64,000 nt of DNA, taken from assembly GCF_013122565.1 (NCBI RefSeq), contig NZ_CP053258.1; one strand, 5' to 3'. This DNA comes from Escherichia coli (GTDB taxonomy: Bacteria > Pseudomonadota > Gammaproteobacteria > Enterobacterales > Enterobacteriaceae). Position numbers and translations under genes: made by a program. How positions within the stretch are numbered: position 1 is the first letter of the stretch; every line of letters begins with the position of its first letter. Shown here in pieces: positions 1 to 64,000 of the stretch. Under the pieces are notes generated by a model that saw only the letters and a program-made list of their open reading frames with translations, was not told where the DNA came from and did not search any database.

Positions 1-2268
1 ATGGCCGTTAAAGCCTCCGGGCGTTTTGTCCCTCCGTCAGCATTTGCCGCAGGCACCGGTAAGACGTTTACCGGTGCTTATGCATGGAACGCGCCACGCG
101 AGGCCGTCGGGCGCGAAAGACCCCTTACACGTGACGAGATGCGTCAGGTGCAAGGTGTTTTATCCACGATTAACCGCCTGCCTTACTTTTTGCGCTCGCT
201 GTTTACTTCACGCTATGACTACATCCGGCGCAATAAAAGCCCGGTGCACGGGTTTTATTTCCTCACATCCACTTTTCAGCGTCGTTTATGGCCGCGCATT
301 GAGCGTGTGAATCAGCGCCATGAAATGAACACCGACGCGTCGTTGCTGTTTCTGGCAGAGCGTGATCACTATGCGCGCCTGCCGGGAATGAATGACAAGG
401 AGCTGAAAAAGTTTGCCGCCCGTATCTCATCGCAGCTTTTCATGATGTATGAGGAACTCAGCGATGCCTGGGTGGATGCGCATGGCGAAAAAGAATCACT
501 GTTTACGGATGAGGCTCAGGATCACCTGTATGGTCATGTTGCTGGCGCTGCACGAGCTTTCAATATTTCCCCTCTCTACTGGAAAAAATACCGTAAAAGA
601 CAGATGACCACGAGGCAGGCATATTCTGCCATTGCCCGTCTGTTTAACGATGAGTGGTGGACTCATCAGCTTAAAGGCCAGCGTATGCGCTGGCATGAAG
701 CGTTACTGATAGCTGTCGGGGAGGTCAATAAAGACCGTTCTCCTTATGCCAGTAAACACGCCATTCGTGATGTGCGTGCGCGCCGCCAGGCAAATCTGGA
801 ATTTCTTAAATCGTGTGACCTTGAAAACAGGGAAACCGGCGAGCGCATCGACCTTATCAGTAAGGTGATGGGCAGTATTTCTAATCCTGAAATTCGCCGG
901 ATGGAGCTGATGAACACCATTGCCGGTATTGAGCGTTACGCCGCTGCAGAGGGTGATGTGGGGATGTTTATCACGCTGACCGCGCCGTCAAAGTATCACC
1001 CGACACGTCAGGTAGGAAAAGGCGAAAGTAAAACCGTGCAGCTTAATCACGGCTGGAACGATGAGGCATTTAATCCAAAGGATGCGCAGCGTTATCTCTG
1101 CCGTATCTGGAGCCTGATGCGCACGGCATTCAAGGATAATGATTTGCAGGTCTACGGTTTGCGTGTCGTCGAGCCACACCACGACGGAACGCCGCACTGG
1201 CATATGATGCTTTTTTGTAATTCACGCCAGCGTAACCAGATTATCGAAATCATGCGTCGCTATGCGCTCAAAGAGGATGGCGACGAAAGAGGAGCCGCGC
1301 GAAACCGTTTTCAGGCAAAACACCTTAACCGGGGCGGTGCTGCGGGATATATCGCGAAATACATTTCAAAAAACATCGACGGCTATGCACTGGATGGTCA
1401 GCTCGATAACGACACCGGCAGGCCGCTGAAAGACACTGCAGCGGCTGTTACCGCATGGGCGTCAACGTGGCGCATCCCGCAATTTAAAACGGTTGGCCTG
1501 CCGACAATGGGGGCTTACCGTGAACTACGCAAATTGCCGCGCGGCGTCAGCATTGCTGATGAGTTTGACGAGCGCGTCGAGGCTGCACGCGCCGCCGCAG
1601 ACAGTGGTGATTTTGCGTTGTATATCAGCGCGCAGGGTGGGGCAAATGTCCCGCGCGATTGTCAGACTGTCAGAGTCGCCCGTAGCCCGTCGGATGAAGT
1701 TAACGAGTACGAGGAAGAAGTCGAGAGAGTGGTCGGCATTTACGCTCCGCATCTCGGCGCGCGTCATATTCATATCACCAGAACGACGGACTGGCGCATT
1801 GTGCCGAAAGTTCCGGTCGTTGAGCCTTTGACTTTAAAAAGCGGCATCGCCGCGCCTCGGAGTCCTGTCAATAACTGTGGAAAGTTCACCGGCAGTGATA
1901 CTTCGTTAACGGCTTCCACACCTTCTGAACATGCCGCAGCCGTGCTTAATCTGGTCGATGACGGTGTTATCGAATGGAATGACCCGGATGTCGTGAGGGC
2001 GCTCAGGGGGGCATTAAAACACGAACTGAGAACACCAAATCGTCAGCAAAGAAACGGAAGCCCGTTAAAACCGCATGAAATTGCGCCTTCGGCCAGACTG
2101 ACCCGGTCGGAACGAATGCAAATCCCCCGTATCCGCGTTGACCTTGGTCAGAACGGTATCAGGCCTCAGCGATGGGAGCTTGAGGCGCTGGCGCGTGGGG
2201 CAACCGTAAATTATGAGGGGGTAAACTTCAGGTATCCGGTAAATGATGAGTGGCCGGGATTTAATTAA
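1..2268 (+). CDS. A: P2 gpA-like replication initiation protein (rolling-circle nickase); may be 5'-complete or truncated by the window edge
   Basis: 755-aa ORF starting at base 1, immediately upstream of the cargo locus and cos as in P2, where gpA is about 761 aa. Confidence 0.8.
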   Translation: MAVKASGRFVPPSAFAAGTGKTFTGAYAWNAPREAVGRERPLTRDEMRQVQGVLSTINRLPYFLRSLFTSRYDYIRRNKSPVHGFYFLTSTFQRRLWPRIERVNQRHEMNTDASLLFLAERDHYARLPGMNDKELKKFAARISSQLFMMYEELSDAWVDAHGEKESLFTDEAQDHLYGHVAGAARAFNISPLYWKKYRKRQMTTRQAYSAIARLFNDEWWTHQLKGQRMRWHEALLIAVGEVNKDRSPYASKHAIRDVRARRQANLEFLKSCDLENRETGERIDLISKVMGSISNPEIRRMELMNTIAGIERYAAAEGDVGMFITLTAPSKYHPTRQVGKGESKTVQLNHGWNDEAFNPKDAQRYLCRIWSLMRTAFKDNDLQVYGLRVVEPHHDGTPHWHMMLFCNSRQRNQIIEIMRRYALKEDGDERGAARNRFQAKHLNRGGAAGYIAKYISKNIDGYALDGQLDNDTGRPLKDTAAAVTAWASTWRIPQFKTVGLPTMGAYRELRKLPRGVSIADEFDERVEAARAAADSGDFALYISAQGGANVPRDCQTVRVARSPSDEVNEYEEEVERVVGIYAPHLGARHIHITRTTDWRIVPKVPVVEPLTLKSGIAAPRSPVNNCGKFTGSDTSLTASTPSEHAAAVLNLVDDGVIEWNDPDVVRALRGALKHELRTPNRQQRNGSPLKPHEIAPSARLTRSERMQIPRIRVDLGQNGIRPQRWELEALARGATVNYEGVNFRYPVNDEWPGFN

Positions 2269-2515
2269 TGCTTTGATTTTTTAGTTAGGCTGCTCTAGAA
2301 TCCACGCCAGTTACCGCTTGGGGTATCCTTGCATTGCTCTTGGTATTAGCTTTATACAAAGGGTGTAAAGGCTGCTATTGGCAACAATAGTGCTGGCATG
2401 GAGATAATCTCATGTTAAAGTTAGTGAAAGTACGTCAGTACAATCGCTATCGTTTCGGTAAGTGGGAGACGGTGTGTGAACACCGTCGTTCTTACCCAAC
2501 CCGATGATATGCGGC

Positions 2516-4735
2516 CTAAGCGGTAACGGTTTCCTCTTCCTCTTCGTCCATCATTTTCAAATAATGTTTTTCATCACCAGTCATACGAAAAATGGTTTTT
2601 AGTTGCTCCATATATTTCTCTGGAGATATATCTCCCATGTCTGTGATATTAACTGCATCTGAATGGGAACCTCTATTAATGTATCTATAAAATGCTCTAA
2701 AATCATTATTCTTATCATCGCTAGCAAGTTTATTTAACTCTGTCTGTAATGCATCCGTTCTATGAACAAATGCGAAGTAGTATTCCAGTATATTTCTCAT
2801 GATGTTAGGTATTATAACTTTATTTACCCTTCCATCCTTCGCATCTTTTAATACTTGCCATAGGGACTGGTATTCATTCTGAATGCTCTTTTTCTCTATT
2901 TCTGTAATTATGCTATATTCATTTTTTGTTACTCGTCCAAGATAATAATCACGCTTGAATGTTCTATCTTCTTTGCTTCTAGGAGCTAATTTGATAAGTT
3001 CATGAAAGAAATAAAGGTTATGTGTGAGTATTAATGTTTTCTTTACTGCTTTGTTATTGTTGATTATTTCATGGTGAATTATTGAAGCAATATCGTACAC
3101 ATAATTTTGAGAGAGGCTGGATATTGGATCATCAATAACGATAAATACATCTCGCATATCCGTATCATTCTTATCTGTCTTACCTTTACAGCATTCCAGA
3201 AAGTAGAGAAAGGTAATTAAAGTTTTTTCACCCTCGCTAAGAGATCTGTATACATCTTTATCTGTTGTGTTTTCAGAACGTGATATAATATATTTATCAT
3301 TGCTCTCAGTGTGTTTTTTTATGCTAAAACCATAAATTCCTAATAATTTTAGACGTTGATTTATAGAATCTATGGTTGCATCAATGTTAGATATTTGATC
3401 GCGTAGCTCTTTGATCTTTTTGCTATTGTTATCTCCTTGTTCTTTTATGGTATTTAATTCAAGTTGATATTGTTCATAAATGATTTTATAGTCATTCTCA
3501 TATTTTGAGAAAGCTTCAAACTCAGCGTTGCATAATTCTCTTATTGCTCCCCATATTTTGTAACGTATAGACTTTTCACTATCCTTAAATTGTTTGACTT
3601 TAATATTTATTTCTTTAATTCTATTGTTGTACTCTGCTATATTATCAACTACCTTTGCTTCAAGGTCGCTATTGGATTCCAAAATAATAGATATAGATGG
3701 GTTATTGATTTTATCTAACATCAATTTTAAGTTTTTGTTTGCTATTTCCTCTAGTAACGCTATATGAGATGATGTTATATCTTTTTCTTTTGAGGTGATT
3801 AATTCACAAGATGAAATCTCTTGTTTTATTTTTCTTAAATTATCTATGGTAGCGGATTCATAAGACGATCTGATAATGCGTATTTGGTCAACTTTCTTGG
3901 AGTAGCTATCATCAAAGATAGATTCAATTGCTTCTAAAAATTTGTCTTTAATAGTGTCTTCTTGGCAGAATGGGCAACATGTGCCATTTAAATATAATTC
4001 CTTCCCTTTTTTCACCCAGTCAAGGTTTTGAAGTTGTTTAATTGTTTCTGACAAATAGCTATTACTTGAGTCTATAATCGGAGTGGATAAAGATTCTTTA
4101 TCTTTTTCTGAAATGATATATTTTTCTAAAGGTGTAATTGATGCAGTGAATTTATCTTTGTTCTTTAAAAGAATACTATATTCTTGAGCAAGTGACTCGA
4201 TGTTAACGTCAGTGGTTTGAGGGGCTTTTTTAACTTGCTCATAAAATGATCTCTTGCTTCCTAACTGACCTTTCATCAAGTTCTTTAAGTCAGATGATCT
4301 AAAAGGTTCTGCTTTATTCCATATTAAATCAATATATTCATTTTCTTTATTGTTTTTATCTTTAATTAAACGCTCAATAACGTTTTTTTTATCTTTGTAT
4401 TTTGTAAGTAGGTCTTGTCTTATAGCTTCTTTTTCCAACAATTCTTTTTCAATGTCAGCATTTTCCTTACTTAAAGTGAATACTCCTTTTTGCTCTTTTG
4501 CATTATAAAAATTATCCTCAACAAACTTAGTATTATAAACCAATAGGCGAAAAGTATCTATGAAAGGACATTCGCATTCTTTGTAGTCCGTGTTATTTGG
4601 ATTATAGAAATAATTAGATATGGTTGATTTTCCACAACCGTTGTGACCATAAAGTATATTAATTTTTTTTGAGAGATTAAGAGTCGTGAAGCTATCTTTC
4701 TTATAGCTGGTTATATTCTTTAATTTAAGTTCCAT
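2516..4735 (-). CDS. Candidate antiphage/abortive-infection protein: split ABC/SMC-type ATPase with coiled-coil insert, CxxC motif and C-terminal HEPN-like domain (PrrC/RloC-like architecture, inferred)
   Basis: 739-aa ORF with ATG at 4733..4735 and GAGG-type RBS upstream. Walker A GHNGCGKST at residues 30-38; K/E-rich heptad-like region about 85-495 with CCPFC at 253-257; signature-like LSEGEK at 499-504; Walker B/D-loop VFIVIDDPISSLS at 530-542; H-loop LILTHN at 568-573; Rx6H (R684..H691) in the C-terminal ~150 aa. Much more AT-rich than the flanking phage genes. Sits at the P2 old/tin position. Confidence 0.8.
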   Translation of the reverse strand: MELKLKNITSYKKDSFTTLNLSKKINILYGHNGCGKSTISNYFYNPNNTDYKECECPFIDTFRLLVYNTKFVEDNFYNAKEQKGVFTLSKENADIEKELLEKEAIRQDLLTKYKDKKNVIERLIKDKNNKENEYIDLIWNKAEPFRSSDLKNLMKGQLGSKRSFYEQVKKAPQTTDVNIESLAQEYSILLKNKDKFTASITPLEKYIISEKDKESLSTPIIDSSNSYLSETIKQLQNLDWVKKGKELYLNGTCCPFCQEDTIKDKFLEAIESIFDDSYSKKVDQIRIIRSSYESATIDNLRKIKQEISSCELITSKEKDITSSHIALLEEIANKNLKLMLDKINNPSISIILESNSDLEAKVVDNIAEYNNRIKEINIKVKQFKDSEKSIRYKIWGAIRELCNAEFEAFSKYENDYKIIYEQYQLELNTIKEQGDNNSKKIKELRDQISNIDATIDSINQRLKLLGIYGFSIKKHTESNDKYIISRSENTTDKDVYRSLSEGEKTLITFLYFLECCKGKTDKNDTDMRDVFIVIDDPISSLSQNYVYDIASIIHHEIINNNKAVKKTLILTHNLYFFHELIKLAPRSKEDRTFKRDYYLGRVTKNEYSIITEIEKKSIQNEYQSLWQVLKDAKDGRVNKVIIPNIMRNILEYYFAFVHRTDALQTELNKLASDDKNNDFRAFYRYINRGSHSDAVNITDMGDISPEKYMEQLKTIFRMTGDEKHYLKMMDEEEEETVTA

Positions 4736-5065
4736 TTTAAAACCTCATCATTGCCAATGATATTGTATAAATATTTAAGCTGTTTAACATGAATTATTTT
4801 GCTAAACGATAAAGATCTACCTCAGAAGTTTACTTTGTTCAAGCAAAATCTTTTGTTCTAAGAGATATAAAAATTTTTATTAATAGTTTGATTTTTGTTC
4901 ATGGGATTTCCTTTTTTTATGTTTTTACAAAGTAATAACTATGCATGTATCAGGTGCATGGTTTTGCATGTGTCAAAGTTATGCGTCCTCATTGCTTTAC
5001 GTCACAGCTAGCGAGGATTCAACGTACTCATGCAACTGCATTAAAACCGCCCCATGAAGCGGGCG

Positions 5066-5084
5066 GGCGAGGCGGGGAAAGCAC
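5066..5084. other. P2-type cos cohesive-end sequence
   Basis: Exact 19-mer GGCGAGGCGGGGAAAGCAC, matching the P2 cohesive end from memory, located just past the stop of the portal gene Q as in P2. Confidence 0.6.
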
Positions 5085-5253
5085 TGCGCGCTGGCGGTGG
5101 TGCTGATTTTATTTTTTCAGCGTCTGAGCGCGTCTTGATGGCGTTTAGATTGTGCACCGGGGCGTTGGTGTGTCTGCGGGCTGTTTTGTGCGGTGGTGAG
5201 CGTGTGAGGGCGTGATGGCGGGGTGTAAAAAAGCCGCCCGCAGGCGGCGATGT

Positions 5254-6288
5254 TCAGCCGTTGTCAGTGTCCAGTGAGTAGTTTTTAAAGCGGATGACCT
5301 CCTGACCGAGCCAGCCGTTTATCTCGCGGATCCTGTCCTGTAACGGGATAAGCTCATTGCGGACAAAGACCTTTGCCACTTTCTCAATATCTCCCAGTGA
5401 CCCGACGTTCTCCGGCTTGCCGCCCATCAACTGAAAGGGGATACGGTGCGCGTCCAGCAGGTCAGCGGCGCTGGCTTTTTTGATATTAAAAAAATCGTCC
5501 TTCGTTGCCACTTCACTGAGCGGGATAATTTTAATGCCGTCAGCTTTCCCCTGCGGGGCATAGAGAAACAGATTTTTAAAGTTGTTGCGGCCTTTCGACT
5601 TAACCATGTTTTCGCGAAGCATTTCGATATCGTTGCGATCCTGCACGGCATCGGTGACGTACATGATGTATCCGGCATGAGCGCCGTTTTCGTAATACTT
5701 GCGGCGGAACAGCGTGGCCGACTCATTCAGCCAGGCAGAGTTAAGGGCGCTGAGATATTCCGGCAGGCCGTACAGCTCCTGATTAATATCAGGCTCCAGC
5801 AGATGAAACACGGAGCCGGGCGCGAAAGGTGTCGGCTCGTTGAAGGACGGCACCCACCAGTAAACATCCTCCTCCACGCCACGGCGGGTATATTTTGCCG
5901 GTGAGGTTTCCAGTCTGATGATCTTACCGGTGGTGCTGTAACGCTTTTCCAGAAACGCATTACCGAACACCAGAAAATCCAGCACAAAGCGGCTGAAATC
6001 CTGTTGCGAAAGCCACGGATGCGGGATAAATGTCGAGGCCAGAATATTGCGTTTGACGTAAATCGGGGAGCTGTGATGCACGGCAGCACGCAGGCTTTTT
6101 GCCAGACCGGTAAAGCTGACCGGCGGCTCATACCATCTGCTGTTACTGATGCACTCGACGTAATCCAGAATGTCACGGCGGTCGAGTACCGGCACCGGTT
6201 CGCCAAAGGTGAATGCCTCCATTTTCGGGGCGCTGGCGGTGATTGTTTTTGCCGCAGGTTGCGGTGTTTTCCCTTTTTTCTTGCTCAT
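5254..6288 (-). CDS. Q: Portal protein
   Basis: 344 aa, identical in length to P2 gpQ; leftward-transcribed next to the terminase gene and adjacent to cos. Confidence 0.9.
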   Translation of the reverse strand: MSKKKGKTPQPAAKTITASAPKMEAFTFGEPVPVLDRRDILDYVECISNSRWYEPPVSFTGLAKSLRAAVHHSSPIYVKRNILASTFIPHPWLSQQDFSRFVLDFLVFGNAFLEKRYSTTGKIIRLETSPAKYTRRGVEEDVYWWVPSFNEPTPFAPGSVFHLLEPDINQELYGLPEYLSALNSAWLNESATLFRRKYYENGAHAGYIMYVTDAVQDRNDIEMLRENMVKSKGRNNFKNLFLYAPQGKADGIKIIPLSEVATKDDFFNIKKASAADLLDAHRIPFQLMGGKPENVGSLGDIEKVAKVFVRNELIPLQDRIREINGWLGQEVIRFKNYSLDTDNG

Positions 6289-8090
6289 CAGTAAAACTCC
6301 AGAATGGTGGATGTCAGCGGGGTGCTGATACCGGCGGTGAGTGGCTCATTTAACAGGGCGTGCATGGTCGCCCAGGCGAGGTCGGCGTGGCTGGCTTCCT
6401 CGCTGCGGCTGGCCTCATAAGTGGCGCTGCGTCCGCTGCTGGTCATGGTCTTGCGGATAGCCATAAACGAGCTGGTGATGTCGGTGGCGCTGACGTCATA
6501 TTCCAGACAGCCACGGCGGATGACGTCTTTTGCCTTGAGCACCATTGCGGTTTTCATTTCCGGCGTGTAGCGGATATCGCGCGCGGCGGGATAGAACGAG
6601 CGCACGAGCTGGAACACGCCGACACCGAGGCCGGTGGCATCAATACCGATGTATTCGACGTTGTATTTTTCGGTGAGTTTGCGGATGGATTCAGCCTGGG
6701 TGGCAAAGTCCATGCCTTTCCACTGGTGACGCTCAAGTATTCTGAATTTGCCACCGGCCACCACCGGTGGTGCCAGCACCACGCATCCGGCGCTGTCGCC
6801 ACGGTGTGACGGGTCGTAACCAATCCATACCGGGCGGGAGCCGAACGGATTCGCGGCAAACGGCGCATAGTCTTCCCATTCTTCCAGCGTGTCGACCATG
6901 CAGCGTTGCAGCTCCTCGAACGGGAACACCGACGCCTTGTCGTCAACAAATTCACACATGAACAGGTTTTTAAAATCGTCGGCGCTGTTTTCACGTTTGA
7001 GCTGCTCAATGTCGAACAGCGTGCAGCCACCTTTCAGGGCGTCCTCAATGGTGACAATCTGCCGCCACTGGCCGTCCGCACAGAGAAGCCCACCGGCAAG
7101 GGCGTTATGACTGACGTCGATTTCCACGCGTTCGGCGGCGCTGGCGCGTCCCCGGTTAAACAGTTCACCCGACCAGAACGGGTAGGCGTCGTGCGCCAGC
7201 GTGGACGGGGTGGAGAAATAAGTCGAGCGCAGGTGACTTTGTGAGGCCATACCTGATGCCACCTTACGCAGTACCTGAAAATTCGGGATCCAGAAAATCT
7301 CGTCGACGTACAGGTCGCCGTTATGGCTCTGTGCGGTGTTGGAGTTGGTGCCGAGAAAAATCAGTTTTGCGCCGTTATTGCCCAGGACAATCGGGTCACC
7401 AGTCAGGTCAACGTCAACCAGCCGGGCAAAGGCGATGATGTATTCGCGGAACACATACGCCTGCGTTTTACTGGCCGACAGAAAAATCTGGTTATGACCG
7501 GTTTTCAGGGCGCGCAGCAGCGCCTCGCGGGAAAAATAAAACGTCGCGCCAATCTGGCGGGATTTCAGGATATCGCGGATGCGGTGCTCAAGCCCGGCGC
7601 GATACCAGTGCAACTGATATTCGAAAGACTGCTCAAAGAAAATCTGCTCCAGCTTTTCGATGGCCTCGTCACTGAAAAAATTCTTTTTCGGTTTGCGACG
7701 CCCGCCTTTGTTGCGGTTAGCGACGTTCGGATTAAGGTCTGCCTCGTTGCCGGTCTGACTGTAACGGTTGACCCGTGCCAGTCGTTCAATCTGGCGTCCC
7801 AGCAGGTCAATTTCCTTGAAGTCACCGCCGGTTTTCTGCGGTTTGATGATGAGCTGGGTCAGCCGCGCTTCCAGACTCATTTCGACACGGCTGATGGGGG
7901 CAACGCTGTCCCAGCCGTCGCGCTGTTTCCAGCTCTGCACCGTCGGGCGTTTCATCTGCAACATGGCGGCAATCTGCGGTACGGAAAACCCCTGCCAGTA
8001 CAGCAGCGCCGCCTGACGACGCGGGTCGTGTAAAAGAGTGGTGTCTGTGGTGATGGTCATGAATACCTCGCCGTGATGAATACACGGCAA
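6288..8090 (-). CDS. P: Terminase large subunit (ATPase/nuclease)
   Basis: 600-aa ORF overlapping the Q start by one base, divergent from the O N M operon as in P2. Confidence 0.9.
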   Translation of the reverse strand: MPCIHHGEVFMTITTDTTLLHDPRRQAALLYWQGFSVPQIAAMLQMKRPTVQSWKQRDGWDSVAPISRVEMSLEARLTQLIIKPQKTGGDFKEIDLLGRQIERLARVNRYSQTGNEADLNPNVANRNKGGRRKPKKNFFSDEAIEKLEQIFFEQSFEYQLHWYRAGLEHRIRDILKSRQIGATFYFSREALLRALKTGHNQIFLSASKTQAYVFREYIIAFARLVDVDLTGDPIVLGNNGAKLIFLGTNSNTAQSHNGDLYVDEIFWIPNFQVLRKVASGMASQSHLRSTYFSTPSTLAHDAYPFWSGELFNRGRASAAERVEIDVSHNALAGGLLCADGQWRQIVTIEDALKGGCTLFDIEQLKRENSADDFKNLFMCEFVDDKASVFPFEELQRCMVDTLEEWEDYAPFAANPFGSRPVWIGYDPSHRGDSAGCVVLAPPVVAGGKFRILERHQWKGMDFATQAESIRKLTEKYNVEYIGIDATGLGVGVFQLVRSFYPAARDIRYTPEMKTAMVLKAKDVIRRGCLEYDVSATDITSSFMAIRKTMTSSGRSATYEASRSEEASHADLAWATMHALLNEPLTAGISTPLTSTILEFY

Positions 8091-8233
8091 GGCTACTGAG
8101 TCGCGCCCCGCGATTCGCTAAGGTGCTGTTGTGTCAGTGATAAGCCATCCGGGACTGATGGCGGAGGATGCGCATCGTCGGGAAACTGATGCCGACATGT
8201 GACTCCTCTAATCACTATTCAGGACTCCTGACA

Positions 8234-9088
8234 ATGGCAAAAAAAGTCTCAAAATTCTTTCGTATCGGCGTTGAGGGTGACACCTGTGACGGGCGTGTCA
8301 TCAGTGCGCAGGATATTCAGGAAATGGCCGAAACCTTTGACCCGCGTGTCTATGGTTGCCGCATTAACCTGGAACATCTGCGCGGCATCCTGCCTGACGG
8401 TATTTTTAAGCGTTATGGCGATGTGGTCGAACTGAAGGCGGAAAAGATTGACGACGATTCGGCGCTGAAAGGCAAATGGGCGCTGTTTGCGAAAATCACC
8501 CCGACCGATGACCTTATCGCGATGAACAAGGCCGCGCAGAAAGTCTACACCTCAATGGAAATTCAGCCGAACTTTGCCAATACCGGCAAATGTTATCTGG
8601 TGGGGCTGGCCGTCACCGATGACCCGGCAAGCCTCGGCACGGAATACCTGGAATTCTGCCGCACGGCAAAACACAACCCCCTGAACCGCTTCAAATTAAG
8701 CCCTGAAAACCTGATTTCAGTGGCAACGCCTGTTGAGCTGGAATTTGAAGACCTGCCTGAAACCGTGTTCACCGCCCTGACCGAAAAGGTGAAATCCATT
8801 TTTGGCCGCAAACAGGCCAGCGATGACGCCCGTCTGAATGACGTGCATGAAGCGGTGACCGCTGTTGCTGAACATGTGCAGGAAAAACTGAGCGCCACTG
8901 AGCAGCGCCTCGCTGAGATGGAAACCGCCTTTTCCGCACTTAAGCAGGATGTGACTGACAGGGCGGATGAAACCAGCCAGGCATTCACCCGCCTGAAAAA
9001 CAGTCTCGACCACACCGAAAGTCTGACCCAGCAGCGCCGCAGCAAGGCCACCGGCGGTGGCGGTGACGCCCTGATGACGAACTGCTGA
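8234..9088 (+). CDS. O: Capsid scaffolding protein
   Basis: Start chosen at the internal ATG (MAKKVSKFFRIGVEG...), giving 284 aa as in P2 gpO; the track ORF extends upstream to 8168. Confidence 0.85.
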   Translation: MAKKVSKFFRIGVEGDTCDGRVISAQDIQEMAETFDPRVYGCRINLEHLRGILPDGIFKRYGDVVELKAEKIDDDSALKGKWALFAKITPTDDLIAMNKAAQKVYTSMEIQPNFANTGKCYLVGLAVTDDPASLGTEYLEFCRTAKHNPLNRFKLSPENLISVATPVELEFEDLPETVFTALTEKVKSIFGRKQASDDARLNDVHEAVTAVAEHVQEKLSATEQRLAEMETAFSALKQDVTDRADETSQAFTRLKNSLDHTESLTQQRRSKATGGGGDALMTNC

Positions 9089-9146
9089 CCGGCGTCAGTC
9101 AGTCCGGGAAAACCTTAACGATTAACCCTTAATTTCAGGAAAAACT

Positions 9147-10220
9147 ATGCGCCAGGAAACCCGCTTTAAATTTAATGCTTACCTGTCCCGTGTTGCCGAA
9201 CTGAACGGCATCGACGCCGGTGATGTGTCGAAAAAATTCACCGTTGAACCGTCGGTCACCCAGACCCTGATGAACACCATGCAGGAGTCCTCTGACTTTC
9301 TGACCCGCATCAACATTGTGCCGGTCAGCGAAATGAAAGGGGAAAAAATTGGCATCGGTGTCACCGGCTCCATCGCCAGCACCACCGACACCGCCGGTGG
9401 CACCGAGCGTCAGCCGAAGGACTTCTCGAAGCTGGCGTCTAACAAGTACGAATGCGACCAGGTTAACTTCGATTTTTATATCCGCTACAAAACGCTGGAC
9501 CTGTGGGCGCGTTATCAGGATTTCCAGCTCCGTATCCGTAACGCCATTATCAAACGCCAGTCCCTTGATTTCATCATGGCCGGTTTTAACGGCGTGAGGC
9601 GTGCCGAAACCTCTGACCGCCGCAGTAACCCGATGCTGCAGGATGTGGCGGTCGGCTGGCTGCAGAAATACCGCAATGAAGCCCCGGCGCGCGTGATGAG
9701 CAAGGTTACTGACGAGGAAAGTCACACGACCTCTGAGGTCATCCGCGTGGGTAAGGGCGGTGATTATGCCAGCCTCGATGCACTGGTGATGGATGCGACC
9801 AACAACCTGATTGAGCCGTGGTATCAGGAAGACCCTGACCTTGTGGTGATTGTGGGGCGTCAGCTACTGGCGGACAAGTATTTCCCCATCGTTAACAAGG
9901 AGCAGGACAACAGCGAAATGCTGGCCGCTGACGTCATCATCAGTCAGAAACGCATCGGTAACCTGCCGGCGGTACGCGTCCCGTACTTCCCGGCGGATGC
10001 GATGCTCATCACGAAGCTGGAAAACCTGTCCATCTACTACATGGATGACAGCCATCGCCGCGTGATTGAGGAAAACCCGAAACTCGACCGCGTGGAGAAC
10101 TACGAGTCAATGAACATTGATTACGTGGTGGAAGACTACGCCGCCGGTTGTCTGGTGGAAAAAATTAAGGTCGGTGATTTCTCCACACTGGCTAAAGCGA
10201 CCGCAGAGCCGGGAGCGTAA
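9147..10220 (+). CDS. N: Major capsid protein
   Basis: 357 aa, same length as P2 gpN; position between O and M. Confidence 0.9.
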   Translation: MRQETRFKFNAYLSRVAELNGIDAGDVSKKFTVEPSVTQTLMNTMQESSDFLTRINIVPVSEMKGEKIGIGVTGSIASTTDTAGGTERQPKDFSKLASNKYECDQVNFDFYIRYKTLDLWARYQDFQLRIRNAIIKRQSLDFIMAGFNGVRRAETSDRRSNPMLQDVAVGWLQKYRNEAPARVMSKVTDEESHTTSEVIRVGKGGDYASLDALVMDATNNLIEPWYQEDPDLVVIVGRQLLADKYFPIVNKEQDNSEMLAADVIISQKRIGNLPAVRVPYFPADAMLITKLENLSIYYMDDSHRRVIEENPKLDRVENYESMNIDYVVEDYAAGCLVEKIKVGDFSTLAKATAEPGA

Positions 10221-10223
10221 CCG

Positions 10224-10967
10224 ATGACGAGTCCCGCACAGCGCCACATGATGCGGGTCTCGGCAGCGATGACCGCGCAGCGGGAAGCCGCCCCGCTGCG
10301 ACATGCAACTGTCTATGAGCAGATGCTGGTTAAGCTCGCCGCAGACCAGCGCACACTGAAAGCGATTTATTCAAAAGAGCTGAAGGCCGCGAAAAAACGC
10401 GAACTGCTGCCGTTCTGGTTGCCGTGGGTGAACGGCGTGCTGGAGCAGGGCAAAGGTGCACAGGATGACATTCTGATGACGGTCATGCTGTGGCGTCTGG
10501 ATACCGGCGATATTGCCGGTGCGCTGGAGATTGCCCGTTATGCCCTGAAGTACGGTCTGACCATGCCGGGTAAACACCGCCGCACCCCGCCGTACATGTT
10601 CACCGAGGAGGTGGCGCTTGCGGCCATGCGCGCTCACGCTGCCGGTGAATCCGTGGATACCCGCCTGCTGACGGAGACCCTTGAACTGACCGCCACGGCT
10701 GACATGCCTGATGAAGTGCGCGCAAAGCTGCACAAAATCACCGGTCTGTTTCTGCGTGACGCTGGTGATGCCGCAGGGGCGCTGGCGCACCTGCAACGTG
10801 CGACACAGCTCGACTGTCAGGCAGGCGTCAAAAAAGAGATTGAACGACTGGAGCGGGAGCTGAAACCGAAGCCGGAGCCGCAGCCAAAAGCGGCCACCCG
10901 TACCCCGCGTAAGACCCGGAGCGTGACACCGGTAAAACGTGGACGCCCGAAAAAGAAAGCCAGTTAA
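10224..10967 (+). CDS. M: Terminase small subunit
   Basis: 247 aa, same length as P2 gpM; basic C-terminus. Confidence 0.85.
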   Translation: MTSPAQRHMMRVSAAMTAQREAAPLRHATVYEQMLVKLAADQRTLKAIYSKELKAAKKRELLPFWLPWVNGVLEQGKGAQDDILMTVMLWRLDTGDIAGALEIARYALKYGLTMPGKHRRTPPYMFTEEVALAAMRAHAAGESVDTRLLTETLELTATADMPDEVRAKLHKITGLFLRDAGDAAGALAHLQRATQLDCQAGVKKEIERLERELKPKPEPQPKAATRTPRKTRSVTPVKRGRPKKKAS

Positions 10968-11066
10968 CAACCGAATGCGCCCCGCGCCAGGGCGGCACGC
11001 CGGTCAGTGAGGGTGAATCACCTGACACTGCACCGGCGTCCACCGCCCGACTTTTCAGAGGTAGTC

Positions 11067-11576
11067 ATGATGACGCTGATTATTCCGCGAAAGGAGGCTC
11101 CCGTGTCCGGTGAGGGTACGGTGGTCATCCCGCAACCGGCAGGCGACGAGCCGGTGATTAAAAACACGTTCTTTTTTCCCGATATCGACCCGAAGCGCGT
11201 CCGGGAACGTATGCGCCTTGAGCAGACCGTCGCCCCCGCCCGTCTGCGTGAGGCCATCAAGTCAGGCATGGCGGAGACGAATGCGGAGCTGTACGAGTAC
11301 CGCGAACAGAAAATTGCCGCCGGTTTTACGCGTCTGGCGGACGTTCCGGCGGACGACATCGACGGTGAAAGCATCAGAGTTTTTTACTACGAGCGCGCCG
11401 TGTGTGCGATGGCGACCGCGTCGCTTTATGAGCGTTATCGCGGCGTGGATGCCAGTGCGAAAGGCGACAAGAAGGCTGACAGCATTGACAGCACCATCGA
11501 TGAACTGTGGCGGGATATGCGCTGGGCAGTGGCGCGCATCCAGGACAAGCCGCGCTGCATCGTGAGTCAAATCTGA
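11067..11576 (+). CDS. L: Head completion/stabilisation protein
   Basis: Internal start MMTLIIPRKE gives 169 aa as in P2 gpL; the track ORF extends to 11007. Confidence 0.8.
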   Translation: MMTLIIPRKEAPVSGEGTVVIPQPAGDEPVIKNTFFFPDIDPKRVRERMRLEQTVAPARLREAIKSGMAETNAELYEYREQKIAAGFTRLADVPADDIDGESIRVFYYERAVCAMATASLYERYRGVDASAKGDKKADSIDSTIDELWRDMRWAVARIQDKPRCIVSQI

Positions 11577-11779
11577 TGAAGACCTTTGCGCTACAGGGCG
11601 ACACGCTCGACGCCATTTGTGTCCGGTATTACGGGCGCACTGAGGGCGTGGTCGAGGCTGTGCTCGCCGCAAATCCGGGACTGGCTGAACTGGGGGCGGT
11701 GCTGCCACATGGCACCGCCGTCGAACTGCCCGACGTTCAGACCGCGCCCGTGGCTGAAACTGTCAATCTGTGGGAGTAA
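11576..11779 (+). CDS. X: Tail protein X
   Basis: Start MKTFALQGDTLD gives 67 aa as in P2 gpX; its start overlaps the L stop. Confidence 0.8.
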   Translation: MKTFALQGDTLDAICVRYYGRTEGVVEAVLAANPGLAELGAVLPHGTAVELPDVQTAPVAETVNLWE

Positions 11780-11782
11780 CGC

Positions 11783-12064
11783 ATGACAGCAGAAGAAAAA
11801 AGCGTCCTGTCGCTTTTCATGATTGGGGTGCTGATTGTTGTCGGCAAGGTGCTTGCCGGTGGTGAACCCATCACCCCGCGTCTGTTTATCGGGCGCATGT
11901 TGCTCGGTGGTTTTGTCTCGATGGTTGCCGGTGTTGTTCTGGTGCAGTTTCCTGACCTGTCACTGCCTGCGGTGTGCGGCATCGGCTCCATGCTGGGTAT
12001 CGCCGGTTATCAGGTGATTGAGATTGCCATTCAGCGCCGCTTTAAGGGCAGGGGGAAACCGTAA
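11783..12064 (+). CDS. Y: Holin
   Basis: 93 aa with hydrophobic helices, directly upstream of the endolysin gene as in P2. Confidence 0.85.
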   Translation: MTAEEKSVLSLFMIGVLIVVGKVLAGGEPITPRLFIGRMLLGGFVSMVAGVVLVQFPDLSLPAVCGIGSMLGIAGYQVIEIAIQRRFKGRGKP

Positions 12065-12561
12065 TGCCGGTAATTAACACGCATCAGAATATCGCGGCCT
12101 TTCTCGACATGCTGGCAGTGTCCGAAGGGACGGCGAATCATCCGCTGACGAAAAACCGGGGCTATGACGTGATAGTCACCGGACTGGACGGGAAGCCGGA
12201 AGTTTTCACCGACTACAGTGACCACCCGTTCGCGCATGGCCGACCGGCGAAGGTGTTTAACCGTCGCGGTGAAAAATCCACGGCCTCCGGTCGCTATCAG
12301 CAGCTTTACCTGTTCTGGCCGCACTACCGCAAACAGCTTGCCCTGCCGGATTTCAGTCCGCTGTCACAGGACAGGCTCGCCATTCAGTTGATCCGCGAAC
12401 GCGGTGCACTGGATGACATCCGGGCGGGACGCATTGAGCGCGCCATTTCACGCTGTCGCAATATCTGGGCGTCCCTGCCGGGTGCCGGTTACGGTCAGCG
12501 TGAGCATTCACTGGAAAAACTGGTCACCGTCTGGCGTACCGCTGGCGGCGTACCGGCTTAA
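12064..12561 (+). CDS. K: Endolysin (lysozyme)
   Basis: 165 aa, same length as P2 gpK; follows the holin. Confidence 0.85.
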   Translation: MPVINTHQNIAAFLDMLAVSEGTANHPLTKNRGYDVIVTGLDGKPEVFTDYSDHPFAHGRPAKVFNRRGEKSTASGRYQQLYLFWPHYRKQLALPDFSPLSQDRLAIQLIRERGALDDIRAGRIERAISRCRNIWASLPGAGYGQREHSLEKLVTVWRTAGGVPA

Positions 12562-12575
12562 ACGGAGTAAACACC

Positions 12576-13001
12576 ATGAAGAAATTATCCCTTTCACTGA
12601 TGCTGAACGTGTCGCTGGCGCTGATGCTGGCACTGTCCCTGATTTACCCGCAGAGCGTGGCCGTCAATTTTGTCGCCGCCTGGGCGATTCTGGCGACGGT
12701 TATCTGTGTGGTTGCCGGTGGTGTCGGCGTGTATGCCACTGAGTATGTGCTGGAACGCTACGGGCGGGAGCTGCCGCCGGAATCGCTGGCCGTGAAGATT
12801 GTCACGTCGCTGTTTTTGCAGCCGGTGCCGTGGCGCAGGCGGGCAGCGGCTCTGGTGGTGATGGTGGCGACATTTAGCTCGCTGGTCGCTGCCGGGTGGA
12901 TTTTTACTGCGCTGATTTACCTCGTGGCGTCGGTGTTCTTCCGGCTGATACGTACGGCCTGCCGTCAGCGTTTTGAGGGGCGGGAACCATGTCAAAGCTG
13001 A
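12576..13001 (+). CDS. lysA: Lysis timing/accessory membrane protein
   Basis: 141 aa, very hydrophobic with multiple TM helices; matches P2 LysA length and position. Confidence 0.8.
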   Translation: MKKLSLSLMLNVSLALMLALSLIYPQSVAVNFVAAWAILATVICVVAGGVGVYATEYVLERYGRELPPESLAVKIVTSLFLQPVPWRRRAAALVVMVATFSSLVAAGWIFTALIYLVASVFFRLIRTACRQRFEGREPCQS

Positions 13002-13414
13002 TGATTGTGCTGGTTGTATTGTTATCACTGGCGGTGGCGGGGCTGTTTCTGGTGAAGCATGAAAATGCCAGCCTGCGCACCTCACTGGACAGGGCGAACA
13101 GCGTCGCCAGCGGGCAGCAGACGACCATCACCATGCTGAAAAATCAGCTTCATGTTGCCCTCACCAGGGCAGACAAAAACGAGCTGGCGCAGGTGGCACT
13201 GCGTCAGGAACTGGAGAACGCCGCGAAGCGTGAAGCACTGCGCGAGAAAACCATCACGAGGTTACTTAATGAAAACGAGGATTTTCGCCGCTGGTATGGC
13301 GCTGACCTGCCTGATGCTGTGCGCCGGTTGCACCAGCGTCCGGCCTGCACTGACGCCAGTGATTGTCGCCAACGCCTGCCCGAAAGTGAGCCTTTGCCCG
13401 ATGCCGGGCAGTGA
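12989..13414 (+). CDS. lysB: Spanin inner-membrane subunit (Rz-like)
   Basis: 141 aa with N-terminal TM segment and coiled-coil-like body; matches P2 LysB. Confidence 0.8.
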   Translation: MSKLMIVLVVLLSLAVAGLFLVKHENASLRTSLDRANSVASGQQTTITMLKNQLHVALTRADKNELAQVALRQELENAAKREALREKTITRLLNENEDFRRWYGADLPDAVRRLHQRPACTDASDCRQRLPESEPLPDAGQ

Positions 13415-13559
13415 CCCGCAGAAGAACGGCGATTTAAGTGCCGATATCCGGCAGCTTGAGAACGCGCTGGCACGCTGTGCCAGCCAGGTAAAAATGATTA
13501 AACACTGTCAGGACGAAAACGATGCTCAAACCCGACAGCCTGCGCAGGGCGCTGACTGA
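13269..13559 (+). CDS. lysC: Spanin outer-membrane lipoprotein (Rz1-like), starts inside lysB in the +1 frame
   Basis: Internal start MKTRIFAAGMALTCLMLCAGC with lipobox LCAGC; 96 aa as for P2 LysC; begins within lysB and ends 145 nt after it. Confidence 0.7.
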   Translation: MKTRIFAAGMALTCLMLCAGCTSVRPALTPVIVANACPKVSLCPMPGSDPQKNGDLSADIRQLENALARCASQVKMIKHCQDENDAQTRQPAQGAD

Positions 13560-13989
13560 TGCCGTCACGGTGCTGAAAACCAGTCCCGAGATGCTGCGGA
13601 TATTCGTGGATAACGGGAGTATTGCCTCCACACTGGCGACGTCGTTGTCATTCGAAAAGCGTTACACGCTCAATGTGATTGTGACCGACTTTACCGGTGA
13701 TTTTGACCTGCTCATTGTGCCGGTGCTGGCGTGGCTGCGGGAAAATCAGCCCGACATCATGACCACTGACGAAGGTCAGAAAAAGGGCTTCACGTTTTAT
13801 GCAGACATCAACAATGACAGCAGCTTTGATATCAGCATCAGCCTGATGCTGACCGAGCGCACGCTGGTCAGTGAGGTTGACGGTGCGCTGCATGTGAAGA
13901 ATATCCCGGAACCTCCGCCGCCGGAGCCGGTTACCCGCCCGATGGAGCTGTATATCAATGGCGAACTGGTGAGCAAGTGGGATGAATGA
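13522..13989 (+). CDS. R: Tail completion protein
   Basis: 155 aa, same length and position as P2 gpR. Confidence 0.85.
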   Translation: MLKPDSLRRALTDAVTVLKTSPEMLRIFVDNGSIASTLATSLSFEKRYTLNVIVTDFTGDFDLLIVPVLAWLRENQPDIMTTDEGQKKGFTFYADINNDSSFDISISLMLTERTLVSEVDGALHVKNIPEPPPPEPVTRPMELYINGELVSKWDE

Positions 13990-14434
13990 GTTTAAGCGTT
14001 TTGAAGACCGGCTGACCGGACTGATTGAGTCGCTGTCACCGTCAGGGCGTCGACGACTGAGTGCCGAACTGGCGAAACGTCTGCGTCAGAGTCAGCAGCG
14101 TCGGGTGATGGCACAGAAAGCCCCGGACGGCACACCCTACGCGCCACGCCAGCAGCAGAGCGCCAGAAAAAAGACCGGTCGTGTTAAGCGAAAAATGTTT
14201 GCGAAACTTATCACCAGTCGCTTTTTGCATATCCGCGCCAGCCCGGAACAGGCATCAATGGAATTTTACGGCGGGAAGTCGCCGAAAATCGCCAGTGTGC
14301 ATCAGTTCGGTCTGTCGGAAGAAAACCGGAAAGACGGTAAGAAAATTGATTATCCGGCGCGTCCTCTGCTCGGCTTTACCGGTGAGGATGTGCAGATGAT
14401 TGAAGAGATTATTCTGGCTCACCTCGACCGTTAG
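13982..14434 (+). CDS. S: Tail completion protein
   Basis: 150 aa, same length and position as P2 gpS. Confidence 0.85.
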   Translation: MNEFKRFEDRLTGLIESLSPSGRRRLSAELAKRLRQSQQRRVMAQKAPDGTPYAPRQQQSARKKTGRVKRKMFAKLITSRFLHIRASPEQASMEFYGGKSPKIASVHQFGLSEENRKDGKKIDYPARPLLGFTGEDVQMIEEIILAHLDR

Positions 14435-14500
14435 TTGTGCCATTCCTGACACCTCATCGTCACATTGCCGCCGGTATGACCCGGCGGCATCCTTCCCGTT

Positions 14501-15136
14501 ATGAACACTCTCGCAAATATCCAGGAACTCGCGCGCGCACTGCGCAATATGATTCGCACCGGCCTTGTCGTCGAAACCGACCTTAACGCCGGTCGCTGCC
14601 GAGTGCAGACCGGCGGCATGTGCACTGACTGGCTTCAGTGGCTGACTCATCGCGCCGGGCGTTCGCGCACATGGTGGGCACCTTCCGTGGGGGAACAGGT
14701 GCTGATTCTGGCCGTGGGCGGTGAACTTGACACGGCGTTTGTTCTGCCGGGGATTTATTCCGGCGATAACCCCGCGCCGTCTGCGTCGGCGGATGCCCTG
14801 CATATCCGTTTCCCTGACGGGGCGGTGATTGAGTATGAACCCGAAACCAGTGCACTCACGGTAAGCGGAATTAAAACGGTCAGCGTGACGGCTTCTGATT
14901 CTGTTACTGCCACGGTGCCGGTGGTCATGGTGAAAGCGTCAACCCGCATCACCCTGGACACACCGGAGGTGGTCTGCACCAACAGGCTGATTACCGGCAC
15001 GCTGGAAGTGCAGAAGGGCGGGACGATGCGCGGCAACATTGAACACACCGGCGGTGAACTCTCATCAAACGGTAAGGTACTGCATACCCACAAACACCCC
15101 GGCGACAGCGGCGGCACAACCGGGAGTCCTTTATGA
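14501..15136 (+). CDS. V: Baseplate spike/central hub protein
   Basis: 211 aa, same length as P2 gpV; first gene of the V W J I H G operon. Confidence 0.85.
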   Translation: MNTLANIQELARALRNMIRTGLVVETDLNAGRCRVQTGGMCTDWLQWLTHRAGRSRTWWAPSVGEQVLILAVGGELDTAFVLPGIYSGDNPAPSASADALHIRFPDGAVIEYEPETSALTVSGIKTVSVTASDSVTATVPVVMVKASTRITLDTPEVVCTNRLITGTLEVQKGGTMRGNIEHTGGELSSNGKVLHTHKHPGDSGGTTGSPL

Positions 15137-15480
15137 CAGCTCGTTATCTCGGAATGAATCGCAGTAATGGCCTGACTGTCACTGACCTTGAGCATATCAG
15201 CCAGAGTATCGGCGATATCCTGCGTACACCGGTCGGCTCACGGGTGATGCGTCGTGATTACGGCTCGTTGCTGGCATCAATGATTGACCAGCCGCAGACC
15301 CCGGCGCTTGAGTTGCAGATTAAGGTCGCCTGTTACATGGCGGTGCTGAAATGGGAACCCCGCGTCACCCTGTCATCCGTCACCACGGCGCGCAGTTTTG
15401 ACGGGCGAATGACGGTCACGTTAACCGGCCAGCACAACGACACCGGCCAGCCACTTTCGTTAACCATCCCTGTGAGTTGA
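15133..15480 (+). CDS. W: Baseplate wedge protein (gp25-like)
   Basis: 115 aa, same as P2 gpW; start overlaps the V stop. Confidence 0.85.
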   Translation: MTARYLGMNRSNGLTVTDLEHISQSIGDILRTPVGSRVMRRDYGSLLASMIDQPQTPALELQIKVACYMAVLKWEPRVTLSSVTTARSFDGRMTVTLTGQHNDTGQPLSLTIPVS

Positions 15481-15484
15481 AACC

Positions 15485-16393
15485 ATGCCGATTATCGACC
15501 TGAACCAGCTACCCGCACCGGATGTGGTCGAGGAGCTGGACTTTGAAACCATTCTCGCCGAACGCAAGGCGACACTGATTTCCCTTTACCCGGAAGACCA
15601 GCAGGAGGCGGTCGCCCGTACCCTGACACTGGAATCTGAGCCTCTCGTCAAACTGCTGGAGGAAAATGCTTATCGTGAGCTTATCTGGCGTCAGCGTGTG
15701 AATGAGGCCGCACGGGCGGTGATGCTGGCTTGTGCCGCCGGTAATGACCTTGATGTGATTGGTGCCAATTACAACACCACGCGCCTGATTATCACCCCGG
15801 CAGATGATTCGACTATCCCGCCGACACCGGCAGTGATGGAGTCTGACACCGATTATCGTCTGCGTATTCAGCAGGCGTTTGAGGGCTTAAGCGTCGCCGG
15901 GTCGGTGGGAGCCTATCAGTATCATGGTCGCAGTGCTGACGGGCGTGTCGCGGATATTTCTGTCACCAGTCCGTCTCCGGCCTGCGTCACCATCTCTGTG
16001 CTGTCACGTGAAAATAACGGTGTTGCATCCGAAGACCTGCTGGCCGTGGTGCGTAACGCCCTTAATGGCGAGGACGTCAGGCCGGTGGCCGACCGCGTGA
16101 CCGTGCAGTCTGCCGCCATCGTTGAATACCAGATAAACGCCACGCTGTATCTTTACCCTGGTCCCGAAAGCGAACCCATTCGCGCTGCCGCCGTGAAAAA
16201 ACTGGAAGCGTATATCACGGCACAGCACCGGCTGGGGCGCGACATCCGTCTGTCTGCCATTTATGCCGCTTTGCATGTGGAAGGCGTGCAGCGTGTCGAA
16301 CTGGCTGCACCGCTGGCCGACATCGTGCTCAACAATACGCAGGCGTCTTTCTGTACCGAATACCGCGTCGTGACCGGAGGCTCGGATGAGTGA
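15485..16393 (+). CDS. J: Baseplate wedge protein
   Basis: 302 aa, same as P2 gpJ. Confidence 0.85.
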   Translation: MPIIDLNQLPAPDVVEELDFETILAERKATLISLYPEDQQEAVARTLTLESEPLVKLLEENAYRELIWRQRVNEAARAVMLACAAGNDLDVIGANYNTTRLIITPADDSTIPPTPAVMESDTDYRLRIQQAFEGLSVAGSVGAYQYHGRSADGRVADISVTSPSPACVTISVLSRENNGVASEDLLAVVRNALNGEDVRPVADRVTVQSAAIVEYQINATLYLYPGPESEPIRAAAVKKLEAYITAQHRLGRDIRLSAIYAALHVEGVQRVELAAPLADIVLNNTQASFCTEYRVVTGGSDE

Positions 16394-16997
16394 TTCGCGA
16401 CTGCTGCCGACCGGCTCATCACCGCTTGAAGTCGCCGCCGCAAAAGCCTGTGCGGAAATTGAAAAAACGCCGGTCAGTATTCGTGAGCTGTGGAACCCGG
16501 ATACCTGTCCGGCAAATCTGCTGCCGTGGCTGGCGTGGTCATTTTCGGTTGACCGCTGGGATGATAAGTGGCCGGAAGCGACAAAACGCGCTGTTATCCG
16601 CGATGCGTATTTCATTCACTGCCATAAGGGCACTATAGGCGCAATCCGGCGTGTGGTGGAGCCGCTCGGCTATCTGATTGAGGTAAGGGAGTGGTGGCAG
16701 CTCAACGAGGAGCCGGGGACGTTCCGTATCGTTGTTGGTGTGCTTGAGCAGGGTATTACCGAGGAAATGTATCAGGAGCTGGAGCGCCTCGTTGCTGATG
16801 CAAAACCGGCAAGCCGCCATCTGACGGGACTGGCTATCAGCTTAAGTACAACCGGCAACATTTTTGCCGGTGCGGGATGCTATCACGGCGACGCCCTGAC
16901 GGTTTATCCCTACACCCCGGAGGCCATTATTGTCGGAGGGGATTATTTCCCGGCCTCGGCCATTCATTTAATTGATAACCTGAGAGTAAACGCATGA
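16386..16997 (+). CDS. I: Baseplate protein
   Basis: 203-aa ORF in the gpI position (P2 gpI is 176 aa, so the true start may be internal). Confidence 0.75.
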   Translation: MSDSRLLPTGSSPLEVAAAKACAEIEKTPVSIRELWNPDTCPANLLPWLAWSFSVDRWDDKWPEATKRAVIRDAYFIHCHKGTIGAIRRVVEPLGYLIEVREWWQLNEEPGTFRIVVGVLEQGITEEMYQELERLVADAKPASRHLTGLAISLSTTGNIFAGAGCYHGDALTVYPYTPEAIIVGGDYFPASAIHLIDNLRVNA

Positions 16998-18331
16998 CAG
17001 TGAAATACTACGCCATTCTGACTAATCAGGGCGCAGCACGGCTGGCTAACGCGACGATGCTCGGCAGTAAGCTGAATCTGACGCAAATGGCCGTTGGTGA
17101 TGCGAATGGTGTCTTGCCGACACCAGACCCGGCACAGACAAAACTGATTAACCAGAAACGCATCGCGCCGCTGAATCTTCTGAGTGTTGACCCGAACAAC
17201 CAGAGCCAGATTATTGCGGAGCAAATCATCCCTGAGAACGAGGGCGGATTCTGGATCCGTGAGATTGGGCTTTATGATGATGAAGGCGTACTCATTGCGG
17301 TGGCGAACTGCCCGGAAACGTACAAACCGCAGTTGCAGGAAGGCAGTGGTCGTACCCAGACTATCCGCATGATTCTGGTTGTCACGAATACCGAAGCTAT
17401 CACGCTGAAAATCGACCCGTCGGTGGTACTGGCGACCCGTAAATACGTGGATGATGAAGTCCTGGAATTAAGGCTGTATGTGGATGACCAGATGAGCAAA
17501 CACATTGCCGCACAGGACCCTCATACCCAGTATGCACAGAAACATAATCCGACATTTACCGGAGAACCAAAAGCGCCGACGCCTGCCGCAGGAAATAACA
17601 CCACGCGGATTGCGACCACTGAGTTTGTTCAGGCCGCTATTACCGCTCTGATTAACGGCGCGCCAGCCACGCTGGACACACTGAAAGAAATTGCCGCAGC
17701 CATTAACAATGACCCGAAATTCAGTACCACCATTAACAATGCGCTGTCAGGTAAGCAGCCACTGGATGAGACGCTGACGCATTTGAGCGGAAAGGATGTT
17801 GCCGGTCTTCTCGCATACCTTGGTTTGGGAGAAGGTTCGGCATTACCCGTTGGTGTGCCTGTTCCGTGGCCTTCAGCCACACCGCCTACTGGCTGGCTGA
17901 AATGCAACGGTGCGGCTTTTTCTGCTGAAGAATACCCGGAACTGGCAAAGGTTTATCCGACAAATAAATTGCCTGATTTACGCGGTGAATTTATTCGTGG
18001 CTGGGATGACGGGCGTGGAGTGGATAGCGGTCGTACTTTATTAACGAATCAAGAGCATGCAGTAATTTCTCATAATCATGGAATACCTACAAAAGTGGGG
18101 TCAGTTACTAATATCCCGTATGGAATAGAACAGGTTATATCTGATGAAACCATTTTTTCATCAGCAAAAACAGTTGGTGTGGATTACTGGTCTAACAGTG
18201 AAAGAGTTTTTACTTATACAACTGGTGGAAGAAATGGTGCTGAATCAGTGAGTTCACCTGATGCCTCCTCTTTAATTAAAGAAACCAGACCACGGAACCT
18301 GGCATTTGCGTATATCGTGAGGGCTGCATAA
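16994..18331 (+). CDS. H: Tail fibre protein: constant N-terminal part plus currently expressed variable C-terminal part
   Basis: 445 aa in the gpH position. A gix-like crossover site lies inside the gene at 17808..17833, so residues after about 277 belong to the invertible segment. Confidence 0.85.
   Translation: MTVKYYAILTNQGAARLANATMLGSKLNLTQMAVGDANGVLPTPDPAQTKLINQKRIAPLNLLSVDPNNQSQIIAEQIIPENEGGFWIREIGLYDDEGVLIAVANCPETYKPQLQEGSGRTQTIRMILVVTNTEAITLKIDPSVVLATRKYVDDEVLELRLYVDDQMSKHIAAQDPHTQYAQKHNPTFTGEPKAPTPAAGNNTTRIATTEFVQAAITALINGAPATLDTLKEIAAAINNDPKFSTTINNALSGKQPLDETLTHLSGKDVAGLLAYLGLGEGSALPVGVPVPWPSATPPTGWLKCNGAAFSAEEYPELAKVYPTNKLPDLRGEFIRGWDDGRGVDSGRTLLTNQEHAVISHNHGIPTKVGSVTNIPYGIEQVISDETIFSSAKTVGVDYWSNSERVFTYTTGGRNGAESVSSPDASSLIKETRPRNLAFAYIVRAA
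17808..17833. other. gix/hix-like invertase crossover site (left), inside H
   Basis: TTCTCGCATACC TT GGTTTGGGAGAA: 12-2-12 layout with the same half-site style as hixL from memory, and an inverted match to the right site. Confidence 0.6.
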
Positions 18332-18933
18332 TGGATTACGCCGTATTAAATAACGAGTTTATCGCCACCCAGGCAGGAAATATTACTGTTTATAACTATG
18401 ATGGTGAAACGCGTGAATATATTTCTACATCAACTGAATATCTCGCTGTCGGCGTCGGTATTCCGGCATGTTCTTGTTTGGATGCACCAGGTACACATAA
18501 AGCTGGTTATGCAATCTGTCGCTCTGTAGATTTAAATTCATGGGAATATGTGCCAGACCATCGCGGTGAAATCGTCTATAGCACCGAAACAGGAGAATCG
18601 AAAGAAATCACAGCTCCGGGTGATTATCCTGAAAATACAACCACTATCGCCCCGTTAACGCCATACGATGAATGGAATGGTGAGAAATGGGTGACAGATA
18701 CTGAGGCACAGCATAGTGCCGCAGTAGACGCGGCAGAAGCACAGCGCCAGTCGCTGATTGATGCTGCAATGGCTTCCATCAGTCTGATTCAACTGAAATT
18801 ACGGGCCGGGCGGAAGCTGACGCAGCCAGAAAACACCCGACTTAACGCCGTGCTGGATTACATTGACGCGGTGACGGCAACAGATACCAGCACCGCACCG
18901 GATGTCATCTGGCCTGAACTGCCGGAGGCGTAG
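18331..18933 (+). CDS. G: Tail fibre assembly chaperone (expressed orientation)
   Basis: 200 aa, gpG position; C-terminal motif TSTAPDVIWPELPE typical of tail fibre assembly proteins. Confidence 0.8.
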   Translation: MDYAVLNNEFIATQAGNITVYNYDGETREYISTSTEYLAVGVGIPACSCLDAPGTHKAGYAICRSVDLNSWEYVPDHRGEIVYSTETGESKEITAPGDYPENTTTIAPLTPYDEWNGEKWVTDTEAQHSAAVDAAEAQRQSLIDAAMASISLIQLKLRAGRKLTQPENTRLNAVLDYIDAVTATDTSTAPDVIWPELPEA

Positions 18934-19345
18934 GCCATTCAATATCTGGAGCACTGGAGGAATCAACCAGTTCCAGTGCGTCCAGATAATCTAGCCATAA
19001 ATTATATTGCGCCAGTTCCTCACCTTTCAGACGACCAATCGCCGCTTTACCAGGCCATTGCTTACTGTTTATGTATTCGTTGACCTGATTAATCAATTGC
19101 TGCTTTTCCAATTCGGCTGCGGCAATTTGTTCCTCATGAGTTGGCGGTGGAATATCAATCCATGCAGGCATTCCGTCGATGACACCTCTGTATTTTCCTT
19201 CTGGTGCTTCCTTCATAAATTCGGCGGCAACAGTGTCGTCAATTTCGATTCCATCATCGGGCCATTCGCCGGATTCCTGATAAGCGATTTTAAGCTCCAC
19301 AGGGAAAAACGCATTTTTATCGGCACTGAAAATATATTTCTGCAT
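18905..19345 (-). CDS. Alternative tail fibre assembly chaperone (G'), silent in this orientation
   Basis: 146 aa, convergent with G and overlapping its 3' end; C-terminal motif SSAPDIEWPTPP; lies inside the invertible segment. Confidence 0.75.
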   Translation of the reverse strand: MQKYIFSADKNAFFPVELKIAYQESGEWPDDGIEIDDTVAAEFMKEAPEGKYRGVIDGMPAWIDIPPPTHEEQIAAAELEKQQLINQVNEYINSKQWPGKAAIGRLKGEELAQYNLWLDYLDALELVDSSSAPDIEWPTPPAVQAR

Positions 19346-19347
19346 TT

Positions 19348-19746
19348 CTACCGTCCTATCGAAATATAACTGAATCTGTATTGCTGTGAGATATCACTGG
19401 TTGCCACACGCCACGCTGAATTACTGATATGTTCAAAATTTACAGACAAAACCTGCGGGGCAGGAATCGACGGGTCTGACTGAACGGCATCAGACATAAC
19501 ACTGACTGAAACCATCGGCTGATTAGGGAATGGTATAGGGAAGTGTCCACTGATAAAGCGGGTCGTGTTTCCTGAAAAAGTGCCAAACTGAACAATATAT
19601 CCACCTGGTAGCCTGAACCATCCCGAACCAGAAGCGAATGCTCCCATATCCGGTATCTGATTATCTCCTGTGCCCACATCCCTTTTCGCCGCTTCTCCCA
19701 AACCAACGTTTATGAAAATGCAGAGATAACGGGCAACTGGCATCAT
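19348..19746 (-). CDS. Alternative tail fibre C-terminal cassette (H'), expressed only after inversion by fusion to the constant part of H
   Basis: The minus-strand frame encodes GLGEAAKRDVGTGDNQ..., which is in frame with the GLGE of H across the shared 14-bp crossover sequence; the functional part is about 19348..19706. Confidence 0.7.
   Translation of the reverse strand: MMPVARYLCIFINVGLGEAAKRDVGTGDNQIPDMGAFASGSGWFRLPGGYIVQFGTFSGNTTRFISGHFPIPFPNQPMVSVSVMSDAVQSDPSIPAPQVLSVNFEHISNSAWRVATSDISQQYRFSYISIGR
19693..19718. other. gix/hix-like invertase crossover site (right), about 50 bp upstream of the invertase gene
   Basis: TTCTCCCAAACC AA CGTTTATGAAAA; its reverse complement shares TTGGTTTGGGAGAA with the left site. 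The sites bound an invertible segment of about 1.9 kb (17820..19706). Confidence 0.6.
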
Positions 19747-19767
19747 CTCCGGTTTTTATTCAGGGGG

Positions 19768-20367
19768 ATGCTCATGCTTATTGGCTATGTACGCGTGTCA
19801 ACAAATGACCAGAACACGGAATTGCAGCGTAACGCGCTGGAGTGCGCAGGATGCGAGCGGATTTTTGAGGATAAAATCAGCGGCACGAAGTCCGACCGAC
19901 CGGGACTGAAAAAACTGCTCAGAACATTATCAGCAGGTGACACTCTGGTAGTCTGGAAGCTGGACCGGCTGGGGCGTAGTATGCGGCATCTGGTCATTCT
20001 GGTTGAGGAGCTGCGCGAACGCGGCGTTAATTTTCGCAGCCTGACAGATGCTATTGATACCAGCACGCCGATGGGGCGTTTTTTCTTTCATGTGATGGGT
20101 GCCCTGGCTGAAATGGAGCGAGAACTCATTGTCGAGCGGACACGCGCCGGACTGGAAGCGGCCAGAGCCAAAGGGCGTATTGGTGGCAGACGTCCGAAGC
20201 TCACCGCGAGTGAGTGGGAACAGGCAGGACGGTTGCTGGCTGCGGGTGAATCACGTCAACGCGTGGCGCTGATTTTTGATATTGGCCTGTCCACGCTCTA
20301 TAAAAAATTCCCCTCATCAGCGGCAAAGAATAAATTGTGTCATCCCTTAGCCAACCGGGACAAATAG
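19768..20367 (+). CDS. Serine DNA invertase (Hin/Gin/Cin/Pin family)
   Basis: 199 aa; N-terminal catalytic motif GYVRVSTNDQ with the active-site serine; C-terminal helix-turn-helix; immediately next to the invertible tail-fibre segment. Confidence 0.85.
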   Translation: MLMLIGYVRVSTNDQNTELQRNALECAGCERIFEDKISGTKSDRPGLKKLLRTLSAGDTLVVWKLDRLGRSMRHLVILVEELRERGVNFRSLTDAIDTSTPMGRFFFHVMGALAEMERELIVERTRAGLEAARAKGRIGGRRPKLTASEWEQAGRLLAAGESRQRVALIFDIGLSTLYKKFPSSAAKNKLCHPLANRDK

Positions 20368-20426
20368 CCTGACATCTCCGGCACAACTGAAAATATCACT
20401 CACCCATTAACCACGGAGTTAAACGG

Positions 20427-21617
20427 ATGAGTGACTATCATCACGGCGTGCAGGTGCTGGAGATTAACGACGGCACCCGCGTCATTTCCACCGTATCCAC
20501 TGCCATTGTTGGCATGGTCTGCACGGCCAGCGATGCGGATGCGGAAACCTTCCCCCTCAATAAACCGGTGCTGATTACCAATGTGCAGAGCGCAATTGCA
20601 AAGGCCGGTAAAAAAGGCACGCTGGCGGCATCGTTGCAGGCCATCGCCGACCAGTCAAAACCGGTCACCGTTGTCGTGCGTGTGGAAGATGGCACCGGTG
20701 ACGACGAGGAAACGAAACTCGCGCAGACCGTTTCCAATATCATCGGCACCACCGACGAAAACGGTCAGTACACCGGACTGAAAGCCCTGCTGGCGGCGGA
20801 GTCGGTAACCGGTGTTAAACCGCGCATTCTCGGTGTGCCGGGACTGGACACCAAAGAGGTGGCTGTTGCACTGGCATCAGTCTGTCAGAAGCTGCGCGCT
20901 TTCGGGTATATCAGCGCATGGGGCTGTAAAACCATTTCCGAGGTGAAAGCCTACCGCCAGAATTTCAGCCAGCGTGAGCTGATGGTCATCTGGCCGGATT
21001 TCCTCGCATGGGATACGGTCACCAGTACCACCGCCACCGCGTATGCCACCGCCCGTGCGCTGGGTCTGCGCGCTAAAATCGACCAGGAGCAGGGCTGGCA
21101 TAAAACGCTGTCCAACGTTGGGGTGAACGGTGTTACCGGCATCAGCGCCTCTGTATTCTGGGATTTGCAGGAGTCCGGCACCGATGCTGACCTGCTTAAC
21201 GAGTCAGGCGTCACAACGCTGATTCGCCGTGACGGTTTCCGCTTCTGGGGTAACCGTACCTGCTCTGATGACCCGCTGTTCCTCTTTGAAAACTACACCC
21301 GCACCGCGCAGGTGCTGGCCGACACGATGGCTGAGGCGCACATGTGGGCGGTGGACAAGCCCATCACCGCAACGCTGATTCGCGACATCGTTGACGGCAT
21401 CAATGCCAAATTCCGTGAGCTGAAAACAAACGGCTATATCGTGGATGCGACCTGCTGGTTCAGCGAAGAATCCAACGATGCGGAAACCCTCAAGGCCGGA
21501 AAACTGTATATCGACTACGACTATACCCCGGTGCCTCCTCTCGAAAACCTGACCCTGCGCCAGCGTATTACCGATAAATACCTGGCAAATCTGGTCACTT
21601 CGGTTAACAGCAATTAA
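20427..21617 (+). CDS. FI: Tail sheath protein
   Basis: 396 aa, same as P2 gpFI. Confidence 0.9.
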   Translation: MSDYHHGVQVLEINDGTRVISTVSTAIVGMVCTASDADAETFPLNKPVLITNVQSAIAKAGKKGTLAASLQAIADQSKPVTVVVRVEDGTGDDEETKLAQTVSNIIGTTDENGQYTGLKALLAAESVTGVKPRILGVPGLDTKEVAVALASVCQKLRAFGYISAWGCKTISEVKAYRQNFSQRELMVIWPDFLAWDTVTSTTATAYATARALGLRAKIDQEQGWHKTLSNVGVNGVTGISASVFWDLQESGTDADLLNESGVTTLIRRDGFRFWGNRTCSDDPLFLFENYTRTAQVLADTMAEAHMWAVDKPITATLIRDIVDGINAKFRELKTNGYIVDATCWFSEESNDAETLKAGKLYIDYDYTPVPPLENLTLRQRITDKYLANLVTSVNSN

Positions 21618-21629
21618 GGAGCCTGACCG

Positions 21630-22148
21630 ATGGCAATGCCGCGCAAACTCAAGTTAATGAACGTCTTTCTGAACGGCTACAGCTATCAGGGCGTCGCGAA
21701 GTCCGTCACGCTACCAAAACTGACCCGTAAGCTCGAAAACTATCGCGGTGCGGGGATGAACGGCAGCGCACCGGTAGACCTCGGCCTTGATGACGATGCG
21801 CTGTCAATGGAGTGGTCGCTCGGTGGCTTCCCGGATTCGGTTATCTGGGAGCTTTACGCCGCAACCGGTGTGGATGCCGTACCGATTCGTTTTGCAGGTT
21901 CTTACCAGCGCGACGATACCGGCGAAACGGTGGCCGTCGAGGTGGTCATGCGTGGACGTCAGAAAGAAATCGACACCGGCGAGGGCAAACAGGGAGAAGA
22001 CACCGAGTCGAAAATCTCCGTGGTCTGCACCTATTTCCGGCTGACGATGGACGGTAAGGAGCTGGTCGAAATCGACACCATCAACATGATTGAGAAGGTG
22101 AACGGCGTCGACCGGCTGGAGCAACACCGCCGCAATATCGGCCTGTGA
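21630..22148 (+). CDS. FII: Tail tube protein
   Basis: 172 aa, same as P2 gpFII. Confidence 0.9.
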   Translation: MAMPRKLKLMNVFLNGYSYQGVAKSVTLPKLTRKLENYRGAGMNGSAPVDLGLDDDALSMEWSLGGFPDSVIWELYAATGVDAVPIRFAGSYQRDDTGETVAVEVVMRGRQKEIDTGEGKQGEDTESKISVVCTYFRLTMDGKELVEIDTINMIEKVNGVDRLEQHRRNIGL

Positions 22149-22204
22149 TTTTCATCCGGTCAGCCTGGCTGACCGGTTAACCCCGATTCAGAAGTGAGAA
22201 AACC

Positions 22205-22480
22205 ATGAACAAAGAAAACGTCATTACCCTGGACAATCCGGTCAAACGTGGTGAGCAGGTTATCGAACAGGTCACGCTGATGAAACCCAATGCCGGGACG
22301 CTGCGCGGTGTCAGTCTGGCTGCGGTCGCAAACTCCGAAGTCGATGCACTGATTAAAGTGCTGCCGCGCATGACGGCACCGATGCTGACCGAGCAGGAGG
22401 TCGCCGCGCTGGAACTGCCTGACCTTGTGGCGCTGGCCGGTAAGGTGGTCGGTTTTTTGTCGCCGAACTCGGTGCAGTGA
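22205..22480 (+). CDS. E: Tail assembly chaperone E
   Basis: 91 aa, same as P2 gpE; sits just before the tape measure gene. Confidence 0.85.
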   Translation: MNKENVITLDNPVKRGEQVIEQVTLMKPNAGTLRGVSLAAVANSEVDALIKVLPRMTAPMLTEQEVAALELPDLVALAGKVVGFLSPNSVQ

Positions 22481-22632
22481 CGTTTCCGAAAAATCTGTCG
22501 GTCGATGACCTGATGGCGGATGTGGCAGTGATATTTCACTGGCCGCCATCAGAACTGTATCCCATGAGCCTGACCGAACTCATCACATGGCGCGAAAAGG
22601 CGCTCCGGCGAAGCGGAAACACGAATGAGTAA
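22205..22632 (+). CDS. E+E': Tail assembly chaperone E+E', made by programmed -1 frameshift at the slippery heptamer T_TTT_TTG (22453..22459)
   Basis: The heptamer lies 7 codons before the E stop. The -1 frame then runs 57 codons to TAA at 22630..22632, overlapping the T start; the extension ends ...LTELITWREKALRRSGNTNE. Predicted fusion of about 142 aa, as in P2. Confidence 0.7.
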
Positions 22633-25072
22633 CAATGTAAAATTACAGGTATTGCTCAGGGCTGTTGACCAGGCATCCCGCCCGTTTAAATCCATCCGCA
22701 CAGCGAGCAAATCGCTGTCGGGGGATATCCGGGAAACACAAAAATCACTGCGCGAGCTGAACGGTCAGGCATCCCGTATTGAGGGATTTCGCAAGACAAG
22801 TGCACAGCTCGCCGTGACTGGTCATGCACTTGAAAAGGCTCGGCAGGAAGCCGAAGCCCTTGCCACACAGTTTAAAAACACCGAACGTCCGACCCGTGCT
22901 CAGGCGAAAGTGCTGGAATCCGCAAAGCGTGCGGCGGAGGACTTACAGGCGAAATATAACCGCCTGACGGATTCCGTTAAACGCCAGCAGCGGGAACTGG
23001 CCGCTGTGGGAATTAATACCCGCAATCTTGCACATGATGAGCAGGGACTGAAAAACCGTATCGGTGAAACCACTGCACAGCTTAACCGTCAGCGTGATGC
23101 GCTGGCGCGTGTCAGTGCGCAACAGGCAAAACTTAACGCAGTAAAACAGCGTTATCAGGCCGGAAAGGAACTGGCCGGAAATATGGCCTCAGTGGGCGCT
23201 GCCGGTGTGGGGATTGCGGCGGCGGGAACGATGGCCGGAGTTAAGCTGCTGATGCCCGGTTATGAGTTTGCGCAGAAAAACTCAGAATTACAGGCTGTGC
23301 TCGGAGTGGCAAAAGACTCCACCGAAATGGCCGCACTACGCAAACAGGCGCGTCAGCTTGGCGACAATACCGCCGCCTCGGCAGATGATGCAGCCGGTGC
23401 GCAGATTATTATTGCGAAAGCCGGTGGGGATGTTGATGCCATTCAGGCGGCAACGCCGGTCACGCTGAATATGGCGCTGGCGAACCGTCGCACGATGGAA
23501 GAAAACGCTGCCCTGCTGATGGGGATGAAATCCGCCTTTCAGCTTTCAAACGATAAGGTCGCTCATATCGGGGATGTTCTCTCCATGACGATGAACAAAA
23601 CCGCCGCCGATTTTGACGGTATGAGCGATGCGCTGACCTATGCTGCACCTGTGGCAAAAAATGCCGGTGTCAGCATTGAAGAAACCGCCGCAATGGTCGG
23701 AGCGCTGCATGATGCAAAAATCACAGGCTCAATGGCGGGGACGGGAAGCCGTGCCGTGTTAAGTCGCCTGCAGGCACCGACGGGAAAAGCATGGGATGCA
23801 CTCAAAGAGCTTGGCGTGAAAACCTCAGACAGTAAGGGAAACACCCGACCAGTATTTACCATTCTGAAAGAAATGCAGGCCAGTTTTGAGAAAAACCGGC
23901 TCGGTACTGCCCAGCAGGCTGAATACATGAAAACCATTTTCGGGGAGGAAGCCAGCTCAGCCGCCGCCGTGCTGATGACTGCCGCCTCAACCGGAAAGCT
24001 GGACAAACTGACCGCTGCGTTTAAAGCCTCAGACGGGAAGACCGCCGAGCTGGTAAATATCATGCAGGACAACCTCGGCGGTGACTTTAAGGAGTTTCAG
24101 TCCGCTTATGAGGCGGTGGGGACTGACCTGTTTGACCAGCAGGAAGGCGCACTGCGTAAGCTCACGCAGACGGCCACAAAGTATGTGTTAAAACTCGACG
24201 GCTGGATCCAGAAAAACAAATCACTGGCGTCAACCATCGGCATCATTGTCGGTGGTGCACTGGCACTGACTGGTGTCATCGGTGCCATTGGCCTCGTAGC
24301 CTGGCCGGTTATCACCGGCATCAATGCCATCATCGCGGCAGCAGGCGCAATGGGGGCAATCTTCACGACGGTTGGCAGTGCTGTTATGACGGCCATCGGG
24401 GCGATTAGCTGGCCGGTTGTGGCCGTGGTGGCCGCAATTGTCGCCGGGGCGTTGCTTATCCGTAAATACTGGGAGCCTGTCAGCGCATTCTTTGGCGGTG
24501 TGGTTGAAGGGCTGAAAGCGGCATTTGCGCCAGTGGGGGAACTGTTCACGCCACTTAAGCCGGTGTTTGACTGGCTGGGTGAAAAGTTACAGGCCGCGTG
24601 GCAGTGGTTTAAAAACCTGATTGCCCCGGTTAAAGCCACTCAGGACACCCTGAACAGTTGCCGTGACACGGGGGTCATGTTCGGGCAGGCACTGGCTGAC
24701 GCGCTGATGCTGCCGCTTAATGCGTTCAACAAACTGCGCAGCGGAATTGACTGGGTACTGGAAAAACTCGGTGTTATCAACAAAGAGTCAGACACACTTG
24801 ACCAGACCGCCGCCAGAACTCAAGCCGCCACGTATGGCAGCGGTGGTTATATTCCGGCGACCAGCTCTTATGCAGGCTATCAGGCTTATCAGCCGGTCAC
24901 GGCACCGGCTGGCCGCTCTTATGTGGACCAGAGTAAAAACGAATATCACATCAGCCTGACGGGTGGTACTGCGCCGGGGACACAGCTTGACCGCCAGTTA
25001 CAGGATGCGCTCGAAAAATACGAGCGGGATAAACGTGCGCGCGCCCGTGCCAGCATGATGCATGACGGTTAA
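22625..25072 (+). CDS. T: Tail tape measure protein
   Basis: 815 aa, same as P2 gpT; alanine/glycine-rich with hydrophobic central segments. Confidence 0.9.
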   Translation: MSNNVKLQVLLRAVDQASRPFKSIRTASKSLSGDIRETQKSLRELNGQASRIEGFRKTSAQLAVTGHALEKARQEAEALATQFKNTERPTRAQAKVLESAKRAAEDLQAKYNRLTDSVKRQQRELAAVGINTRNLAHDEQGLKNRIGETTAQLNRQRDALARVSAQQAKLNAVKQRYQAGKELAGNMASVGAAGVGIAAAGTMAGVKLLMPGYEFAQKNSELQAVLGVAKDSTEMAALRKQARQLGDNTAASADDAAGAQIIIAKAGGDVDAIQAATPVTLNMALANRRTMEENAALLMGMKSAFQLSNDKVAHIGDVLSMTMNKTAADFDGMSDALTYAAPVAKNAGVSIEETAAMVGALHDAKITGSMAGTGSRAVLSRLQAPTGKAWDALKELGVKTSDSKGNTRPVFTILKEMQASFEKNRLGTAQQAEYMKTIFGEEASSAAAVLMTAASTGKLDKLTAAFKASDGKTAELVNIMQDNLGGDFKEFQSAYEAVGTDLFDQQEGALRKLTQTATKYVLKLDGWIQKNKSLASTIGIIVGGALALTGVIGAIGLVAWPVITGINAIIAAAGAMGAIFTTVGSAVMTAIGAISWPVVAVVAAIVAGALLIRKYWEPVSAFFGGVVEGLKAAFAPVGELFTPLKPVFDWLGEKLQAAWQWFKNLIAPVKATQDTLNSCRDTGVMFGQALADALMLPLNAFNKLRSGIDWVLEKLGVINKESDTLDQTAARTQAATYGSGGYIPATSSYAGYQAYQPVTAPAGRSYVDQSKNEYHISLTGGTAPGTQLDRQLQDALEKYERDKRARARASMMHDG

Positions 25073-25086
25073 GGAGGTGACGAAAA

Positions 25087-25566
25087 ATGATGCTCGCGTT
25101 AGGTATGTTTGTTTTTATGCGCCAGACGCTGCCACACCAGACCATGCAGCGTGAATCAGATTATCGCTGGCCGTCAAATTCCCGTATCGGTAAACGGGAT
25201 GCCTTTCAGTTTCTCGGTGTTGGCGAGGAAAACATCACGCTTGCCGGTGTGCTTTATCCCGAACTGACCGGCGGAAAGCTGACGATGACCACGCTCAGGC
25301 TGATGGCAGAGGAAGGTCGGGCGTGGCCGTTGCTGGATGGCACTGGCATGATTTACGGCATGTATGTCATCAGCAGGGTGAGTGAAACAGGGAGTATTTT
25401 CTTTGCAGACGGCACACCCCGGAAAATTGATTTTACGCTGTCGCTCACCCGCGTTGATGAATCACTGGCCGCACTTTATGGCGATATCGGTAAACAGGCG
25501 GAATCGCTCATCGGTAAGGCTGGCAGTATGGCGACTAAATTCACGGGTATGACGGGGGCGGGATAA
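25087..25566 (+). CDS. U: Tail protein U
   Basis: 159 aa, same as P2 gpU. Confidence 0.85.
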   Translation: MMLALGMFVFMRQTLPHQTMQRESDYRWPSNSRIGKRDAFQFLGVGEENITLAGVLYPELTGGKLTMTTLRLMAEEGRAWPLLDGTGMIYGMYVISRVSETGSIFFADGTPRKIDFTLSLTRVDESLAALYGDIGKQAESLIGKAGSMATKFTGMTGAG

Positions 25567-26729
25567 TGCTGGATGCGCTGACATTTGATGCAGGCAGTAC
25601 ACTGACGCCGGATTACATGCTGATGCTCGACAGCAGGGATATTACCGGCAATATCAGCGACCGTCTGATGAGCATGACCCTGACGGATAACCGGGGCTTT
25701 GAGGCTGACCAGCTTGATATTGAACTGAACGACGCCGACGGGCAGGTAGGGCTACCGGTTCGTGGCGCTGTCCTGACGGTGTATATCGGCTGGAAAGGTT
25801 TTGCCCTGGTATGCAAAGGGAAATTTACCGTTGATGAGGTTGAACACCGGGGCGCACCGGATGTGGTCACCATCCGCGCCCGGAGTGCAGATTTTCGCGG
25901 GACGCTCAATTCCCGCCGGGAAGGCTCCTGGCATGACACCACGCTCGGTGCGATTGTTGAGGCGATAGCCACCCGTAACAGGCTGGAAGCCAGTGTCGCT
26001 CCGTCACTGGCCGGAATTAAAATCCCGCACATCGACCAGTCGCAGGAGTCCGATGTGAAATTCCTGACCCGTCTTGCTGAACGCAACGGCGGCGAGGTGT
26101 CGGTAAAAATGGGAAAACTGCTGTTTCTCAAAGCGGGGCAGGGGGTGACGGCCAGTGGTAAAAAAATCCCGCAGATCACCATCACCCGCAGCGACGGTGA
26201 CCGTCATCATTTTGCGATTGCTGACCGTGGAGCCTATACCGGCGTAACGGCAAAGTGGTTACACACCAAAGACCCGAAACCGCAAAAGCAGAAGGTAAAA
26301 CTGAAACGCAAAAAGAAAGAAAAACACCTGCGCGCACTGGAGCACCCGAAAGCGAAACCAGTCAGGCAGAAGAAAGCGCCAAAAGTACCGGAAGCGCGCG
26401 AAGGTGAATACATGGCCGGTGAGGCTGACAACGTTTTTGCCCTGACCACGGTATATGCCACGAAAGCGCAGGCCATGCGCGCCGCTCAGGCGAAGTGGGA
26501 CAAACTGCAACGGGGTGTGGCGGAGTTCTCCATCAGCCTGGCTACTGGTCGGGCAGATATTTACACGGAAACGCCGGTCAAAGTGTCAGGCTTTAAGCGC
26601 GTCATAGACGAGCAGGACTGGACAATCACTAAGGTGACACATTTTCTGAATAATAGCGGCTTCACGACGTCCTTAGAGCTTGAGGTAAGGCTTTCTGATG
26701 TGGAGTACGAAACCGAAGATGATGAGTGA
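25566..26729 (+). CDS. D: Tail protein D (late control gene D)
   Basis: 387 aa, same as P2 gpD; lysine-rich internal segment. Confidence 0.85.
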   Translation: MLDALTFDAGSTLTPDYMLMLDSRDITGNISDRLMSMTLTDNRGFEADQLDIELNDADGQVGLPVRGAVLTVYIGWKGFALVCKGKFTVDEVEHRGAPDVVTIRARSADFRGTLNSRREGSWHDTTLGAIVEAIATRNRLEASVAPSLAGIKIPHIDQSQESDVKFLTRLAERNGGEVSVKMGKLLFLKAGQGVTASGKKIPQITITRSDGDRHHFAIADRGAYTGVTAKWLHTKDPKPQKQKVKLKRKKKEKHLRALEHPKAKPVRQKKAPKVPEAREGEYMAGEADNVFALTTVYATKAQAMRAAQAKWDKLQRGVAEFSISLATGRADIYTETPVKVSGFKRVIDEQDWTITKVTHFLNNSGFTTSLELEVRLSDVEYETEDDE

Positions 26730-26811
26730 TGTGTTTTATTTTATCTGTTTGTTTTATAAGGATAAATTAACTAAAATGGCAACATCAACAAAACCGGAAG
26801 AGGTGCTCGCG

Positions 26812-27030
26812 ATGTTTCATTGTCCTTTATGCCAGCATGCCGCACATGCGCGTACAAGTCGCTATATCACTGACACGACAAAAGAGCGTTATCACCAGTG
26901 TCAGAACGTGAATTGCAGCGCCACGTTCATCACTTATGAGTCTGTACAGCGATACATTGTGAAGCCGGGAGAAGTCCACGCCGTGAGGCCGCACCCGTTG
27001 CCGTCAGGGCAGCAAATTATGTGGATGTAA
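26812..27030 (+). CDS. ogr: Ogr zinc-finger late-gene transcriptional activator
   Basis: Internal start MFHCPLCQHAAHAR gives 72 aa as for P2 Ogr; CxxC...CxxxxC zinc-finger cysteines; last phage gene before att. Confidence 0.85.
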   Translation: MFHCPLCQHAAHARTSRYITDTTKERYHQCQNVNCSATFITYESVQRYIVKPGEVHAVRPHPLPSGQQIMWM

Positions 27031-27043
27031 TTACAAACAGAAA

Positions 27044-27068
27044 GCCCCTCAGTCGAGGGGCTTTTTTT
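27044..27068 (+). terminator. Rho-independent terminator after ogr
   Basis: GCCCCTC-AGTC-GAGGGGC hairpin followed by a run of seven T, 14 nt past the ogr stop. Confidence 0.7.
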
Positions 27069-27132
27069 GTCGATGTGGTCAATGTGTGGACGTGACCAGA
27101 AATAAATCCTTTTATTTCAATTTGTTGTACGT

Positions 27133-27159
27133 AAAAAATAAGCCCGTGTAAGGGAGATT
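27133..27159. other. Prophage attR core (P2 att core)
   Basis: AAAAAATAAGCCCGTGTAAGGGAGATT, the 27-nt P2 attP/attB core from memory; it coincides with the 3' end of cyaR and marks the prophage/host junction. Confidence 0.55.
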
Positions 27160-27219
27160 ACACAGGCTAAGGAGGTGGTTCCTGGTACAGCTAGCATTTT
27201 ATGGGTTATGTTTTTCAGC
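27133..27219 (-). ncRNA. cyaR: CyaR (RyeE) Hfq-dependent sRNA
   Basis: Minus-strand sequence GCUGAAAAACAUAACCCAUAAAAUGCUAGCUGUACCAGGAACCACCUCCUUAGCCUGUGUAAUCUCCCUUACACGGGCUUAUUUUUU (87 nt) matches CyaR from memory, including the terminator hairpin; position between yegQ and ogr as in K-12. Confidence 0.75.
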
Positions 27220-27253
27220 GAAACGGATGATAACCTTAATAAATGCAGCTGTA

Positions 27254-27269
27254 TGTGATCGGTTTCTAA
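27254..27269. promoter_or_regulatory. Candidate CRP site of the cyaR promoter (class II position)
   Basis: TGTGA-N6-TCTAA centred about 42 bp upstream of the inferred CyaR 5' end; CyaR is known to be CRP-cAMP activated; the second half-site is weak. Confidence 0.35.
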
Positions 27270-27303
27270 GAATTTTCCATCCGGGAAAAATAATCGAAAT
27301 TAA

Positions 27304-28665
27304 TCACTTACCGTGGGGGTTACGCGTGGTTTCCCCGGAGAAATTACGCATCAGCAGCGCGTAATTCAGTTCAAGATCCTGCGGTACCGGGATCCAAACA
27401 GTATAACCATCGCCAGGTGCGACCGGCATAGCTTCACCTTTGGCGTTTTCCATGTGCTCAAGGGTAAAGTTAATGTTGCCTTGCGGCGTCATCAGCTCGA
27501 GGCTGTCGCCAACGGAGAATTTATTTTTCACCGCTACCGCCGCGAGGTCCCCCTTGCGCTCACCGGTAAACTCACCAACAAACTGCTGGCGGTCAGAAAC
27601 CGAATAACCGTATTCGTAGTTCTGATAATCGTCGTGAGTATGACGACGCAGGAAACCTTCGGTATAGCCACGATGCGCCAGACCTTCCAGAGTTTCCAGC
27701 AGGCTGGTATCGAACGGTTTGCCCGCAGCGGCATCATCGATAGCTTTGCGATAAACCTGCGCGGTGCGTGCGCAATAGTAGAAAGATTTGGTACGGCCTT
27801 CGATTTTCAGCGAATGCACGCCCATTTTGGTCAGGCGTTCAACATGGGCGATGGCGCGCAGATCTTTCGAGTTCATGATGTAAGTGCCGTGCTCATCTTC
27901 AAACGCGGTCATATACTCGCCCGGACGCTGGGCTTCTTCGATCATAAACACTTTGTCGGTTGGCGCGCCGATACCCAGCGTCGGCTCAACATTTTGCACC
28001 GGAATCGGCTCGTACTTGTGTACGATGTTGCCAACGTCATCTTCTTTCCCTTCCTGGACGTTGTACTCCCAGCGGCAGGCGTTGGTGCAGGTACCCTGGT
28101 TCGGGTCGCGCTTGTTGATATAGCCAGAGAGCAGGCAGCGACCGGAGTAGGCCATGCACAGTGCGCCGTGAACGAAGATCTCGATCTCCATATCCGGCAC
28201 CTGATTGCGGATCTCTTCAATCTCTTCCAGCGACAGCTCGCGAGAGAGGATCACGCGGGTCAGGCCCATTTGCTGCCAGAATTTCACCGTCGCCCAGTTT
28301 ACGGCGTTAGCCTGCACCGAGAGGTGGATCGGCATTTCAGGGAAGTGCTCACGCACCAGCATAATCAACCCCGGATCGGACATAATCAGCGCATCCGGCC
28401 CCATCTCCACCACCGGTTTCAGGTCACGGATAAAGGTTTTCAGCTTGGCGTTGTGCGGGGCAATGTTGACCACGACATAAAACTTTTTCCCCAGCGCGTG
28501 GGCTTCATTGATGCCGAGCTGAAGATTTTCGTGGTTGAATTCGTTGTTGCGCACACGCAGGGAGTAACGCGGCTGGCCCGCATAAACAGCATCTGCGCCA
28601 TAAGCGAAAGCGTAACGCATATTTTTCAGCGTTCCCGCCGGGGAAAGGAGTTCCGGTTTAAACAT
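27304..28665 (-). CDS. yegQ: U32-family peptidase-like protein YegQ
   Basis: 453 aa, same length as K-12 YegQ; conserved position next to cyaR. Confidence 0.9.
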   Translation of the reverse strand: MFKPELLSPAGTLKNMRYAFAYGADAVYAGQPRYSLRVRNNEFNHENLQLGINEAHALGKKFYVVVNIAPHNAKLKTFIRDLKPVVEMGPDALIMSDPGLIMLVREHFPEMPIHLSVQANAVNWATVKFWQQMGLTRVILSRELSLEEIEEIRNQVPDMEIEIFVHGALCMAYSGRCLLSGYINKRDPNQGTCTNACRWEYNVQEGKEDDVGNIVHKYEPIPVQNVEPTLGIGAPTDKVFMIEEAQRPGEYMTAFEDEHGTYIMNSKDLRAIAHVERLTKMGVHSLKIEGRTKSFYYCARTAQVYRKAIDDAAAGKPFDTSLLETLEGLAHRGYTEGFLRRHTHDDYQNYEYGYSVSDRQQFVGEFTGERKGDLAAVAVKNKFSVGDSLELMTPQGNINFTLEHMENAKGEAMPVAPGDGYTVWIPVPQDLELNYALLMRNFSGETTRNPHGK

Positions 28666-28767
28666 AATTCTCTCGTTCTGATGACAGGTCAGATCCGCTT
28701 CACCTGATGAAGCGGCCAGGGGAGTGCCCCCACTTTAAGGGCGGGCATTGTAGCGCAATCGGCGGGT

Positions 28768-29064
28768 TTAGCTCCAGTGTAAATGTCTGGTGGCGTCCTG
28801 GTTTTGGTTAAGGATACGAATGACGATAATTTCCCCTGGTGATTGCAGGAAATAAATTACGTGGCGTTCAAAAGGAAGAACAAAAATACCTTCGCCTAAT
28901 TCAGGTCTGGGCGTACCTATATTATTGTTACTCAGAATCTGGAGAACGTCTGAAAGATGTTCCACATATCTGTCGGCTTGTGGTTCGCCGAAATGGTGAT
29001 AACTGTAATACCAGATGCCTTCTAAATCCTCATTGGCTTTTGGCATGAGTTTAATAATACGCAC
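28768..29064 (-). CDS. ParE/RelE-family type II toxin
   Basis: 98 aa; pattern ...GEGIFVLPFERHVIYFLQSPGEIIVIRILNQNQD typical of ParE toxins; starts one base after the antitoxin stop. Confidence 0.7.
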   Translation of the reverse strand: MRIIKLMPKANEDLEGIWYYSYHHFGEPQADRYVEHLSDVLQILSNNNIGTPRPELGEGIFVLPFERHVIYFLQSPGEIIVIRILNQNQDATRHLHWS

Positions 29065-29065
29065 A

Positions 29066-29317
29066 TTATTTCCTTATCCCTGCTTTCACCTTCCGTAAAA
29101 ACGCGTCCTTTTCCCACGGCTGAGCTTCACCACTACTCAACCCTTCTGCAAGCATGTCACGTAATGCTTGCAGGCGAGACTCTGCTTGCTTTTCTCGAAG
29201 TAAGCGCAGTGACTCACGGATCACTTCGCTTTGGGTGCGATAGTCGCCGGATTCAATTAAGGACTCGATAAATTCACGCAACTCATCGCCGAGATCAACC
29301 GTCATCGTTCTGGCCAT
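29066..29317 (-). CDS. ParD-like ribbon-helix-helix antitoxin
   Basis: Start chosen at MARTMTVDLGDELREFIESL (83 aa); small acidic RHH-like protein immediately upstream of the toxin; the track ORF extends to 29413. Confidence 0.65.
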   Translation of the reverse strand: MARTMTVDLGDELREFIESLIESGDYRTQSEVIRESLRLLREKQAESRLQALRDMLAEGLSSGEAQPWEKDAFLRKVKAGIRK

Positions 29318-29562
29318 TTTACGTCCGCCTGTAAGTAAAAATCTTACATCAGTGTATTTCATAAAACGCATAGCGTCACGAAAGTATTGGAAGATATTTT
29401 GGCATATGAACATGTTCAGGAGGGGATGGTAAACAAAGAAAGCACAACGAGTGCTCGTCAGTGCCCACTATTTTAATGGCGGAGGTTAATCTTAATTATC
29501 AATAACTAAGCGTTATTTTGATATAAAGCCGGACGCCAACAAACCCACGCCCGGCATCGTAA

Positions 29563-29895
29563 TTACGTATTGTCTTTTACCGTCTGACTTGTGCCATTGG
29601 CTTTAACGGAGGCAATTCCGGTTTCACGAGATTGCGCGGTGGCGTACATCTGGCTGGAGCCGATAATTTGATGATTGGCGGCTTTCAGATTGAAATAGAA
29701 TTTGCCGTTGCTTGCCGTTTTTTTCTCATAGCGTTCTTCTTGCGGGCTGTTGCTACGCACCGACGCGATGCCCTTTTCCGCAGAGGCTTTTGAGGTATAC
29801 AGCTCGCTGGTGAGGATAGTCTCACCATTGCCCGCTTTTAGCACAAACCGGAATTGATTATCACTGCTCTTACTGAGTTCAAACCAACCAGCCAT
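29563..29895 (-). CDS. yegP: DUF1508/UPF0339 protein YegP
   Basis: Start MAGWFELSK gives 110 aa as in K-12 YegP; two tandem DUF1508-like halves; next to baeR. Confidence 0.85.
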   Translation of the reverse strand: MAGWFELSKSSDNQFRFVLKAGNGETILTSELYTSKASAEKGIASVRSNSPQEERYEKKTASNGKFYFNLKAANHQIIGSSQMYATAQSRETGIASVKANGTSQTVKDNT

Positions 29896-30085
29896 AATGA
29901 CTCCTTGATTGAAATTGCGTATCGAAAACAGCATCTAAAGGTGCTGTTGACCGATTAAAGTATGAGCGATTTTCTGGTGCCTGCCAGGGCGGAGAGATAA
30001 TGTCAGTTTGCTGACCATACGTGGGATAATGTTGCCGGATCTGATCTGAACGCCATCTCCGGCTAACAAAGTAATGTCGCTAAAA

Positions 30086-30808
30086 CTAAACGATGCGGCA
30101 GGCGTCGGCTTCCCAGCGGTAACCAACGCCGTAAACGGCGCGGATAAATGACTGTTCGGCGTCGAGAGATTCCAGCTTGCGGCGCAGGTTTTTAATGTGG
30201 CTGTCGATGGTGCGGTCGGTTACTACGCGGTAGTCGTCATAAAGATGATTGAGCAATTGCTCGCGGGAGAACACTTTTCCTGGTTCGTGAGAGAGCGTTT
30301 TCAGCAGACGAAATTCCGCAGGCGTCAGGTCAAGCATTTTACCGCGCCATGAAGCCTGAAAACGACCTTCGTCGATAATCAACGGGCTTTCGGCATCCTG
30401 TTGCTGCAATTCGCGCTGCGGTTTGCAACGGCGCAAAATGGTTTTGACGCGCGCTACGACTTCCCGCGGGCTGTACGGCTTGCAGATATAATCATCTGCG
30501 CCAATTTCCAGCCCGAGCAGGCGGTCGATCTCTTCGATTTTCGCCGTCACCATCACGATCGGAATGTCAGAAAAACGACGAATTTCCCGGCACAGCGTCA
30601 GGCCATCGGTGCCAGGGAGCATCAGATCCAACAGGATCAGATCCGGTGGTGTCTGGCGCACATACGGCAGTACCTGATCGCCGTGGCTGATAAGCGTCGG
30701 CGCATAGCTCGCAGCACGCAGATAATCAATGAGCAACTGTCCCAGCTTCGGTTCATCTTCCACGATCAAAATACGCGGTGTGTTTTCGTCGATTGGTAAC
30801 TCGGTCAT
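30086..30808 (-). CDS. baeR: Response regulator BaeR (OmpR family)
   Basis: 240 aa; receiver domain plus winged-helix; last gene of the mdtABCD-baeSR operon. Confidence 0.95.
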
Positions 30809-32208
30809 ACTTCTCTCTGTAAATCCCGTTCCAGCGGTAACTCTACTGTAATGCTTACCCCGCCAAAAGGCGAATGGGCAGCAATAATGCGGCCATTATG
30901 TGCTACAACAATGTTCAGGCAAATCGCCAGCCCTAGCCCGGAACCGCCGCTGGCGCGGTTGCGGGAACCTTCGGTGCGATAAAAACGTTCAAACAATTTT
31001 TGTAGCTGATCGTCACTGACGCCCGGCGCGCTGTCGGCAAAGGTCAGTCGCACCGTTTTGTCGTGCTGCTCGGCAGAGATTTTCAGGCTGCCGCCGCTGT
31101 CAGTGTAGCGCAGACTGTTTTCAAGTAAGTTATTGAACAGCTGCATTAAACGGTCGCGATCGCCAAATACGGTAATACTGTCTGGCAGGGAAAATTGCAG
31201 TTTCAGGCCACGGCTGGCAAATCGTTCGCGAAATGCGCCGCCCGCCACTTCCAGCAGTGGGATCAAATCTACCGGTGCTTTTTGATAGGCGAGAGCGCCT
31301 TCATCAGACATCGACAACTGATGAAGATCGTCTACCAGTTTGGTCAGTGTACCGACCTCCATCTGTAAAGACGCCACCGTCTCCGGCGTGAATTTGCGCA
31401 CGCCATCCTGAATGGCTTCCAGTTCACCGCGCAGCACCGCTAATGGCGTACGCAGTTCGTGAGAAATATCGGCCATAAAATCGCGCCGCATTTGCTGGTT
31501 TTTCTCCAGCGTGCTGGCGAGCTGGTTGAAGTCTTGCGCCAGTTTGCCCAGTTCATCTTCACTGGTGGGCGTTACGCGGGTAGTGAAATCGCCCGCCGCC
31601 AGTTTGTGCGTGCCATCGACAAGTCGTTTTACCGGTGCCAGCAAACCGCGCGCCAGCAGAAAGGTGGCGAGCGCCGCGAGTAACGTTGCCAGGGCGACAA
31701 TCAGCCAGCTGGTTTGCCGCTGTTGTTTATCGAAATTGATATCAGTATTGCGGGTCAGCCGCTCAACAGGGGAGGCAATCACCGCGCCCACTTCCGCACC
31801 GTTGACCAGAATGGGTCGCCGTGTACCGTCAGGTGGAATCGGCGCTCGCGGACCAACCAGCACCTTGTTGTTTTGATCAACCACCCAGAACTGAGTACGC
31901 CAGCCGTGCGGTGGCATACCCGGGCCGGGTTTATCTTCCGAATTATCGTGTTCAAATGAACGCAGGATCTGAAAGACAAAGCGATCATTGTTGCGCAGGA
32001 AGCGCCAGTTGCCATGCTGCGCATACTGCTCGCCAAGCGCATCACTTAACAGTTGTAATCGCTGTTCATTACCATGCTTGATGTAATCAATAAAGCCACG
32101 CTCAAAACTGATACGCACCGCCCAGTGCATACTGATCAGCAAGACAATGCAGGTGGCGAAAATCGCCAGAAACAGTTTGCCGGTAATACCGGGTCGCCAG
32201 AACTTCAT
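30805..32208 (-). CDS. baeS: Sensor histidine kinase BaeS
   Basis: 467 aa; two TM segments, HAMP, H-box (SHELRTP) and ATPase domain; overlaps the baeR start. Confidence 0.95.
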
Positions 32209-33620
32209 TGCGCGCTCCTTTTTCGCCGCGAAATAGCTACATTTTGATGCGTATCGTTCGGCACTCTGGCAAAGATGAACGCCGGAAGGGCGATGATAAA
32301 CGCCATGCTAAGCCAGGTGTACATAAAGACGGTTTGTGTGGTGCCGCTGTCGACGCTGACATGCTGCGAACCAAAAAGTCCCAGCAACAGCCCGGCGATG
32401 GTGACGCCGATACTCATCGACAATTGCATAATCATCGACAGCAGACTGTTGCCGCTGCTCGCCAGATTGTCCGGGAGATCTTTCAGCGTCAGGGTGTTCA
32501 TGGAGGAGAAACGGGTCGAGTTGACCATCCCTTGTAAAAACAGGACGAACGGCAAAACGTAGTACCAGCCCAACAGAGCGGTAGTCATAAACAACAGGGT
32601 GACCAGCGACAGACCCAGCGTGGTCGCTACCAGTACCCGACGATAACCAAAGCGATTCACCACCTGTACAACAATCCGCTTCATCCCCATGCTGCCAAGC
32701 ACCATCGGGATCATCATCAGTCCGGCATGAAACGGTGAGAAGCCAAGGCCAATTTGCAGGAAAACCGGCGTCATAAAGGGCAACATGCCGCTACCGATAC
32801 GTCCGGCAAAGCTCCCCGCCAGGCCCAGCGAAAAGGTACGAGTGCGGAACAGTTTCAGACTGAAAAGAGCGCGGTTGTTATTTCTGGCGTGCAGCAGATA
32901 AAGCACCAGTGCCACCACGCCAACTGCGACCAGGCCAGCAATCGCCAGCGGCGATAAACCTGTACCTTTACTGCCGTCCAGCGCCAGGGTTAATACCGCC
33001 ATGCCAACCGCCAGCAATAAAAATCCGGAGAGATCAAAGCGCCGCGTCTGCATGGTGTAGTTCGGCATTAACATCAGCGTGGCGATCGCGCCGATAATCC
33101 CCACCGGAATGTTGATCAAAAAGATCCAGTGCCAGGAGGCGTATTCCACCAACAGACCGCCGAGCGCCGGACCGAGCAGCGGCCCGACCTGACCGGGTAA
33201 CGTGACAAAGGTCATCGCCGCCATATATTGCTCGCGCGGTACGATTTTCATCACCGTCAACCTGCCGACCGGCACCATCATCGCACCGCCAACACCCTGT
33301 AACGCACGTGCCAGCAACAGTTCGTTCAGCGTGCCGGAAAGCGCGCAAAACAGTGAACCGAGAGTAAACAGCACGATGGCGGTAAAGAAAATATTGCGCA
33401 CGCCGACTTTGTCCGCCAGCCAGCCGCTGGCGGGCAGCATCACCGCCACGGTCAGCACATAAGAGACAATGACCATGTGCATATGCAACGGACTTTCCCC
33501 GAGGCTTTGCGCCATTGAGGGAAGGGCGGTGTTTACGATGGTGGTGTCCAGCGACTGCATAAAGAAGCCGAAAGCCACAATCCACAATTGCCAGCGGGTG
33601 CTGTCGGGAAGATCTGTCAT
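32205..33620 (-). CDS. mdtD: MFS transporter MdtD
   Basis: 471 aa, polytopic membrane protein, operon position. Confidence 0.95.
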
Positions 33621-36600
33621 TTACTCGGTTACCGTTTGTTTAGGTTTACGCGAAAAACGCAGCCGCAGACGGTCGAAAAAGAGATACACCACCGGCGTGG
33701 TATACAGCGTCAGGAGCTGACTCATCACCAGACCGCCGACAATGGTGATCCCCAAGGGTTGGCGCAGCTCCGAGCCGTCACCGCCCGACAACACCAGCGG
33801 CAGCGCGCCAAACAGCGCCGCCAGGGTAGTCATCATAATCGGGCGAAAACGCAGCAGACAGGCCTGGAAAATAGCTTCCTGCGGCGTCAGGTTACCGTGC
33901 CGTTGGGCTTCAAGCGCAAAATCGACCATCATAATGGCGTTTTTCTTCACGATGCCGATTAATAGCATGATCCCTATCAGGGCGATTAGGCTGAACGGGG
34001 CATTGAACAGCTCCAGCGCCAGCAGCGCTCCAACGCCCGCCGAGGGCAGGGTGGAGAGAATCGTCAGCGGATGTACGTAACTCTCGTAAAGGATACCCAG
34101 CACGATATACACCGTGGCGATGGCGGCGATAATCAGGATCACCTGCGAGTTCATCGTCTCCTGGAACACCTGCGCCGTGCCGGCAAAACTGCCGCGCACC
34201 GTCGAAGGCACGCCAAGCTGGGTCATTGCGCGGTCGATCGCGGCACTGGCGTCCGAGAGCGATTTCCCGGTCGGCAGGTTGAACGAGATGGTCGAGGCCG
34301 CCGATAATCCCTGATGATTCACCGACAGCGGAGCATTCGCCGGTTGCCATTTAGCGAAATACGACAGCGGGATCGCTTTGCCTTCGTTATTGATAACGAA
34401 CATTTTTTCCAGCGCGCTGATGTCCTGGGTATAGCGCGGATCCACTTCCATCACCACTTTATACTGGTTCATCGGCTGGTAAATGGTCGAGATTTGCCGC
34501 TGACCGAAGGCGTTATTTAACAGGCTGTTGGCGGCCTGTACGTCGATTCCCAGCCGTGCCATGGTGTCGCGATCGTAAACCAGATTCATCTCCGCGCCGT
34601 TATCCTGCTGATCGGAGTTCACGTCCGCCAGTTCCGGCAATGTCGCCAGTTTTTTGCGGATTTTCGGCTCCCATTCGCGCAGTGCCGCCAGGTCGTCGGA
34701 TAACAACGTGTACTGGTAGCTGGCGTTCGACTGACGCCCACCAACGCGAATATCCTGTACCGCCATCAGGAACAGATTCGCCCCCGGTTCTTTCGCCAGT
34801 TTTACGCGCAGACGGTCGATAATTTGCTGCGCTGTTTCGCTGCGTTCGTCGCGTGGCTTGAGGGTGATAAACATCATGCCGCTGTTCACTCGCGAACCGC
34901 CGGTAAATCCGGTGACATTATCCACTGCCGGATCGTCACGGATAATTTTCATGAAATCCTGCAATTTGCCGCGCATTGCCTGAAACGAAATACTCTGATC
35001 CGCCTGTATCCCGCCCATCAGCACGCCGGTGTCTTGTTCCGGGAAGAAGGTCTTCGGGATCGAGATATAGAGCCAGATATTCAAAGCAATGGTGCCAAGC
35101 AGCACCACGCCCACCAGACGGGTATGATTGAGCACCCATTTCAGTGACTTACCATAGCCTTGTTGCAGGGCTACCAACATGCGACCAAAACCACGCAGTC
35201 GCTTTTGCTCGCGCGGCTTGCTGGCTTTCAGCATCCAGCCACACATCATTGGCGTTAATGTCAGAGAAACCAGCAACGAAATACCAATGGCGACAGAAAG
35301 CGTCACGGCAAACTCGCGTAACAGTCGGCCCGGCAATCCGCCCATCAACAGCAGCGGCAGGAACACCGCCACCAGTGACAGACTCATCGACAGCACCGTA
35401 AAGCCGACTTCGCGAGTACCTTGTAGCGCGGCCTGTAGTGGTTTCATCCCCGCTTCCAGATGACGGGCAATGTTTTCCAGCACCACGATGGCGTCATCCA
35501 CCACGAAACCAGTAGCGATGGTGAGCGCCATTAACGACAGGTTATTGAGACTGAATCCGCACAGGTACATCGCCGCAAACGTACCAATCAGCGAAACCGG
35601 CACCGCAACGGCGGGAATAATAGTGGCGCGACCCGAGCGCAGGAATAAAAAGACCACCAGAATCACCAGCGCCACCGAGATAATCAGCGTTTGCTCGACT
35701 TCTTCCAGCGAGGCGCGAATGGTGGGGGAGCGATCCTGAGCAATTTGCAGATCAATCGCCGCCGGAATGGTCTCCTGCAACTCCGGTAATTTTGCCCGGA
35801 TGCTGTCTACCGTCTGGATAATATTGGCTTCCGGCAGTTTGCGGATCATCAGCAAAATAGCCGGTTTGGCGTTGGTCATCCCGGCGTTGCGCACATCCTG
35901 CACTGAGTCGGTTACCGTTGCCACATCGCCCAGACGAACCGCACCACCATTGTTGTAGTGAATAATCAGCGGCTGATATTCAGCGGCGGTTTTCAGTTCA
36001 TCGTTGGTCTGGATCTGCCAGCGGTGAATGCCATCTTCCAGCGCCCCCTGTGGTTTACGTACGTTGGCATTGCTGATGGCAGTGCGTACGTCGTCCAGCG
36101 ACACGCCCTGATTAAACAGTGCTTGCGGGTTCAGCCCGACGCGCACCGCAGGCAGCGAGCTGCCGCCGACATCGACATCACCGACGCCGTCGATTTGAGA
36201 AATCGTCGGAGCCAGCTGCGTCGAGGCAAAATCGTACAGTTCACCTTGCGAATAAGTATCGGACGTCAGCGTGAGGATCATAATTGGCGCATCCGACGGG
36301 TTCGCTTTGCGATAGGTCGGACGGCTGGGCATCCCGCTGGGCAGCAAACTTTGTGCAGCGTTGATCGCCGCCTGCACATCGCGCGCTGCGCCGTTGATAT
36401 CGCGGTCAAAATCAAACTGCAAAATAATGCGCGTGCTGCCGAGCGAACTGCTGGAGGTCATTTCACTGACCCCGGCAATGCGCCCAAGTGATCGCTCCAG
36501 CGGCGTGGCAACGGAAGACGCCATTGTTTCTGGTGACGCACCGGGCAGCGAGGCGCTGACCATAATCACTGGAAAATCGACCTGCGGCAGCGGGGCGACC

Positions 36601-36698
36601 GGCAGCATACGGAAACCCAGTATGCCGCACAGGGTAATGGCGACCGACAGTAAAATCGTTGCCACCGGGCGGTAAATGAAGAGGGCAAAAAACTTCAC
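33621..36698 (-). CDS. mdtC: RND multidrug efflux pump subunit MdtC
   Basis: 1025 aa RND transporter; same length as K-12 MdtC. Confidence 0.95.
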
Positions 36699-39600
36699 TT
36701 ACGCCTCCTCTTCATGACGGGCAAAGCGACTTTTGGTCCACAATGCCAGGCGGTCGAACAGCAGATAAATCACCGGCGTGGTGAACAGCGTCAGCACCTG
36801 GCTGACAATCAGACCGCCGACCATGCCGATACCTAACGGACGACGCAGTTCCGCGCCGACCCCGGTACTCAACATCAGCGGCAGCGCGCCAAGCAGAGCC
36901 GCCAGGGTGGTCATCAGGATCGGACGAAAACGCAACAGACAAGCCTGGTAGATTGCATCGCGCGGCGACATGCCTTGCTCGCGCTCAGCAGCCAGCGCGA
37001 AGTCGATCATCATGATGGCGTTCTTCTTCACGATACCGATCAGCAAAATAATGCCGATAATCGCAATCACATCCAGTTCGCTACCGGCAATCATTAACGC
37101 CAGCAGTGCGCCAACACCTGCCGTGGGTAGCGTCGAGAGAATGGTGATCGGGTGAATAAAGCTCTCGTACAGAATGCCGAGCACGATATACATCGCCACC
37201 ACCGCCGCGACAATCAGCCAGACGGTGCTGCCCAGCGCCGACTGGAAGGCGAGGGTGCTGCCCTGGAACTGCGTGGTGATATCCACCGGCAGATTCAGAG
37301 TCTTTTCGGTGTCCATAATCGCCTGCACCGCATCGCCCAGCGAATAGTTATCCGGCACGTTAAAGGAGATGGTCGTTACCGGGAACTGATCCAGATGGTT
37401 GATGGAAAGCGGCGCAAAACGCTGCTCAATTTTGGCAATTGAGCTTAACGGCACCACGCCACCGTCGCTGCTGGTCAGGCGAATGGTATCCAGCGCCGCG
37501 AGGCCTGGGGTATTTTCGGTGTTGTGCTCCAGCACCACGCGATACTGGTTAGCCTGAGTATAAATAGTGGAAATCAGCCGCTGACCAAACGCGTTGTACA
37601 GGGCGTTATCGACGTCCGCCATGCTGATCCCCAGACGGCTGGCGCTGTCGCGATCAACATTGACATACGCCACCAGCCCTTTGTCCTGCCAGTCGCTGGA
37701 GACATCAGATAGCTGTGGCAGCTGCTGGAGTTTTTCCATCAACTGTGGCACCCAGGTACTGAGCGCATCCAGTGACGTGGCCTGCAAGGTAAACTGGTAC
37801 TGGGTGCGGCTGACCTGAGTATCGATGGTCAGGTCCTGCGTTGGTTGCAGGAAGAGATCGACGCCCGGCACTTTATCCACCGCCGTTTGCAGACGGGCGA
37901 TGACTTTTTGCACCCGATCATCACGTTCATCCAGCGGTTTGAGGTTGATCTGCAAACGCGCACTGTTCAGCGACGGGTTAGTGCCATCAACGCCAACAAA
38001 TGAGGTCAGACTTTGCACTGCCGGATCCTGCAAAATCACGTCCGCGACCTGGCGTTGCCGCTGGGCCATATTGGCAAAGGAGCTGGATTGCGGTGCCTGC
38101 AAAGTGCCCTGAATAATGCCGTTATCCTGTACCGGGAAGAAACCTTTCGGAATGAACACCCACAATAGAACGCTAAGCAGCAGCGTGCTGAGCGCCACGC
38201 TTAAGGTCAGCCACGGATGATTCAGCACTTTCGCAAGTCCCTGACCATAGGCGGCGATTATCCTGTCGAACATTTTTTCCGAGGCACGGGAGAAGCGGTT
38301 CTGTTTACGCAGTGACTCCTGGCTGAGCATCCGCGCGCACATCATCGGTGTCAGGGTCAGCGACACCACGGCTGAGATCAAAATCGCTACCGCCAGGGTA
38401 ATAGCAAATTCGCGGAACAGTCGCCCGACGATATCGCCCATAAACAGCAGTGGGATCAACACCGCAATCAGCGAGAAGGTCAGCGAGATAATGGTAAAGC
38501 CGATTTCACCCGCGCCTTTGAGCGCCGCCGCCAACGGTTTTTCGCCTTTTTCGATATAGCGGGAAATGTTTTCGATCACCACGATGGCGTCATCGACCAC
38601 AAATCCGGTGGCGATAGTTAACGCCATCAGCGTCAGGTTATTGATTGAAAAATCGAGAAACACCATGACCGCGAAGGTGCCGATTAACGACAGCGGCACT
38701 GCGACGCCGGGAATGATGGTCGCCGGAATATTGCGCAAAAACAGGTAGATAATCATGACTACCAGCGCGATAGCCATCATCAATTCAAACTGAGTATCAT
38801 CGACGGATGCGCGGATATTGGTGGTACGGTCAGAAAGTACCGTCACCTTCACCGATTTCGGCAGACTCTCGGTGAGCTGTGGCAGCATCTGCCGGATGCT
38901 GTCGGCGGTGGAGATAATGTTAGCACCGGGCTGGCGCTGAACATTCATCACAATGGCCTGTTCTTTGTTCGCCCATGCGCCGAGCCAGCTGTTTTCTGCA
39001 CCTTGCTCTACGGTTGCGACATCGCCCAGACGAATCGGCGCGCCGTTCTGGTAGGCGATGATTAGCTGGCGATACTCTTCGGCGGATTGCATCTGGTCGT
39101 TAGCGGAAAGCGTAACCGCACGGGAAGGGCCGTCAAGGCTACCTTTAGCCGAGTTAACGTTAGCGCCGGTAATGGCGGTGCGCACGGTTTCGCTGGTCAG
39201 GCCGAGGGCGGCAATCGCCTGAGCGTTAAGTTTGACGCGAACAGCCGGACGCTGGCCGCCGGAAAGCGTCACCAGACCGACGCCGGAAATCTGCGAGATT
39301 TTCTGCGCGACGCGGGTTTCCACCATATCTTCCACTTGCGTCATCGGCATGGCTGTTGAGGTGACGGCGAGCGTCATGATCGGCGGATCTGCCGGGTTCA
39401 CTTTGCTGTAAACCGGCGGGTTAGGCAGATCGCTCGGCAACAAGTTGGTCGCAGCGTTAATCGCGGCCTGTACTTCCTGCTCGGCGACATCCAGCGGTAA
39501 TGTTAGCTGGAACTGCAAAGTGATAACTGACGCACCGCCGGAACTTTGCGACGACATCTGTTTCAGACCAGACATCTGCCCGAACTGGCGTTCGAGCGGC

Positions 39601-39821
39601 GCGGTAACGGCAGAGGTCATGACATCCGGGCTCGCACCTGGGTAGAGCGTGACCACCTGAATGGTCGGATAGTCCACTTCCGGCAGCGCCGAAACGGGCA
39701 GGGCGCGATAACCGATAATCCCGGCGAGTAAGATCGCCACCATCAGCAGCGTGGTGGCCACAGGACGCATAATAAACAGGCGCGACGGGCCGCCTGTGCT
39801 GCTCGGGGGTAACACCTGCAT
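36699..39821 (-). CDS. mdtB: RND multidrug efflux pump subunit MdtB
   Basis: 1040 aa RND transporter; same length as K-12 MdtB. Confidence 0.95.
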
Positions 39822-41068
39822 CAGGAGCGTGCTCCTTTTTTCGCGTATTCGCGGCTGGTGGCTTTCTCTTCCGAAGTGGTGGCGCTCTGGGCTTCCACCA
39901 CTTCCACTTTCGCCCCTTCGGTCAGGCGATCAATGCCGTCTGTCACCACGCGATCGCCCGCAGAAATACCTGCGCGGATCACCACTTTCTGACTGTCCTG
40001 AATGCCCGGCGTCACCAGATGTTTGCTGACCTTGTTTTCGCTATTCAGCACCCAGACAAAATGGCCTTCATTGCCCATTTGCAGGGCGGCTGTTGGGATC
40101 ACCACGGCGTTTTGTTCGGTGTCGACTAACATACGCGCGTTAACAAACTGATTGGGAAACAGCGCATCATCCTGATTATTAAAGCGTGCTTTCACTTTAA
40201 TCGTACCGGTAGTGGCATCGATTTGGTTATCGAGACTTAACAGCGTGCCTTCACTTAATTTCTTCGAGTTGGTGCGATCCCAGGCTTCTACCACCAGCGG
40301 TTTTCCGGTTTTTTGCGCCTGCACAACGGTAGCGATATCGCTTTCCGGCAGGGTAAAGACTAAATCGATAGGATGCGTCTGGGTGATCACCACAATCCCG
40401 GAGGTATCACCACTGGAGATTTGGTTACCAACATCAACCTGCTTGAGACCAACGCGACCATCGACTGGTGCGGTGATGCGGCTCCAGTCGAGTTGCAGCT
40501 GTGCGCTGGCGACGCTTGCTTCATCAGCCTTAATGGTGCCTTCGGTTTCACTGACCAGCGCCTGTTGGGCATCCAGTTCCTGACGAGATACGAGATTGGT
40601 TTTTGCCAGTTGTTGATAACGCGCCAGGTCACGGCGGGCGTTGGCGAGCGTGGCTTTATCTTTTGCCAGTTGGCCCTGGGCTTGTGCTAATGCAACTTTG
40701 AACTGGCTTGGGTCAATTTCTGCCAGTAAATCGCCTGCTTTGACCTGCTGGCCTTCCTGGAAATGTAACGCCATCAGTTGACCGTCCACGCGGCTGCGCA
40801 CCGTAACAGTATTAGCGGCGGTAATGGTGCCAAGCCCGGTGAGGTAACGCGGAACAGCCTGTTCTACTGCGGTCGCCGCCTGAACCGGAGCTAATGGGCC
40901 GGCACGCATACCACGGCGACCACCCGCTGGCGATTGCTGCGCTTGTTTCGTCGCCCCAGGGGCTGCACTCTGGGAGTCATTGCGGCCTTGCCAGAACCAG
41001 AATGCGGCGATGGCGGCGATAACCACCACGATTACGATTACCCAACGGGATTTATAACTGCCTTTCAT
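39821..41068 (-). CDS. mdtA: Membrane fusion (periplasmic adaptor) protein MdtA
   Basis: Start [16 protein letters not shown] gives 415 aa as in K-12; the longer track ORF (to 41215) is an upstream extension. Confidence 0.9.
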
Positions 41069-41121
41069 CGTTAAGAGTTTCTCTTCCTGAAACGTTTCGC
41101 GGAATGATACTAGTGTAGCCA

Positions 41122-41139
41122 GCCAATAAGGGAGAAAAA
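41122..41139 (-). promoter_or_regulatory. Candidate BaeR box in the mdtA promoter
   Basis: Minus-strand TTTTTCTCCCTTATTGGC, about 55-70 bp upstream of the mdtA start; matches the BaeR consensus TTTTTCTCCATDATTGGC from memory. Confidence 0.5.
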
Positions 41140-41284
41140 TGGAGGAATTATGAAACACTATCGGGAATCGTCTGAATGGCGGGCACATTTGCGAGCACGC
41201 ATCCAGTAATAACACAGGAAACTATTTTATCTACGCGTTAGCGATAGACTGCTTGCATGGCGAAAGGAGGTAAGCCGACGATTT

Positions 41285-41425
41285 CAGCGGGACGCTGAAA
41301 CGGGAAAGCCCCTATAAGGAAAGGGTCATGATGAAGTGGATCATCATCGTGGTGCTCTTAGTCATAAGCTTCCCGGCTTACTAAGACTACCAGGGCGGGG
41401 GAAACCCCGCTCTACCCTCACTCCT
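41285..41425 (-). ncRNA. Sib antisense RNA (antitoxin) opposite ibs copy 1; ends approximate
   Basis: In K-12 each ibs ORF lies wholly inside a ~140-nt antisense Sib RNA (established knowledge); the extent here is estimated and no promoter or terminator was mapped. Confidence 0.3.
41328..41384 (+). CDS. Ibs-family type I toxin peptide (MMKWIIIVVLLVISFPAY)
   Basis: 18-codon hydrophobic ORF with GGAAAGGG RBS-like sequence upstream; Ibs family signature MMK...ILV...ISFPAY. Confidence 0.75.
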   Translation: MMKWIIIVVLLVISFPAY

Positions 41426-41611
41426 GAAATTATGCCTTCACGATAAGATTGTCAATCCGCAGGCTTTGTAGTCTGCGATCCTGCCAGCAAATATTCTTTG
41501 CGAGTCGTTACGCAATAATCACACTGGAAACTATTTTATCCGCAAGTCAGCGATAGACTGCATACAGGGCGAAAGGAGGTAAGCCGACGATTTCAGCGGG
41601 ACGCTGAAACG

Positions 41612-41752
41612 GGAAAGCCCCTCCCGAGGAAGGGGCCTTAAATAAGGAAAGGGTCATGATGAAGATACTCATCATCGTGGTGCTCTTAGTGATTAGCTAC
41701 CCAGCATACTAAGACTACCAGGGCGGGGGAAACCCCGCTCTACCCTCACTCC
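41612..41752 (-). ncRNA. Sib antisense RNA opposite ibs copy 2; ends approximate
   Basis: As for copy 1. Confidence 0.3.
41656..41712 (+). CDS. Ibs-family type I toxin peptide (MMKILIIVVLLVISYPAY)
   Basis: Second repeat copy, same frame and context as the first. Confidence 0.75.
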   Translation: MMKILIIVVLLVISYPAY

Positions 41753-41941
41753 TGAAATTATGCCTTCACGATAAGATTGTCAATCCGCAGGCTTTGTAGT
41801 CTGCGATCCTGCCAGCAAATATTCTTTGCGAGTCGTTACGCAATAATCACAGAGGAAACTATTTTGTTCACGCGTTAGCGATAGACTGCATTCAGGGCGA
41901 AAGGAGGTAAGCCGACGATTTCAGCGGGATGCTGAAACGGG

Positions 41942-42085
41942 AAACCCTCTCCCGGAGAAGAGGGCTTTTAATAAGGAAAGGGTTATGATGAAGCACGTCA
42001 TCATACTGGTGATACTCTTAGTGATTAGCTTCCAGGCTTACTAAGAACACCAGGGGGAGGGGGAAACCTCTCCCTAACCCTCACT
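41942..42085 (-). ncRNA. Sib antisense RNA opposite ibs copy 3; ends approximate
   Basis: As for copy 1. Confidence 0.3.
41985..42044 (+). CDS. Ibs-family type I toxin peptide (MMKHVIILVILLVISFQAY)
   Basis: Third repeat copy; 19 codons; closest of the three to K-12 IbsA from memory. Confidence 0.75.
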   Translation: MMKHVIILVILLVISFQAY

Positions 42086-42264
42086 CCTGAAATTATGTCA
42101 CTCCGCCCTTAGTGTCAATCGACGGCTCTCCGTTCTTGCGAGGCGAATAGCAAAATTTTCTGCGCCGCCGGGCCTAATTCTGAAAGTTTCTTCGTTTGCT
42201 CTTATTTCATTATTGCAATCGGTATGATACCGGACCTCGATAATTCTCTAAGAAAGGATTTCTT

Positions 42265-42924
42265 ATGAGCGAACAAATCACGTTTGCCACCAGCGATTTT
42301 GCCAGTAACCCGGAACCACGTTGCCCCTGCATTTTGCTGCTGGATGTTTCTGGTTCGATGAACGGTAGACCCATTAATGAACTTAACGCCGGATTGGTTA
42401 CCTTTCGCGATGAGCTGCTTGCCGATTCGCTGGCCTTAAAAAGAGTGGAACTCGGTATTGTGACGTTCGGCCCGGTGCATGTGGAACAACCATTTACCAG
42501 CGCCGCTAATTTTTTCCCGCCCATCCTGTTTGCCCAGGGCGATACACCAATGGGGGCCGCCATTACCAAAGTCCTGGATATGGTTGAGGAGCGCAAACGT
42601 GAGTATCGTGCAAATGGTATTTCGTATTATCGCCCGTGGATTTTCCTGATCACCGATGGCGCTCCAACCGATGAGTGGCAGGCTGCCGCCAACAAAGTGT
42701 TTCAGGGGGAAGAAGATAAGAAGTTTGCCTTCTTTACCATCGGTGTGCAGGGGGCGGATATGAAGACGCTGGCACAAATCAGCGTTCGTCAGCCTTTGCC
42801 ACTGCAGGGATTACAATTCCGTGAACTGTTTAGCTGGTTATCCAGTTCACTGCGTTCGGTTTCCCGCTCCACGCCGGGAACGGAAGTTGTGCTGGAAGCA
42901 CCAAAAGGCTGGACGTCAGTGTGA
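42265..42924 (+). CDS. yegL: von Willebrand factor A domain protein YegL
   Basis: 219 aa; MIDAS-like DxSxS motif (LLLDVSGSM); same length as K-12 YegL. Confidence 0.9.
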
Positions 42925-43682
42925 GCTGGCGTCTGGTCTATGCATCAACCGTTGGAACGTCGCACATCAGCGCGGACTTGCCTTGCCAGGATGCCTGCCA
43001 GATGCAGGTTGCCTGGTTAAATGACCAGCAGCCATTATTGTCGGTATTTGTCGCTGATGGCGCAGGCAGTGTCTCGCAGGGTGGCGAAGGCGCGATGCTT
43101 GCCATCAATGAAGCGATGGCTTATGTGTCGCAAAAAGTGCAGCACGGTGAATTTGGACTCAATGATATCCTCGCCACGGATATTGTGCTGACCGTTCGTC
43201 AGCGACTTTTTGCCGAGGCGGAAGCCAAAGAATTAGCAGTTCGCGATTTTGCCTGCACGTTTCTGGGATTGATTTCATCGGCTAACGGCACCTTGATTAT
43301 GCAGATTGGCGATGGCGGCGTGGTGGTGGATTTTGGTCACGGTCTGCAATTACCGCTTACGCCGATGGTGGGTGAATATGCCAATATGACGCATTTCATT
43401 ACCGATGAAGATGCCGTTTCCAGACTGGAAACTTTCACCATCACTGAGCGTGTGCATAAAGTTGCAGCATTTACGGACGGTATCCAGCGACTGGCGTTAA
43501 ATATGTTGGATAATTCTCCGCATGTGCCTTTCTTTACCCCGTTTTTCAATGGACTGGCGTCAGCAACGCAGGAACAACTCGATTTATTACCTGAATTGTT
43601 AAAGCAGTTTTTGTCCAGCCCGGCGGTAAACGAGCGTACGGATGATGATAAAACGTTGGCACTGGCGCTGTGGGCAGAGTGA
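42921..43682 (+). CDS. pphC: PP2C-family Ser/Thr protein phosphatase PphC (YegK)
   Basis: 253 aa, start overlaps the yegL stop; matches K-12 PphC length and position. Confidence 0.85.
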
Positions 43683-43746
43683 GTTTCTCATGGCGGTTGA
43701 AGACAACAATTCAACCGCCAGTTTAAGCAATCAATATAACGGCTGA

Positions 43747-44208
43747 TTAGCGAACTAATTTTGCTCTTAGCTCGTCGGCTTCTTCTTTTGGATAGGTGAC
43801 CAATAAAGGATCAATGGTATAACCGCCGTAAATTTTATCCCCGCGCGTATACATCCAGTCTGAAATATCTTCTTTCTTGATTTTCCACTCCTGGCCATAT
43901 TCTACGTTTGTAACAATACCAGGGTCATTGCTGATTACGCCAATAAACATGCCGTTAGAATAAGTGACATCCGTAAGCCAGAAATGCTCGGTTCTTCCGT
44001 GATCGGTTATCGGGGCTTTGACTGCGAAAGTATCGGCATCTTTTTTATTCATAACCTCGATGAATTTATCGGTTTCTTTCCGCGCATGTTTAATCGCGTC
44101 AGACATCGCTTGTTTATCATAACCTCCTGTCACTAACGTATCCGAAACTTCACAATAGCCTGCGGTAGTAAAACATAGCAGGCTCAACATGAGTAATATC
44201 TTTTTCAT
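43747..44208 (-). CDS. yegJ: Secreted DUF2314-type protein YegJ
   Basis: 153 aa with N-terminal signal peptide (MKKILLMLSLLCFTTAGYC); same length as K-12 YegJ. Confidence 0.85.
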   Translation of the reverse strand: MKKILLMLSLLCFTTAGYCEVSDTLVTGGYDKQAMSDAIKHARKETDKFIEVMNKKDADTFAVKAPITDHGRTEHFWLTDVTYSNGMFIGVISNDPGIVTNVEYGQEWKIKKEDISDWMYTRGDKIYGGYTIDPLLVTYPKEEADELRAKLVR

Positions 44209-44405
44209 TTTTTCTCCAGAATCTCTGTGTAGTAAAAGTTAGCAAAACCTGTGGAAGTTAATCATTATCAGGTTGGAATTGAATTGTATCCTGATGAAAT
44301 TACATTATCATTTTTATTCTTGAGTGGGCTCTTCCCATATAGAAATAATTATAATGGGCAGTGTTATTATTCATTGAAATATAATATTACTGCCCTTGAA
44401 ACATT

Positions 44406-46352
44406 ATGAAGACAAATATAAAAGTATTTACATCAACAGGTGAAATGACCACTCTCGGTCTTGAACTGGGCAAAGGTGGCGAAGGTGCGGTTTATGATAT
44501 CGAGGAGTTTGTCGATAGCGTCGCTAAGATTTATCACACGCCGCCACCCGCCTTAAAACAGGACAAACTTGCCTTTATGGCTGCGACAGCTGACGCGCAG
44601 TTGTTGAATTATGTCGCCTGGCCGCAGGCAACGCTTCACGGTGGACGAGGCGGAAAAGTTATCGGTTTTATGATGCCAAAAGTTTCTGGTAAAGAACCGA
44701 TTCATATGATCTATAGCCCGGCACATCGTCGCCAGAGTTACCCTCATTGTGCGTGGGATTTTCTACTCTATGTTGCGCGCAATATTGCTTCATCTTTTGC
44801 TACGATTCACGAGCACGGGCACGTCGTGGGTGACGTAAACCAGAACAGCTTTATGGTAGGTCGCGACAGCAAAGTGGTGTTGATTGATAGCGACTCCTTT
44901 CAGATTAATGCCAATGGCACGCTGCATTTATGCGAAGTCGGCGTGTCGCATTTTACGCCGCCAGAGCTACAAACCTTGCCATCATTTGTCGGCTTTGAAC
45001 GCACCGCGAATCACGATAATTTTGGCCTTGCGTTGCTGATTTTTCACGTCTTGTTTGGTGGGCGGCATCCTTATTCTGGTGTGCCGCTTATCTCTGATGC
45101 GGGGAATGCGCTGGAGACGGATATTGCCCATTTCCGTTATGCCTACGCGTCAGATAATCAGCGACGTGGTTTAAAACCGCCGCCACGATCGATTCCGCTG
45201 TCGATGTTACCGGGCGATGTTGAAGCCATGTTTCAGCAGGCATTCACGGAAAGTGGCGTGGCAACCGCGCGTCCGACGGCAAAAGCGTGGGTAGCGGCAC
45301 TTGATTTACTACGCCAACAGTTAAAGAAATGTACCGTTTCGGCAATGCATGTTTACCCCGGTCATTTGACTGACTGCCCGTGGTGTGCGCTGGATAATCA
45401 AGGCGTTATCTATTTTATTGATCTCGGCGAAGAGGTCATTACCACCAGTGGTGATTTTGTGCTGGCGAAAGTCTGGGCGATGGTGATGGCGTCAGTAGCA
45501 CCGCCAGCATTGCAATTGCCATTACCCGATCATTTCCAACCGACTGGCCGGCCGCTTCCTTTAGGCCTGTTACGGCGCGAATACATCATTCTGATTGAGA
45601 TCGCACTGTCAGTGTTATCGCTGTTGCTTTGCGGCCTTCAGGCAGAACCGCGTTATATTATTTTGGTTCCTGTGCTGGCGGCTATCTGGATTATTGGCAG
45701 CCTGACAAGCAAAGCGTACAAAGCAGAAGTCCAGCGACGAAGAGAGGCTTTTAATCGCGCGAAAATGGACTATGATCATTTAGTCAGCCAGATCCAACAA
45801 TTGGGCGGGCTGGAAGGTTTTATCGCCAAACGGGCGATGCTCGAAAAAATGAAGGACGAAATTCTCGGGTTACCGGAAGAAGAGAAACGCGCTCTGGCAG
45901 CACTTCATGACACTGCAAGGGAACGGCAGAAGCAGAAGTTTCTGGAGGGATTTTTTATTGATGTTGCCTCTATTCCCGGCGTTGGCCCTGCGCGTAAAGC
46001 GGCGTTACGGTCCTTTGGTATTGAAACAGCAGCGGATGTTACCCGTCGTGTCGTTAAGCAAGTGAAAGGGTTTGGTGATCATCTGACCCAGGCAGTTATC
46101 GACTGGAAAGCAAGTTGCGAACGCCGTTTTGTGTTCAGGCCGAATGAAGTGGTAACGCCAGCAGACAGACAAGCGGTAATGGCGAAAATGACCGCCAAAC
46201 GACATCGGCTGGAATCGGCGTTGACTGTCGGCGCGACAGAGTTGCAGCGATTCCGCCTTCATGCTCCAGCACGGACCATGCCGTTGATGGAACCTTTACG
46301 TCAGGCGGCAGAAAAACTGGCTCAGGCGCAGGCAGATTTAAGCCGCTGCTGA
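44406..46352 (+). CDS. yegI: Atypical Ser/Thr protein kinase YegI with C-terminal membrane and coiled-coil region
   Basis: 648 aa; kinase-like fold features (HGHVVGDVNQNSFMV; DSDSF); same length as K-12 YegI. Confidence 0.9.
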   Translation: MKTNIKVFTSTGEMTTLGLELGKGGEGAVYDIEEFVDSVAKIYHTPPPALKQDKLAFMAATADAQLLNYVAWPQATLHGGRGGKVIGFMMPKVSGKEPIHMIYSPAHRRQSYPHCAWDFLLYVARNIASSFATIHEHGHVVGDVNQNSFMVGRDSKVVLIDSDSFQINANGTLHLCEVGVSHFTPPELQTLPSFVGFERTANHDNFGLALLIFHVLFGGRHPYSGVPLISDAGNALETDIAHFRYAYASDNQRRGLKPPPRSIPLSMLPGDVEAMFQQAFTESGVATARPTAKAWVAALDLLRQQLKKCTVSAMHVYPGHLTDCPWCALDNQGVIYFIDLGEEVITTSGDFVLAKVWAMVMASVAPPALQLPLPDHFQPTGRPLPLGLLRREYIILIEIALSVLSLLLCGLQAEPRYIILVPVLAAIWIIGSLTSKAYKAEVQRRREAFNRAKMDYDHLVSQIQQLGGLEGFIAKRAMLEKMKDEILGLPEEEKRALAALHDTARERQKQKFLEGFFIDVASIPGVGPARKAALRSFGIETAADVTRRVVKQVKGFGDHLTQAVIDWKASCERRFVFRPNEVVTPADRQAVMAKMTAKRHRLESALTVGATELQRFRLHAPARTMPLMEPLRQAAEKLAQAQADLSRC

Positions 46353-46364
46353 GCCATTTTTCAA

Positions 46365-47717
46365 TTAACGAAACACCACTTCCGCCCAGCGTGCCAGCCC
46401 GGCGGTGACGGAGCCAAAGTCATCGCCGCCTGCAATCGGAATGCCCGGCAACTGTTCTGCCAGCGCTTTTTTAATCAGCGGAGAACGGGCGCTACCGCCG
46501 GTCAGGTATATAACGTCCGGTTTTTCCTGGGCGTTATCCAGGGCCAGTTGCACCTGTTCCAGAATCCGCGCCAGTGGCTGGCTGAGGGCGCTTTCCAGCC
46601 CTTGCTGGCTAATCAGCGTAGCCAGTTCATCGCTAATAAACGGCAGTGAGGCGCGGGTTTCCGCAGTGCTGGAAAGAGCAATTTTGCTCTCTTCTGCGCT
46701 ACGCACCAGGCGATAGCTTAAACGCTGACGCCAGACTTTCTGTAGCAGGGCCACTTTTTCCGGTTCGCGGGCATCGCGTACCAGATCGTTAAGCAGACGA
46801 CCGTTGGCACTACTGTAGAAATCACTCTGCGCAGGAACGTCGTTGATGGCAACCGCATTCCACCACGGCAGAATCGGCAGGGCGATGCCTTTTTCGGTTT
46901 CGCCACCCATGCCCAGTAACGGCATCAGGTTTTTAAACGCCAGCGCGATATCCAGATCGTTACCGCCAATACGGCAACCACTGTGACCGAGCAGGCTGGC
47001 TTCACGATCGAGACGCGAACGCCACTGCGGCCCCATCAGCAGCAATGAACAGTCAGTCGTACCACCGCCGATATCCACCACCAGCACCCGTTTTTCTTCC
47101 TGCAAGGTGGCCTCGTAATCCAGCCCAGCTGCTACCGGCTCGTACTGGAATACCACATCCTTAAACCCGGCACGCTTTGCCGCGCGTTCCAGAATTCCTT
47201 GCGCCTGAGCGTTTGCTTCATCACCCCCCAGCCCCTGGAAGTTGATCGGGCGACCAATCACCGCCTGAGTAATCGCTTCTGGCAGCTGCGCCTGCGCCTG
47301 CTGGCGAATGTGCAACATCATTGCGCAGACCAGATCCTCAAACAGCGCTACCTGCTGCGGTTTTAAGCCGCTGGCACCGAGGAACGATTTTGGTGATTTC
47401 ACAAACCACACTTCTTCTGGATCATCAATGTACTGTGCCAGTGAGGAAAGACCGAACTGCACGCTTTTCGCCGTAACATCGATATCTTCTTCGCGGTTAT
47501 AACGAATCGCCCGACGTAACAGCGCCTGCGTTTCATCGTCGTCTGCCGGAACATCATGATGGCGGTACAGCCATTCGCTTACCGCTTCACGCGTTGGCGC
47601 GCAAAGCATTGAAGGCAGCAGCGTGCTGTCGTTTTCCATTTTTAGCAAGTGCGGTTTACCGTCACGCATGACCGCCACTGAACAGTTTGCTGTACCGTAA
47701 TCAAAACCAATAAACAC
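46365..47717 (-). CDS. yegD: Hsp70/actin-fold ATPase YegD
   Basis: DnaK-like motifs (IGFDYGTANCSVAV; VVDIGGGTTDCSLL); GTG start giving 450 aa as annotated in K-12; the ATG-initiated track ORF extends to 47780 (471 aa). Confidence 0.85.
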   Translation of the reverse strand: MFIGFDYGTANCSVAVMRDGKPHLLKMENDSTLLPSMLCAPTREAVSEWLYRHHDVPADDDETQALLRRAIRYNREEDIDVTAKSVQFGLSSLAQYIDDPEEVWFVKSPKSFLGASGLKPQQVALFEDLVCAMMLHIRQQAQAQLPEAITQAVIGRPINFQGLGGDEANAQAQGILERAAKRAGFKDVVFQYEPVAAGLDYEATLQEEKRVLVVDIGGGTTDCSLLLMGPQWRSRLDREASLLGHSGCRIGGNDLDIALAFKNLMPLLGMGGETEKGIALPILPWWNAVAINDVPAQSDFYSSANGRLLNDLVRDAREPEKVALLQKVWRQRLSYRLVRSAEESKIALSSTAETRASLPFISDELATLISQQGLESALSQPLARILEQVQLALDNAQEKPDVIYLTGGSARSPLIKKALAEQLPGIPIAGGDDFGSVTAGLARWAEVVFR

Positions 47718-47850
47718 GAAATAATCCCCATGCCGGTGAAGAAGGGGCGTGACTTTAGCGAAATGTTGCCGTCGCGACAACCGGAATATGAAAGCAAAGC
47801 GTAGCGTCTGAATAACGTTTATGCTGAAAGCGGATTAACGAGGAGATGCG

Positions 47851-48708
47851 ATGTATACCCTGAACTGGCAGCCGCCGTATGACTGGTCGTGGATGTTGGG
47901 ATTTCTCGCCGCCCGTGCGGTGAACGGTGTGGAAACGGTCGCTGACGATTATTATGCCCGTAGTCTGACGGTGGGCGAATATCGCGGCGTGGTGACTGCT
48001 ATTCCGGATATAGCCCGCCATACTCTGCACATAAATTTAAGTGCAGGTTTAGAACCCGTTGCCGCAGAGTGTCTGGCGAAAATGAGCCGCCTGTTTGATC
48101 TGCAATGTGACCCGCAGATTGTTAACGGTGCGTTGGGAAAGTTAGGCGCGGGGCGGCCCGGATTGCGTTTACCCGGCAGTGTTGATGCTTTTGAGCAGGG
48201 CGTGCGGGCGATTTTAGGCCAACTGGTGAGCGTGGCGATGGCGGCAAAATTGACCGCCAAAGTGGTACAGCTTTATGGCGAAAGGCTGGATGATTTTCCG
48301 GATTATGTCTGCTTCCCGACGCCTCATCGGCTGGCTGCAGCCGACCCGCAGGCATTAAAAGCGTTAGGTATGCCGTTGAAACGGGCAGAGGCGCTGATTC
48401 ATCTGGCAAATGCGGCGCTGGAGGGCACCTTACCAATGACAATACCGGGCGACGTAGAACAAGCGATGAAAACGCTGCAAACTTTTCCGGGTATCGGGCG
48501 CTGGACGGCGAATTATTTTGCTTTGCGTGGCTGGCAGGCGAAAGATGTTTTCCTGCCGGATGATTATCTGATTAAACAGCGATTTCCGGGTATGACACCG
48601 GCACAAATCCGCCGTTATGCCGAACGCTGGAAGCCCTGGCGTTCTTATGCGCTGTTGCATATCTGGTATACGGAAGGCTGGCAACCAGACGGAACGGACA
48701 AATTGTAG
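47851..48708 (+). CDS. alkA: 3-methyladenine DNA glycosylase II
   Basis: 285-aa ORF beginning MYTLNWQPPYDWSWMLGFLAARAV, recognised as AlkA; helix-hairpin-helix motif (FPGIGRWTANYF). Confidence 0.9.
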   Translation: MYTLNWQPPYDWSWMLGFLAARAVNGVETVADDYYARSLTVGEYRGVVTAIPDIARHTLHINLSAGLEPVAAECLAKMSRLFDLQCDPQIVNGALGKLGAGRPGLRLPGSVDAFEQGVRAILGQLVSVAMAAKLTAKVVQLYGERLDDFPDYVCFPTPHRLAAADPQALKALGMPLKRAEALIHLANAALEGTLPMTIPGDVEQAMKTLQTFPGIGRWTANYFALRGWQAKDVFLPDDYLIKQRFPGMTPAQIRRYAERWKPWRSYALLHIWYTEGWQPDGTDKL

Positions 48709-48729
48709 GCCTGATACGTCGTATCAGGC
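48709..48729. terminator. Shared hairpin between convergent alkA and dgcE (candidate bidirectional terminator or REP-like element)
   Basis: GCCTGATACG / CGTATCAGGC perfect inverted repeat starting immediately after the alkA stop; no clear U-tract on either strand. Confidence 0.4.
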
Positions 48730-48745
48730 GATGGAGAAGCACGCC

Positions 48746-51700
48746 TCAGTTAATCGCGAAATAACTACTATTCACCAGCAAATCCAGCGGTTGGGCACCG
48801 GCAATCACATCACCATAAATCAGATCGAGGCCGATGCCAGAAAGCGTATCCATCACTAAGGGTAAAACGACTGGCCCGGCGATGGTTTTCATCCCGAGTC
48901 GCTGAGCGTGCCCCTGAATAATCGTAATCAGCATCTCATCCATCAAATTACCCTGCACGTTGGCGCATAACTCACCATCAAGTAGCAGGTAATCTGCCAT
49001 ATTCGCTTTCAGCGAGTTGAAGATTTGCAGATCGCGGCCCACCTGGCTGAGCACTATCCGACATCCCGCCAGCCGCAGTTTTTGCACGCTTTCTGCGTGA
49101 TCTAAAATCGCTTCAGCCGGAATAATCAGATGTAATAACCGTGGTGGTAGAGGGCTATTTTCCAGCTGCTCAAGCAGATCATTCACCAGCGTGGCGCTAC
49201 TCAAACCGGCAACGGAAAGGGGGAGGGCGATGCTTATGCCTTTACTGGCAACCGCTTTTGCGGCCTGCTGGAAAAATTCGTGGAATACCCGGCGGTCAAG
49301 AGCATGGCTAAGCGCCGGATCGCTGAAGCTACGACGAAATGTTTGTTCATCAATAATCTCGCCTTCGCAACTCCAGAGCTTAAGTGAAATCAGCCACAAA
49401 TTACGCGCTTCCGGGATCCGTGGCGAAGCGACACCGTGGGCGAGCATCATCAACTGATTCTCTTTAATCATCCGCCACTGTTCATCAAGCGACATCGCCG
49501 CCCGTTCGCTATGTGCGGCAGCTTGCTGCGGTTCGTACATCGTCACCCGGCCCCGGCCACCATTTTTGGAGGCATAACAGGCGATATCAGCCTGCGACAT
49601 CACTTCTGCCGCCTGATGATTGTTGTCATCAATCAAGGTAATCCCGGCACTGGCACCTACCCGATGCACACGGCCTTCCCATATAAAGTGATAGTCATTC
49701 ACGGCACTGATAATGCGTGTAGCGATAAAACGCGCGCTTTCAACATTACAGTCTGGCAGCAGCAGACCAAATTCATCACCACCGAGTCGCGCCAGCACGT
49801 CGCTGGAGCGCAGCATACTCAGCATCAACGACGCCAGTTCTCGCAGCAAAGCGTCGCCCGCCGCATGCCCGGCGCTGTCATTCACCGCTTTAAAGCGATC
49901 AAGATCGATAAACACCAGGGCATGTCGCTGATGTGTACTGTTTACCGTTTGCAGCAGGATACGCAGTTGCTTCTCAAAACTGGCGCGATTGGCGAGATGC
50001 GTCAGTGCATCATGGGAGGCGCTGTAGCTCAGCTGGCGCAGCATTTTGCGTGATTCGGTAACGTCCTGAATCACCAGTACCGAGCCTATATTGCTGCCGT
50101 CCAGAGTACTTAACGGCGTAATACTGTAATGCACGTCGTAGCTACCGCCGCTCCGGCAGTGCAACACCACATCTTGTTCAATCGCGGAACGTGAGGTGTC
50201 GGCACTGTAAATGTTCTCCATTAATGGTCCGTTGTCGCCAAAAGTAATATGCAACACCGTCAGGAGCGGAACACCTAATGCTTCTTCCTGCGTCCAGCCG
50301 CTCATCTTCTCCGCCACTGGATTCATAAAGGTAATTTTCATCGCCATATCAATACAGACCACGGCTTCACCGATGGAGTCCAGCGTAATGTGCAGGCGTT
50401 CTTTTTCCTGAAACAATGCCTCGTTAAGCTGTTTAACTTCGGTCATATCCATATTAATGCCGAGCAGGCGTTCGACTTCGCCTTCTTTATTCAATACCCG
50501 GTTGGCGAGGGCGCGGATATGGCGAATACCGTCTTTCACGGTAATGCGAAATTCCAGTTTAAAGGGCGAGCGTGATTGCAACGAATCACGAATTACTTTT
50601 TCGGCATGCTGGCGATCTTCCGGCAGCACACACTCGTACCACACCTGCCAGTTCGGTTTGATATGCGGAGGAATTTCATACAGCTCGAACATCCGCTTAT
50701 CCCAACTGAAAATATCCGGCTTCAGCTCCCATTCCCAGATACCAATCCCGCCCGCTTCGTTAGCCAGCGTGATGCGCTCCATCAGTTGCTGATTGACCTG
50801 TTCGGTGCGTTTTAGTTCGTTAATGTCTTCAATCTGAGCGATAAAATAGAGCGGCGTGCCATCCGTGTGGCGCACCAGTGAGACGGCAAGCAACGCCCAG
50901 ACAACATCGCCATTGCGGTTGTAGTAACGTTTTTCCATTGAATAGGTGTTTATTTCACCGCTTATCAGCTTTTCAACCTGTTGGAGATCTTTATTGAGAT
51001 CCTCCGGCCAGGTCAGTTGCTGAAAGGTGAGTCCGCGCAGCTCTTCCTGACTGTAACCGAGAAACTGGCAGAGTGCTTTGTTGGATTGCAGCCATTGTCC
51101 CTCGGTGCCCACTAACGCCATGCCGATAGCGGAATATTCCATCGCGTTCCGAAAGCGGGTTTCGCTTTCGGAAATGTGTTTGCGTTCCGCACGAAAGGCA
51201 TACATCACCATGGTCATGATGTTGGCGGGCAGCAGGATCAGCAAAAACGGTAGCCACGGCATATGGCTCATTAGGTATGTACGCGGCGTAGCAAGCAGGG
51301 AGGGATCCGCGGCCATCATCAGCGACACCATCATCACCGTGGTAAGGAAGATCAAAAAGGCTTCCATTCGTGGCAGGCGCACGGCGCTCCACATCAACAG
51401 CACAATAATGAAAGTAAAAGGCCACGGCAGATACAGCATCGAAAGCCAGCTTAACGTCAGTGTGATGGCTAACGTGAGCAGCGACTCAAAAAGCAACCTT
51501 GGGTTGCGATGGCGCAGCAGATAGTGTGGTTTAAATAACAATCCCAGCGGCACCAGTGCCAGAGCGCCGATGGATTCTGACAGTACCCATATCAAAAATG
51601 CCCTGAGAGGATCGTCTCCGGGCGTCAGCAGGACAACCAGAACACCCCCCAACAGAGGCGGAACAATGGCGCTGCCGAGTGCCAGACGCAGCCAGTCAGC

Positions 51701-52063
51701 CAGATTTTGCAAGGGGTTATACCACGGCAGCAATTTACGTAGTAGCACTGCCCCGACCACGGCTTCAACAATATTGATGGTCGTCCAGGTCATGTTCAGC
51801 GAGCTGGTGGAAAAAAGCAGGATGGATGCGGCGATATTTCCCAGCGAACAGCTCAGCGCAATTCCCGGCCACATGCGCCCGGCATGGCGATAAAACGCCA
51901 CCATCATGATGGACGTCGGGAACCACAGTGGGGCGAGTTGGGTGCCAAACTGCGAAAGCTCAAGCGAGAAAAGGGTGAAGATAAACGAGACTAAACCTAA
52001 ACTGACCAGGTGAAGCAGCGGGTGGGGCAGGGCAATTAATACATGCTGTGATTGTTTGCTCAT
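48746..52063 (-). CDS. dgcE: Diguanylate cyclase/phosphodiesterase DgcE (MASE1-PAS-GGDEF-EAL)
   Basis: 1105 aa; N-terminal multi-TM domain; GGDEF motif present; C-terminal degenerate EAL-like region; same length as K-12 DgcE (YegE). Confidence 0.9.
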   Translation of the reverse strand: MSKQSQHVLIALPHPLLHLVSLGLVSFIFTLFSLELSQFGTQLAPLWFPTSIMMVAFYRHAGRMWPGIALSCSLGNIAASILLFSTSSLNMTWTTINIVEAVVGAVLLRKLLPWYNPLQNLADWLRLALGSAIVPPLLGGVLVVLLTPGDDPLRAFLIWVLSESIGALALVPLGLLFKPHYLLRHRNPRLLFESLLTLAITLTLSWLSMLYLPWPFTFIIVLLMWSAVRLPRMEAFLIFLTTVMMVSLMMAADPSLLATPRTYLMSHMPWLPFLLILLPANIMTMVMYAFRAERKHISESETRFRNAMEYSAIGMALVGTEGQWLQSNKALCQFLGYSQEELRGLTFQQLTWPEDLNKDLQQVEKLISGEINTYSMEKRYYNRNGDVVWALLAVSLVRHTDGTPLYFIAQIEDINELKRTEQVNQQLMERITLANEAGGIGIWEWELKPDIFSWDKRMFELYEIPPHIKPNWQVWYECVLPEDRQHAEKVIRDSLQSRSPFKLEFRITVKDGIRHIRALANRVLNKEGEVERLLGINMDMTEVKQLNEALFQEKERLHITLDSIGEAVVCIDMAMKITFMNPVAEKMSGWTQEEALGVPLLTVLHITFGDNGPLMENIYSADTSRSAIEQDVVLHCRSGGSYDVHYSITPLSTLDGSNIGSVLVIQDVTESRKMLRQLSYSASHDALTHLANRASFEKQLRILLQTVNSTHQRHALVFIDLDRFKAVNDSAGHAAGDALLRELASLMLSMLRSSDVLARLGGDEFGLLLPDCNVESARFIATRIISAVNDYHFIWEGRVHRVGASAGITLIDDNNHQAAEVMSQADIACYASKNGGRGRVTMYEPQQAAAHSERAAMSLDEQWRMIKENQLMMLAHGVASPRIPEARNLWLISLKLWSCEGEIIDEQTFRRSFSDPALSHALDRRVFHEFFQQAAKAVASKGISIALPLSVAGLSSATLVNDLLEQLENSPLPPRLLHLIIPAEAILDHAESVQKLRLAGCRIVLSQVGRDLQIFNSLKANMADYLLLDGELCANVQGNLMDEMLITIIQGHAQRLGMKTIAGPVVLPLVMDTLSGIGLDLIYGDVIAGAQPLDLLVNSSYFAIN

Positions 52064-52380
52064 TACCGCTTTATCCGCAAGACCTGGTCGCCAGTATTCG
52101 TTTCTGTGTTTATGCTAGTACAAAAGTTTTACATTTTATATGCGAATTGCTCATAAAGTGACGTAAAGGCGGATAATTTGCGCAACTGCGTATAACATTT
52201 TTTACCTTGTATAAAACTGATCAACGTAATTTGCCACCGGGAATTCTTCGTCAACAATTAACTCTGAGCGCGCGGCAACGCTATTCGACTGGTATCAGGC
52301 GGATGAAATCCCTATAATTGCCGCGTTTGGCGCTTCGTCGCCCCCTTCCTAACATCCAGGTTAATCAGGTCGCTAAATAT

Positions 52381-53022
52381 ATGACTGATCAGTCTCATCA
52401 GTGCGTCATTATCGGTATCGCTGGCGCATCGGCTTCCGGCAAGAGTCTTATTGCCAGTACCCTTTATCGTGAATTACGTGAGCAAGTCGGTGATGAACAC
52501 ATCGGCGTAATTCCCGAAGACTGCTATTACAAAGATCAAAGCCATCTGTCGATGGAAGAACGCGTTAAGACCAACTACGACCATCCCAGCGCGATGGATC
52601 ACAGTCTGCTGCTTGAGCATTTACAAGCGTTGAAACGCGGCTCGGCAATTGACCTGCCGGTTTACAGCTATGTTGAACATACGCGTATGAAAGAAACGGT
52701 GACGGTTGAGCCGAAGAAGGTCATCATTCTCGAAGGCATTTTGTTGCTGACGGATGCGCGTTTGCGTGACGAACTTAACTTCTCCATTTTCGTTGATACC
52801 CCGCTGGATATCTGCCTGATGCGCCGCATCAAGCGTGACGTTAACGAGCGTGGGCGTTCAATGGATTCAGTGATGGCGCAATATCAAAAAACCGTGCGCC
52901 CGATGTTCCTGCAATTCATTGAGCCTTCTAAACAATATGCGGACATTATCGTGCCGCGCGGCGGGAAAAACCGCATCGCGATCGATATATTGAAAGCGAA
53001 AATAAGTCAGTTCTTTGAATAA
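52381..53022 (+). CDS. udk: Uridine/cytidine kinase
   Basis: Start [22 protein letters not shown] gives 213 aa as in K-12; P-loop present; the track ORF extends to 52318. Confidence 0.9.
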
Positions 53023-53113
53023 GCTTGATAAATTGTGTACCGTTCAGTGATAACCTGGTATGCCCTTGACGTAATTGGCGTTAAGGGAGTGATGCGCGAA
53101 AGGAGAAAATGCC

Positions 53114-53695
53114 ATGCGTCTGTGTGACCGAGATATTGAAGCCTGGCTTGATGAAGGCCGTTTGTCGATCAACCCACGTCCGCCAGTGGAGCGTATTAAC
53201 GGCGCGACGGTGGATGTACGCCTGGGCAATAAATTTCGTACCTTCCGTGGTCACACGGCAGCGTTTATCGATCTGAGCGGTCCCAAAGATGAAGTGAGCG
53301 CCGCGCTTGACCGCGTGATGAGCGATGAGATCGTTCTCGACGAGGGCGAGGCGTTCTATCTTCACCCAGGAGAGCTGGCGCTGGCGGTGACGCTGGAGTC
53401 GGTGACGCTGCCAGCCGATCTGGTGGGCTGGCTGGACGGGCGTTCCTCACTGGCGCGTCTGGGGCTGATGGTGCACGTCACCGCGCACCGCATCGATCCG
53501 GGCTGGTCTGGCTGCATTGTGCTGGAGTTCTACAACTCCGGTAAGCTGCCGCTGGCGCTACGTCCGGGCATGTTAATTGGTGCGCTGAGCTTTGAGCCGC
53601 TTTCCGGTCCGGCGGCGCGACCTTACAACCGCCGTGAAGATGCGAAATATCGCAACCAGCAGGGCGCGGTAGCCAGCCGAATCGATAAAGACTAA
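53114..53695 (+). CDS. dcd: dCTP deaminase
   Basis: 193 aa; begins [17 protein letters not shown]; udk-dcd synteny. Confidence 0.95.
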
Positions 53696-53716
53696 TTCAG
53701 GCCCATTGAGGATACC

Positions 53717-55570
53717 ATGAGACGATTTCTGACGACGCTGATGATACTCCTGGTCGTGCTGGTGGCCGGGTTATCTGCGTTAGTGTTGCTGGTGAATCCG
53801 AATGATTTCCGCGACTATATGGTCAAGCAAGTTGCTGCACGTAGCGGTTATCAATTGCAGCTCGACGGGCCACTGCGTTGGCACGTCTGGCCGCAACTTA
53901 GTATCCTCTCCGGGCGAATGTCTCTCACCGCCCAGGGCGCGAGCCAGCCACTGGTTCGCGCCGACAACATGCGTCTGGACGTGGCGCTTTTACCACTACT
54001 GAGTCATCAACTGAGCGTTAAGCAGGTGATGCTAAAAGGGGCAGTGATCCAACTGACGCCGCAGACGGAAGCGGTGCGCAGTGAAGACGCTCCGGTTGCA
54101 CCACGCGACAATACCTTGCCGGATCTGTCAGACGATCGCGGATGGTCGTTTGATATATCCAGTCTTAAGGTGGCGGACAGCGTTCTGGTGTTCCAGCATG
54201 AAGATGACGAGCAGGTGACAATCCGCAATATCCGCCTGCAAATGGAACAAGATCCCCAACATCGTGGCTCATTTGAGTTCTCCGGGCGGGTTAATCGCGA
54301 TCAGCGCGATCTCACGATATCCCTTAACGGTACGGTAGATGCTTCTGATTATCCGCATGATTTAACGGCGGCTATTGAACAAATTAACTGGCAGTTGCAG
54401 GGTGCCGATTTACCAAAACAAGGTATTCAGGGGCAAGGGAGTTTCCAGGCCCAGTGGCAGGAGTCACATAAACGCCTTTCATTTAACCAAATCAGCTTGA
54501 CCGCCAATGACAGTACGCTGAGCGGGCAAGCACAGGTCACGCTGACAGAGAAGCCGGAATGGCAGCTGAGACTGCAATTCCCGCAACTGAATCTTGACAA
54601 CCTCATCCCGCTTAATGAAACCGCGAATGGTGAAAACGGTGCCGCGCAGCAGGGGCAGAGCCAATCAACGTTGCCGCGCCCGGTTATTTCTTCGCGTATT
54701 GATGAACCGGCCTATCAGGGACTGCAAGGCTTTACGGCTGATATTTTGTTGCAAGCCAGTAACGTGCGCTGGCGCGGAATGAATTTTACAGATGTTGCCA
54801 CGCAAATGACCAACAAGTCGGGTTTGCTGGAAATTACTCAACTGCAGGGCAAGCTTAACGGTGGACAGGTTTCACTGCCGGGCACGCTGGACGCGACATC
54901 AATAAATCCGCGGATAAACTTCCAGCCACGGCTGGAAAACGTTGAGATTGGTACCATACTGAAGGCGTTTAACTATCCGATTTCGTTGACCGGAAAGATG
55001 TCACTGGCTGGTGATTTCTCCGGTGCTGACATAGATGCTGACGCATTCCGCCATAACTGGCAAGGACAGGCACATGTCGAAATGGCCGATACGCGCATGG
55101 AAGGGATGAACTTCCAGCAGATGATTCAGCAAGCGGTAGAACGTAATGGTGGTGATGTGAAGGCCGCTGAAAACTTCGATAACGTGACGCGTCTTGACCG
55201 CTTTACCACCGATTTGACGTTGAAGGATGGCATCGTGACGTTAAACGACATGCAAGGTCAATCGCCTGTGCTGGCGTTGACAGGGGAAGGCATATTGAAT
55301 CTGGCAGATCAAACCTGCGACACCCAGTTTGATATTCGGGTCGTGGGTGGCTGGAACGGGGAAAGTAAACTGATTGATTTCCTGAAAGAAACGCCAGTAC
55401 CGCTGCGGGTTTATGGCAACTGGCAGCAACTCAATTACAGTCTGCAAGTGGATCAGTTACTGCGCAAACATCTACAGGACGAAGCGAAACGTCGTCTGAA
55501 TGACTGGGCCGAGCGGAATAAAGATTCCCGCAATGGCAAAGATGTGAAGAAGTTGCTGGAGAAGATGTAG
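53717..55570 (+). CDS. asmA: Outer membrane assembly protein AsmA
   Basis: 617 aa with N-terminal TM anchor; same length and position as K-12 AsmA. Confidence 0.9.
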   Translation: MRRFLTTLMILLVVLVAGLSALVLLVNPNDFRDYMVKQVAARSGYQLQLDGPLRWHVWPQLSILSGRMSLTAQGASQPLVRADNMRLDVALLPLLSHQLSVKQVMLKGAVIQLTPQTEAVRSEDAPVAPRDNTLPDLSDDRGWSFDISSLKVADSVLVFQHEDDEQVTIRNIRLQMEQDPQHRGSFEFSGRVNRDQRDLTISLNGTVDASDYPHDLTAAIEQINWQLQGADLPKQGIQGQGSFQAQWQESHKRLSFNQISLTANDSTLSGQAQVTLTEKPEWQLRLQFPQLNLDNLIPLNETANGENGAAQQGQSQSTLPRPVISSRIDEPAYQGLQGFTADILLQASNVRWRGMNFTDVATQMTNKSGLLEITQLQGKLNGGQVSLPGTLDATSINPRINFQPRLENVEIGTILKAFNYPISLTGKMSLAGDFSGADIDADAFRHNWQGQAHVEMADTRMEGMNFQQMIQQAVERNGGDVKAAENFDNVTRLDRFTTDLTLKDGIVTLNDMQGQSPVLALTGEGILNLADQTCDTQFDIRVVGGWNGESKLIDFLKETPVPLRVYGNWQQLNYSLQVDQLLRKHLQDEAKRRLNDWAERNKDSRNGKDVKKLLEKM

Positions 55571-55590
55571 GTTACCAGGTGATCTGTCCT

Positions 55591-55628
55591 GTAGGCCTGA
55601 TAAGACGCGTAAAGCGTCGCATCAGGCA
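55591..55628. repeat. REP (repetitive extragenic palindrome) element
   Basis: GTAGGCCTGATAAGACGCGTAAAGCGTCGCATCAGGCA, the canonical E. coli REP form, just after the asmA stop. Confidence 0.7.
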
Positions 55629-55986
55629 ATCACGTAGATTACTTTCAGCAAAGATGAATCATCAGTAAAAGCAAGATATTTCCGCGAGGGGGTTGGTCCG
55701 GCTGTAAATCGCCGAATCGTTTCCTGTAGGCCGGGGCAGCCCACATGGATGTGGGCTGAGGGCGCGTTTTACAGGGATGTTACCTCGCGCCCGTACCCGA
55801 TAGCCGAAAGGAATAAGATGAGGGAACCGCGCTAGCGGCGATTTACCGCCGGGAGCCCGGGTTGCCAGGGTGGTGGCGATTGAGCCACCCTGGCACGTTC
55901 ACCGACTTGAGCGTTCCATAGTAGCGAGGAACATAAAGTGAACGGAACAGCCTTCAATGTCACATACTCTCCCGGTTGAACGAAAC

Positions 55987-56023
55987 GCCTGATGCGACGC
56001 TTTACGCGTCTTATCAGGCCTAC
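55987..56023. repeat. REP element, inverted relative to the one at 55591
   Basis: GCCTGATGCGACGCTTTACGCGTCTTATCAGGCCTAC, immediately before the yegH stop. Confidence 0.7.
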
Positions 56024-56029
56024 ATGCCA

Positions 56030-57613
56030 TCACACCTCGTACTCCATCTCGCCATCCTTACGCAGCGGAATAATTTGCACCTTCTGCACGCGATGGCTTT
56101 CCACCTGCAACGTTTTAAGCAAATAATCCCCCACCTGAACTTCTTCGCCAGGTTTTGGAATACGCTGTAAATATTCCATCAACAGCCCGGCAATGGTGTG
56201 ATATTCACGTTTTTCATCCAGCGGCAGCGGCACATATTGCACCAGATCTTCCAGCGGCATATGACCATTCGCCGTCCAGGAACCGTCCGCATTCTTCTGA
56301 ATATCATGGCGGGCGTCGATCTCTTCCACTTCGTTCGGTAAGTTACCGGCAATGGTTTCAGTGACGTCACTTAATGTCACAATCCCTTCCACCGAGCCAA
56401 ACTCATCCACCACAAAAGCAAAGTGTGTGCGGGCATTACGGAACTGCTCCAGGGCAGGTAACAACGGCAAGGTTTCCGGGAACACCAGCGGCTGGCGAAT
56501 CAACACCCGCAGGTTGAGCGGTTCGCCGCGCAGAGACTGTTGTAGCAGGTCGATAACGTGAACAACACCGAGCAAATCTTCTGCGTCATCACCGTCGGTA
56601 ACCACCAGCCGCGTATGCTGATTTCGCTCCAGCAACTGGCGGATCTCGTCTTCCGGCGCGTTGAGATCGATATGCTCAATATCGTGGCGCGACGTCATAA
56701 TGCTGCTGACGGTACGCTGGTTAAGATTAAGTACCCGCTCAATCATCCGCCGTTCCTGCGGATTAAAGATCTGCTGGTTACCATGATCCACCAGCATGGA
56801 CGCGGTTTCGGCGTCCAGTTCCGCATCCTCTTTTTGCCCGCTAAGCAGGCGCATTACCGCTTCGGTAGTCCGCTGGCGCAGCGTCTGGTTAGCGGAAAGA
56901 AAACGTCGCCGGTTAAAGATAGCCAACTGATTGAGCGCCTCGATCATCACCGAGAAACCAATGGCAGCATACAGGTAGCCTTTCGGAATGACGAAGCCGA
57001 AACCTTCTGCCACCAGGCTAAAGCCAATCATCAACAGGAAGCTTAAGCAGAGAATAACGATTGTCGGGTGACTGTTAACAAATTGCGTTAACGGCTTGCT
57101 GGCCATCAACATCAGGCTGATAGCGATAACCACGGCGGCCATCATGACCACTAAATGGTCGACCATCCCGACGGCGGTAATCACTGAGTCGAGTGAGAAG
57201 ATGGCGTCCAGTACCACAATTTGTGTCACCACCCCCCAGAACTTCGCACCTTTGCGTTGTGTGGGATTATTGCTGTCTTTCCCTTCCAGCCGTTCGTTCA
57301 GCTCCATCGTGGCTTTGAACAACAGGAAGAAACCACCAAACAGCATGATTAAGTCGCGGGCGCTAAAGGTAAACGAGCGGAAGCTGAACAGCGGTTGAGT
57401 CAGGGTGACCAGCCAGGAGATTGACGCCAGCAGTAACAGGCGCATTAACATCGCCAGCAGCAGCCCGGTAACCCGTGCGCGGTCGCGCTGCTTCGGCGGT
57501 AGTTTTTCGGCGAGGATGGCAATAAAGACCAGGTTATCAATGCCGAGGACCAGTTCGATCACAATCAGCGTGATTAACCCGGCCCAGATAGACGGATCGG
57601 CAATCCATTCCAT
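56030..57613 (-). CDS. yegH: TerC/CBS/CorC-domain inner membrane protein YegH
   Basis: Start [13 protein letters not shown] gives 527 aa as in K-12; multi-TM N-terminus; the track ORF extends to 57679. Confidence 0.9.
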
Positions 57614-58080
57614 AGTAAGTACAAAACCTATTCGTTGTATGACAAATGTCACAATTCGATCATGGATAAATCGGGGCAAAAATGCAATGTTGCAGCACTA
57701 TTTATCTCATATTATTTGAGGGTAATAACCTCACATTATCCCTGAATTAAAAGTGGTAATAATAAACATTATTTAAGAAATATCGCATGTGGAGACGCAA
57801 TATTAAATATTGTCAACCTAAAGAAACTCCTAAAAACCATATTGAATGACACTTAATATAATTCTTAAAAATAGCCAATTGCCGAATTGTTACCTTGCCT
57901 GCTATTCCGTTAGCTGTAACACTTCCTCCTGCATTATTGGAGAGCCAATATTCAATTACCATAATGTCACCTTATATTCGGAAGTTAATTTCCGCAATAA
58001 CCCTTTCTCATCAACGATTGTATGCAGAGAGGGTTTGAAAAATTAAGCTAAATCAGTGTATTGGTAGCTAAAAAGCCAGG

Positions 58081-58092
58081 GGCGGTAGCGTG
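58081..58092 (+). promoter_or_regulatory. ops / JUMPstart element upstream of the colanic acid (wza) operon
   Basis: GGCGGTAGCGTG, the ops consensus, about 180 bp upstream of the wza start in the untranslated leader. Confidence 0.6.
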
Positions 58093-58270
58093 TCTGGATG
58101 CCTGAAAGACCAGTCTGAATTATTCTGTCAATAGCCTGCGGATGAAATCAATTTTTTTAGGACTGATGCCAGTTAAATTTTTATTCAATTAACTGCAAGG
58201 TAAATGTGCATGGCGACATTGCTATTAATAGTGCACAGGATAATTACTCTGCCAAAGTGATAAATAAACA

Positions 58271-59410
58271 ATGATGAAATCCAAAATGAAATTGATGCCA
58301 TTATTGGTGTCAGTAACCTTGATAAGCGGTTGCACAGTACTTCCGGGCAGCAATATGTCGACGATGGGGAAAGACGTCATCAAACAGCAGGACGCTGATT
58401 TCGATCTCGACAAAATGGTGAATGTTTATCCGCTGACCCCGCGCCTGATTGACCAATTACGCCCACGACCCAACGTAGCGCGCCCCAATATGACGCTGGA
58501 AAGCGAGATCGCGAATTACCAGTATCGCGTCGGGCCGGGGGACGTTCTTAATGTCACCGTCTGGGATCACCCGGAACTCACCACGCCAGCCGGTCAGTAC
58601 CGCAGCTCCAGCGACACCGGCAACTGGGTACAGCCTGACGGCACTATGTTTTACCCGTATATCGGCAAGGTCCACGTAGTCGGGAAAACGCTCGCTGAAA
58701 TCCGCAGTGATATTACCGGGCGCTTAGCGACGTACATCGCTGACCCGCAGGTGGACGTTAATATCGCCGCCTTCCGCTCACAAAAGGCCTATATCTCAGG
58801 TCAGGTGAATAAATCTGGTCAACAGGCGATCACCAACGTACCACTGACCATTCTCGACGCCATCAACGCCGCAGGTGGCCTGACCGACACCGCTGACTGG
58901 CGCAACGTGGTGCTAACACACAATGGTCGTGAAGAGCGCATTTCTTTGCAGGCGCTGATGCAAAACGGCGACCTCAACCAGAATCGCCTGCTTTACCCCG
59001 GCGATATTCTCTACGTGCCACGTAATGATGATCTGAAAGTATTTGTGATGGGTGAAGTGAAGAAACAGAGCACCCTGAAAATGGACTTTAGCGGCATGAC
59101 CCTGACTGAAGCTCTGGGCAATGCCGAAGGTATCGACATGACCACCTCCAACGCCAGCGGTATCTTTGTCATTCGTCCGTTGAAAGGCGAGGGCGGGCGT
59201 AACGGCAAGATTGCCAATATCTACCAGCTGGATATGTCCGATGCCACGTCGCTGGTGATGGCGACAGAATTCCGCCTGCAACCTTATGACGTGGTATATG
59301 TCACCACCGCCCCGGTTTCCCGCTGGAACCGTCTGATCAATCAGTTGCTGCCAACTATTAGCGGTGTCCGTTACATGACGGATACAGCCAGCGACATTCA
59401 TAACTGGTAA
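58271..59410 (+). CDS. wza: Outer membrane polysaccharide export lipoprotein Wza
   Basis: 379 aa; lipoprotein signal (LISGC); first gene of the colanic acid cluster. Confidence 0.95.
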
Positions 59411-59415
59411 TCGTC

Positions 59416-59859
59416 ATGTTTAACAACATCTTAGTTGTCTGTGTCGGCAATATTTGCCGCTCCCCGACGGCGGAACGCTTACTGCAACGTTATCACCCGG
59501 AGCTGAAAGTGGAGTCCGCTGGACTCGGCGCGCTGGTCGGTAAGGGCGCTGATCCTACCGCTATCAGCGTCGCCGCAGAACATCAACTGTCTCTGGAAGG
59601 TCACTGTGCCCGTCAAATCAGCCGCCGTCTGTGTCGCAACTACGACCTGATTTTGACCATGGAAAAGCGCCATATCGAACGCTTATGCGAGATGGCACCG
59701 GAGATGCGCGGCAAAGTGATGCTGTTTGGTCACTGGGATAACCAATGTGAAATCCCCGATCCGTATCGCAAAAGCCGGGAAACGTTTGCAGCGGTGTACA
59801 CATTACTTGAACGGTCTGCCCGCCAGTGGGCGCAGGCATTGAACGCAGAGCAGGTATAA
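59416..59859 (+). CDS. wzb: Low-molecular-weight protein-tyrosine phosphatase Wzb
   Basis: 147 aa; CX5R motif (VCVGNICRSP). Confidence 0.95.
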   Translation: MFNNILVVCVGNICRSPTAERLLQRYHPELKVESAGLGALVGKGADPTAISVAAEHQLSLEGHCARQISRRLCRNYDLILTMEKRHIERLCEMAPEMRGKVMLFGHWDNQCEIPDPYRKSRETFAAVYTLLERSARQWAQALNAEQV

Positions 59860-59861
59860 GA

Positions 59862-62024
59862 ATGACAGAAAAAGTAAAACAACATGCCGCTCCGGTAACG
59901 GGCAGTGATGAAATCGATATTGGTCGCCTGGTCGGCACCGTCATTGAAGCGCGCTGGTGGGTGATTGGCATCACCGCTGTATTCGCCCTTTGTGCCGTGG
60001 TTTACACCTTCTTCGCCACGCCGATTTATAGTGCCGACGCACTGGTACAAATCGAGCAAAGCAGCGGCAATTCGTTAGTGCAGGATATCGGATCGGCGTT
60101 AGCCAACAAACCGCCTGCATCGGACGCCGAGATCCAGTTGATTCGTTCGCGCCTGGTGCTTGGTAAAACGGTGGACGATCTCGACCTCGATATTGCGGTG
60201 AGCAAAAACACGTTCCCGATTTTCGGGGCGGGCTGGGATCGCCTGATGGGGCGTCAGAACGAGACGGTGAAAGTGACTACCTTTAACCGCCCGAAAGAGA
60301 TGGCGGACCAGGTGTTTACGCTTAATGTGCTGGACAATAAAAACTACACCCTGAGCAGCGATGGCGGCTTTAGTGCCCGTGGGCAAGCGGGCCAGATGCT
60401 GAAAAAAGAAGGCGTCACGCTGATGGTTGAAGCCATTCACGCCAGCCCGGGCAGTGAGTTTACCGTCACCAAATACTCCACGCTGGGGATGATCAACCAA
60501 CTGCAAAACAGCCTGACGGTAACGGAGAACGGCAAAGACGCAGGCGTACTGAGCCTGACTTATACCGGTGAAGATCGCGAACAGATCCGCGACATTCTTA
60601 ACAGCATCGCTCGTAACTATCAGGAACAAAATATTGAGCGCAAATCGGCGGAAGCGTCGAAAAGCCTCGCTTTCCTCGCGCAACAGTTACCGGAAGTACG
60701 CAGCCGCCTTGATGTTGCCGAAAACAAACTGAATGCCTTCCGTCAGGATAAAGATTCTGTTGATCTGCCGCTGGAAGCGAAAGCGGTGCTCGATTCGATG
60801 GTGAACATCGACGCACAGTTGAACGAACTGACCTTTAAAGAAGCGGAAATCTCCAAGCTGTTCACCAAAGTTCATCCGGCGTACCGCACGCTGTTGGAGA
60901 AACGTCAGGCGCTGGAAGACGAAAAAGCCAAACTTAACGGTCGCGTAACGGCGATGCCGAAAACCCAGCAGGAAATTGTCCGTCTGACCCGCGATGTCGA
61001 GTCTGGTCAACAGGTCTATATGCAACTGCTGAATAAAGAGCAAGAGCTGAAAATCACCGAAGCCAGCACCGTCGGCGATGTGCGCATTGTTGACCCGGCA
61101 ATCACCCAGCCTGGCGTGCTAAAACCGAAGAAAGGGCTGATTATCCTTGGGGCGATTATCCTCGGCCTGATGCTTTCTATCGTGGGTGTACTGCTGCGCT
61201 CGTTGTTTAATCGCGGTATTGAAAGCCCGCAAGTGCTGGAAGAACACGGAATCAGCGTCTATGCCAGCATCCCGCTGTCGGAATGGCAGAAAGCGCGCGA
61301 TAGCGTCAAAACCATCAAAGGGATTAAACGCTATAAACAGAGCCAGCTACTGGCGGTGGGGAATCCAACCGATCTGGCGATTGAAGCCATCCGCAGTCTG
61401 CGTACCAGTTTGCACTTCGCGATGATGCAGGCGCAGAACAATGTGTTGATGATGACCGGGGTTAGCCCGTCAATCGGTAAAACCTTTGTCTGCGCCAACC
61501 TGGCGGCGGTGATCAGCCAGACCAATAAACGCGTGTTGTTGATCGACTGCGATATGCGCAAAGGCTACACCCACGAGCTGTTGGGCACCAATAACGTCAA
61601 TGGGCTGTCGGAAATTCTGATTGGTCAGGGCGATATTACTACCGCTGCTAAACCGACCTCTATTGCCAAATTTGACCTGATCCCGCGCGGTCAGGTACCG
61701 CCAAATCCTTCTGAACTGTTGATGAGCGAACGCTTTGCCGAACTGGTGAACTGGGCGAGTAAAAACTACGACCTGGTGTTGATTGATACGCCGCCGATTC
61801 TGGCAGTGACCGATGCGGCAATTGTTGGTCGTCATGTCGGAACGACGTTAATGGTGGCGCGTTATGCGGTCAACACATTGAAAGAAGTGGAAACCAGTCT
61901 GAGCCGCTTTGAGCAAAATGGTATTCCGGTGAAAGGGGTGATTCTGAACTCCATCTTCCGCCGCGCCAGCGCGTATCAGGATTATGGCTATTACGAATAC
62001 GAATATAAGTCGGATGCGAAATAA
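59862..62024 (+). CDS. wzc: Tyrosine autokinase / polysaccharide co-polymerase Wzc
   Basis: Start MTEKVKQHAAP gives 720 aa as in K-12; Walker A (SPSIGKTF); C-terminal tyrosine-rich tail (YQDYGYYEYEY); the track ORF extends to 59826. Confidence 0.95.
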   Translation: MTEKVKQHAAPVTGSDEIDIGRLVGTVIEARWWVIGITAVFALCAVVYTFFATPIYSADALVQIEQSSGNSLVQDIGSALANKPPASDAEIQLIRSRLVLGKTVDDLDLDIAVSKNTFPIFGAGWDRLMGRQNETVKVTTFNRPKEMADQVFTLNVLDNKNYTLSSDGGFSARGQAGQMLKKEGVTLMVEAIHASPGSEFTVTKYSTLGMINQLQNSLTVTENGKDAGVLSLTYTGEDREQIRDILNSIARNYQEQNIERKSAEASKSLAFLAQQLPEVRSRLDVAENKLNAFRQDKDSVDLPLEAKAVLDSMVNIDAQLNELTFKEAEISKLFTKVHPAYRTLLEKRQALEDEKAKLNGRVTAMPKTQQEIVRLTRDVESGQQVYMQLLNKEQELKITEASTVGDVRIVDPAITQPGVLKPKKGLIILGAIILGLMLSIVGVLLRSLFNRGIESPQVLEEHGISVYASIPLSEWQKARDSVKTIKGIKRYKQSQLLAVGNPTDLAIEAIRSLRTSLHFAMMQAQNNVLMMTGVSPSIGKTFVCANLAAVISQTNKRVLLIDCDMRKGYTHELLGTNNVNGLSEILIGQGDITTAAKPTSIAKFDLIPRGQVPPNPSELLMSERFAELVNWASKNYDLVLIDTPPILAVTDAAIVGRHVGTTLMVARYAVNTLKEVETSLSRFEQNGIPVKGVILNSIFRRASAYQDYGYYEYEYKSDAK

Positions 62025-62116
62025 CGACGCCTGCATTCGCACCGCCCCGTAAGCCGGATAAGGCGCTCACGCCGCATCCGGCAAGCAAACCAGCTCATAA
62101 GCCGGGAGAACAACCT

Positions 62117-62956
62117 ATGAAAGACAATCCGCTGATCTCAATCTATATGCCGACCTGGAACCGCCAACAACTGGCGATTCGGGCGATAAAATCGGTCCTG
62201 CGCCAGGACTACAGTAACTGGGAGATGATCATCGTGGATGATTGCTCCACCTCCTGGGAACAACTGCAACAGTACGTCAGCGCCCTCAACGATCCGCGTA
62301 TCACTTACATTCACAACGACATTAACAGCGGGGCGTGCGCGGTACGTAACCAGGCGATTATGCTGGCGCAAGGGGAATACATCACCGGGATCGATGATGA
62401 TGATGAATGGACACCCAACCGTCTGAGCGTCTTCCTCGCCCATAAACAGCAACTGGTCACACACGCCTTTTTGTACGCTAACGACTACGTTTGCCAGGGC
62501 GAAGTCTATTCCCAACCGGCAAGTTTGCCACTGTATCCCAAATCGCCGTACTCACGCCGCCTGTTCTATAAACGCAATATCATTGGCAATCAGGTCTTTA
62601 CCTGGGCGTGGCGTTTCAAAGAGTGTTTGTTCGATACCGAACTGAAAGCGGCACAGGATTACGACATCTTCCTGCGGATGGTGGTGGAGTATGGCGAACC
62701 GTGGAAAGTGGAAGAGGCGACGCAGATCCTGCATATCAATCACGGTGAAATGCAGATCACCTCGTCACCGAAAAAATTCTCCGGATACTTCCACTTTTAC
62801 CGCAAGCACAAAGATAAATTTGACCGCGCCAGCAAAAAATATCAGCTGTTTACCCTCTACCAGATCCGCAATAAACGTATGACCTGGCGCACTTTGCTGA
62901 CGCTGCTGTCGGTGCGTAACGGCAAACGTCTGGCTGATGGTATTCGGGGGCGCTAA
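62117..62956 (+). CDS. wcaA: Colanic acid glycosyltransferase WcaA (GT2)
   Basis: 279 aa; GT2 motifs (DDCS, DDDDEW). Confidence 0.9.
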   Translation: MKDNPLISIYMPTWNRQQLAIRAIKSVLRQDYSNWEMIIVDDCSTSWEQLQQYVSALNDPRITYIHNDINSGACAVRNQAIMLAQGEYITGIDDDDEWTPNRLSVFLAHKQQLVTHAFLYANDYVCQGEVYSQPASLPLYPKSPYSRRLFYKRNIIGNQVFTWAWRFKECLFDTELKAAQDYDIFLRMVVEYGEPWKVEEATQILHINHGEMQITSSPKKFSGYFHFYRKHKDKFDRASKKYQLFTLYQIRNKRMTWRTLLTLLSVRNGKRLADGIRGR

Positions 62957-62958
62957 AG

Positions 62959-63447
62959 ATGCTGGAAGATCTGCGCGCCAACAGCTGGAGTTTACGCCCG
63001 TGCTGCATGGTTCTTGCCTATCGCGTCGCTCATTTTTGTTCGGTGTGGCGCAAAAAGAACGTCCTCAACAATATTTGGGCGGCCCCGCTGCTGGTGCTGT
63101 ATCGCATTATCACCGAATGCTTTTTCGGTTATGAAATCCAGGCTGCCGCGACCATTGGCCGCCGCTTTACTATCCATCACGGTTACGCCGTAGTGATCAA
63201 TAAAAACGTGGTTGCGGGGGATGATTTCACCATTCGCCATGGCGTCACTATCGGCAATCGTGGTGCCGATAACATGGCATGTCCACACATTGGCAACGGC
63301 GTCGAACTCGGTGCCAACGTCATTATTCTTGGTGATATCACGCTTGGTAACAACGTCACCGTGGGCGCGGGCAGCGTGGTGCTCGACTCTGTCCCGGACA
63401 ACGCGCTGGTGGTGGGAGAAAAAGCGCGAGTGAAGGTAATTAAATGA
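62959..63447 (+). CDS. wcaB: Colanic acid acetyltransferase WcaB (hexapeptide-repeat)
   Basis: 162 aa; left-handed beta-helix hexapeptide repeats. Confidence 0.9.
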   Translation: MLEDLRANSWSLRPCCMVLAYRVAHFCSVWRKKNVLNNIWAAPLLVLYRIITECFFGYEIQAAATIGRRFTIHHGYAVVINKNVVAGDDFTIRHGVTIGNRGADNMACPHIGNGVELGANVIILGDITLGNNVTVGAGSVVLDSVPDNALVVGEKARVKVIK

Positions 63448-64000
63448 ATATTCTGCAATTTAATGTGCGACTGGCGGAAGGCGGGGCAGCAGGTGTGGCG
63501 TTAGATCTCCACCAGCGTGCGCTGCAACAGGGGCTGGCGTCACATTTTGTCTACGGCTACGGCAAAGGCGGCAAAGAGAGCGTCAGCCATCAGAACTATC
63601 CGCAGGTCATCAAACATACGCCGCGGATGACCGCGATGGCGAACATTGCCCTGTTTCGTCTGTTTAATCGCGATCTGTTTGGCAATTTCAATGAGTTATA
63701 TCGCACCATTACTCGCACACCGGGTCCGGTGGTCCTGCATTTTCATGTGCTGCACAGCTACTGGTTGAATCTTAAGAGCGTGGTGCGCTTTTGCGAAAAA
63801 GTGAAAAACCATAAACCGGATATCACTCTGGTCTGGACGTTACACGATCACTGGAGCGTTACCGGACGCTGCGCCTTTACCGACGGTTGCGAAGGCTGGA
63901 AAACGGGCTGCCAGAAATGCCCGACCTTAAATAACTATCCGCCGGTGAAGATTGATCGCGCGCACCAGCTGGTGGCGGGCAAACGCCAGTTATTCCGCGA
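63444..64000 (+). CDS. wcaC: Colanic acid glycosyltransferase WcaC, 3'-truncated by the window end
   Basis: ATG at 63444 overlapping the wcaB stop (ATGA); open frame MNILQFNVRLAEGGAAGVALDL... runs to the window end with no stop, which is why it is absent from the ORF track. Confidence 0.8.
   Translation, partial: MNILQFNVRLAEGGAAGVALDLHQRALQQGLASHFVYGYGKGGKESVSHQNYPQVIKHTPRMTAMANIALFRLFNRDLFGNFNELYRTITRTPGPVVLHFHVLHSYWLNLKSVVRFCEKVKNHKPDITLVWTLHDHWSVTGRCAFTDGCEGWKTGCQKCPTLNNYPPVKIDRAHQLVAGKRQLFR

Follow-up and report, generated by a model that had tools for sequence, protein, structure and literature searches.

A membrane-anchored TerY-P-type cassette, yegL-pphC-yegI, in Escherichia coli and its possible role in defence

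Among described systems, the closest to the locus considered here are the TerY-P triads, in which genes for a von Willebrand A (vWA) protein, a PP2C-type phosphatase and a Ser/Thr kinase stand together. The triad on the IncHI2 plasmid pMyNCGM606, of the kind described by Anantharaman, Iyer and Aravind (2012), comprises these three families in the same gene order as yegL-pphC-yegI of Escherichia coli. TerY-P-like modules protect against T7-like phages (PMC11090510, PMC7699616, 10.1101/2022.08.12.503731), and these anti-phage systems (Gao et al. 2020; for P. aeruginosa, Costa et al. 2024) are likewise stand-alone triads of vWA protein, PP2C phosphatase and kinase. [quoted passage not shown] In the literature searched, no paper connects yegL, pphC or yegI with TerY-P; the comparison presented here places the three genes as a distinct, membrane-anchored TerY-P subtype.

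The locus lies in the window, by which we mean the whole 64,000-nucleotide stretch of E. coli DNA that was analysed. The four ORFs that a first-pass annotation, made from the sequence alone, had claimed for positions 42265-46352 are all present (Table 1), and the RefSeq annotation of strain F163 lists the same four genes with identical lengths. Adjoining them, three SIB_RNA matches at 41313-42118 account for the ibs/sib array that the same annotation had placed beside the module. The window shares about 96% identity with K-12-like records, which rules it out as K-12 DNA, and 97% with the best complete genome.

Table 1. Positions of the genes and smaller features of the yegL-yegI region in the window
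Feature	Position	Strand	Description and basis
yegL	42265-42924	+	ORF, 219 aa; TerY-family vWA protein
MIDAS DxSxS motif of YegL (D27-S31)	42343-42357	+	from sequence; completed by T94 and D131
pphC (yegK)	42921-43682	+	ORF, 253 aa, GTG start; PP2C_2-type Ser/Thr phosphatase
Replacement segment with yegJ	43676-44455		about 780 bp, approximate boundaries; alignment with BL21 and E. whittamii
Inverted repeat GGCGGTTGAA-N7-TTCAACCGCC	43693-43719		read from sequence; between convergent pphC and yegJ
yegJ	43747-44208	-	ORF, 153 aa; DUF2314 protein
yegI	44406-46352	+	ORF, 648 aa; membrane-anchored atypical Ser/Thr kinase
YegI kinase domain (aa 1-305)	44406-45320	+	Foldseek, invariant catalytic residues
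YegI zinc knuckle (aa 306-331)	45321-45398	+	C309, H315, C324, C327
YegI membrane hairpin (aa ~391-440)	45576-45725	+	two hydrophobic helices, 4-residue loop
YegI helix-hairpin-helix module (aa 517-575)	45954-46130	+	predicted; IPGVGPARKAAL and VKGFGDHLTQAV
YegI C-terminal 60-residue helix (aa 585-647)	46158-46346	+	AlphaFold2, pLDDT >90

YegL matches the Pfam VWA family (E=3.5e-10), and the MIDAS-like motif recognised in the first pass proves to be a full MIDAS, made up of D27-x-S29-x-S31, T94 and D131. Of 39 orthologues from several phyla, at least 95% keep D27, S31, T94 and D131, and at least 80% keep S29. In the Ser-rich C-terminal tail that YegL has in common with TerY, S195 and S200 are invariant. 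The PP2C phosphatase gene said to overlap yegL is likewise as described: PphC matches PP2C_2 (PF13672, E=2.1e-50), and the two ORFs share 4 nt (GTGA).

The third protein, YegI, had been called a divergent eukaryote-like Ser/Thr kinase, and structure prediction upholds this. The AlphaFold2 model (pLDDT 94.2, pTM 0.81) confirms, at the level of prediction, a Hanks-type bilobal kinase fold with the catalytic Lys and Asp residues; Foldseek matches its kinase domain to PknB and BRAF (TM ~0.7, E ~1e-7), and K41, D143, N145 and D161 are invariant among 108 homologues. The label "atypical kinase" is fair, because a Pfam scan of the E. coli protein gives no Pkinase match; such matches occur in 63 of 72 members of the family, which comprises 3219 cluster representatives at E<=1e-30. 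According to published work, VGD and DSD stand in place of HRD and DFG. The kinase domain is followed by a zinc knuckle whose four CHCC residues are all invariant among the 108 homologues, and then by a C-terminal half in which a helical hairpin tethers the protein to the inner membrane; a cytoplasmic helical stalk, a predicted helix-hairpin-helix (HhH) module and, last, a long helix come after it. Of the "membrane and coiled-coil region" named in the first pass, the membrane hairpin and the long helix stand, the latter being probably a coiled-coil or dimerisation element judging from the model, while the zinc knuckle and the predicted HhH module had been missed. The two membrane helices (391-410 and from 417 onward in the model) vary in sequence across the family with their hydrophobicity kept, and the hairpin is consistent with the published PhoA-LacZ topology. 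In the predicted HhH module the sequence shows a GVG and a GFG hairpin, both of the GxG form, L534, A542 and W567 are invariant (108 homologues), and Pfam HHH_5 is matched by 18 of the 72 family members (best E=3.1e-5). E. coli YegI itself scores 19.9 bits (E=0.0011), below the cut-off of 27, and Foldseek aligns the segment locally with the Rad51/Dmc1 N-terminal domain at a probability of 0.87-0.95 and a non-significant E of about 0.9. One relative carries an extra Top1-type DNA-binding zinc ribbon.

The biochemistry of PphC and YegI has already been published, which the first-pass annotation had missed. YegI has kinase activity and a two-pass topology with both termini inside (N-in/C-in; 10.1101/819920); the kinase phosphorylates itself on serines of the activation loop, following second-order kinetics, and PphC dephosphorylates it (10.1101/303594). 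The literature searched names no physiological substrate for either enzyme, in line with the first-pass annotation.

The conserved unit consists of three genes, yegL-pphC-yegI, and not of four. Of 43 species-level loci, spanning at least eight phyla, 41 have genes resembling yegL and pphC immediately before the yegI-like kinase gene, upstream of it and on the same strand, so that the proposal of a compact signalling module holds for these three, and its co-occurrence beyond Escherichia, the refutation test named in the first pass, was found with order and strand preserved. The taxa include Escherichia, Klebsiella, Burkholderiales, other Gammaproteobacteria, Actinomycetota, Acidobacteriota, Cyanobacteria, Planctomycetota, Myxococcota and Lentisphaerota. 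Every other neighbouring gene family is confined to at most 4 of the 41 loci, and linkage to yegD is found in Escherichia alone. The fourth gene, yegJ, encodes a DUF2314 protein (E=2.2e-25) with a signal-peptide-like N-terminus, reported as an RNase E partner in a two-hybrid assay and as toxic and membrane-damaging when overproduced (PMC13232886). Its inclusion in the module is not supported, given its absence from all non-E. coli loci (no homologue was found beside 50 other loci) and from 65% of complete E. coli genomes: the segment is present in 1924 of 5426 complete genomes (35%) and is lacking in BL21 and E. whittamii. It has a GC content of 0.36-0.44 between flanks of about 0.51, and rewrites the 3' end of pphC (three codons) as well as the 5' end of yegI (~12 codons). 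Thus yegJ is a secondary insertion specific to the E. coli lineage, a passenger rather than a module member, and in about a third of strains, this one included, it breaks the ancestral overlap of pphC and yegI and uncouples the two genes. The inverted repeat inside the segment is a possible bidirectional terminator, left uncalled in a terminator scan because a T-run is absent.

Sequence comparison ties all three proteins to the TerY-P families. In tblastn searches of ter plasmids, YegL matches TerY and TerY-C with E=1e-15 to 3e-17 and 32-36% identity, and the alignment covers a common MIDAS and a C-terminal FxW(L/V)S(A/S)S...S tail. The IncHI2 ter-linked phosphatase belongs to PF13672 (E=3.4e-45) and matches PphC in BLASTP with E=2e-4, and the ter-linked kinase matches YegI with E=3e-7 over the C-lobe and the Cys motif/zinc ribbon, where CPWC of YegI aligns with CPYC in the post-kinase zinc ribbon. 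Judged by these alignments, YegL, PphC and YegI are all homologous to the TerY-P triad, and the cassette has the features that mark one: a TerY vWA protein, an adjacent PP2C_2 phosphatase, a kinase with a zinc module, and an operon kept across taxa. The cassette escapes recognition by the PADLOC defence models (YegL against TerY, E=0.057; PphC, no match; YegI, weak generic kinase-domain matches to PD-T4-6, E=2e-4, and MkoA). This is a weak test and the models are narrow, because they also miss the canonical IncHI2 TerY and its phosphatase.

The distribution of the cassette across bacterial phyla is patchy, matches in Enterobacteriaceae being confined to Escherichia and one Klebsiella species. 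It is found in 83 plasmid records, of which 46 are conjugative, and in the plasmid loci inspected the three genes are again contiguous on one strand; phage sequences yielded one weak partial match only. Defence genes lie within 8 kb in 9 of 13 inspected non-Escherichia contexts, a small sample. These include Wadjet, BrxR, ScoMcrA, AbiH, KAP NTPase and GmrSD, as well as type I and IIG restriction-modification, Mrr, QatB/TatD, Nmad2/3 and DUF262; three of the remaining contexts are plainly metabolic or uninformative and one is weak, with an AHH toxin gene only. PADLOC model matches number 182 in 111 neighbour ORFs and 121 in 91, compared with 9, all on one ORF, in 34 control ORFs of the window, that is, 1.3-1.6 versus 0.26 per ORF. 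By guilt by association, judged over roughly ten neighbouring genes, the cassette is usually a defence-island resident, and the resemblance to conflict systems remarked on in the first-pass annotation is borne out both by this and by the TerY-P homology.

Because of the TerY-P kinship, the patchy spread, the carriage on plasmids and the defence-gene neighbours, the E. coli YegI/PphC pair probably serves to protect the cell from invading DNA, and we infer, with confidence evenly divided, that the cassette is a membrane-anchored TerY-P variant directed at phage or mobile DNA. PphC would hold YegI dephosphorylated and inactive until the stalked HhH module binds DNA near the inner membrane, for example entering phage or conjugative DNA; such binding would gather kinase domains and lead to trans-autophosphorylation. 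Activated YegI would then phosphorylate its targets, a likely one being YegL at its conserved Ser-rich tail; the MIDAS site of YegL would act as a phospho- or metal-dependent adaptor, with the outcome that replication of the invader, or host DNA metabolism, would be interfered with. DNA binding by the HhH module, phosphorylation of YegL and the activation trigger are all steps that we infer. On this reading the cassette came into E. coli long ago, is fixed there and is normally silent. The literature searched reports no anti-phage or anti-plasmid phenotype for yegL-pphC-yegI. Counting against a defensive role are the sub-threshold HhH score of E. coli YegI and the non-significant E-values of its fold match, published work in which expression was not detectable under laboratory conditions, and the core status of the locus in E. 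coli (5417 of 5426 complete genomes), a status atypical of defence systems.

That core status, together with purifying selection, would suit an ordinary eukaryote-like kinase/phosphatase pair with a housekeeping task in stationary phase or at the envelope, YegL being an accessory and the defence neighbours coincidental. The literature presents YegI and PphC in terms of general Ser/Thr signalling and reports low expression in stationary phase, and some 100 E. coli Ser/Thr phosphoproteins are without an assigned kinase. Yet YegI has no extracytoplasmic sensor, only four residues separating its membrane helices; apart from the one Klebsiella species, other Enterobacteriaceae do without the cassette; conjugative plasmids carry it; it is disrupted in two of five Escherichia species representatives; yegI mutations recurred in a long-term evolution experiment; and strict three-gene linkage across phyla is atypical of housekeeping kinase pairs, so that we hold this explanation to be distinctly unlikely. 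Silence in the laboratory, the loss of pphC/yegI translational coupling in the 35% of genomes with the yegJ replacement, nonsense or frameshift alleles in two Escherichia lineages and an IS1 insertion in one strain could alternatively mark a decaying relic, a mobile conflict cassette acquired once and now functionless in practice. This is very improbable given that the locus is kept in 99.8% of genomes, that YegI and PphC are both active in vitro, and that dN/dS is 0.03-0.13 for the three genes (0.03-0.10 for yegL) at dS up to 0.33, which shows sustained purifying selection.

Signalling of DNA damage or stress, in which chromosomal DNA that is damaged or stalled close to the membrane would be detected by the HhH kinase, with proteins of repair or replication as its targets, follows the original TerY-P proposal of metal-sensing, phosphorylation-dependent switches in DNA processing and xenobiotic-damage repair, set in a stress-response framework. 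Overproduction of YegL or YegI raises endogenous DNA damage (10.1101/354589) and mutation, and repair genes are found nearby: alkA in E. coli, elsewhere LexA, RecC and a DNA repair exonuclease, and, on pQBR103, a Y-family polymerase. However, no such repair gene is a recurrent neighbour from locus to locus, ter genes are absent beside the YegI-type cassette in the contexts inspected, a mis-activated defence effector would also damage DNA when overexpressed, and patchy plasmid-borne spread among restriction, Wadjet and Abi neighbours suits a conflict system better; a damage-signalling role therefore seems unlikely.

Compared with known systems, then, the cassette read as a membrane-anchored TerY-P variant shares with the IncHI2 triad the MIDAS and Ser-rich C-terminal tail of its vWA protein and a Cys-rich zinc module after the kinase, at a low pairwise identity of 24-36%. 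YegI differs from the IncHI2 kinase in its additional two-helix membrane anchor, stalk, predicted HhH module and long terminal helix, PphC is a minimal phosphatase of 253 aa as against 545 aa, and a single TerY-like protein with an N-terminal NPEPRCPC extension takes the place of several TerY/TerX paralogues and TerY-C; terZABCDE is absent near yegL-pphC-yegI. A tie to the TerY-P variant of P. aeruginosa that has been validated by experiment was sought and none was established. The anti-phage systems resemble the cassette in residing in defence islands, and their kinase has a C-terminal nucleic-acid-binding domain, an OB-fold in validated TerY-P (PMC11090510), instead of which YegI has the membrane hairpin and predicted HhH module, AlphaFold2 and Foldseek predicting no OB-fold in its C-terminal half. 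In contrast with the CoCoNuT triads, the YegI type stands alone among variable flanks without linkage to CnuB, CnuC or CnuH. Single-gene kinase defences such as PD-T4-6 and Stk2 are related through the weak PADLOC similarity of YegI to PD-T4-6. Finally, the Hanks-type pairs PknB/PstP and PrkC/PrpC share with YegI/PphC the kinase fold and the resetting of an autophosphorylated kinase by its phosphatase, whereas YegI differs from their kinases in lacking PASTA or other extracellular sensor domains, in its replaced HRD and DFG motifs, in its obligatory vWA partner and in its predicted intracellular HhH module.

The yegL, pphC (also named yegK) and yegI genes, encoding a vWA protein, a PP2C phosphatase and a kinase, respectively, very probably constitute a triad of the TerY-P class, the combination of TerY-type vWA protein, PP2C phosphatase and Ser/Thr kinase found in ter clusters, and within that class they would represent a distinct, membrane-anchored subtype characterized by helix-hairpin-helix (HhH) motifs. 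ORF calling placed these genes and the intervening yegJ exactly where the first-pass annotation, which had proposed all four as one signalling module, had put them, and the RefSeq annotation of E. coli F163 contains the identical four genes at identical lengths. The window derives from an E. coli other than K-12 (about 96% identity to K-12-type records, and 97% to the best complete genome), and the locus is carried by 5417 of 5426 complete E. coli genomes. To our knowledge, YegI and PphC are the sole Hanks-type kinase and PP2C phosphatase pair in this species.

Genes and RNAs of the locus and structural segments of YegI (nucleotide positions within the window; aa, residues of YegI)
Feature	Position	Strand	Description
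Sib antitoxin RNAs, three tandem SIB_RNA copies	41313-41455, 41641-41783, 41970-42118	-	Type I ibs/sib toxin-antitoxin, between mdtA and yegL
yegL	42265-42924	+	ORF, 219 aa; Pfam VWA
pphC	42921-43682	+	ORF, 253 aa; GTG start; 4-nt overlap with yegL stop; Pfam PP2C_2, E=2e-50
yegJ	43747-44208	-	ORF, 153 aa; Pfam DUF2314
yegI	44406-46352	+	ORF, 648 aa; Pfam: sub-threshold HHH_5, no kinase match
YegI kinase domain	aa 1-305		AlphaFold2
YegI small β/α zinc knuckle, then linker	aa 306-331		AlphaFold2
YegI two hydrophobic helices	aa 391-410, 417 to about 440		AlphaFold2
YegI helical stalk	up to aa 513		AlphaFold2
YegI two HhH motifs	aa 517-575		AlphaFold2
YegI terminal helix, 60 residues	C-terminal end		AlphaFold2

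A scan for promoters and terminators gave no excess over the shuffled expectation. On the yegL side of the locus, two ibs genes are annotated at the same position in F163 and BL21, so that the copy number of ibs/sib differs among strains. In the Rosetta2/BL21 chromosome (compared locus L054, 1-1545, in coordinates of its own record), the ibs-yegL side adjoins bcsG and ldrD instead of mdtA, pointing to a chromosomal rearrangement with its breakpoint in the ibs/sib region.

On plasmids, YegL is closest, orthologues aside, to proteins annotated as TerY and TerY-C in tellurite-resistance clusters (32-36% identity, E=1e-15 to 3e-17). YegL and TerY have in common the MIDAS residues and a C-terminal FxW(L/V)S(A/S)S...S tail, of which S195 and S200 of YegL are invariant in the YegL/TerY alignment. 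In the IncHI2 plasmid pMyNCGM606, TerY genes are followed by those for a 545-aa PP2C_2 protein and then a 502-aa kinase, an order that corresponds to the canonical TerY-P arrangement (PMC4978471, PMC11090510). PphC and the phosphatase of this plasmid belong to one Pfam family and match in BLASTP at E=2e-4, while YegI aligns with the plasmid kinase over the C-lobe and the Cys motif (CPWC and CPYC, respectively; E=3e-7). PADLOC models gave no significant match to YegL, PphC or YegI; nevertheless, the same models also missed the canonical IncHI2 TerY and its phosphatase, which means that they measure closeness to the cloned Gao system, the anti-phage system behind the PADLOC "TerY" model, and not membership of the class. 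As for the P. aeruginosa variant (Costa et al. 2024), a published sequencing primer had no match in metagenome contigs, and the 120 best relatives found for a YegI homologue from Pseudomonas included no P. aeruginosa protein.

At the biochemical level, YegI has Ser/Thr kinase activity, its HRD and DFG motifs being replaced by VGD and DSD, respectively; it autophosphorylates on serines with second-order kinetics and spans the inner membrane twice, with both termini in the cytoplasm (10.1101/819920). YegI is dephosphorylated by PphC, an atypical PP2C phosphatase with demonstrated activity (10.1101/303594). Expression conditions and substrates were found in neither of these two studies, and TerY is mentioned in neither. 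In the AlphaFold2 model of YegI (pLDDT 94.2, pTM 0.81), the kinase part resembles PknB and BRAF in Foldseek (TM about 0.7) and is followed by the segments listed in the table, all of whose domains would be cytoplasmic according to the published topology. Residues invariant among 108 aligned homologues (33-91% identity) lie in the kinase region (G24, K41, D143, N145, D161, P186, E187, D204 and R289), in the zinc knuckle (C309, H315, C324 and C327) and towards the C-terminus (L534, A542 and W567). Global Foldseek comparison of the C-terminal fragment with the PDB returned coiled coils only (E>0.3), and local comparison matched it to the (HhH)2 N-terminal domain of Rad51/Dmc1 (probability 0.87-0.95, E about 0.9). 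Among 72 family members, Pfam recognized Pkinase in 63 and HHH_5 in 18 (best E=3e-5), and a relative encoded by a Sphingobium plasmid carries an additional terminal DNA-binding zinc ribbon of the Top1 type. Sequence searches of the PDB gave no match for the YegI profile, YegL or YegJ.

The three-gene unit is conserved far outside Escherichia. A survey of one genome per species yielded 43 loci with YegI relatives, originating from Escherichia, one Klebsiella species, many Burkholderiales, other Gammaproteobacteria, one actinomycete, and Acidobacteriota, Cyanobacteria, Planctomycetota, Myxococcota and Lentisphaerota. YegL-like (E=1e-68 to 1e-145) and PphC-like (E=1e-36 to 1e-159) ORFs lie immediately 5' of the kinase, on the same strand, in 41 of these loci, including one cut by a contig end in which the PphC-like ORF alone is retained; the two exceptions are a kinase-only locus and a rearranged one. 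A lack of co-occurrence beyond the genus, which would have spoken against the module of the first-pass annotation, is thus clearly not what the genomes show, order and strand being kept. Protein sizes are nearly constant across the inspected contexts (219, 253 and about 646 aa), and the YegI family comprises 3219 representatives of 50%-identity clusters at E<=1e-30, mostly as full-length matches. The YegL homologue search returned overwhelmingly E. coli alleles and no informative relatives.

No neighbouring family that might supply a conserved fourth (effector) gene occurs in more than 4 of the 41 loci, the recurrent neighbours being DUF4236/GYF proteins and a PHB esterase that is common through synteny in Burkholderiales. 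Just 5' of the cassette, five unrelated loci (L014 5560-6738, L018 3316-4470, L040 6701-7948, L044 6909-8309 and L059 5294-6376) encode a protein of about 360-460 aa, with DUF4236 in L014 and L059 and GYF_2 in L040; it is the only neighbour to recur, and does so loosely. Some individual arrangements in other phyla deserve mention: in the rearranged triad (L049 2998-14979), YegL is fused into a protein of about 980 aa beside a 1644-aa NERD-kinase-TPR protein, another locus (L038 4014-10149) has two YegI-like kinases in tandem, and a third (L034 2586-8003) has an 1806-aa neighbour containing a kinase.

The fourth gene of the proposed module, yegJ, did not share this conservation and was rejected as a member, since no YegJ homologue stands beside any locus other than those of E. 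coli; yegD, linked in Escherichia only, was rejected as well. Alignment with BL21 and E. whittamii revealed a replacement of about 780 bp at about 43676-44455, with a GC content of 0.36-0.44, which bears yegJ on the opposite strand and alters the last three pphC codons and the first ~12 yegI codons. Strains without this segment have an ATGA overlap between pphC and yegI, the same as in other phyla. In K-12, kinase and phosphatase have lost their coupling through the yegJ insertion, which makes this strain ill-suited to work on the operon. Since 1924 of 5426 complete E. coli genomes carry the segment, the published restriction of yegJ to K strains is too narrow. The YegJ N-terminus, MKKILLMLSLLCFTTAGYC, resembles a Sec signal peptide, in agreement with its earlier reading as such. 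This appearance is at odds with a study that handled YegJ as cytoplasmic, identified the RNase E catalytic domain as its partner by two-hybrid and pull-down, and reported membrane damage upon its overproduction (PMC13232886); the two-hybrid clones recovered there start at residue 16, past the hydrophobic core.

Within Escherichia, comparisons with E. whittamii, BL21 and two other lineages (dS up to 0.33) gave dN/dS ratios of 0.03-0.10 (yegL), about 0.13 (pphC) and 0.10-0.13 (yegI), low values indicating that all three genes are maintained. A suspected hypervariability of PphC in gapped nucleotide alignments was discarded, as the protein alignment displays ordinary, evenly spread divergence. 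At the same time, two species-level representatives of Escherichia have an interrupted yegI, with an in-frame stop in MOD1-EC7003 (L009 8653-10617) and a frameshift in E1V33 (L010 4482-6447), both with yegL and pphC intact; IS1 has inserted at the locus in one E. coli strain, and in the long-term evolution experiment yegI is mutated repeatedly. These are signs of dispensability.

Plasmid records with a YegI relative number 83, of which 46 are conjugative; among the carriers are plasmids of Agrobacterium and Rhizobium as well as Pseudomonas megaplasmids, pQBR103 being one. The nine Escherichia plasmid matches are not evidence of plasmid carriage, given that chromosomes are filed as plasmids: the yegI-bearing PLSDB records NZ_CP141089.1, NZ_CP134663.1 and NZ_OL790696.1 measure 4.8-4.9 Mb and are evidently misfiled. 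A phage collection contained one weak partial YegI match and nothing else. Gene-by-gene inspection of 13 independent non-Escherichia contexts found recognised defence or restriction genes within 8 kb in nine: SLFN-like helicase, MazG, ScoMcrA, SNase, BrxR and JetB; AbiH and a KAP NTPase within a Tn7-like element; GmrSD, SymE and type I restriction-modification; type I restriction-modification and Mrr; DUF262, UvrD and Hxs; Nmad2/3 and type IIG restriction-modification; ScoMcrA, PLD and radical SAM genes; KAP NTPase, QatB, TatD and Mrr; and, as the softest of the nine, a conjugative Sphingobium plasmid with an integrase, a GIY-YIG nuclease and a DNA repair exonuclease with ATP-binding protein. 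Of the remainder, one is weak (AHH toxin) and three are metabolic or uninformative. When 202 pooled neighbour ORFs from 38 loci were scanned with PADLOC (E<=1e-8, two batches), 182 and 121 models were matched, including JetABC, type I restriction-modification, IetA, PifA, MADS and PD-T4-6, compared with nine models in a control of 34 other window ORFs, all matched by a single ORF. This 742-aa ORF (2519-4744, - strand) is a full-length match to the candidate single-gene defence system PDC-S06 (E=5e-253), and its C-terminal part is PrrC-like (E=2.6e-14).

TerY-P triads elsewhere protect against T7-like phages (PMC11090510, PMC7699616, 10.1101/2022.08.12.503731), and on the basis of this homology and of the neighbourhood we give about an even chance to a role of the cassette in defence against phages or mobile DNA. 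Both YegL and YegI are among the proteins that increase endogenous DNA damage in a genome-wide overexpression screen (10.1101/354589), an effect that fits a defence effector acting on DNA metabolism and equally a rival model in which the cassette would serve DNA-damage signalling. Should the cassette be defensive, PphC would hold YegI off, DNA bound by the HhH module near the membrane would lead to trans-activation of the kinase, and active YegI would phosphorylate its targets, possibly among them the conserved serine tail of YegL, which might be read by the MIDAS site; this mechanism as a whole is put forward tentatively. It is likewise possible, if rather doubtful, that the family, very large at over 3000 clusters of 50% identity, is an immune system that works on its own and has so far escaped annotation: its membrane-anchored kinase would sense foreign DNA, on its passage across the inner membrane, with the cytoplasmic HhH motifs and act by phosphorylation with a TerY-like vWA protein as phospho-dependent partner, the copy in K-12 being a silent core one.

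Neither the genes and their enzyme activities nor the TerY-P concept is new. In the literature searched, we found no assignment of E. coli yegL-pphC-yegI to TerY-P, which the original TerY-P paper may list, and no report that zinc knuckle, membrane hairpin and HhH motifs form an architecture common to the family, that the cassette is conserved across phyla or that it is associated with defence islands. A widespread, membrane-anchored TerY-P subtype would escape the models of PADLOC, the single defence library tested. Placing YegI, PphC and YegL alongside the TerY-P triads turns an open-ended hunt for substrates into specific questions on phages and plasmids, on DNA binding and on phosphorylation of the YegL tail.

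Follow-up and report, generated by a model that had tools for sequence, protein, structure and literature searches.

What occupies the spacer between asmA and yegH in Escherichia coli? The two genes are convergent and leave 459 bp between them, at positions 55571-56029 of the 64,000-nucleotide stretch of DNA that was analysed as a whole (the window). An original prediction, made from the letters alone, had described two inverted REP elements enclosing a GC-rich segment with several perfect hairpins, and proposed that this segment could be a composite BIME, a decayed miniature inverted-repeat element (MITE) or an unannotated structured RNA. We conclude that the spacer consists of two REPs and a repeat of the TRIP1/RRS type, and that it is neither a gene nor a new class of element. 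The features of the region are as follows.

53717-55570, plus strand: asmA, the left flank, an open reading frame annotated in NZ_CP051158.1 (99.6% identical)
55590-55627, plus strand: left REP, a palindromic unit of the GCCTGATAAGACGCG..CGCGTC..CATCAGGC type, the perfect reverse complement of 55987-56024, with a naRNA4 match
55628-55682, plus strand: allele-specific leader, from the left REP to the element, common to the same-orientation copies of other Escherichia (L017 and L021)
55683-55950, plus strand: element of 268 nt, almost certainly of the TRIP1/RRS family, diverged asmA-yegH subtype; its sense strand is the G-rich one
55706-55844, plus strand: 5' domain of the element, with long-range helices 2-6 and 10 around twin hairpins (the TwoAYGGAY-like part), supported by covariation
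55737-55758, plus strand: hairpin 1 (helix 7), a perfect 10-bp palindrome, loop context ACAUGGAUGU
55760-55792, plus strand: hairpin 2 (helices 8-9), loop context UUACAGGGAUGUUACC, with seven G-C pairs invariant in 11 of 11 sequences
55863-55895, plus strand: helix 12 hairpin, the 5' arm of which is the counterpart of the RRS G-quadruplex segment
55896-55944, plus strand: helix 13 (CGTTCAC...GTGAACG), with a small hairpin inside, supported by covariation
55951-55986, plus strand: trailer of 36 nt, from the element to the right REP
55987-56024, minus strand: right REP, the inverted copy of the left REP (100% reverse complement, 38 nt)
56030-57613, minus strand: yegH (TerC family), the right flank, an open reading frame annotated in NZ_CP051158.1 (99.6% identical)

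Self-BLAST bore out the two inverted REPs, 55987-56024 being the perfect reverse complement of 55590-55627 over 38 nt. The inverted repeat continues at 89% identity over 55 nt (55573-55627 versus 56041-55987), and both units give sub-threshold matches with naRNA4, a REP-derived Rfam family. The palindrome CAGCCCACAT-GG-ATGTGGGCTG (that is, CAGCCCACATGGATGTGGGCTG) lies at exactly 55737-55758, where it had been placed, and the hairpin CCAGGGTGG...CCACCCTGG at 55865-55893, its start being one base off the position given for it. As had also been stated, no open reading frame of at least 60 aa is present inside the spacer; a single frame of 64 aa (55976-56170, plus strand) is mostly antisense to yegH. 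Protein coding by the core was rejected: only minus-strand frames of 33 to 44 aa overlap it, and its substitutions correspond to compensatory pairing and are not codon-like. The left REP was also observed in K-12 and in the common full-length allele described below (L006).

The core (55683-55950, plus strand) can be assigned with near certainty, from its similarity to known copies, as a diverged paralog of the TRIP1 intergenic repeat. By BLAST, it matches the K-12 lysO copy (TRIP1a) with 85.7% identity over 189 nt (E = 2e-52) and the K-12 dusC copy (TRIP1c) with 85.2% identity (E = 8e-51). In an alignment of 11 sequences, from which TRIP1e was left out, its full-length identity was 97.4% with the other asmA-yegH copies, including those of three other Escherichia lineages, 77.6% with a copy located between proX and ygaY, and 69 to 73% with the TRIP1a-d copies, which are 82 to 94% identical among themselves. 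Of 5,426 complete E. coli genomes, 5,425 contained matches to the core, the median number of places being 3-4, and the asmA-yegH locus itself turned out to be highly polymorphic; the possibility that the segment might be single-copy and identical in all E. coli is thereby discarded. The weaker matches are copies in the proX-ygaY, yohP-dusC, lysO-aqpZ, efeU-putP and copA-ybaP spacers, and an alx-sstT copy was found in another Escherichia species. Within the 64-kb window, self-BLAST revealed no second copy of the element. The 'RSA' repeat of the K-12 genome paper, an early candidate identity for the core, yielded nothing usable in literature searches and became moot after TRIP1 had been identified.

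The TRIP1 repeat (Rudd 1999) was surveyed by Li et al. (2024), with types a-e (PMC10888264), and the published loci are aqpZ-ybjE, putP-ycdN, yohI-yohG, alx-sstT and copA-ybaP (PMC10888264). The loci that we found independently (lysO-aqpZ, putP-efeU, dusC-yohP, alx-sstT and copA-ybaP) agree with these published loci and their coordinates. RRS and TRIP1 are the same repeat (PMC10592627), the K-12 RRS-lysO and RRS-dusC, of 222 bp, being TRIP1a and TRIP1c (Pham, Cox, Goodman and colleagues). The asmA-yegH locus is not among the five published loci and types. Judging from the alignment, the asmA-yegH and proX-ygaY copies are two further, more diverged types, which form a separate subgroup. No mention of this subgroup was found in the TRIP1 and RRS literature examined, and it is apparently undescribed; in the survey of Li et al., matches to K-12 queries had to reach a length coverage of 80% (PMC10888264), which may explain the absence of both types there.

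Two marks distinguish the subgroup, an extra T in CCCGTACCCGATAGCC and a different sequence of helices 12-13. The second is the cleaner mark, because the exact CCCGTACCCGATAGCC marker is also present in the alx-sstT (TRIP1d-locus) copy of E. whittamii. The G+C content is 60% for the window copy, 61 to 62% for the other asmA-yegH copies, 55% for the proX copy and 63 to 65% for the aligned TRIP1a-d-type copies; the value given for the TRIP1 family is 62 to 65%. The window element resembles TRIP1 in being homologous over its whole length (about 265-270 nt), in its GC-richness and its multi-helix ('double-Y') fold, in its fixed intergenic locus near the stop codons of membrane or transport genes, in its orientation polymorphism, and in the insertion point of an IS110-family element. 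It differs in being flanked by inverted REPs.

Several alleles were encountered at asmA-yegH. The window type, present in 41 of the 5,426 genomes, is organised as REP, leader, forward element, 36-nt trailer and inverted REP. The common full-length allele (L006) has the same left REP, followed by trailer, element and leader, all inverted, with merely a decayed REP remnant adjoining yegH. Based on coverage counts, roughly 1,400 genomes are estimated to have this inverted full copy, and in most strains the element is inverted relative to the window. Comparison with the K-12 spacer, which had been suggested as a check, revealed a half-deleted inverted remnant, in which a 178-bp deletion between short GGGTA repeats has removed the twin-hairpin half. 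The right REP is not intact in L006 or in K-12, where a decayed remnant, GCTGCGTAACGCCTTAT, is found on the leader side. In some strains, the allele is interrupted, the element being split by an insertion sequence (IS) and accompanied by a toxin-antitoxin fragment. K-12-type half-deletions and apparently empty sites are common, and the element is seemingly absent in part of the sampled genomes. It follows from these variants (inversion in most strains, the half-deletion of K-12, apparent absence in some genomes) that the element locus at asmA-yegH is dispensable. Variation is also seen elsewhere: the dusC copy has opposite orientations in K-12 and O55:H7, within a surrounding spacer that is unrelated, and the proX-ygaY type is present in about 550 genomes, a BIME being found in its place in K-12.

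How did these alleles arise? Element, trailer and REP make up one unit, which is found inverted in L006 and in K-12. Between the window and the common allele, the element is 97.4% identical, and identity is 91% over the 376-nt inverted block. A simple recent inversion was ruled out by the diverged leader and trailer; the window leader resembles that of the inverted allele (L006, L022) only loosely. In other Escherichia species, both orientations are present, each with its own leader and trailer, which argues for old alleles and against a recent flip. The simplest route between alleles is most likely recombination between the inverted REPs, which would flip element, trailer and REP as a block; the REPs themselves would be bystanders to the fold.

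The fold itself was examined at the level of the single copy and of the family. As RNA, the 268-nt core folds with -125.1 kcal/mol (z = -4.5 relative to shuffled sequences); as DNA, the z value is -6.9 for the plus strand and -6.7 for the minus strand, and none of 200 shuffles was as good. The RNAalifold consensus of 11 copies comprises 13 helices and 69 pairs, with standard pairs in 98% of the cells, and the minimum free energy architecture of the window copy is the same as this consensus. Changes on both sides of a pair (compensatory changes) were found in 19 pairs, as compared to 2-3 in controls slid by 1-3 columns, and the observed pairing/covariation score was reached by none of 500 shuffles.

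In the 5' domain, helices 3 and 4 contain 7 pairs with compensatory changes; the TRIP1a-d-type copies, for example, have CAAAATCGCCG/CGGCGATTTTG in place of the GTAAATCGCCG/CGGCGATTTAC of the asmA-yegH subtype. The loops of the twin hairpins are ACAUGGAUGU and UACAGGGAUGU, and in hairpin 1 of the proX copy three pairs are altered on both sides (CCCAC/GTGGG to CGCGC/GCGCG). The 3' domain is composed of two further helices, 12 and 13; in helix 13, three of the seven pairs are altered on both sides between subtypes (GTTCAC/GTGAAC to GCTCCTT/AAGGAGC). G-U wobbles occupy 16 cells at 7 positions for the sense strand, and 5 cells at 4 positions for the antisense strand. This bias points to the G-rich strand as the folded one, and does not tell RNA and single-stranded DNA apart. 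The element is 97.6% identical in a divergent Escherichia genome, compared to 89.8% and 92.3% for the flanking asmA and yegH ends (Fisher P = 6e-5). Recombination or transfer, instead of selection, might account for such high conservation.

The RRS G-quadruplex (G4) motif is degenerate or lost in the window copy, as read from the alignment: GGGTTGCCAGGGTGGTGG is found where RRS has GGGGGTGCAGGGGGCGGCGG, and a G4Hunter-style score, computed with our own script, has a maximum of 1.04 anywhere in this copy, compared to 1.8-1.9 for the aligned TRIP1a-d-type copies. The run named G4 in the RRS papers makes up the 5' arm of helix 12, and covaries with a C-rich partner, three versions of the helix being observed: CAGGGTGG/CCACCCTG, GGGGGCGG/CCGCCCCC and GGGGGAGGA/TCCTCCCCC. 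Since the G-rich arm covaries with its partner, evolution has maintained a hairpin at this place.

The element is also the site of insertion of an IS110-family element of 1.39 kb, which is present in 180 genomes in 1-4 copies. The insertion point is in hairpin 2, between 55777 and 55778, and all seven IS copies examined were found at this same point and in the same orientation (...ACA(G/A)GGA^(T/C)GTTACC...). The interrupted copies belong to the asmA-yegH type, TRIP1c (both orientations), a TRIP1a/c recombinant and TRIP1e; removing 1,386-1,388 bp, the IS, restores an uninterrupted element. As point and orientation were identical in all seven copies, we conclude that the TRIP1/RRS family is a dedicated target of this IS110-family element, and that the asmA-yegH type is recognised like the canonical copies. 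This shared target was counted as an argument for family membership. The candidate explanation of the core as a non-coding end of an IS110/IS1111 element (bridge or seek RNA) was rejected, as the junctions show that the IS interrupts the element. In strain 500010, an IS110-family transposase adjoins the core match, and in newer records the IS110-family element has the annotation 'RNA-guided transposase'.

Next to the fold, the orientation of the element relative to replication has to be considered. The plus strand has a positive GC skew across most of the window, and the window runs in reverse to the K-12 chromosome, where the region lies in the left replichore, at 2.14 Mb. Window-type copies are on the plus strand, at about 1.7-1.8 Mb in most listed assemblies, where they would be expected to lie in records that begin at the replication origin. 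The plus strand is leading in sequence terms, and so serves as template for lagging-strand synthesis; from this we infer that the G-rich sense strand of the element would be the lagging-strand template here, as in the native RRS configuration. K-12 and the common allele have the strand configuration opposite to that of the window. In K-12, the locus is at 2.139 Mb, about 90 kb to the terminus side of RRS-dusC (2.229 Mb). The asmA-yegH element is a single locus, without a partner symmetric about dif.

What could such an element do? RRS are known from Pham, Wood, Cox and Goodman (2023/2024) and from the preprint of Kusi-Appauh et al. (2026). In vivo as well as in vitro, they give rise to lagging-strand gaps (PMC10287960, PMC10592627), which are bound by RecA/SSB, and they block DNA polymerases; the RRS papers report a G-quadruplex run on the lagging-strand template, an effect on genome supercoiling and conditional essentiality. 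When the complementary, G4-less RRS strand was the lagging-strand template, about two thirds of encounters were blocked (bioRxiv 10.64898/2026.06.16.732529). We propose, with moderate confidence, that the most likely function of the asmA-yegH element is that of a weaker RRS-like block acting at the DNA level. As the fork unwinds the site, the lagging-strand template, here the G-rich sense strand, would be briefly single-stranded; the element would then snap into its stable fold and obstruct the synthesis of an Okazaki fragment, leaving a transient post-replication gap. Because the G4 is missing, such gaps would probably be rarer than at a true RRS.

The support for this proposal comes from the complete and maintained fold, the extreme stability of folding as DNA, the conservation above that of neighbouring coding sequence, and the 2026 single-molecule result. 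The window element shares with RRS its family and fold, and its G-rich strand would be the lagging-strand template, as in both native RRS. Other observations count against an RRS-like function. The window element lacks GGGGGTGCAGGGGGCGGCGG, the feature singled out by the RRS authors, and it is a single copy without a symmetric partner, whereas the native RRS form an inverted pair, symmetric about dif and flanking Ter. Its presence and orientation vary between strains, so that a role that is essential or depends on orientation is less likely. From ssGap-seq of K-12, the RRS papers describe no more than two prominent focused peaks of RecA; this strain bears only the truncated inverted remnant of the element.

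A bolder version of the proposal, in which the asmA-yegH and proX-ygaY elements would be natural G4-less RRS paralogs that still program lagging-strand gaps through their hairpin fold, seems quite unlikely. If it were true, the fold and not the G-quadruplex would be the selected determinant of RRS, E. coli strains would differ in the number and orientation of their 'relief valves', and TwoAYGGAY 'RNA' motifs elsewhere might be DNA-level RRS-like elements. The K-12 remnant might moreover contribute to the unexplained rescue of the double RRS deletion. Survivors of this deletion in K-12 amplify the insH7-insH8 segment (2,102,912-2,288,976), inside which the truncated remnant (2,139,501-2,139,672) is located. 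As the segment is anchored at dusC, at a distance of only 90 kb, this coincidence carries little weight, and the link between remnant and rescue is speculative.

Alternatively, the element might be a structured RNA, expressed within the asmA 3' UTR or from its own promoter, with GGA loops that bind a CsrA-type protein or some other factor. We consider this rather unlikely. Of the unannotated structured RNA initially suspected, the structure is well supported by strong covariation across paralogs; the folded molecule may be RNA or single-stranded DNA, and the experiments published for the family favour DNA. The best Rfam match, on the sense strand and for three paralogs, is the orphan TwoAYGGAY motif (RF01731; Weinberg et al. 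2010), with E = 0.005-0.05 in short searches. The scores are 29.1 bits for the window, 30.6 bits for the K-12 TRIP1a and 28.2 bits for the proX copy, all of them below the gathering score of 43. An Rfam match had been envisaged as a check; no part of the spacer reached its gathering score, the naRNA4 matches being the REPs and TwoAYGGAY being sub-threshold.

Several features resemble TwoAYGGAY: two adjacent hairpins with A(U/G)GGA(U/C) loops appear to be closed by outer stems that align with the model, both are multi-copy in some genomes (Psychromonas for the motif), and the extended loop sequences are nearly identical, the contexts ACAUGGAUGU and UACAGGGAUGU being the same as in Psychromonas copies. 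Loop 1 of the window, AUGGAU, fits AYGGAY, and loop 2, AGGGAU, has G for Y; Psychromonas members also show AGGGAC. On the other hand, the stem sequences are unrelated, the scores of 28-31 bits are below the threshold of 43, the E. coli element has an extra 3' domain of ~110 nt (helices 12-13), and TwoAYGGAY was described as RNA whereas the evidence for the E. coli TRIP1/RRS family is at the DNA level. The CsrA consensus obtained by SELEX by Dubey et al. in 2005 is reportedly RUACARGGAUGU, and we take the two loops of the element to fit it. Binding of CsrA by TwoAYGGAY was proposed by Gardner and Eldai (PMC4333381), and a stable 'double-Y' RNA fold was predicted by Li et al. (PMC10888264). The G-U wobbles favour the sense strand as well, but folded single-stranded DNA also tolerates G-T wobbles, so that the strand bias is no proof of RNA. 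Scanning the surroundings of the element for consensus promoters and intrinsic terminators yielded neither. Furthermore, the direction in which it faces the upstream gene changes from locus to locus, and even among strains at a given locus: it would be antisense in the transcripts of aqpZ and putP, and at dusC its direction in K-12 is not that in O55:H7. A cis-acting role in a 3' UTR can hardly be squared with this. A literature search for CsrA CLIP or transcript evidence at the family loci found none and was uninformative.

To the idea that the copy is a functionless relic, harmless and reshuffled by recombination, which would serve only as a substrate for rearrangements and as a landing pad for the IS110-family element, we likewise assign a low probability. 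The dispensability and polymorphism of the locus, with its window type, inverted full copies, half-deletions and empty sites, agree with it, as do the limited distribution of the proX-ygaY copy, the chromosomal rearrangements mediated by TRIP1 copies (PMC10888264) and the loss of the G4 motif. Against it are the compensatory changes that maintain the fold across three diverged subtypes, an element more conserved than adjacent coding sequence across Escherichia species, and the function demonstrated for the canonical copies of the family, which is conditionally essential.

Finally, it is very improbable that the spacer of 460 bp as a whole is, or once was, a mobile unit with REP termini, either a composite BIME or a miniature inverted-repeat element: its flanks are indeed inverted repeats of 38-55 bp, both orientations of the element occur at asmA-yegH, and the proX site holds a related element or a BIME depending on the strain, but the junctions are devoid of target-site duplications, the repeats at the ends are common REPs of the host, which in K-12-type alleles occur without the element, the core copies at lysO, dusC and proX are not bounded by REP pairs, and the loci are fixed across thousands of genomes, not scattered. 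Both flanking 38-bp units are genuine REPs; a BIME, however, has alternating REPs tens of bp apart with short conserved linkers, while here two REPs of the same type are separated by 359 bp of sequence unrelated to REP/BIME motifs, with hairpins that are not REP-derived and that belong to the TRIP1/RRS family. As to a decayed MITE, which would have terminal repeats of its own, target-site duplications and scattered sites, the only terminal inverted repeats found are those of the host REPs.

What is known here is thus the TRIP1/RRS repeat family, and what is new is a diverged asmA-yegH variant, not a new kind of element. RRS were recognised only in 2023-2026; they were described as conditionally essential, as present in two copies per E. 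coli genome and as having a G-quadruplex for their defining feature. A diverged paralog that shares the fold and has no G4, available in both orientations and as deletion variants among thousands of strains, amounts to a natural experiment, in which the effects of G4 and hairpin fold can be told apart and the importance of orientation can be tested. In the TRIP1/RRS literature examined, no connection was made between the family and the orphan TwoAYGGAY motif, nor with an RNA-guided IS110-family transposase using the family as specific target, nor between the K-12 remnant and the amplification, in which it lies, that rescues RRS-less cells.

The distribution of the subtype was also investigated in a genome collection, by scanning 100,044 species representatives for the exact subtype 21-mer CCCGTACCCGRTAGCCGNARG, a search that would miss diverged copies. 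True matches were found in four Escherichia genomes and in a fragment of an unclassified Proteobacteria MAG (L015); the four remaining hits were fortuitous or without genuine resemblance to the core. The scan shows only that the exact CCCGTACCCGRTAGCCGNARG motif appears confined to Escherichia-like genomes; the MAG fragment itself bears Escherichia-like yegH and dusC ends.

All seven copies examined of an IS110-family element interrupt a TRIP1/RRS-family element in the loop of hairpin 2, always at the identical position and with the identical orientation; the equivalent target point in the window is 55777/55778. The copies, associated with the protein WP_000868863.1, were located as follows in the comparison loci (local coordinates):

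L005, 1116-2503, IS110-family element
L009, 1114-2501, IS110-family element
L023 to L027, 1500-2887 in each, IS110-family element

The element is 1,386-1,388 bp long, with termini TAATGAGATGGACGCTCC...GGGAGCGTCCATATA, and its non-coding parts consist of a short 5' segment and a 3' segment of about 275 bp. It was found in 180 of the 5,426 complete E. coli genomes, with a maximum of four copies. The TRIP1/RRS repeat family appears to be a specific target of this element: just as IS621 has REPs as its target, the IS110-family element described here appears to use the TRIP1/RRS family in like manner.

REPs and TRIP1-like elements also seem to take the same intergenic niches. At proX-ygaY, a two-REP BIME in K-12 (L013 3126-3316) lies at the exact site of a TRIP1-like element (L007 2441-2892), which is related to that of the window and is present there in about 550 other genomes. 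At efeU-putP, a REP is likewise found ahead of the TRIP1 copy.

In K-12, the asmA-yegH spacer (NC_000913.3 2,139,486-2,139,758, that is, L002 5487-5759) contains an inverted, truncated remnant of the element, corresponding to its 3' 172 nt. This remnant is enclosed in the insH7-insH8 region (2,102,912-2,288,976), a region that was amplified in every viable double RRS deletion (PMC10592627). In IS-carrying strains, the asmA-yegH spacer additionally holds, between asmA and the element, an incomplete gene for a RelE/ParE toxin together with a gene resembling an HTH antitoxin (L005 2716-3163; L024 and L025 3100-3547); this arrangement is one more allele of a variable spacer.

The dusC copy (RRS/TRIP1c) is inverted between K-12 (L011 2067-2438) and O55:H7 (L004 2413-2799), taking the same flanking genes as reference, and therefore an RRS can be found in the 'wrong' orientation in natural strains. 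The two copies share 88.6% identity, and the spacer around them is unrelated. On a 2.8-kb metagenome-assembled contig (L015 1-628), the 3' end of yegH and an element of the asmA-yegH type are joined to a dusC 3'-end fragment and a TRIP1a/c-type element; this contig is either an asmA-yegH/dusC inter-locus recombinant or an assembly chimera.

Two TRIP1-family copies lie directly downstream of TerC-family genes, namely yegH (window 56030-57613) and alx (TRIP1d locus, L018 5519-6484), which is possibly a coincidence.

Further features of the window were the following:

27136-27221, minus strand, CyaR sRNA (100.7 bits)
41313-42118, minus strand, SIB RNA genes (Rfam RF00113), three in tandem, scoring 141-150 bits
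58054-58092, plus strand, JUMPstart element (57.3 bits); it lies upstream of wza, with which the colanic-acid cluster begins

At the SIB locus, K-12 has two genes, SibA and SibB. The CyaR sRNA and the JUMPstart element are ordinary, expected features.

Follow-up and report, generated by a model that had tools for sequence, protein, structure and literature searches.

The 12-mer GGCGGTAGCGTG at positions 58081 to 58092 of the window (the whole 64-kb stretch of Escherichia coli DNA that was analyzed) is a textbook ops/JUMPstart element, the RfaH loading signal in the leader of the colanic acid operon. We hold with high confidence that this site is the JUMPstart/ops of the wza-wcaM operon (formerly cps) and that control there is divided in two, with Rcs gating initiation and RfaH, acting through ops, gating completion. 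The element at wza has been known, in this same locus, since the 1990s, and nothing about it is new here; its confirmation improves the annotation of the window and adds no new biology. It would explain how an H-NS-silenced operon of about 20 genes with an AT-rich 5' end is transcribed in full once the Rcs envelope stress system switches on, which is relevant to mucoidy, biofilm formation, resistance to phage and serum, and the engineered production of colanic acid. The element and its immediate surroundings are as follows.

57614-58270, + strand: yegH-wza intergenic region, 657 nt, from the ORF map and the annotation of near-identical E. coli records
58054-58092, + strand: complete 39-nt JUMPstart (5' conserved part, small hairpin and ops), from Rfam RF01707
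58061-58079, + strand: JUMPstart hairpin, arms 58061-58065 (TTGGT) and 58075-58079 (GCCAG) with a 9-nt loop, from the Rfam consensus structure
58081-58092, + strand (nontemplate, sense for wza): ops element GGCGGTAGCGTG, an exact and unique match, the same as the ops of CFT073 rfaQ, rfb/wzx and wza

The first-pass annotation had placed an ops motif at these coordinates in a long AT-rich leader upstream of wza, and both statements were borne out. A search of the 64-kb window on both strands found GGCGGTAGCGTG at 58081-58092 on the + strand as the sole exact copy, with 0.03 copies per window expected by chance and at least one copy in 3 of 100 dinucleotide-preserving shuffles. The site was still unique in the window when one mismatch was permitted, at a chance expectation of 0.33. 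It satisfies the 12-nt ops consensus GGCGGTAGnnTG, and the motif is the one applied genome-wide by Hustmyer et al. 2022 (PMC9765446). According to the ORF map, the element is intergenic, i.e., in noncoding leader, and lies on the sense strand shared with the genes from wza to wcaB; wza starts at 58271, 190 nt past the first base of ops. The GC content of the yegH-wza region is 0.27 to 0.46, falling to 0.27 to 0.38 between 57650 and 58050, in comparison with 0.5 to 0.6 in the flanking genes.

The 12-mer is the 3' third of a complete JUMPstart. A scan of the whole window with Rfam RF01707 matched model positions 1 to 38 of 38, with a score of 57.3 bits (gathering score, 35) and an E value of 1.6e-10 for the whole window. 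The hairpin of the element, which has 5 bp (U.G, U-A, G-C, G-C, and U.G), lies directly 5' of ops. The claim that this is an RfaH-recruiting ops of the colanic acid operon thus gains support from the full JUMPstart, from its position on the sense strand, and from RfaH chromatin immunoprecipitation (ChIP) at the identical site of strain CFT073, which is described below.

For comparison with known elements, eight CFT073 ops sites with an RfaH ChIP-seq signal (PMC9765446) served as a reference set. Alignment with the JUMPstarts of cps, rfb and kps operons had been suggested from the outset, and in it the element of the window proved identical to that of K-12 and CFT073 wza and very close to those of rfb, rfaQ and kpsM. 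At wza of K-12 and CFT073, the 39-nt element and its flanks are the same as in the window, the distance to wza is 190 nt in each, and the order yegH / wza wzb wzc wcaA wcaB is shared. The rfb (galF-wzx) and waaQ/rfaQ JUMPstarts have the same ops, GGCGGTAGCGTG, and the same GGTAGC...GCCnGG hairpin; they score 60.0 (rfb) and 55.2 (rfaQ) bits against 57.3 for the window, all above the Rfam cutoff, and differ at variable positions only, rfaQ having a compensatory A:T stem pair unlike that of wza in the window. Their first gene follows ops by 61 to 71 nt, as opposed to 190 nt at wza, and they are constitutively transcribed and bound by RfaH in the wild type, whereas wza is silent until induced. Upstream of kps region 3 (kpsM, group 2 capsules) there is a full JUMPstart with hairpin (53.6 bits) that is bound by RfaH, but its ops is the variant GGCGGTAGCATA, with kpsM 40 nt away and the promoter about 0.8 kb upstream. 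The remaining sites, at hlyCABD, c4518, tssH and c1882, show an RfaH ChIP signal, and their ops 12-mer is the same or almost so, but they lack the JUMPstart hairpin and the 5' conserved part and have no Rfam match.

The JUMPstart stands upstream of a long surface polysaccharide cluster, of which five genes fall within the window along with a hairpin in the wzc-wcaA spacer.

58271-59410, + strand: wza, outer membrane polysaccharide export protein, first gene of the operon (NCBIfam NF011658, 729 bits)
59416-59859, + strand: wzb (NCBIfam NF007520 equivalog, 328 bits)
59862-62024, + strand: wzc, tyrosine autokinase (NCBIfam NF008568 equivalog, 1516 bits)
62053-62082, + strand: GC-rich REP-like hairpin GCCGGATAAGGCGCTCACGCCGCATCCGGC in the wzc-wcaA spacer (RNA fold)
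62117-62956, + strand: wcaA, colanic acid glycosyltransferase (NCBIfam TIGR04017 and NF007453 equivalogs)
62959-63447, + strand: wcaB, colanic acid acetyltransferase (NCBIfam NF007564 and TIGR04016 equivalogs)

All five open reading frames reach the curated NCBIfam cutoffs, wza with a subfamily model and the other four with equivalog models, and annotated matching E. coli records have the same gene order, with wcaC next after wcaB. The locus is the colanic acid operon and not a group 1 capsule locus. Group 1 capsule clusters (K30/Klebsiella cps) likewise have a JUMPstart, wza-wzb-wzc, a stem-loop attenuator and then glycosyltransferases, but in these wzi precedes wza, galF lies upstream, and expression is described as constitutive and not Rcs gated. 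The hairpin at 62053-62082 is part of a structure of -32.3 kcal/mol and is not followed by a T run; in position it corresponds to the published attenuator, a stem-loop after wzc cited in PMC2516531 and PMC3673037. The gene for RfaH itself is absent from the 64-kb window. The start of wza lacks a Shine-Dalgarno sequence, its anti-Shine-Dalgarno duplex being -1.6 kcal/mol against a window median of -2.8. The sequence CTCTGCCAAAGTGATAAATAAnCAATG that precedes wza (58245-58273, + strand) is almost invariant across five genera and has no Shine-Dalgarno sequence either, a combination that fits a start that does not depend on pairing with 16S rRNA.

The yegH-wza region takes in the side with the divergent yegH promoter, the promoter region of wza and a long untranslated leader rich in A and T. 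It was found in 4,818 of 5,426 complete E. coli genomes. Over the 658 bases that begin with the yegH start codon and end just before wza, identity is 98.2% to K-12 and 99.8% to O157:H7. The GC content of the leader, 27 to 38%, is consistent with the reported binding of H-NS. Conserved blocks on the promoter side were delimited by aligning 11 intergenic regions, drawn from five genera, with MAFFT.

57774-57787, + strand: candidate RcsAB box TAAGAAATATCGCA, with the six uppercase consensus positions kept (cross-genus alignment)
57797-57925, + strand: conserved promoter-side blocks (MAFFT alignment, 11 regions from five genera), made up of the next five entries
57810-57816, + strand: conserved block TTGTCAA (cross-genus alignment)
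57827-57835, + strand: conserved block TCCTAAAA (cross-genus alignment)
57852-57871, + strand: conserved block CTTAATAT.AATCTTAAAA (cross-genus alignment)
57893-57900, + strand: conserved block CTTGCCTG (cross-genus alignment)
57910-57923, + strand: conserved block TTAGCTGyAACA (cross-genus alignment)

Downstream of these blocks the alignment has an unconserved stretch (57937-58040), after which comes the JUMPstart; the promoter-like blocks and the RcsAB-box-like site are all upstream of ops, at a distance of 150 nt or more. Judged from their sequence conservation, the blocks at 57797-57925 are probably the wza promoter region. The site TAAGAAATATCGCA is probably an RcsAB box and thus a candidate site for the activator of initiation. 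Compared with the 14-bp RcsAB-box consensus TaAGaatatTCctA (Wehland and Bernhard 2000, in the form quoted in PMC3950696), it matches all six uppercase positions and has 5 mismatches to the full consensus. The site is kept in Citrobacter and Salmonella, and in Atlantibacter the aligned place holds TGAGGATATTCCTA, an even better RcsAB match. It was located by a degenerate half-site search together with the alignment; a search for the RcsAB consensus with up to 3 mismatches missed the region, and a literature text search for TAAGAAATATCGCA found no paper.

The only match to a sigma-70 consensus, TGGAGA-16-CATAAT (57938-57965), was not adopted as the promoter: it falls in the least conserved part of the region, is deleted in Citrobacter and is not conserved outside Escherichia. 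Literature text searches found no mapped base-resolution wza transcription start, nothing is listed near the K-12 wza coordinates, in either numbering, in a Cappable-seq supplement, and one paper that uses the RegulonDB wza promoter gives no sequence for it. The candidate starts that can be derived run from about 57843 to about 57972 and are all upstream of ops. Sigma-70 and RfaH ChIP published for the identical CFT073 locus moreover implies that the ops site is transcribed. From the candidate start positions and this published ChIP, it is unlikely that ops lies upstream of the wza transcription start. A C-rich, G-poor Rho-loading site in the leader was also considered and rejected as too weak (C, 0.18 to 0.22; G, 0.16). 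On the opposite strand, at 57814-57963 (-), many E. coli genomes have a RefSeq "hypothetical protein" of 49 amino acids (WP_162829205.1), the equivalent region of the O157:H7 locus being 3202-3351. This is probably a spurious gene call that overlaps the conserved promoter blocks.

The most direct published evidence for RfaH at wza comes from CFT073, for which Data set S2 of Hustmyer et al. 2022 gives the wza ops as GGCGGTAGCGTG on the nontemplate strand, in a UTR, 190 nt before wza (PMC9765446). In a delta-hns delta-stpA strain of CFT073, the RfaH ChIP-seq signal extended from wza to wcaL and was gone in delta-rfaH, and a sigma-70 peak was present upstream (PMC9765446). In wild-type CFT073 grown in rich medium, the operon was bound by H-NS and silent, with no RfaH signal, and was termed a "cryptic RfaH locus" by the authors (PMC9765446); the element would thus act only when initiation is induced. 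Other papers take it as settled that colanic acid transcription is under JUMPstart-RfaH antitermination, for which they cite Stout 1996 along with Hobbs and Reeves 1994; colanic acid production is also described as RfaH regulated. The title of Navasa 2014, together with papers that cite it, reports RfaH control of colanic acid synthesis and polarity. A review-type statement is more guarded and has RfaH "presumably" needed for cps, for the genes downstream of wzc. RfaH dependence in the window is put forward by analogy, from literature on other E. coli strains.

The association of the JUMPstart with wza extends beyond E. coli. Species-representative genomes were scanned with a hairpin-plus-ops pattern that was blind to neighboring genes, which gave at least 120 loci, and wza and yegH at these loci were identified by tblastn with the Wza and YegH proteins of the window. 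The invariance of ops in this cross-genus set, which was chosen by motif, holds by construction; neither the association with wza nor the constant spacing depends on how the set was chosen. Among the matches listed, the order yegH / JUMPstart / wza was present in Citrobacter, Salmonella enterica subsp. diarizonae, three Atlantibacter species, Enterobacteriaceae strain RIT691, an Enterobacter sp. and E. coli, with yegH divergent upstream in most of the JUMPstart-wza loci. At least five genera have the JUMPstart-wza leader. In 15 of the 17 short-leader loci among the matches listed (the window being additional to these), ops and the wza ATG are 188 to 192 nt apart. The exceptions are E. coli E69 (182 nt) and one C. 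amalonaticus genome (308 nt), the other C. amalonaticus genome having 189 nt. Longer distances, 415 to 441 nt, were found in Mixta, Winslowiella and Pantoea, again among the matches listed.

Taken together with RfaH biochemistry, these observations suggest the following scheme. Transcription would start at the Rcs-activated, H-NS-silenced promoter in the yegH-wza intergenic region, and RNA polymerase would then cross the long AT-rich untranslated leader until it pauses at T11 of ops (58091), with G12 (58092) as the next base. The pause-inducing context has G at -11 and -10, a pyrimidine at -1 and G at +1, with the pause at U11, and the bases G1, G2 ... T11, G12 of the element, as read from the sequence, fit this context. 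In the exposed nontemplate strand, ops would form a hairpin with the pairs G2:C9 and C3:G8 and with T6 flipped out, to be recognized by RfaH. The bases for both pairs are present at 58081-58092; nearest-neighbor folding of single-stranded ops DNA gave a different, marginal fold (-0.9 kcal/mol), a 2-nt loop being beyond the method. Having read this tiny hairpin, RfaH would stay on the polymerase in place of NusG, suppress pausing and Rho-dependent termination, and aid passage through H-NS filaments. The refolded C-terminal (KOW) domain of RfaH could in addition bring a ribosome to wza, which has no Shine-Dalgarno sequence. A polymerase modified by RfaH would therefore read through the stem-loop after wzc and reach the distal wca genes. 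The net effect would be that the start of transcription depends on Rcs, and completion of the whole operon, with its roughly 20 genes, on RfaH/ops.

It is very unlikely, in our judgment, that the element is a genuine JUMPstart by descent that has become functionally marginal, with output set almost wholly by RcsAB at initiation and RfaH adding little. The silence of the operon in wild-type cells in rich medium, the appearance of RfaH occupancy only after hns and stpA had been removed, and the guarded "presumably" of the review-type statement would suit such an element. Conservation within E. coli would suit it as well: a 61-nt JUMPstart stretch was found in 4,815 E. coli genomes and was exact in 2,643 of these, and the figures for a control stretch of the neighboring leader were 4,700 and 2,456. 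The JUMPstart is thus no better conserved than the leader around it, and within-species conservation does not discriminate between the readings. However, the JUMPstart-wza leader has been kept in at least five genera, with a spacing of 188 to 192 nt in 15 of the 17 short-leader loci among the matches listed; once the promoter fires, the RfaH signal spans the operon from wza to wcaL; and RfaH control of synthesis and polarity is reported in the title of Navasa 2014 and by the papers citing it.

Less likely again, to the point where we give it very little weight, is a role of the element mainly as leader RNA structure, in stability or translation, in place of a DNA signal for RfaH. Rfam does model JUMPstart as a cis-regulatory RNA with a 5-bp hairpin, and the sole hairpin pair left unconstrained by the search pattern covaries. 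In 106 distinct JUMPstarts among the matches listed, this pair was formed in 101, with 65.8 expected under independence, although kinship among the sequences inflates the count. The combinations were T:A in 77, A:T in 13, G:T in 8 and G:C in 3, with 5 unpaired, so that both Watson-Crick orientations occur, CFT073 rfaQ included. This covariation would fit a hairpin in the single-stranded nontemplate DNA equally well. The invariant part of the element is, moreover, the unpaired ops 12-mer and not the stem, and the hairpin-less ops sites at hly, c4518, tssH and c1882 recruit RfaH in vivo. The 5' arm of the hairpin, UUGGUAG (58061-58067), is complementary to an invariant CUGCCAA at about 58247-58253, some 20 nt before the wza start. 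RNAalifold can pair the two over 7 bp, which would suit a function in RNA, but this long-range pairing was rejected as evidence: compensatory changes are absent, and two of the sequences, from two species, break it. From ops to wza, RNAalifold found no consensus RNA structure supported by covariation.

The 8-mer core of ops, GGCGGTAG, is present in seven copies in the window, against 1.5 expected, a number reached by 1 of 100 shuffles. The six copies other than ops, at 20951, 27534, 38387, 46492, 50142 (-) and 57495 (+), all fall within long open reading frames and all lack the 3' TG. The surplus is probably an effect of codon or dipeptide composition, and intragenic ops-like sites do not recruit RfaH (PMC9765446). 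These six cores, arising by chance or codon bias within genes, are what could be said for a chance match or an inert motif in nontranscribed promoter DNA, a reading already contradicted by the evidence and practically without credence, given the 0.03 exact 12-mers expected, the E value of 1.6e-10 for the 39-nt element, the position of ops as the only intergenic copy, the conserved promoter-like blocks upstream and the loading of RfaH there in CFT073.

The leader between ops and wza contains one further conserved feature.

58166-58192, + strand: candidate mini-ORF of 8 codons, ATG CCA GTT AAA TTT TTA TTC AAT TAA (MPVKFLFN*), from its position and length across genera

This mini-ORF opens with an ATG at 58166, which is 85 nt past the start of ops, is preceded at 3 nt by AGGA and falls within the conserved leader block TTTTTAGGAnTGATGCC (about 58155-58172), conservation extending to about 58192. 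Its position (+83 to +85), its length, the Pro codon and the TAA are kept in Escherichia, Citrobacter, Salmonella diarizonae and Enterobacter BIGb0383. The variant in RIT691, MPVIFLLG*, is at +78; in Atlantibacter the ATG is one codon earlier and the reading frame longer; and in the long leaders of Mixta and one Winslowiella (W. arboricola) an ATG stands at +84. It is conceivable, although we think it unlikely, that the mini-ORF is translated and serves as the first ribosome-loading point for RfaH-modified polymerase, i.e., as a coupling reading frame between ops and wza. Its Shine-Dalgarno duplex is weak (-3.9 kcal/mol), and substitutions in the cross-genus leaders gave no clear third-position excess. 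A general rule that a first reading frame follows soon after ops was tried and rejected, as the 104 JUMPstart loci among the matches listed gave distances of 36 to 612 nt; there is thus no general spacing rule behind the idea of the mini-ORF. Alternatively, the block may be conserved as a noncoding signal in DNA or RNA.

Positions 40000-64000 of the window are at most about 97.5 to 97.7% identical to any of the 5,426 complete E. coli genomes. With this 24 kb reaching no more than about 97.7% and the yegH-wza stretch nevertheless at 99.8% to O157:H7, the lineage either is not closely represented among these genomes or is a mosaic. In O157:H7, a RelE/ParE toxin and an HTH antitoxin form a pair between asmA and yegH (725-1343 of the O157:H7 locus); in the window and in its best-matching genome, asmA and yegH are separated only by a 459-bp spacer. 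Elsewhere in the window, the small RNA CyaR (RyeE) was identified at 27136-27221 on the - strand (Rfam RF00112, 100.7 bits), and three Sib antitoxin RNAs stand in tandem at 41313-42118 on the - strand (Rfam RF00113, 141 to 150 bits). At the Sib locus, the complete E. coli genome that matches best carries just two ibs toxin genes, and over the 24 kb compared it is shorter by about 245 bp.
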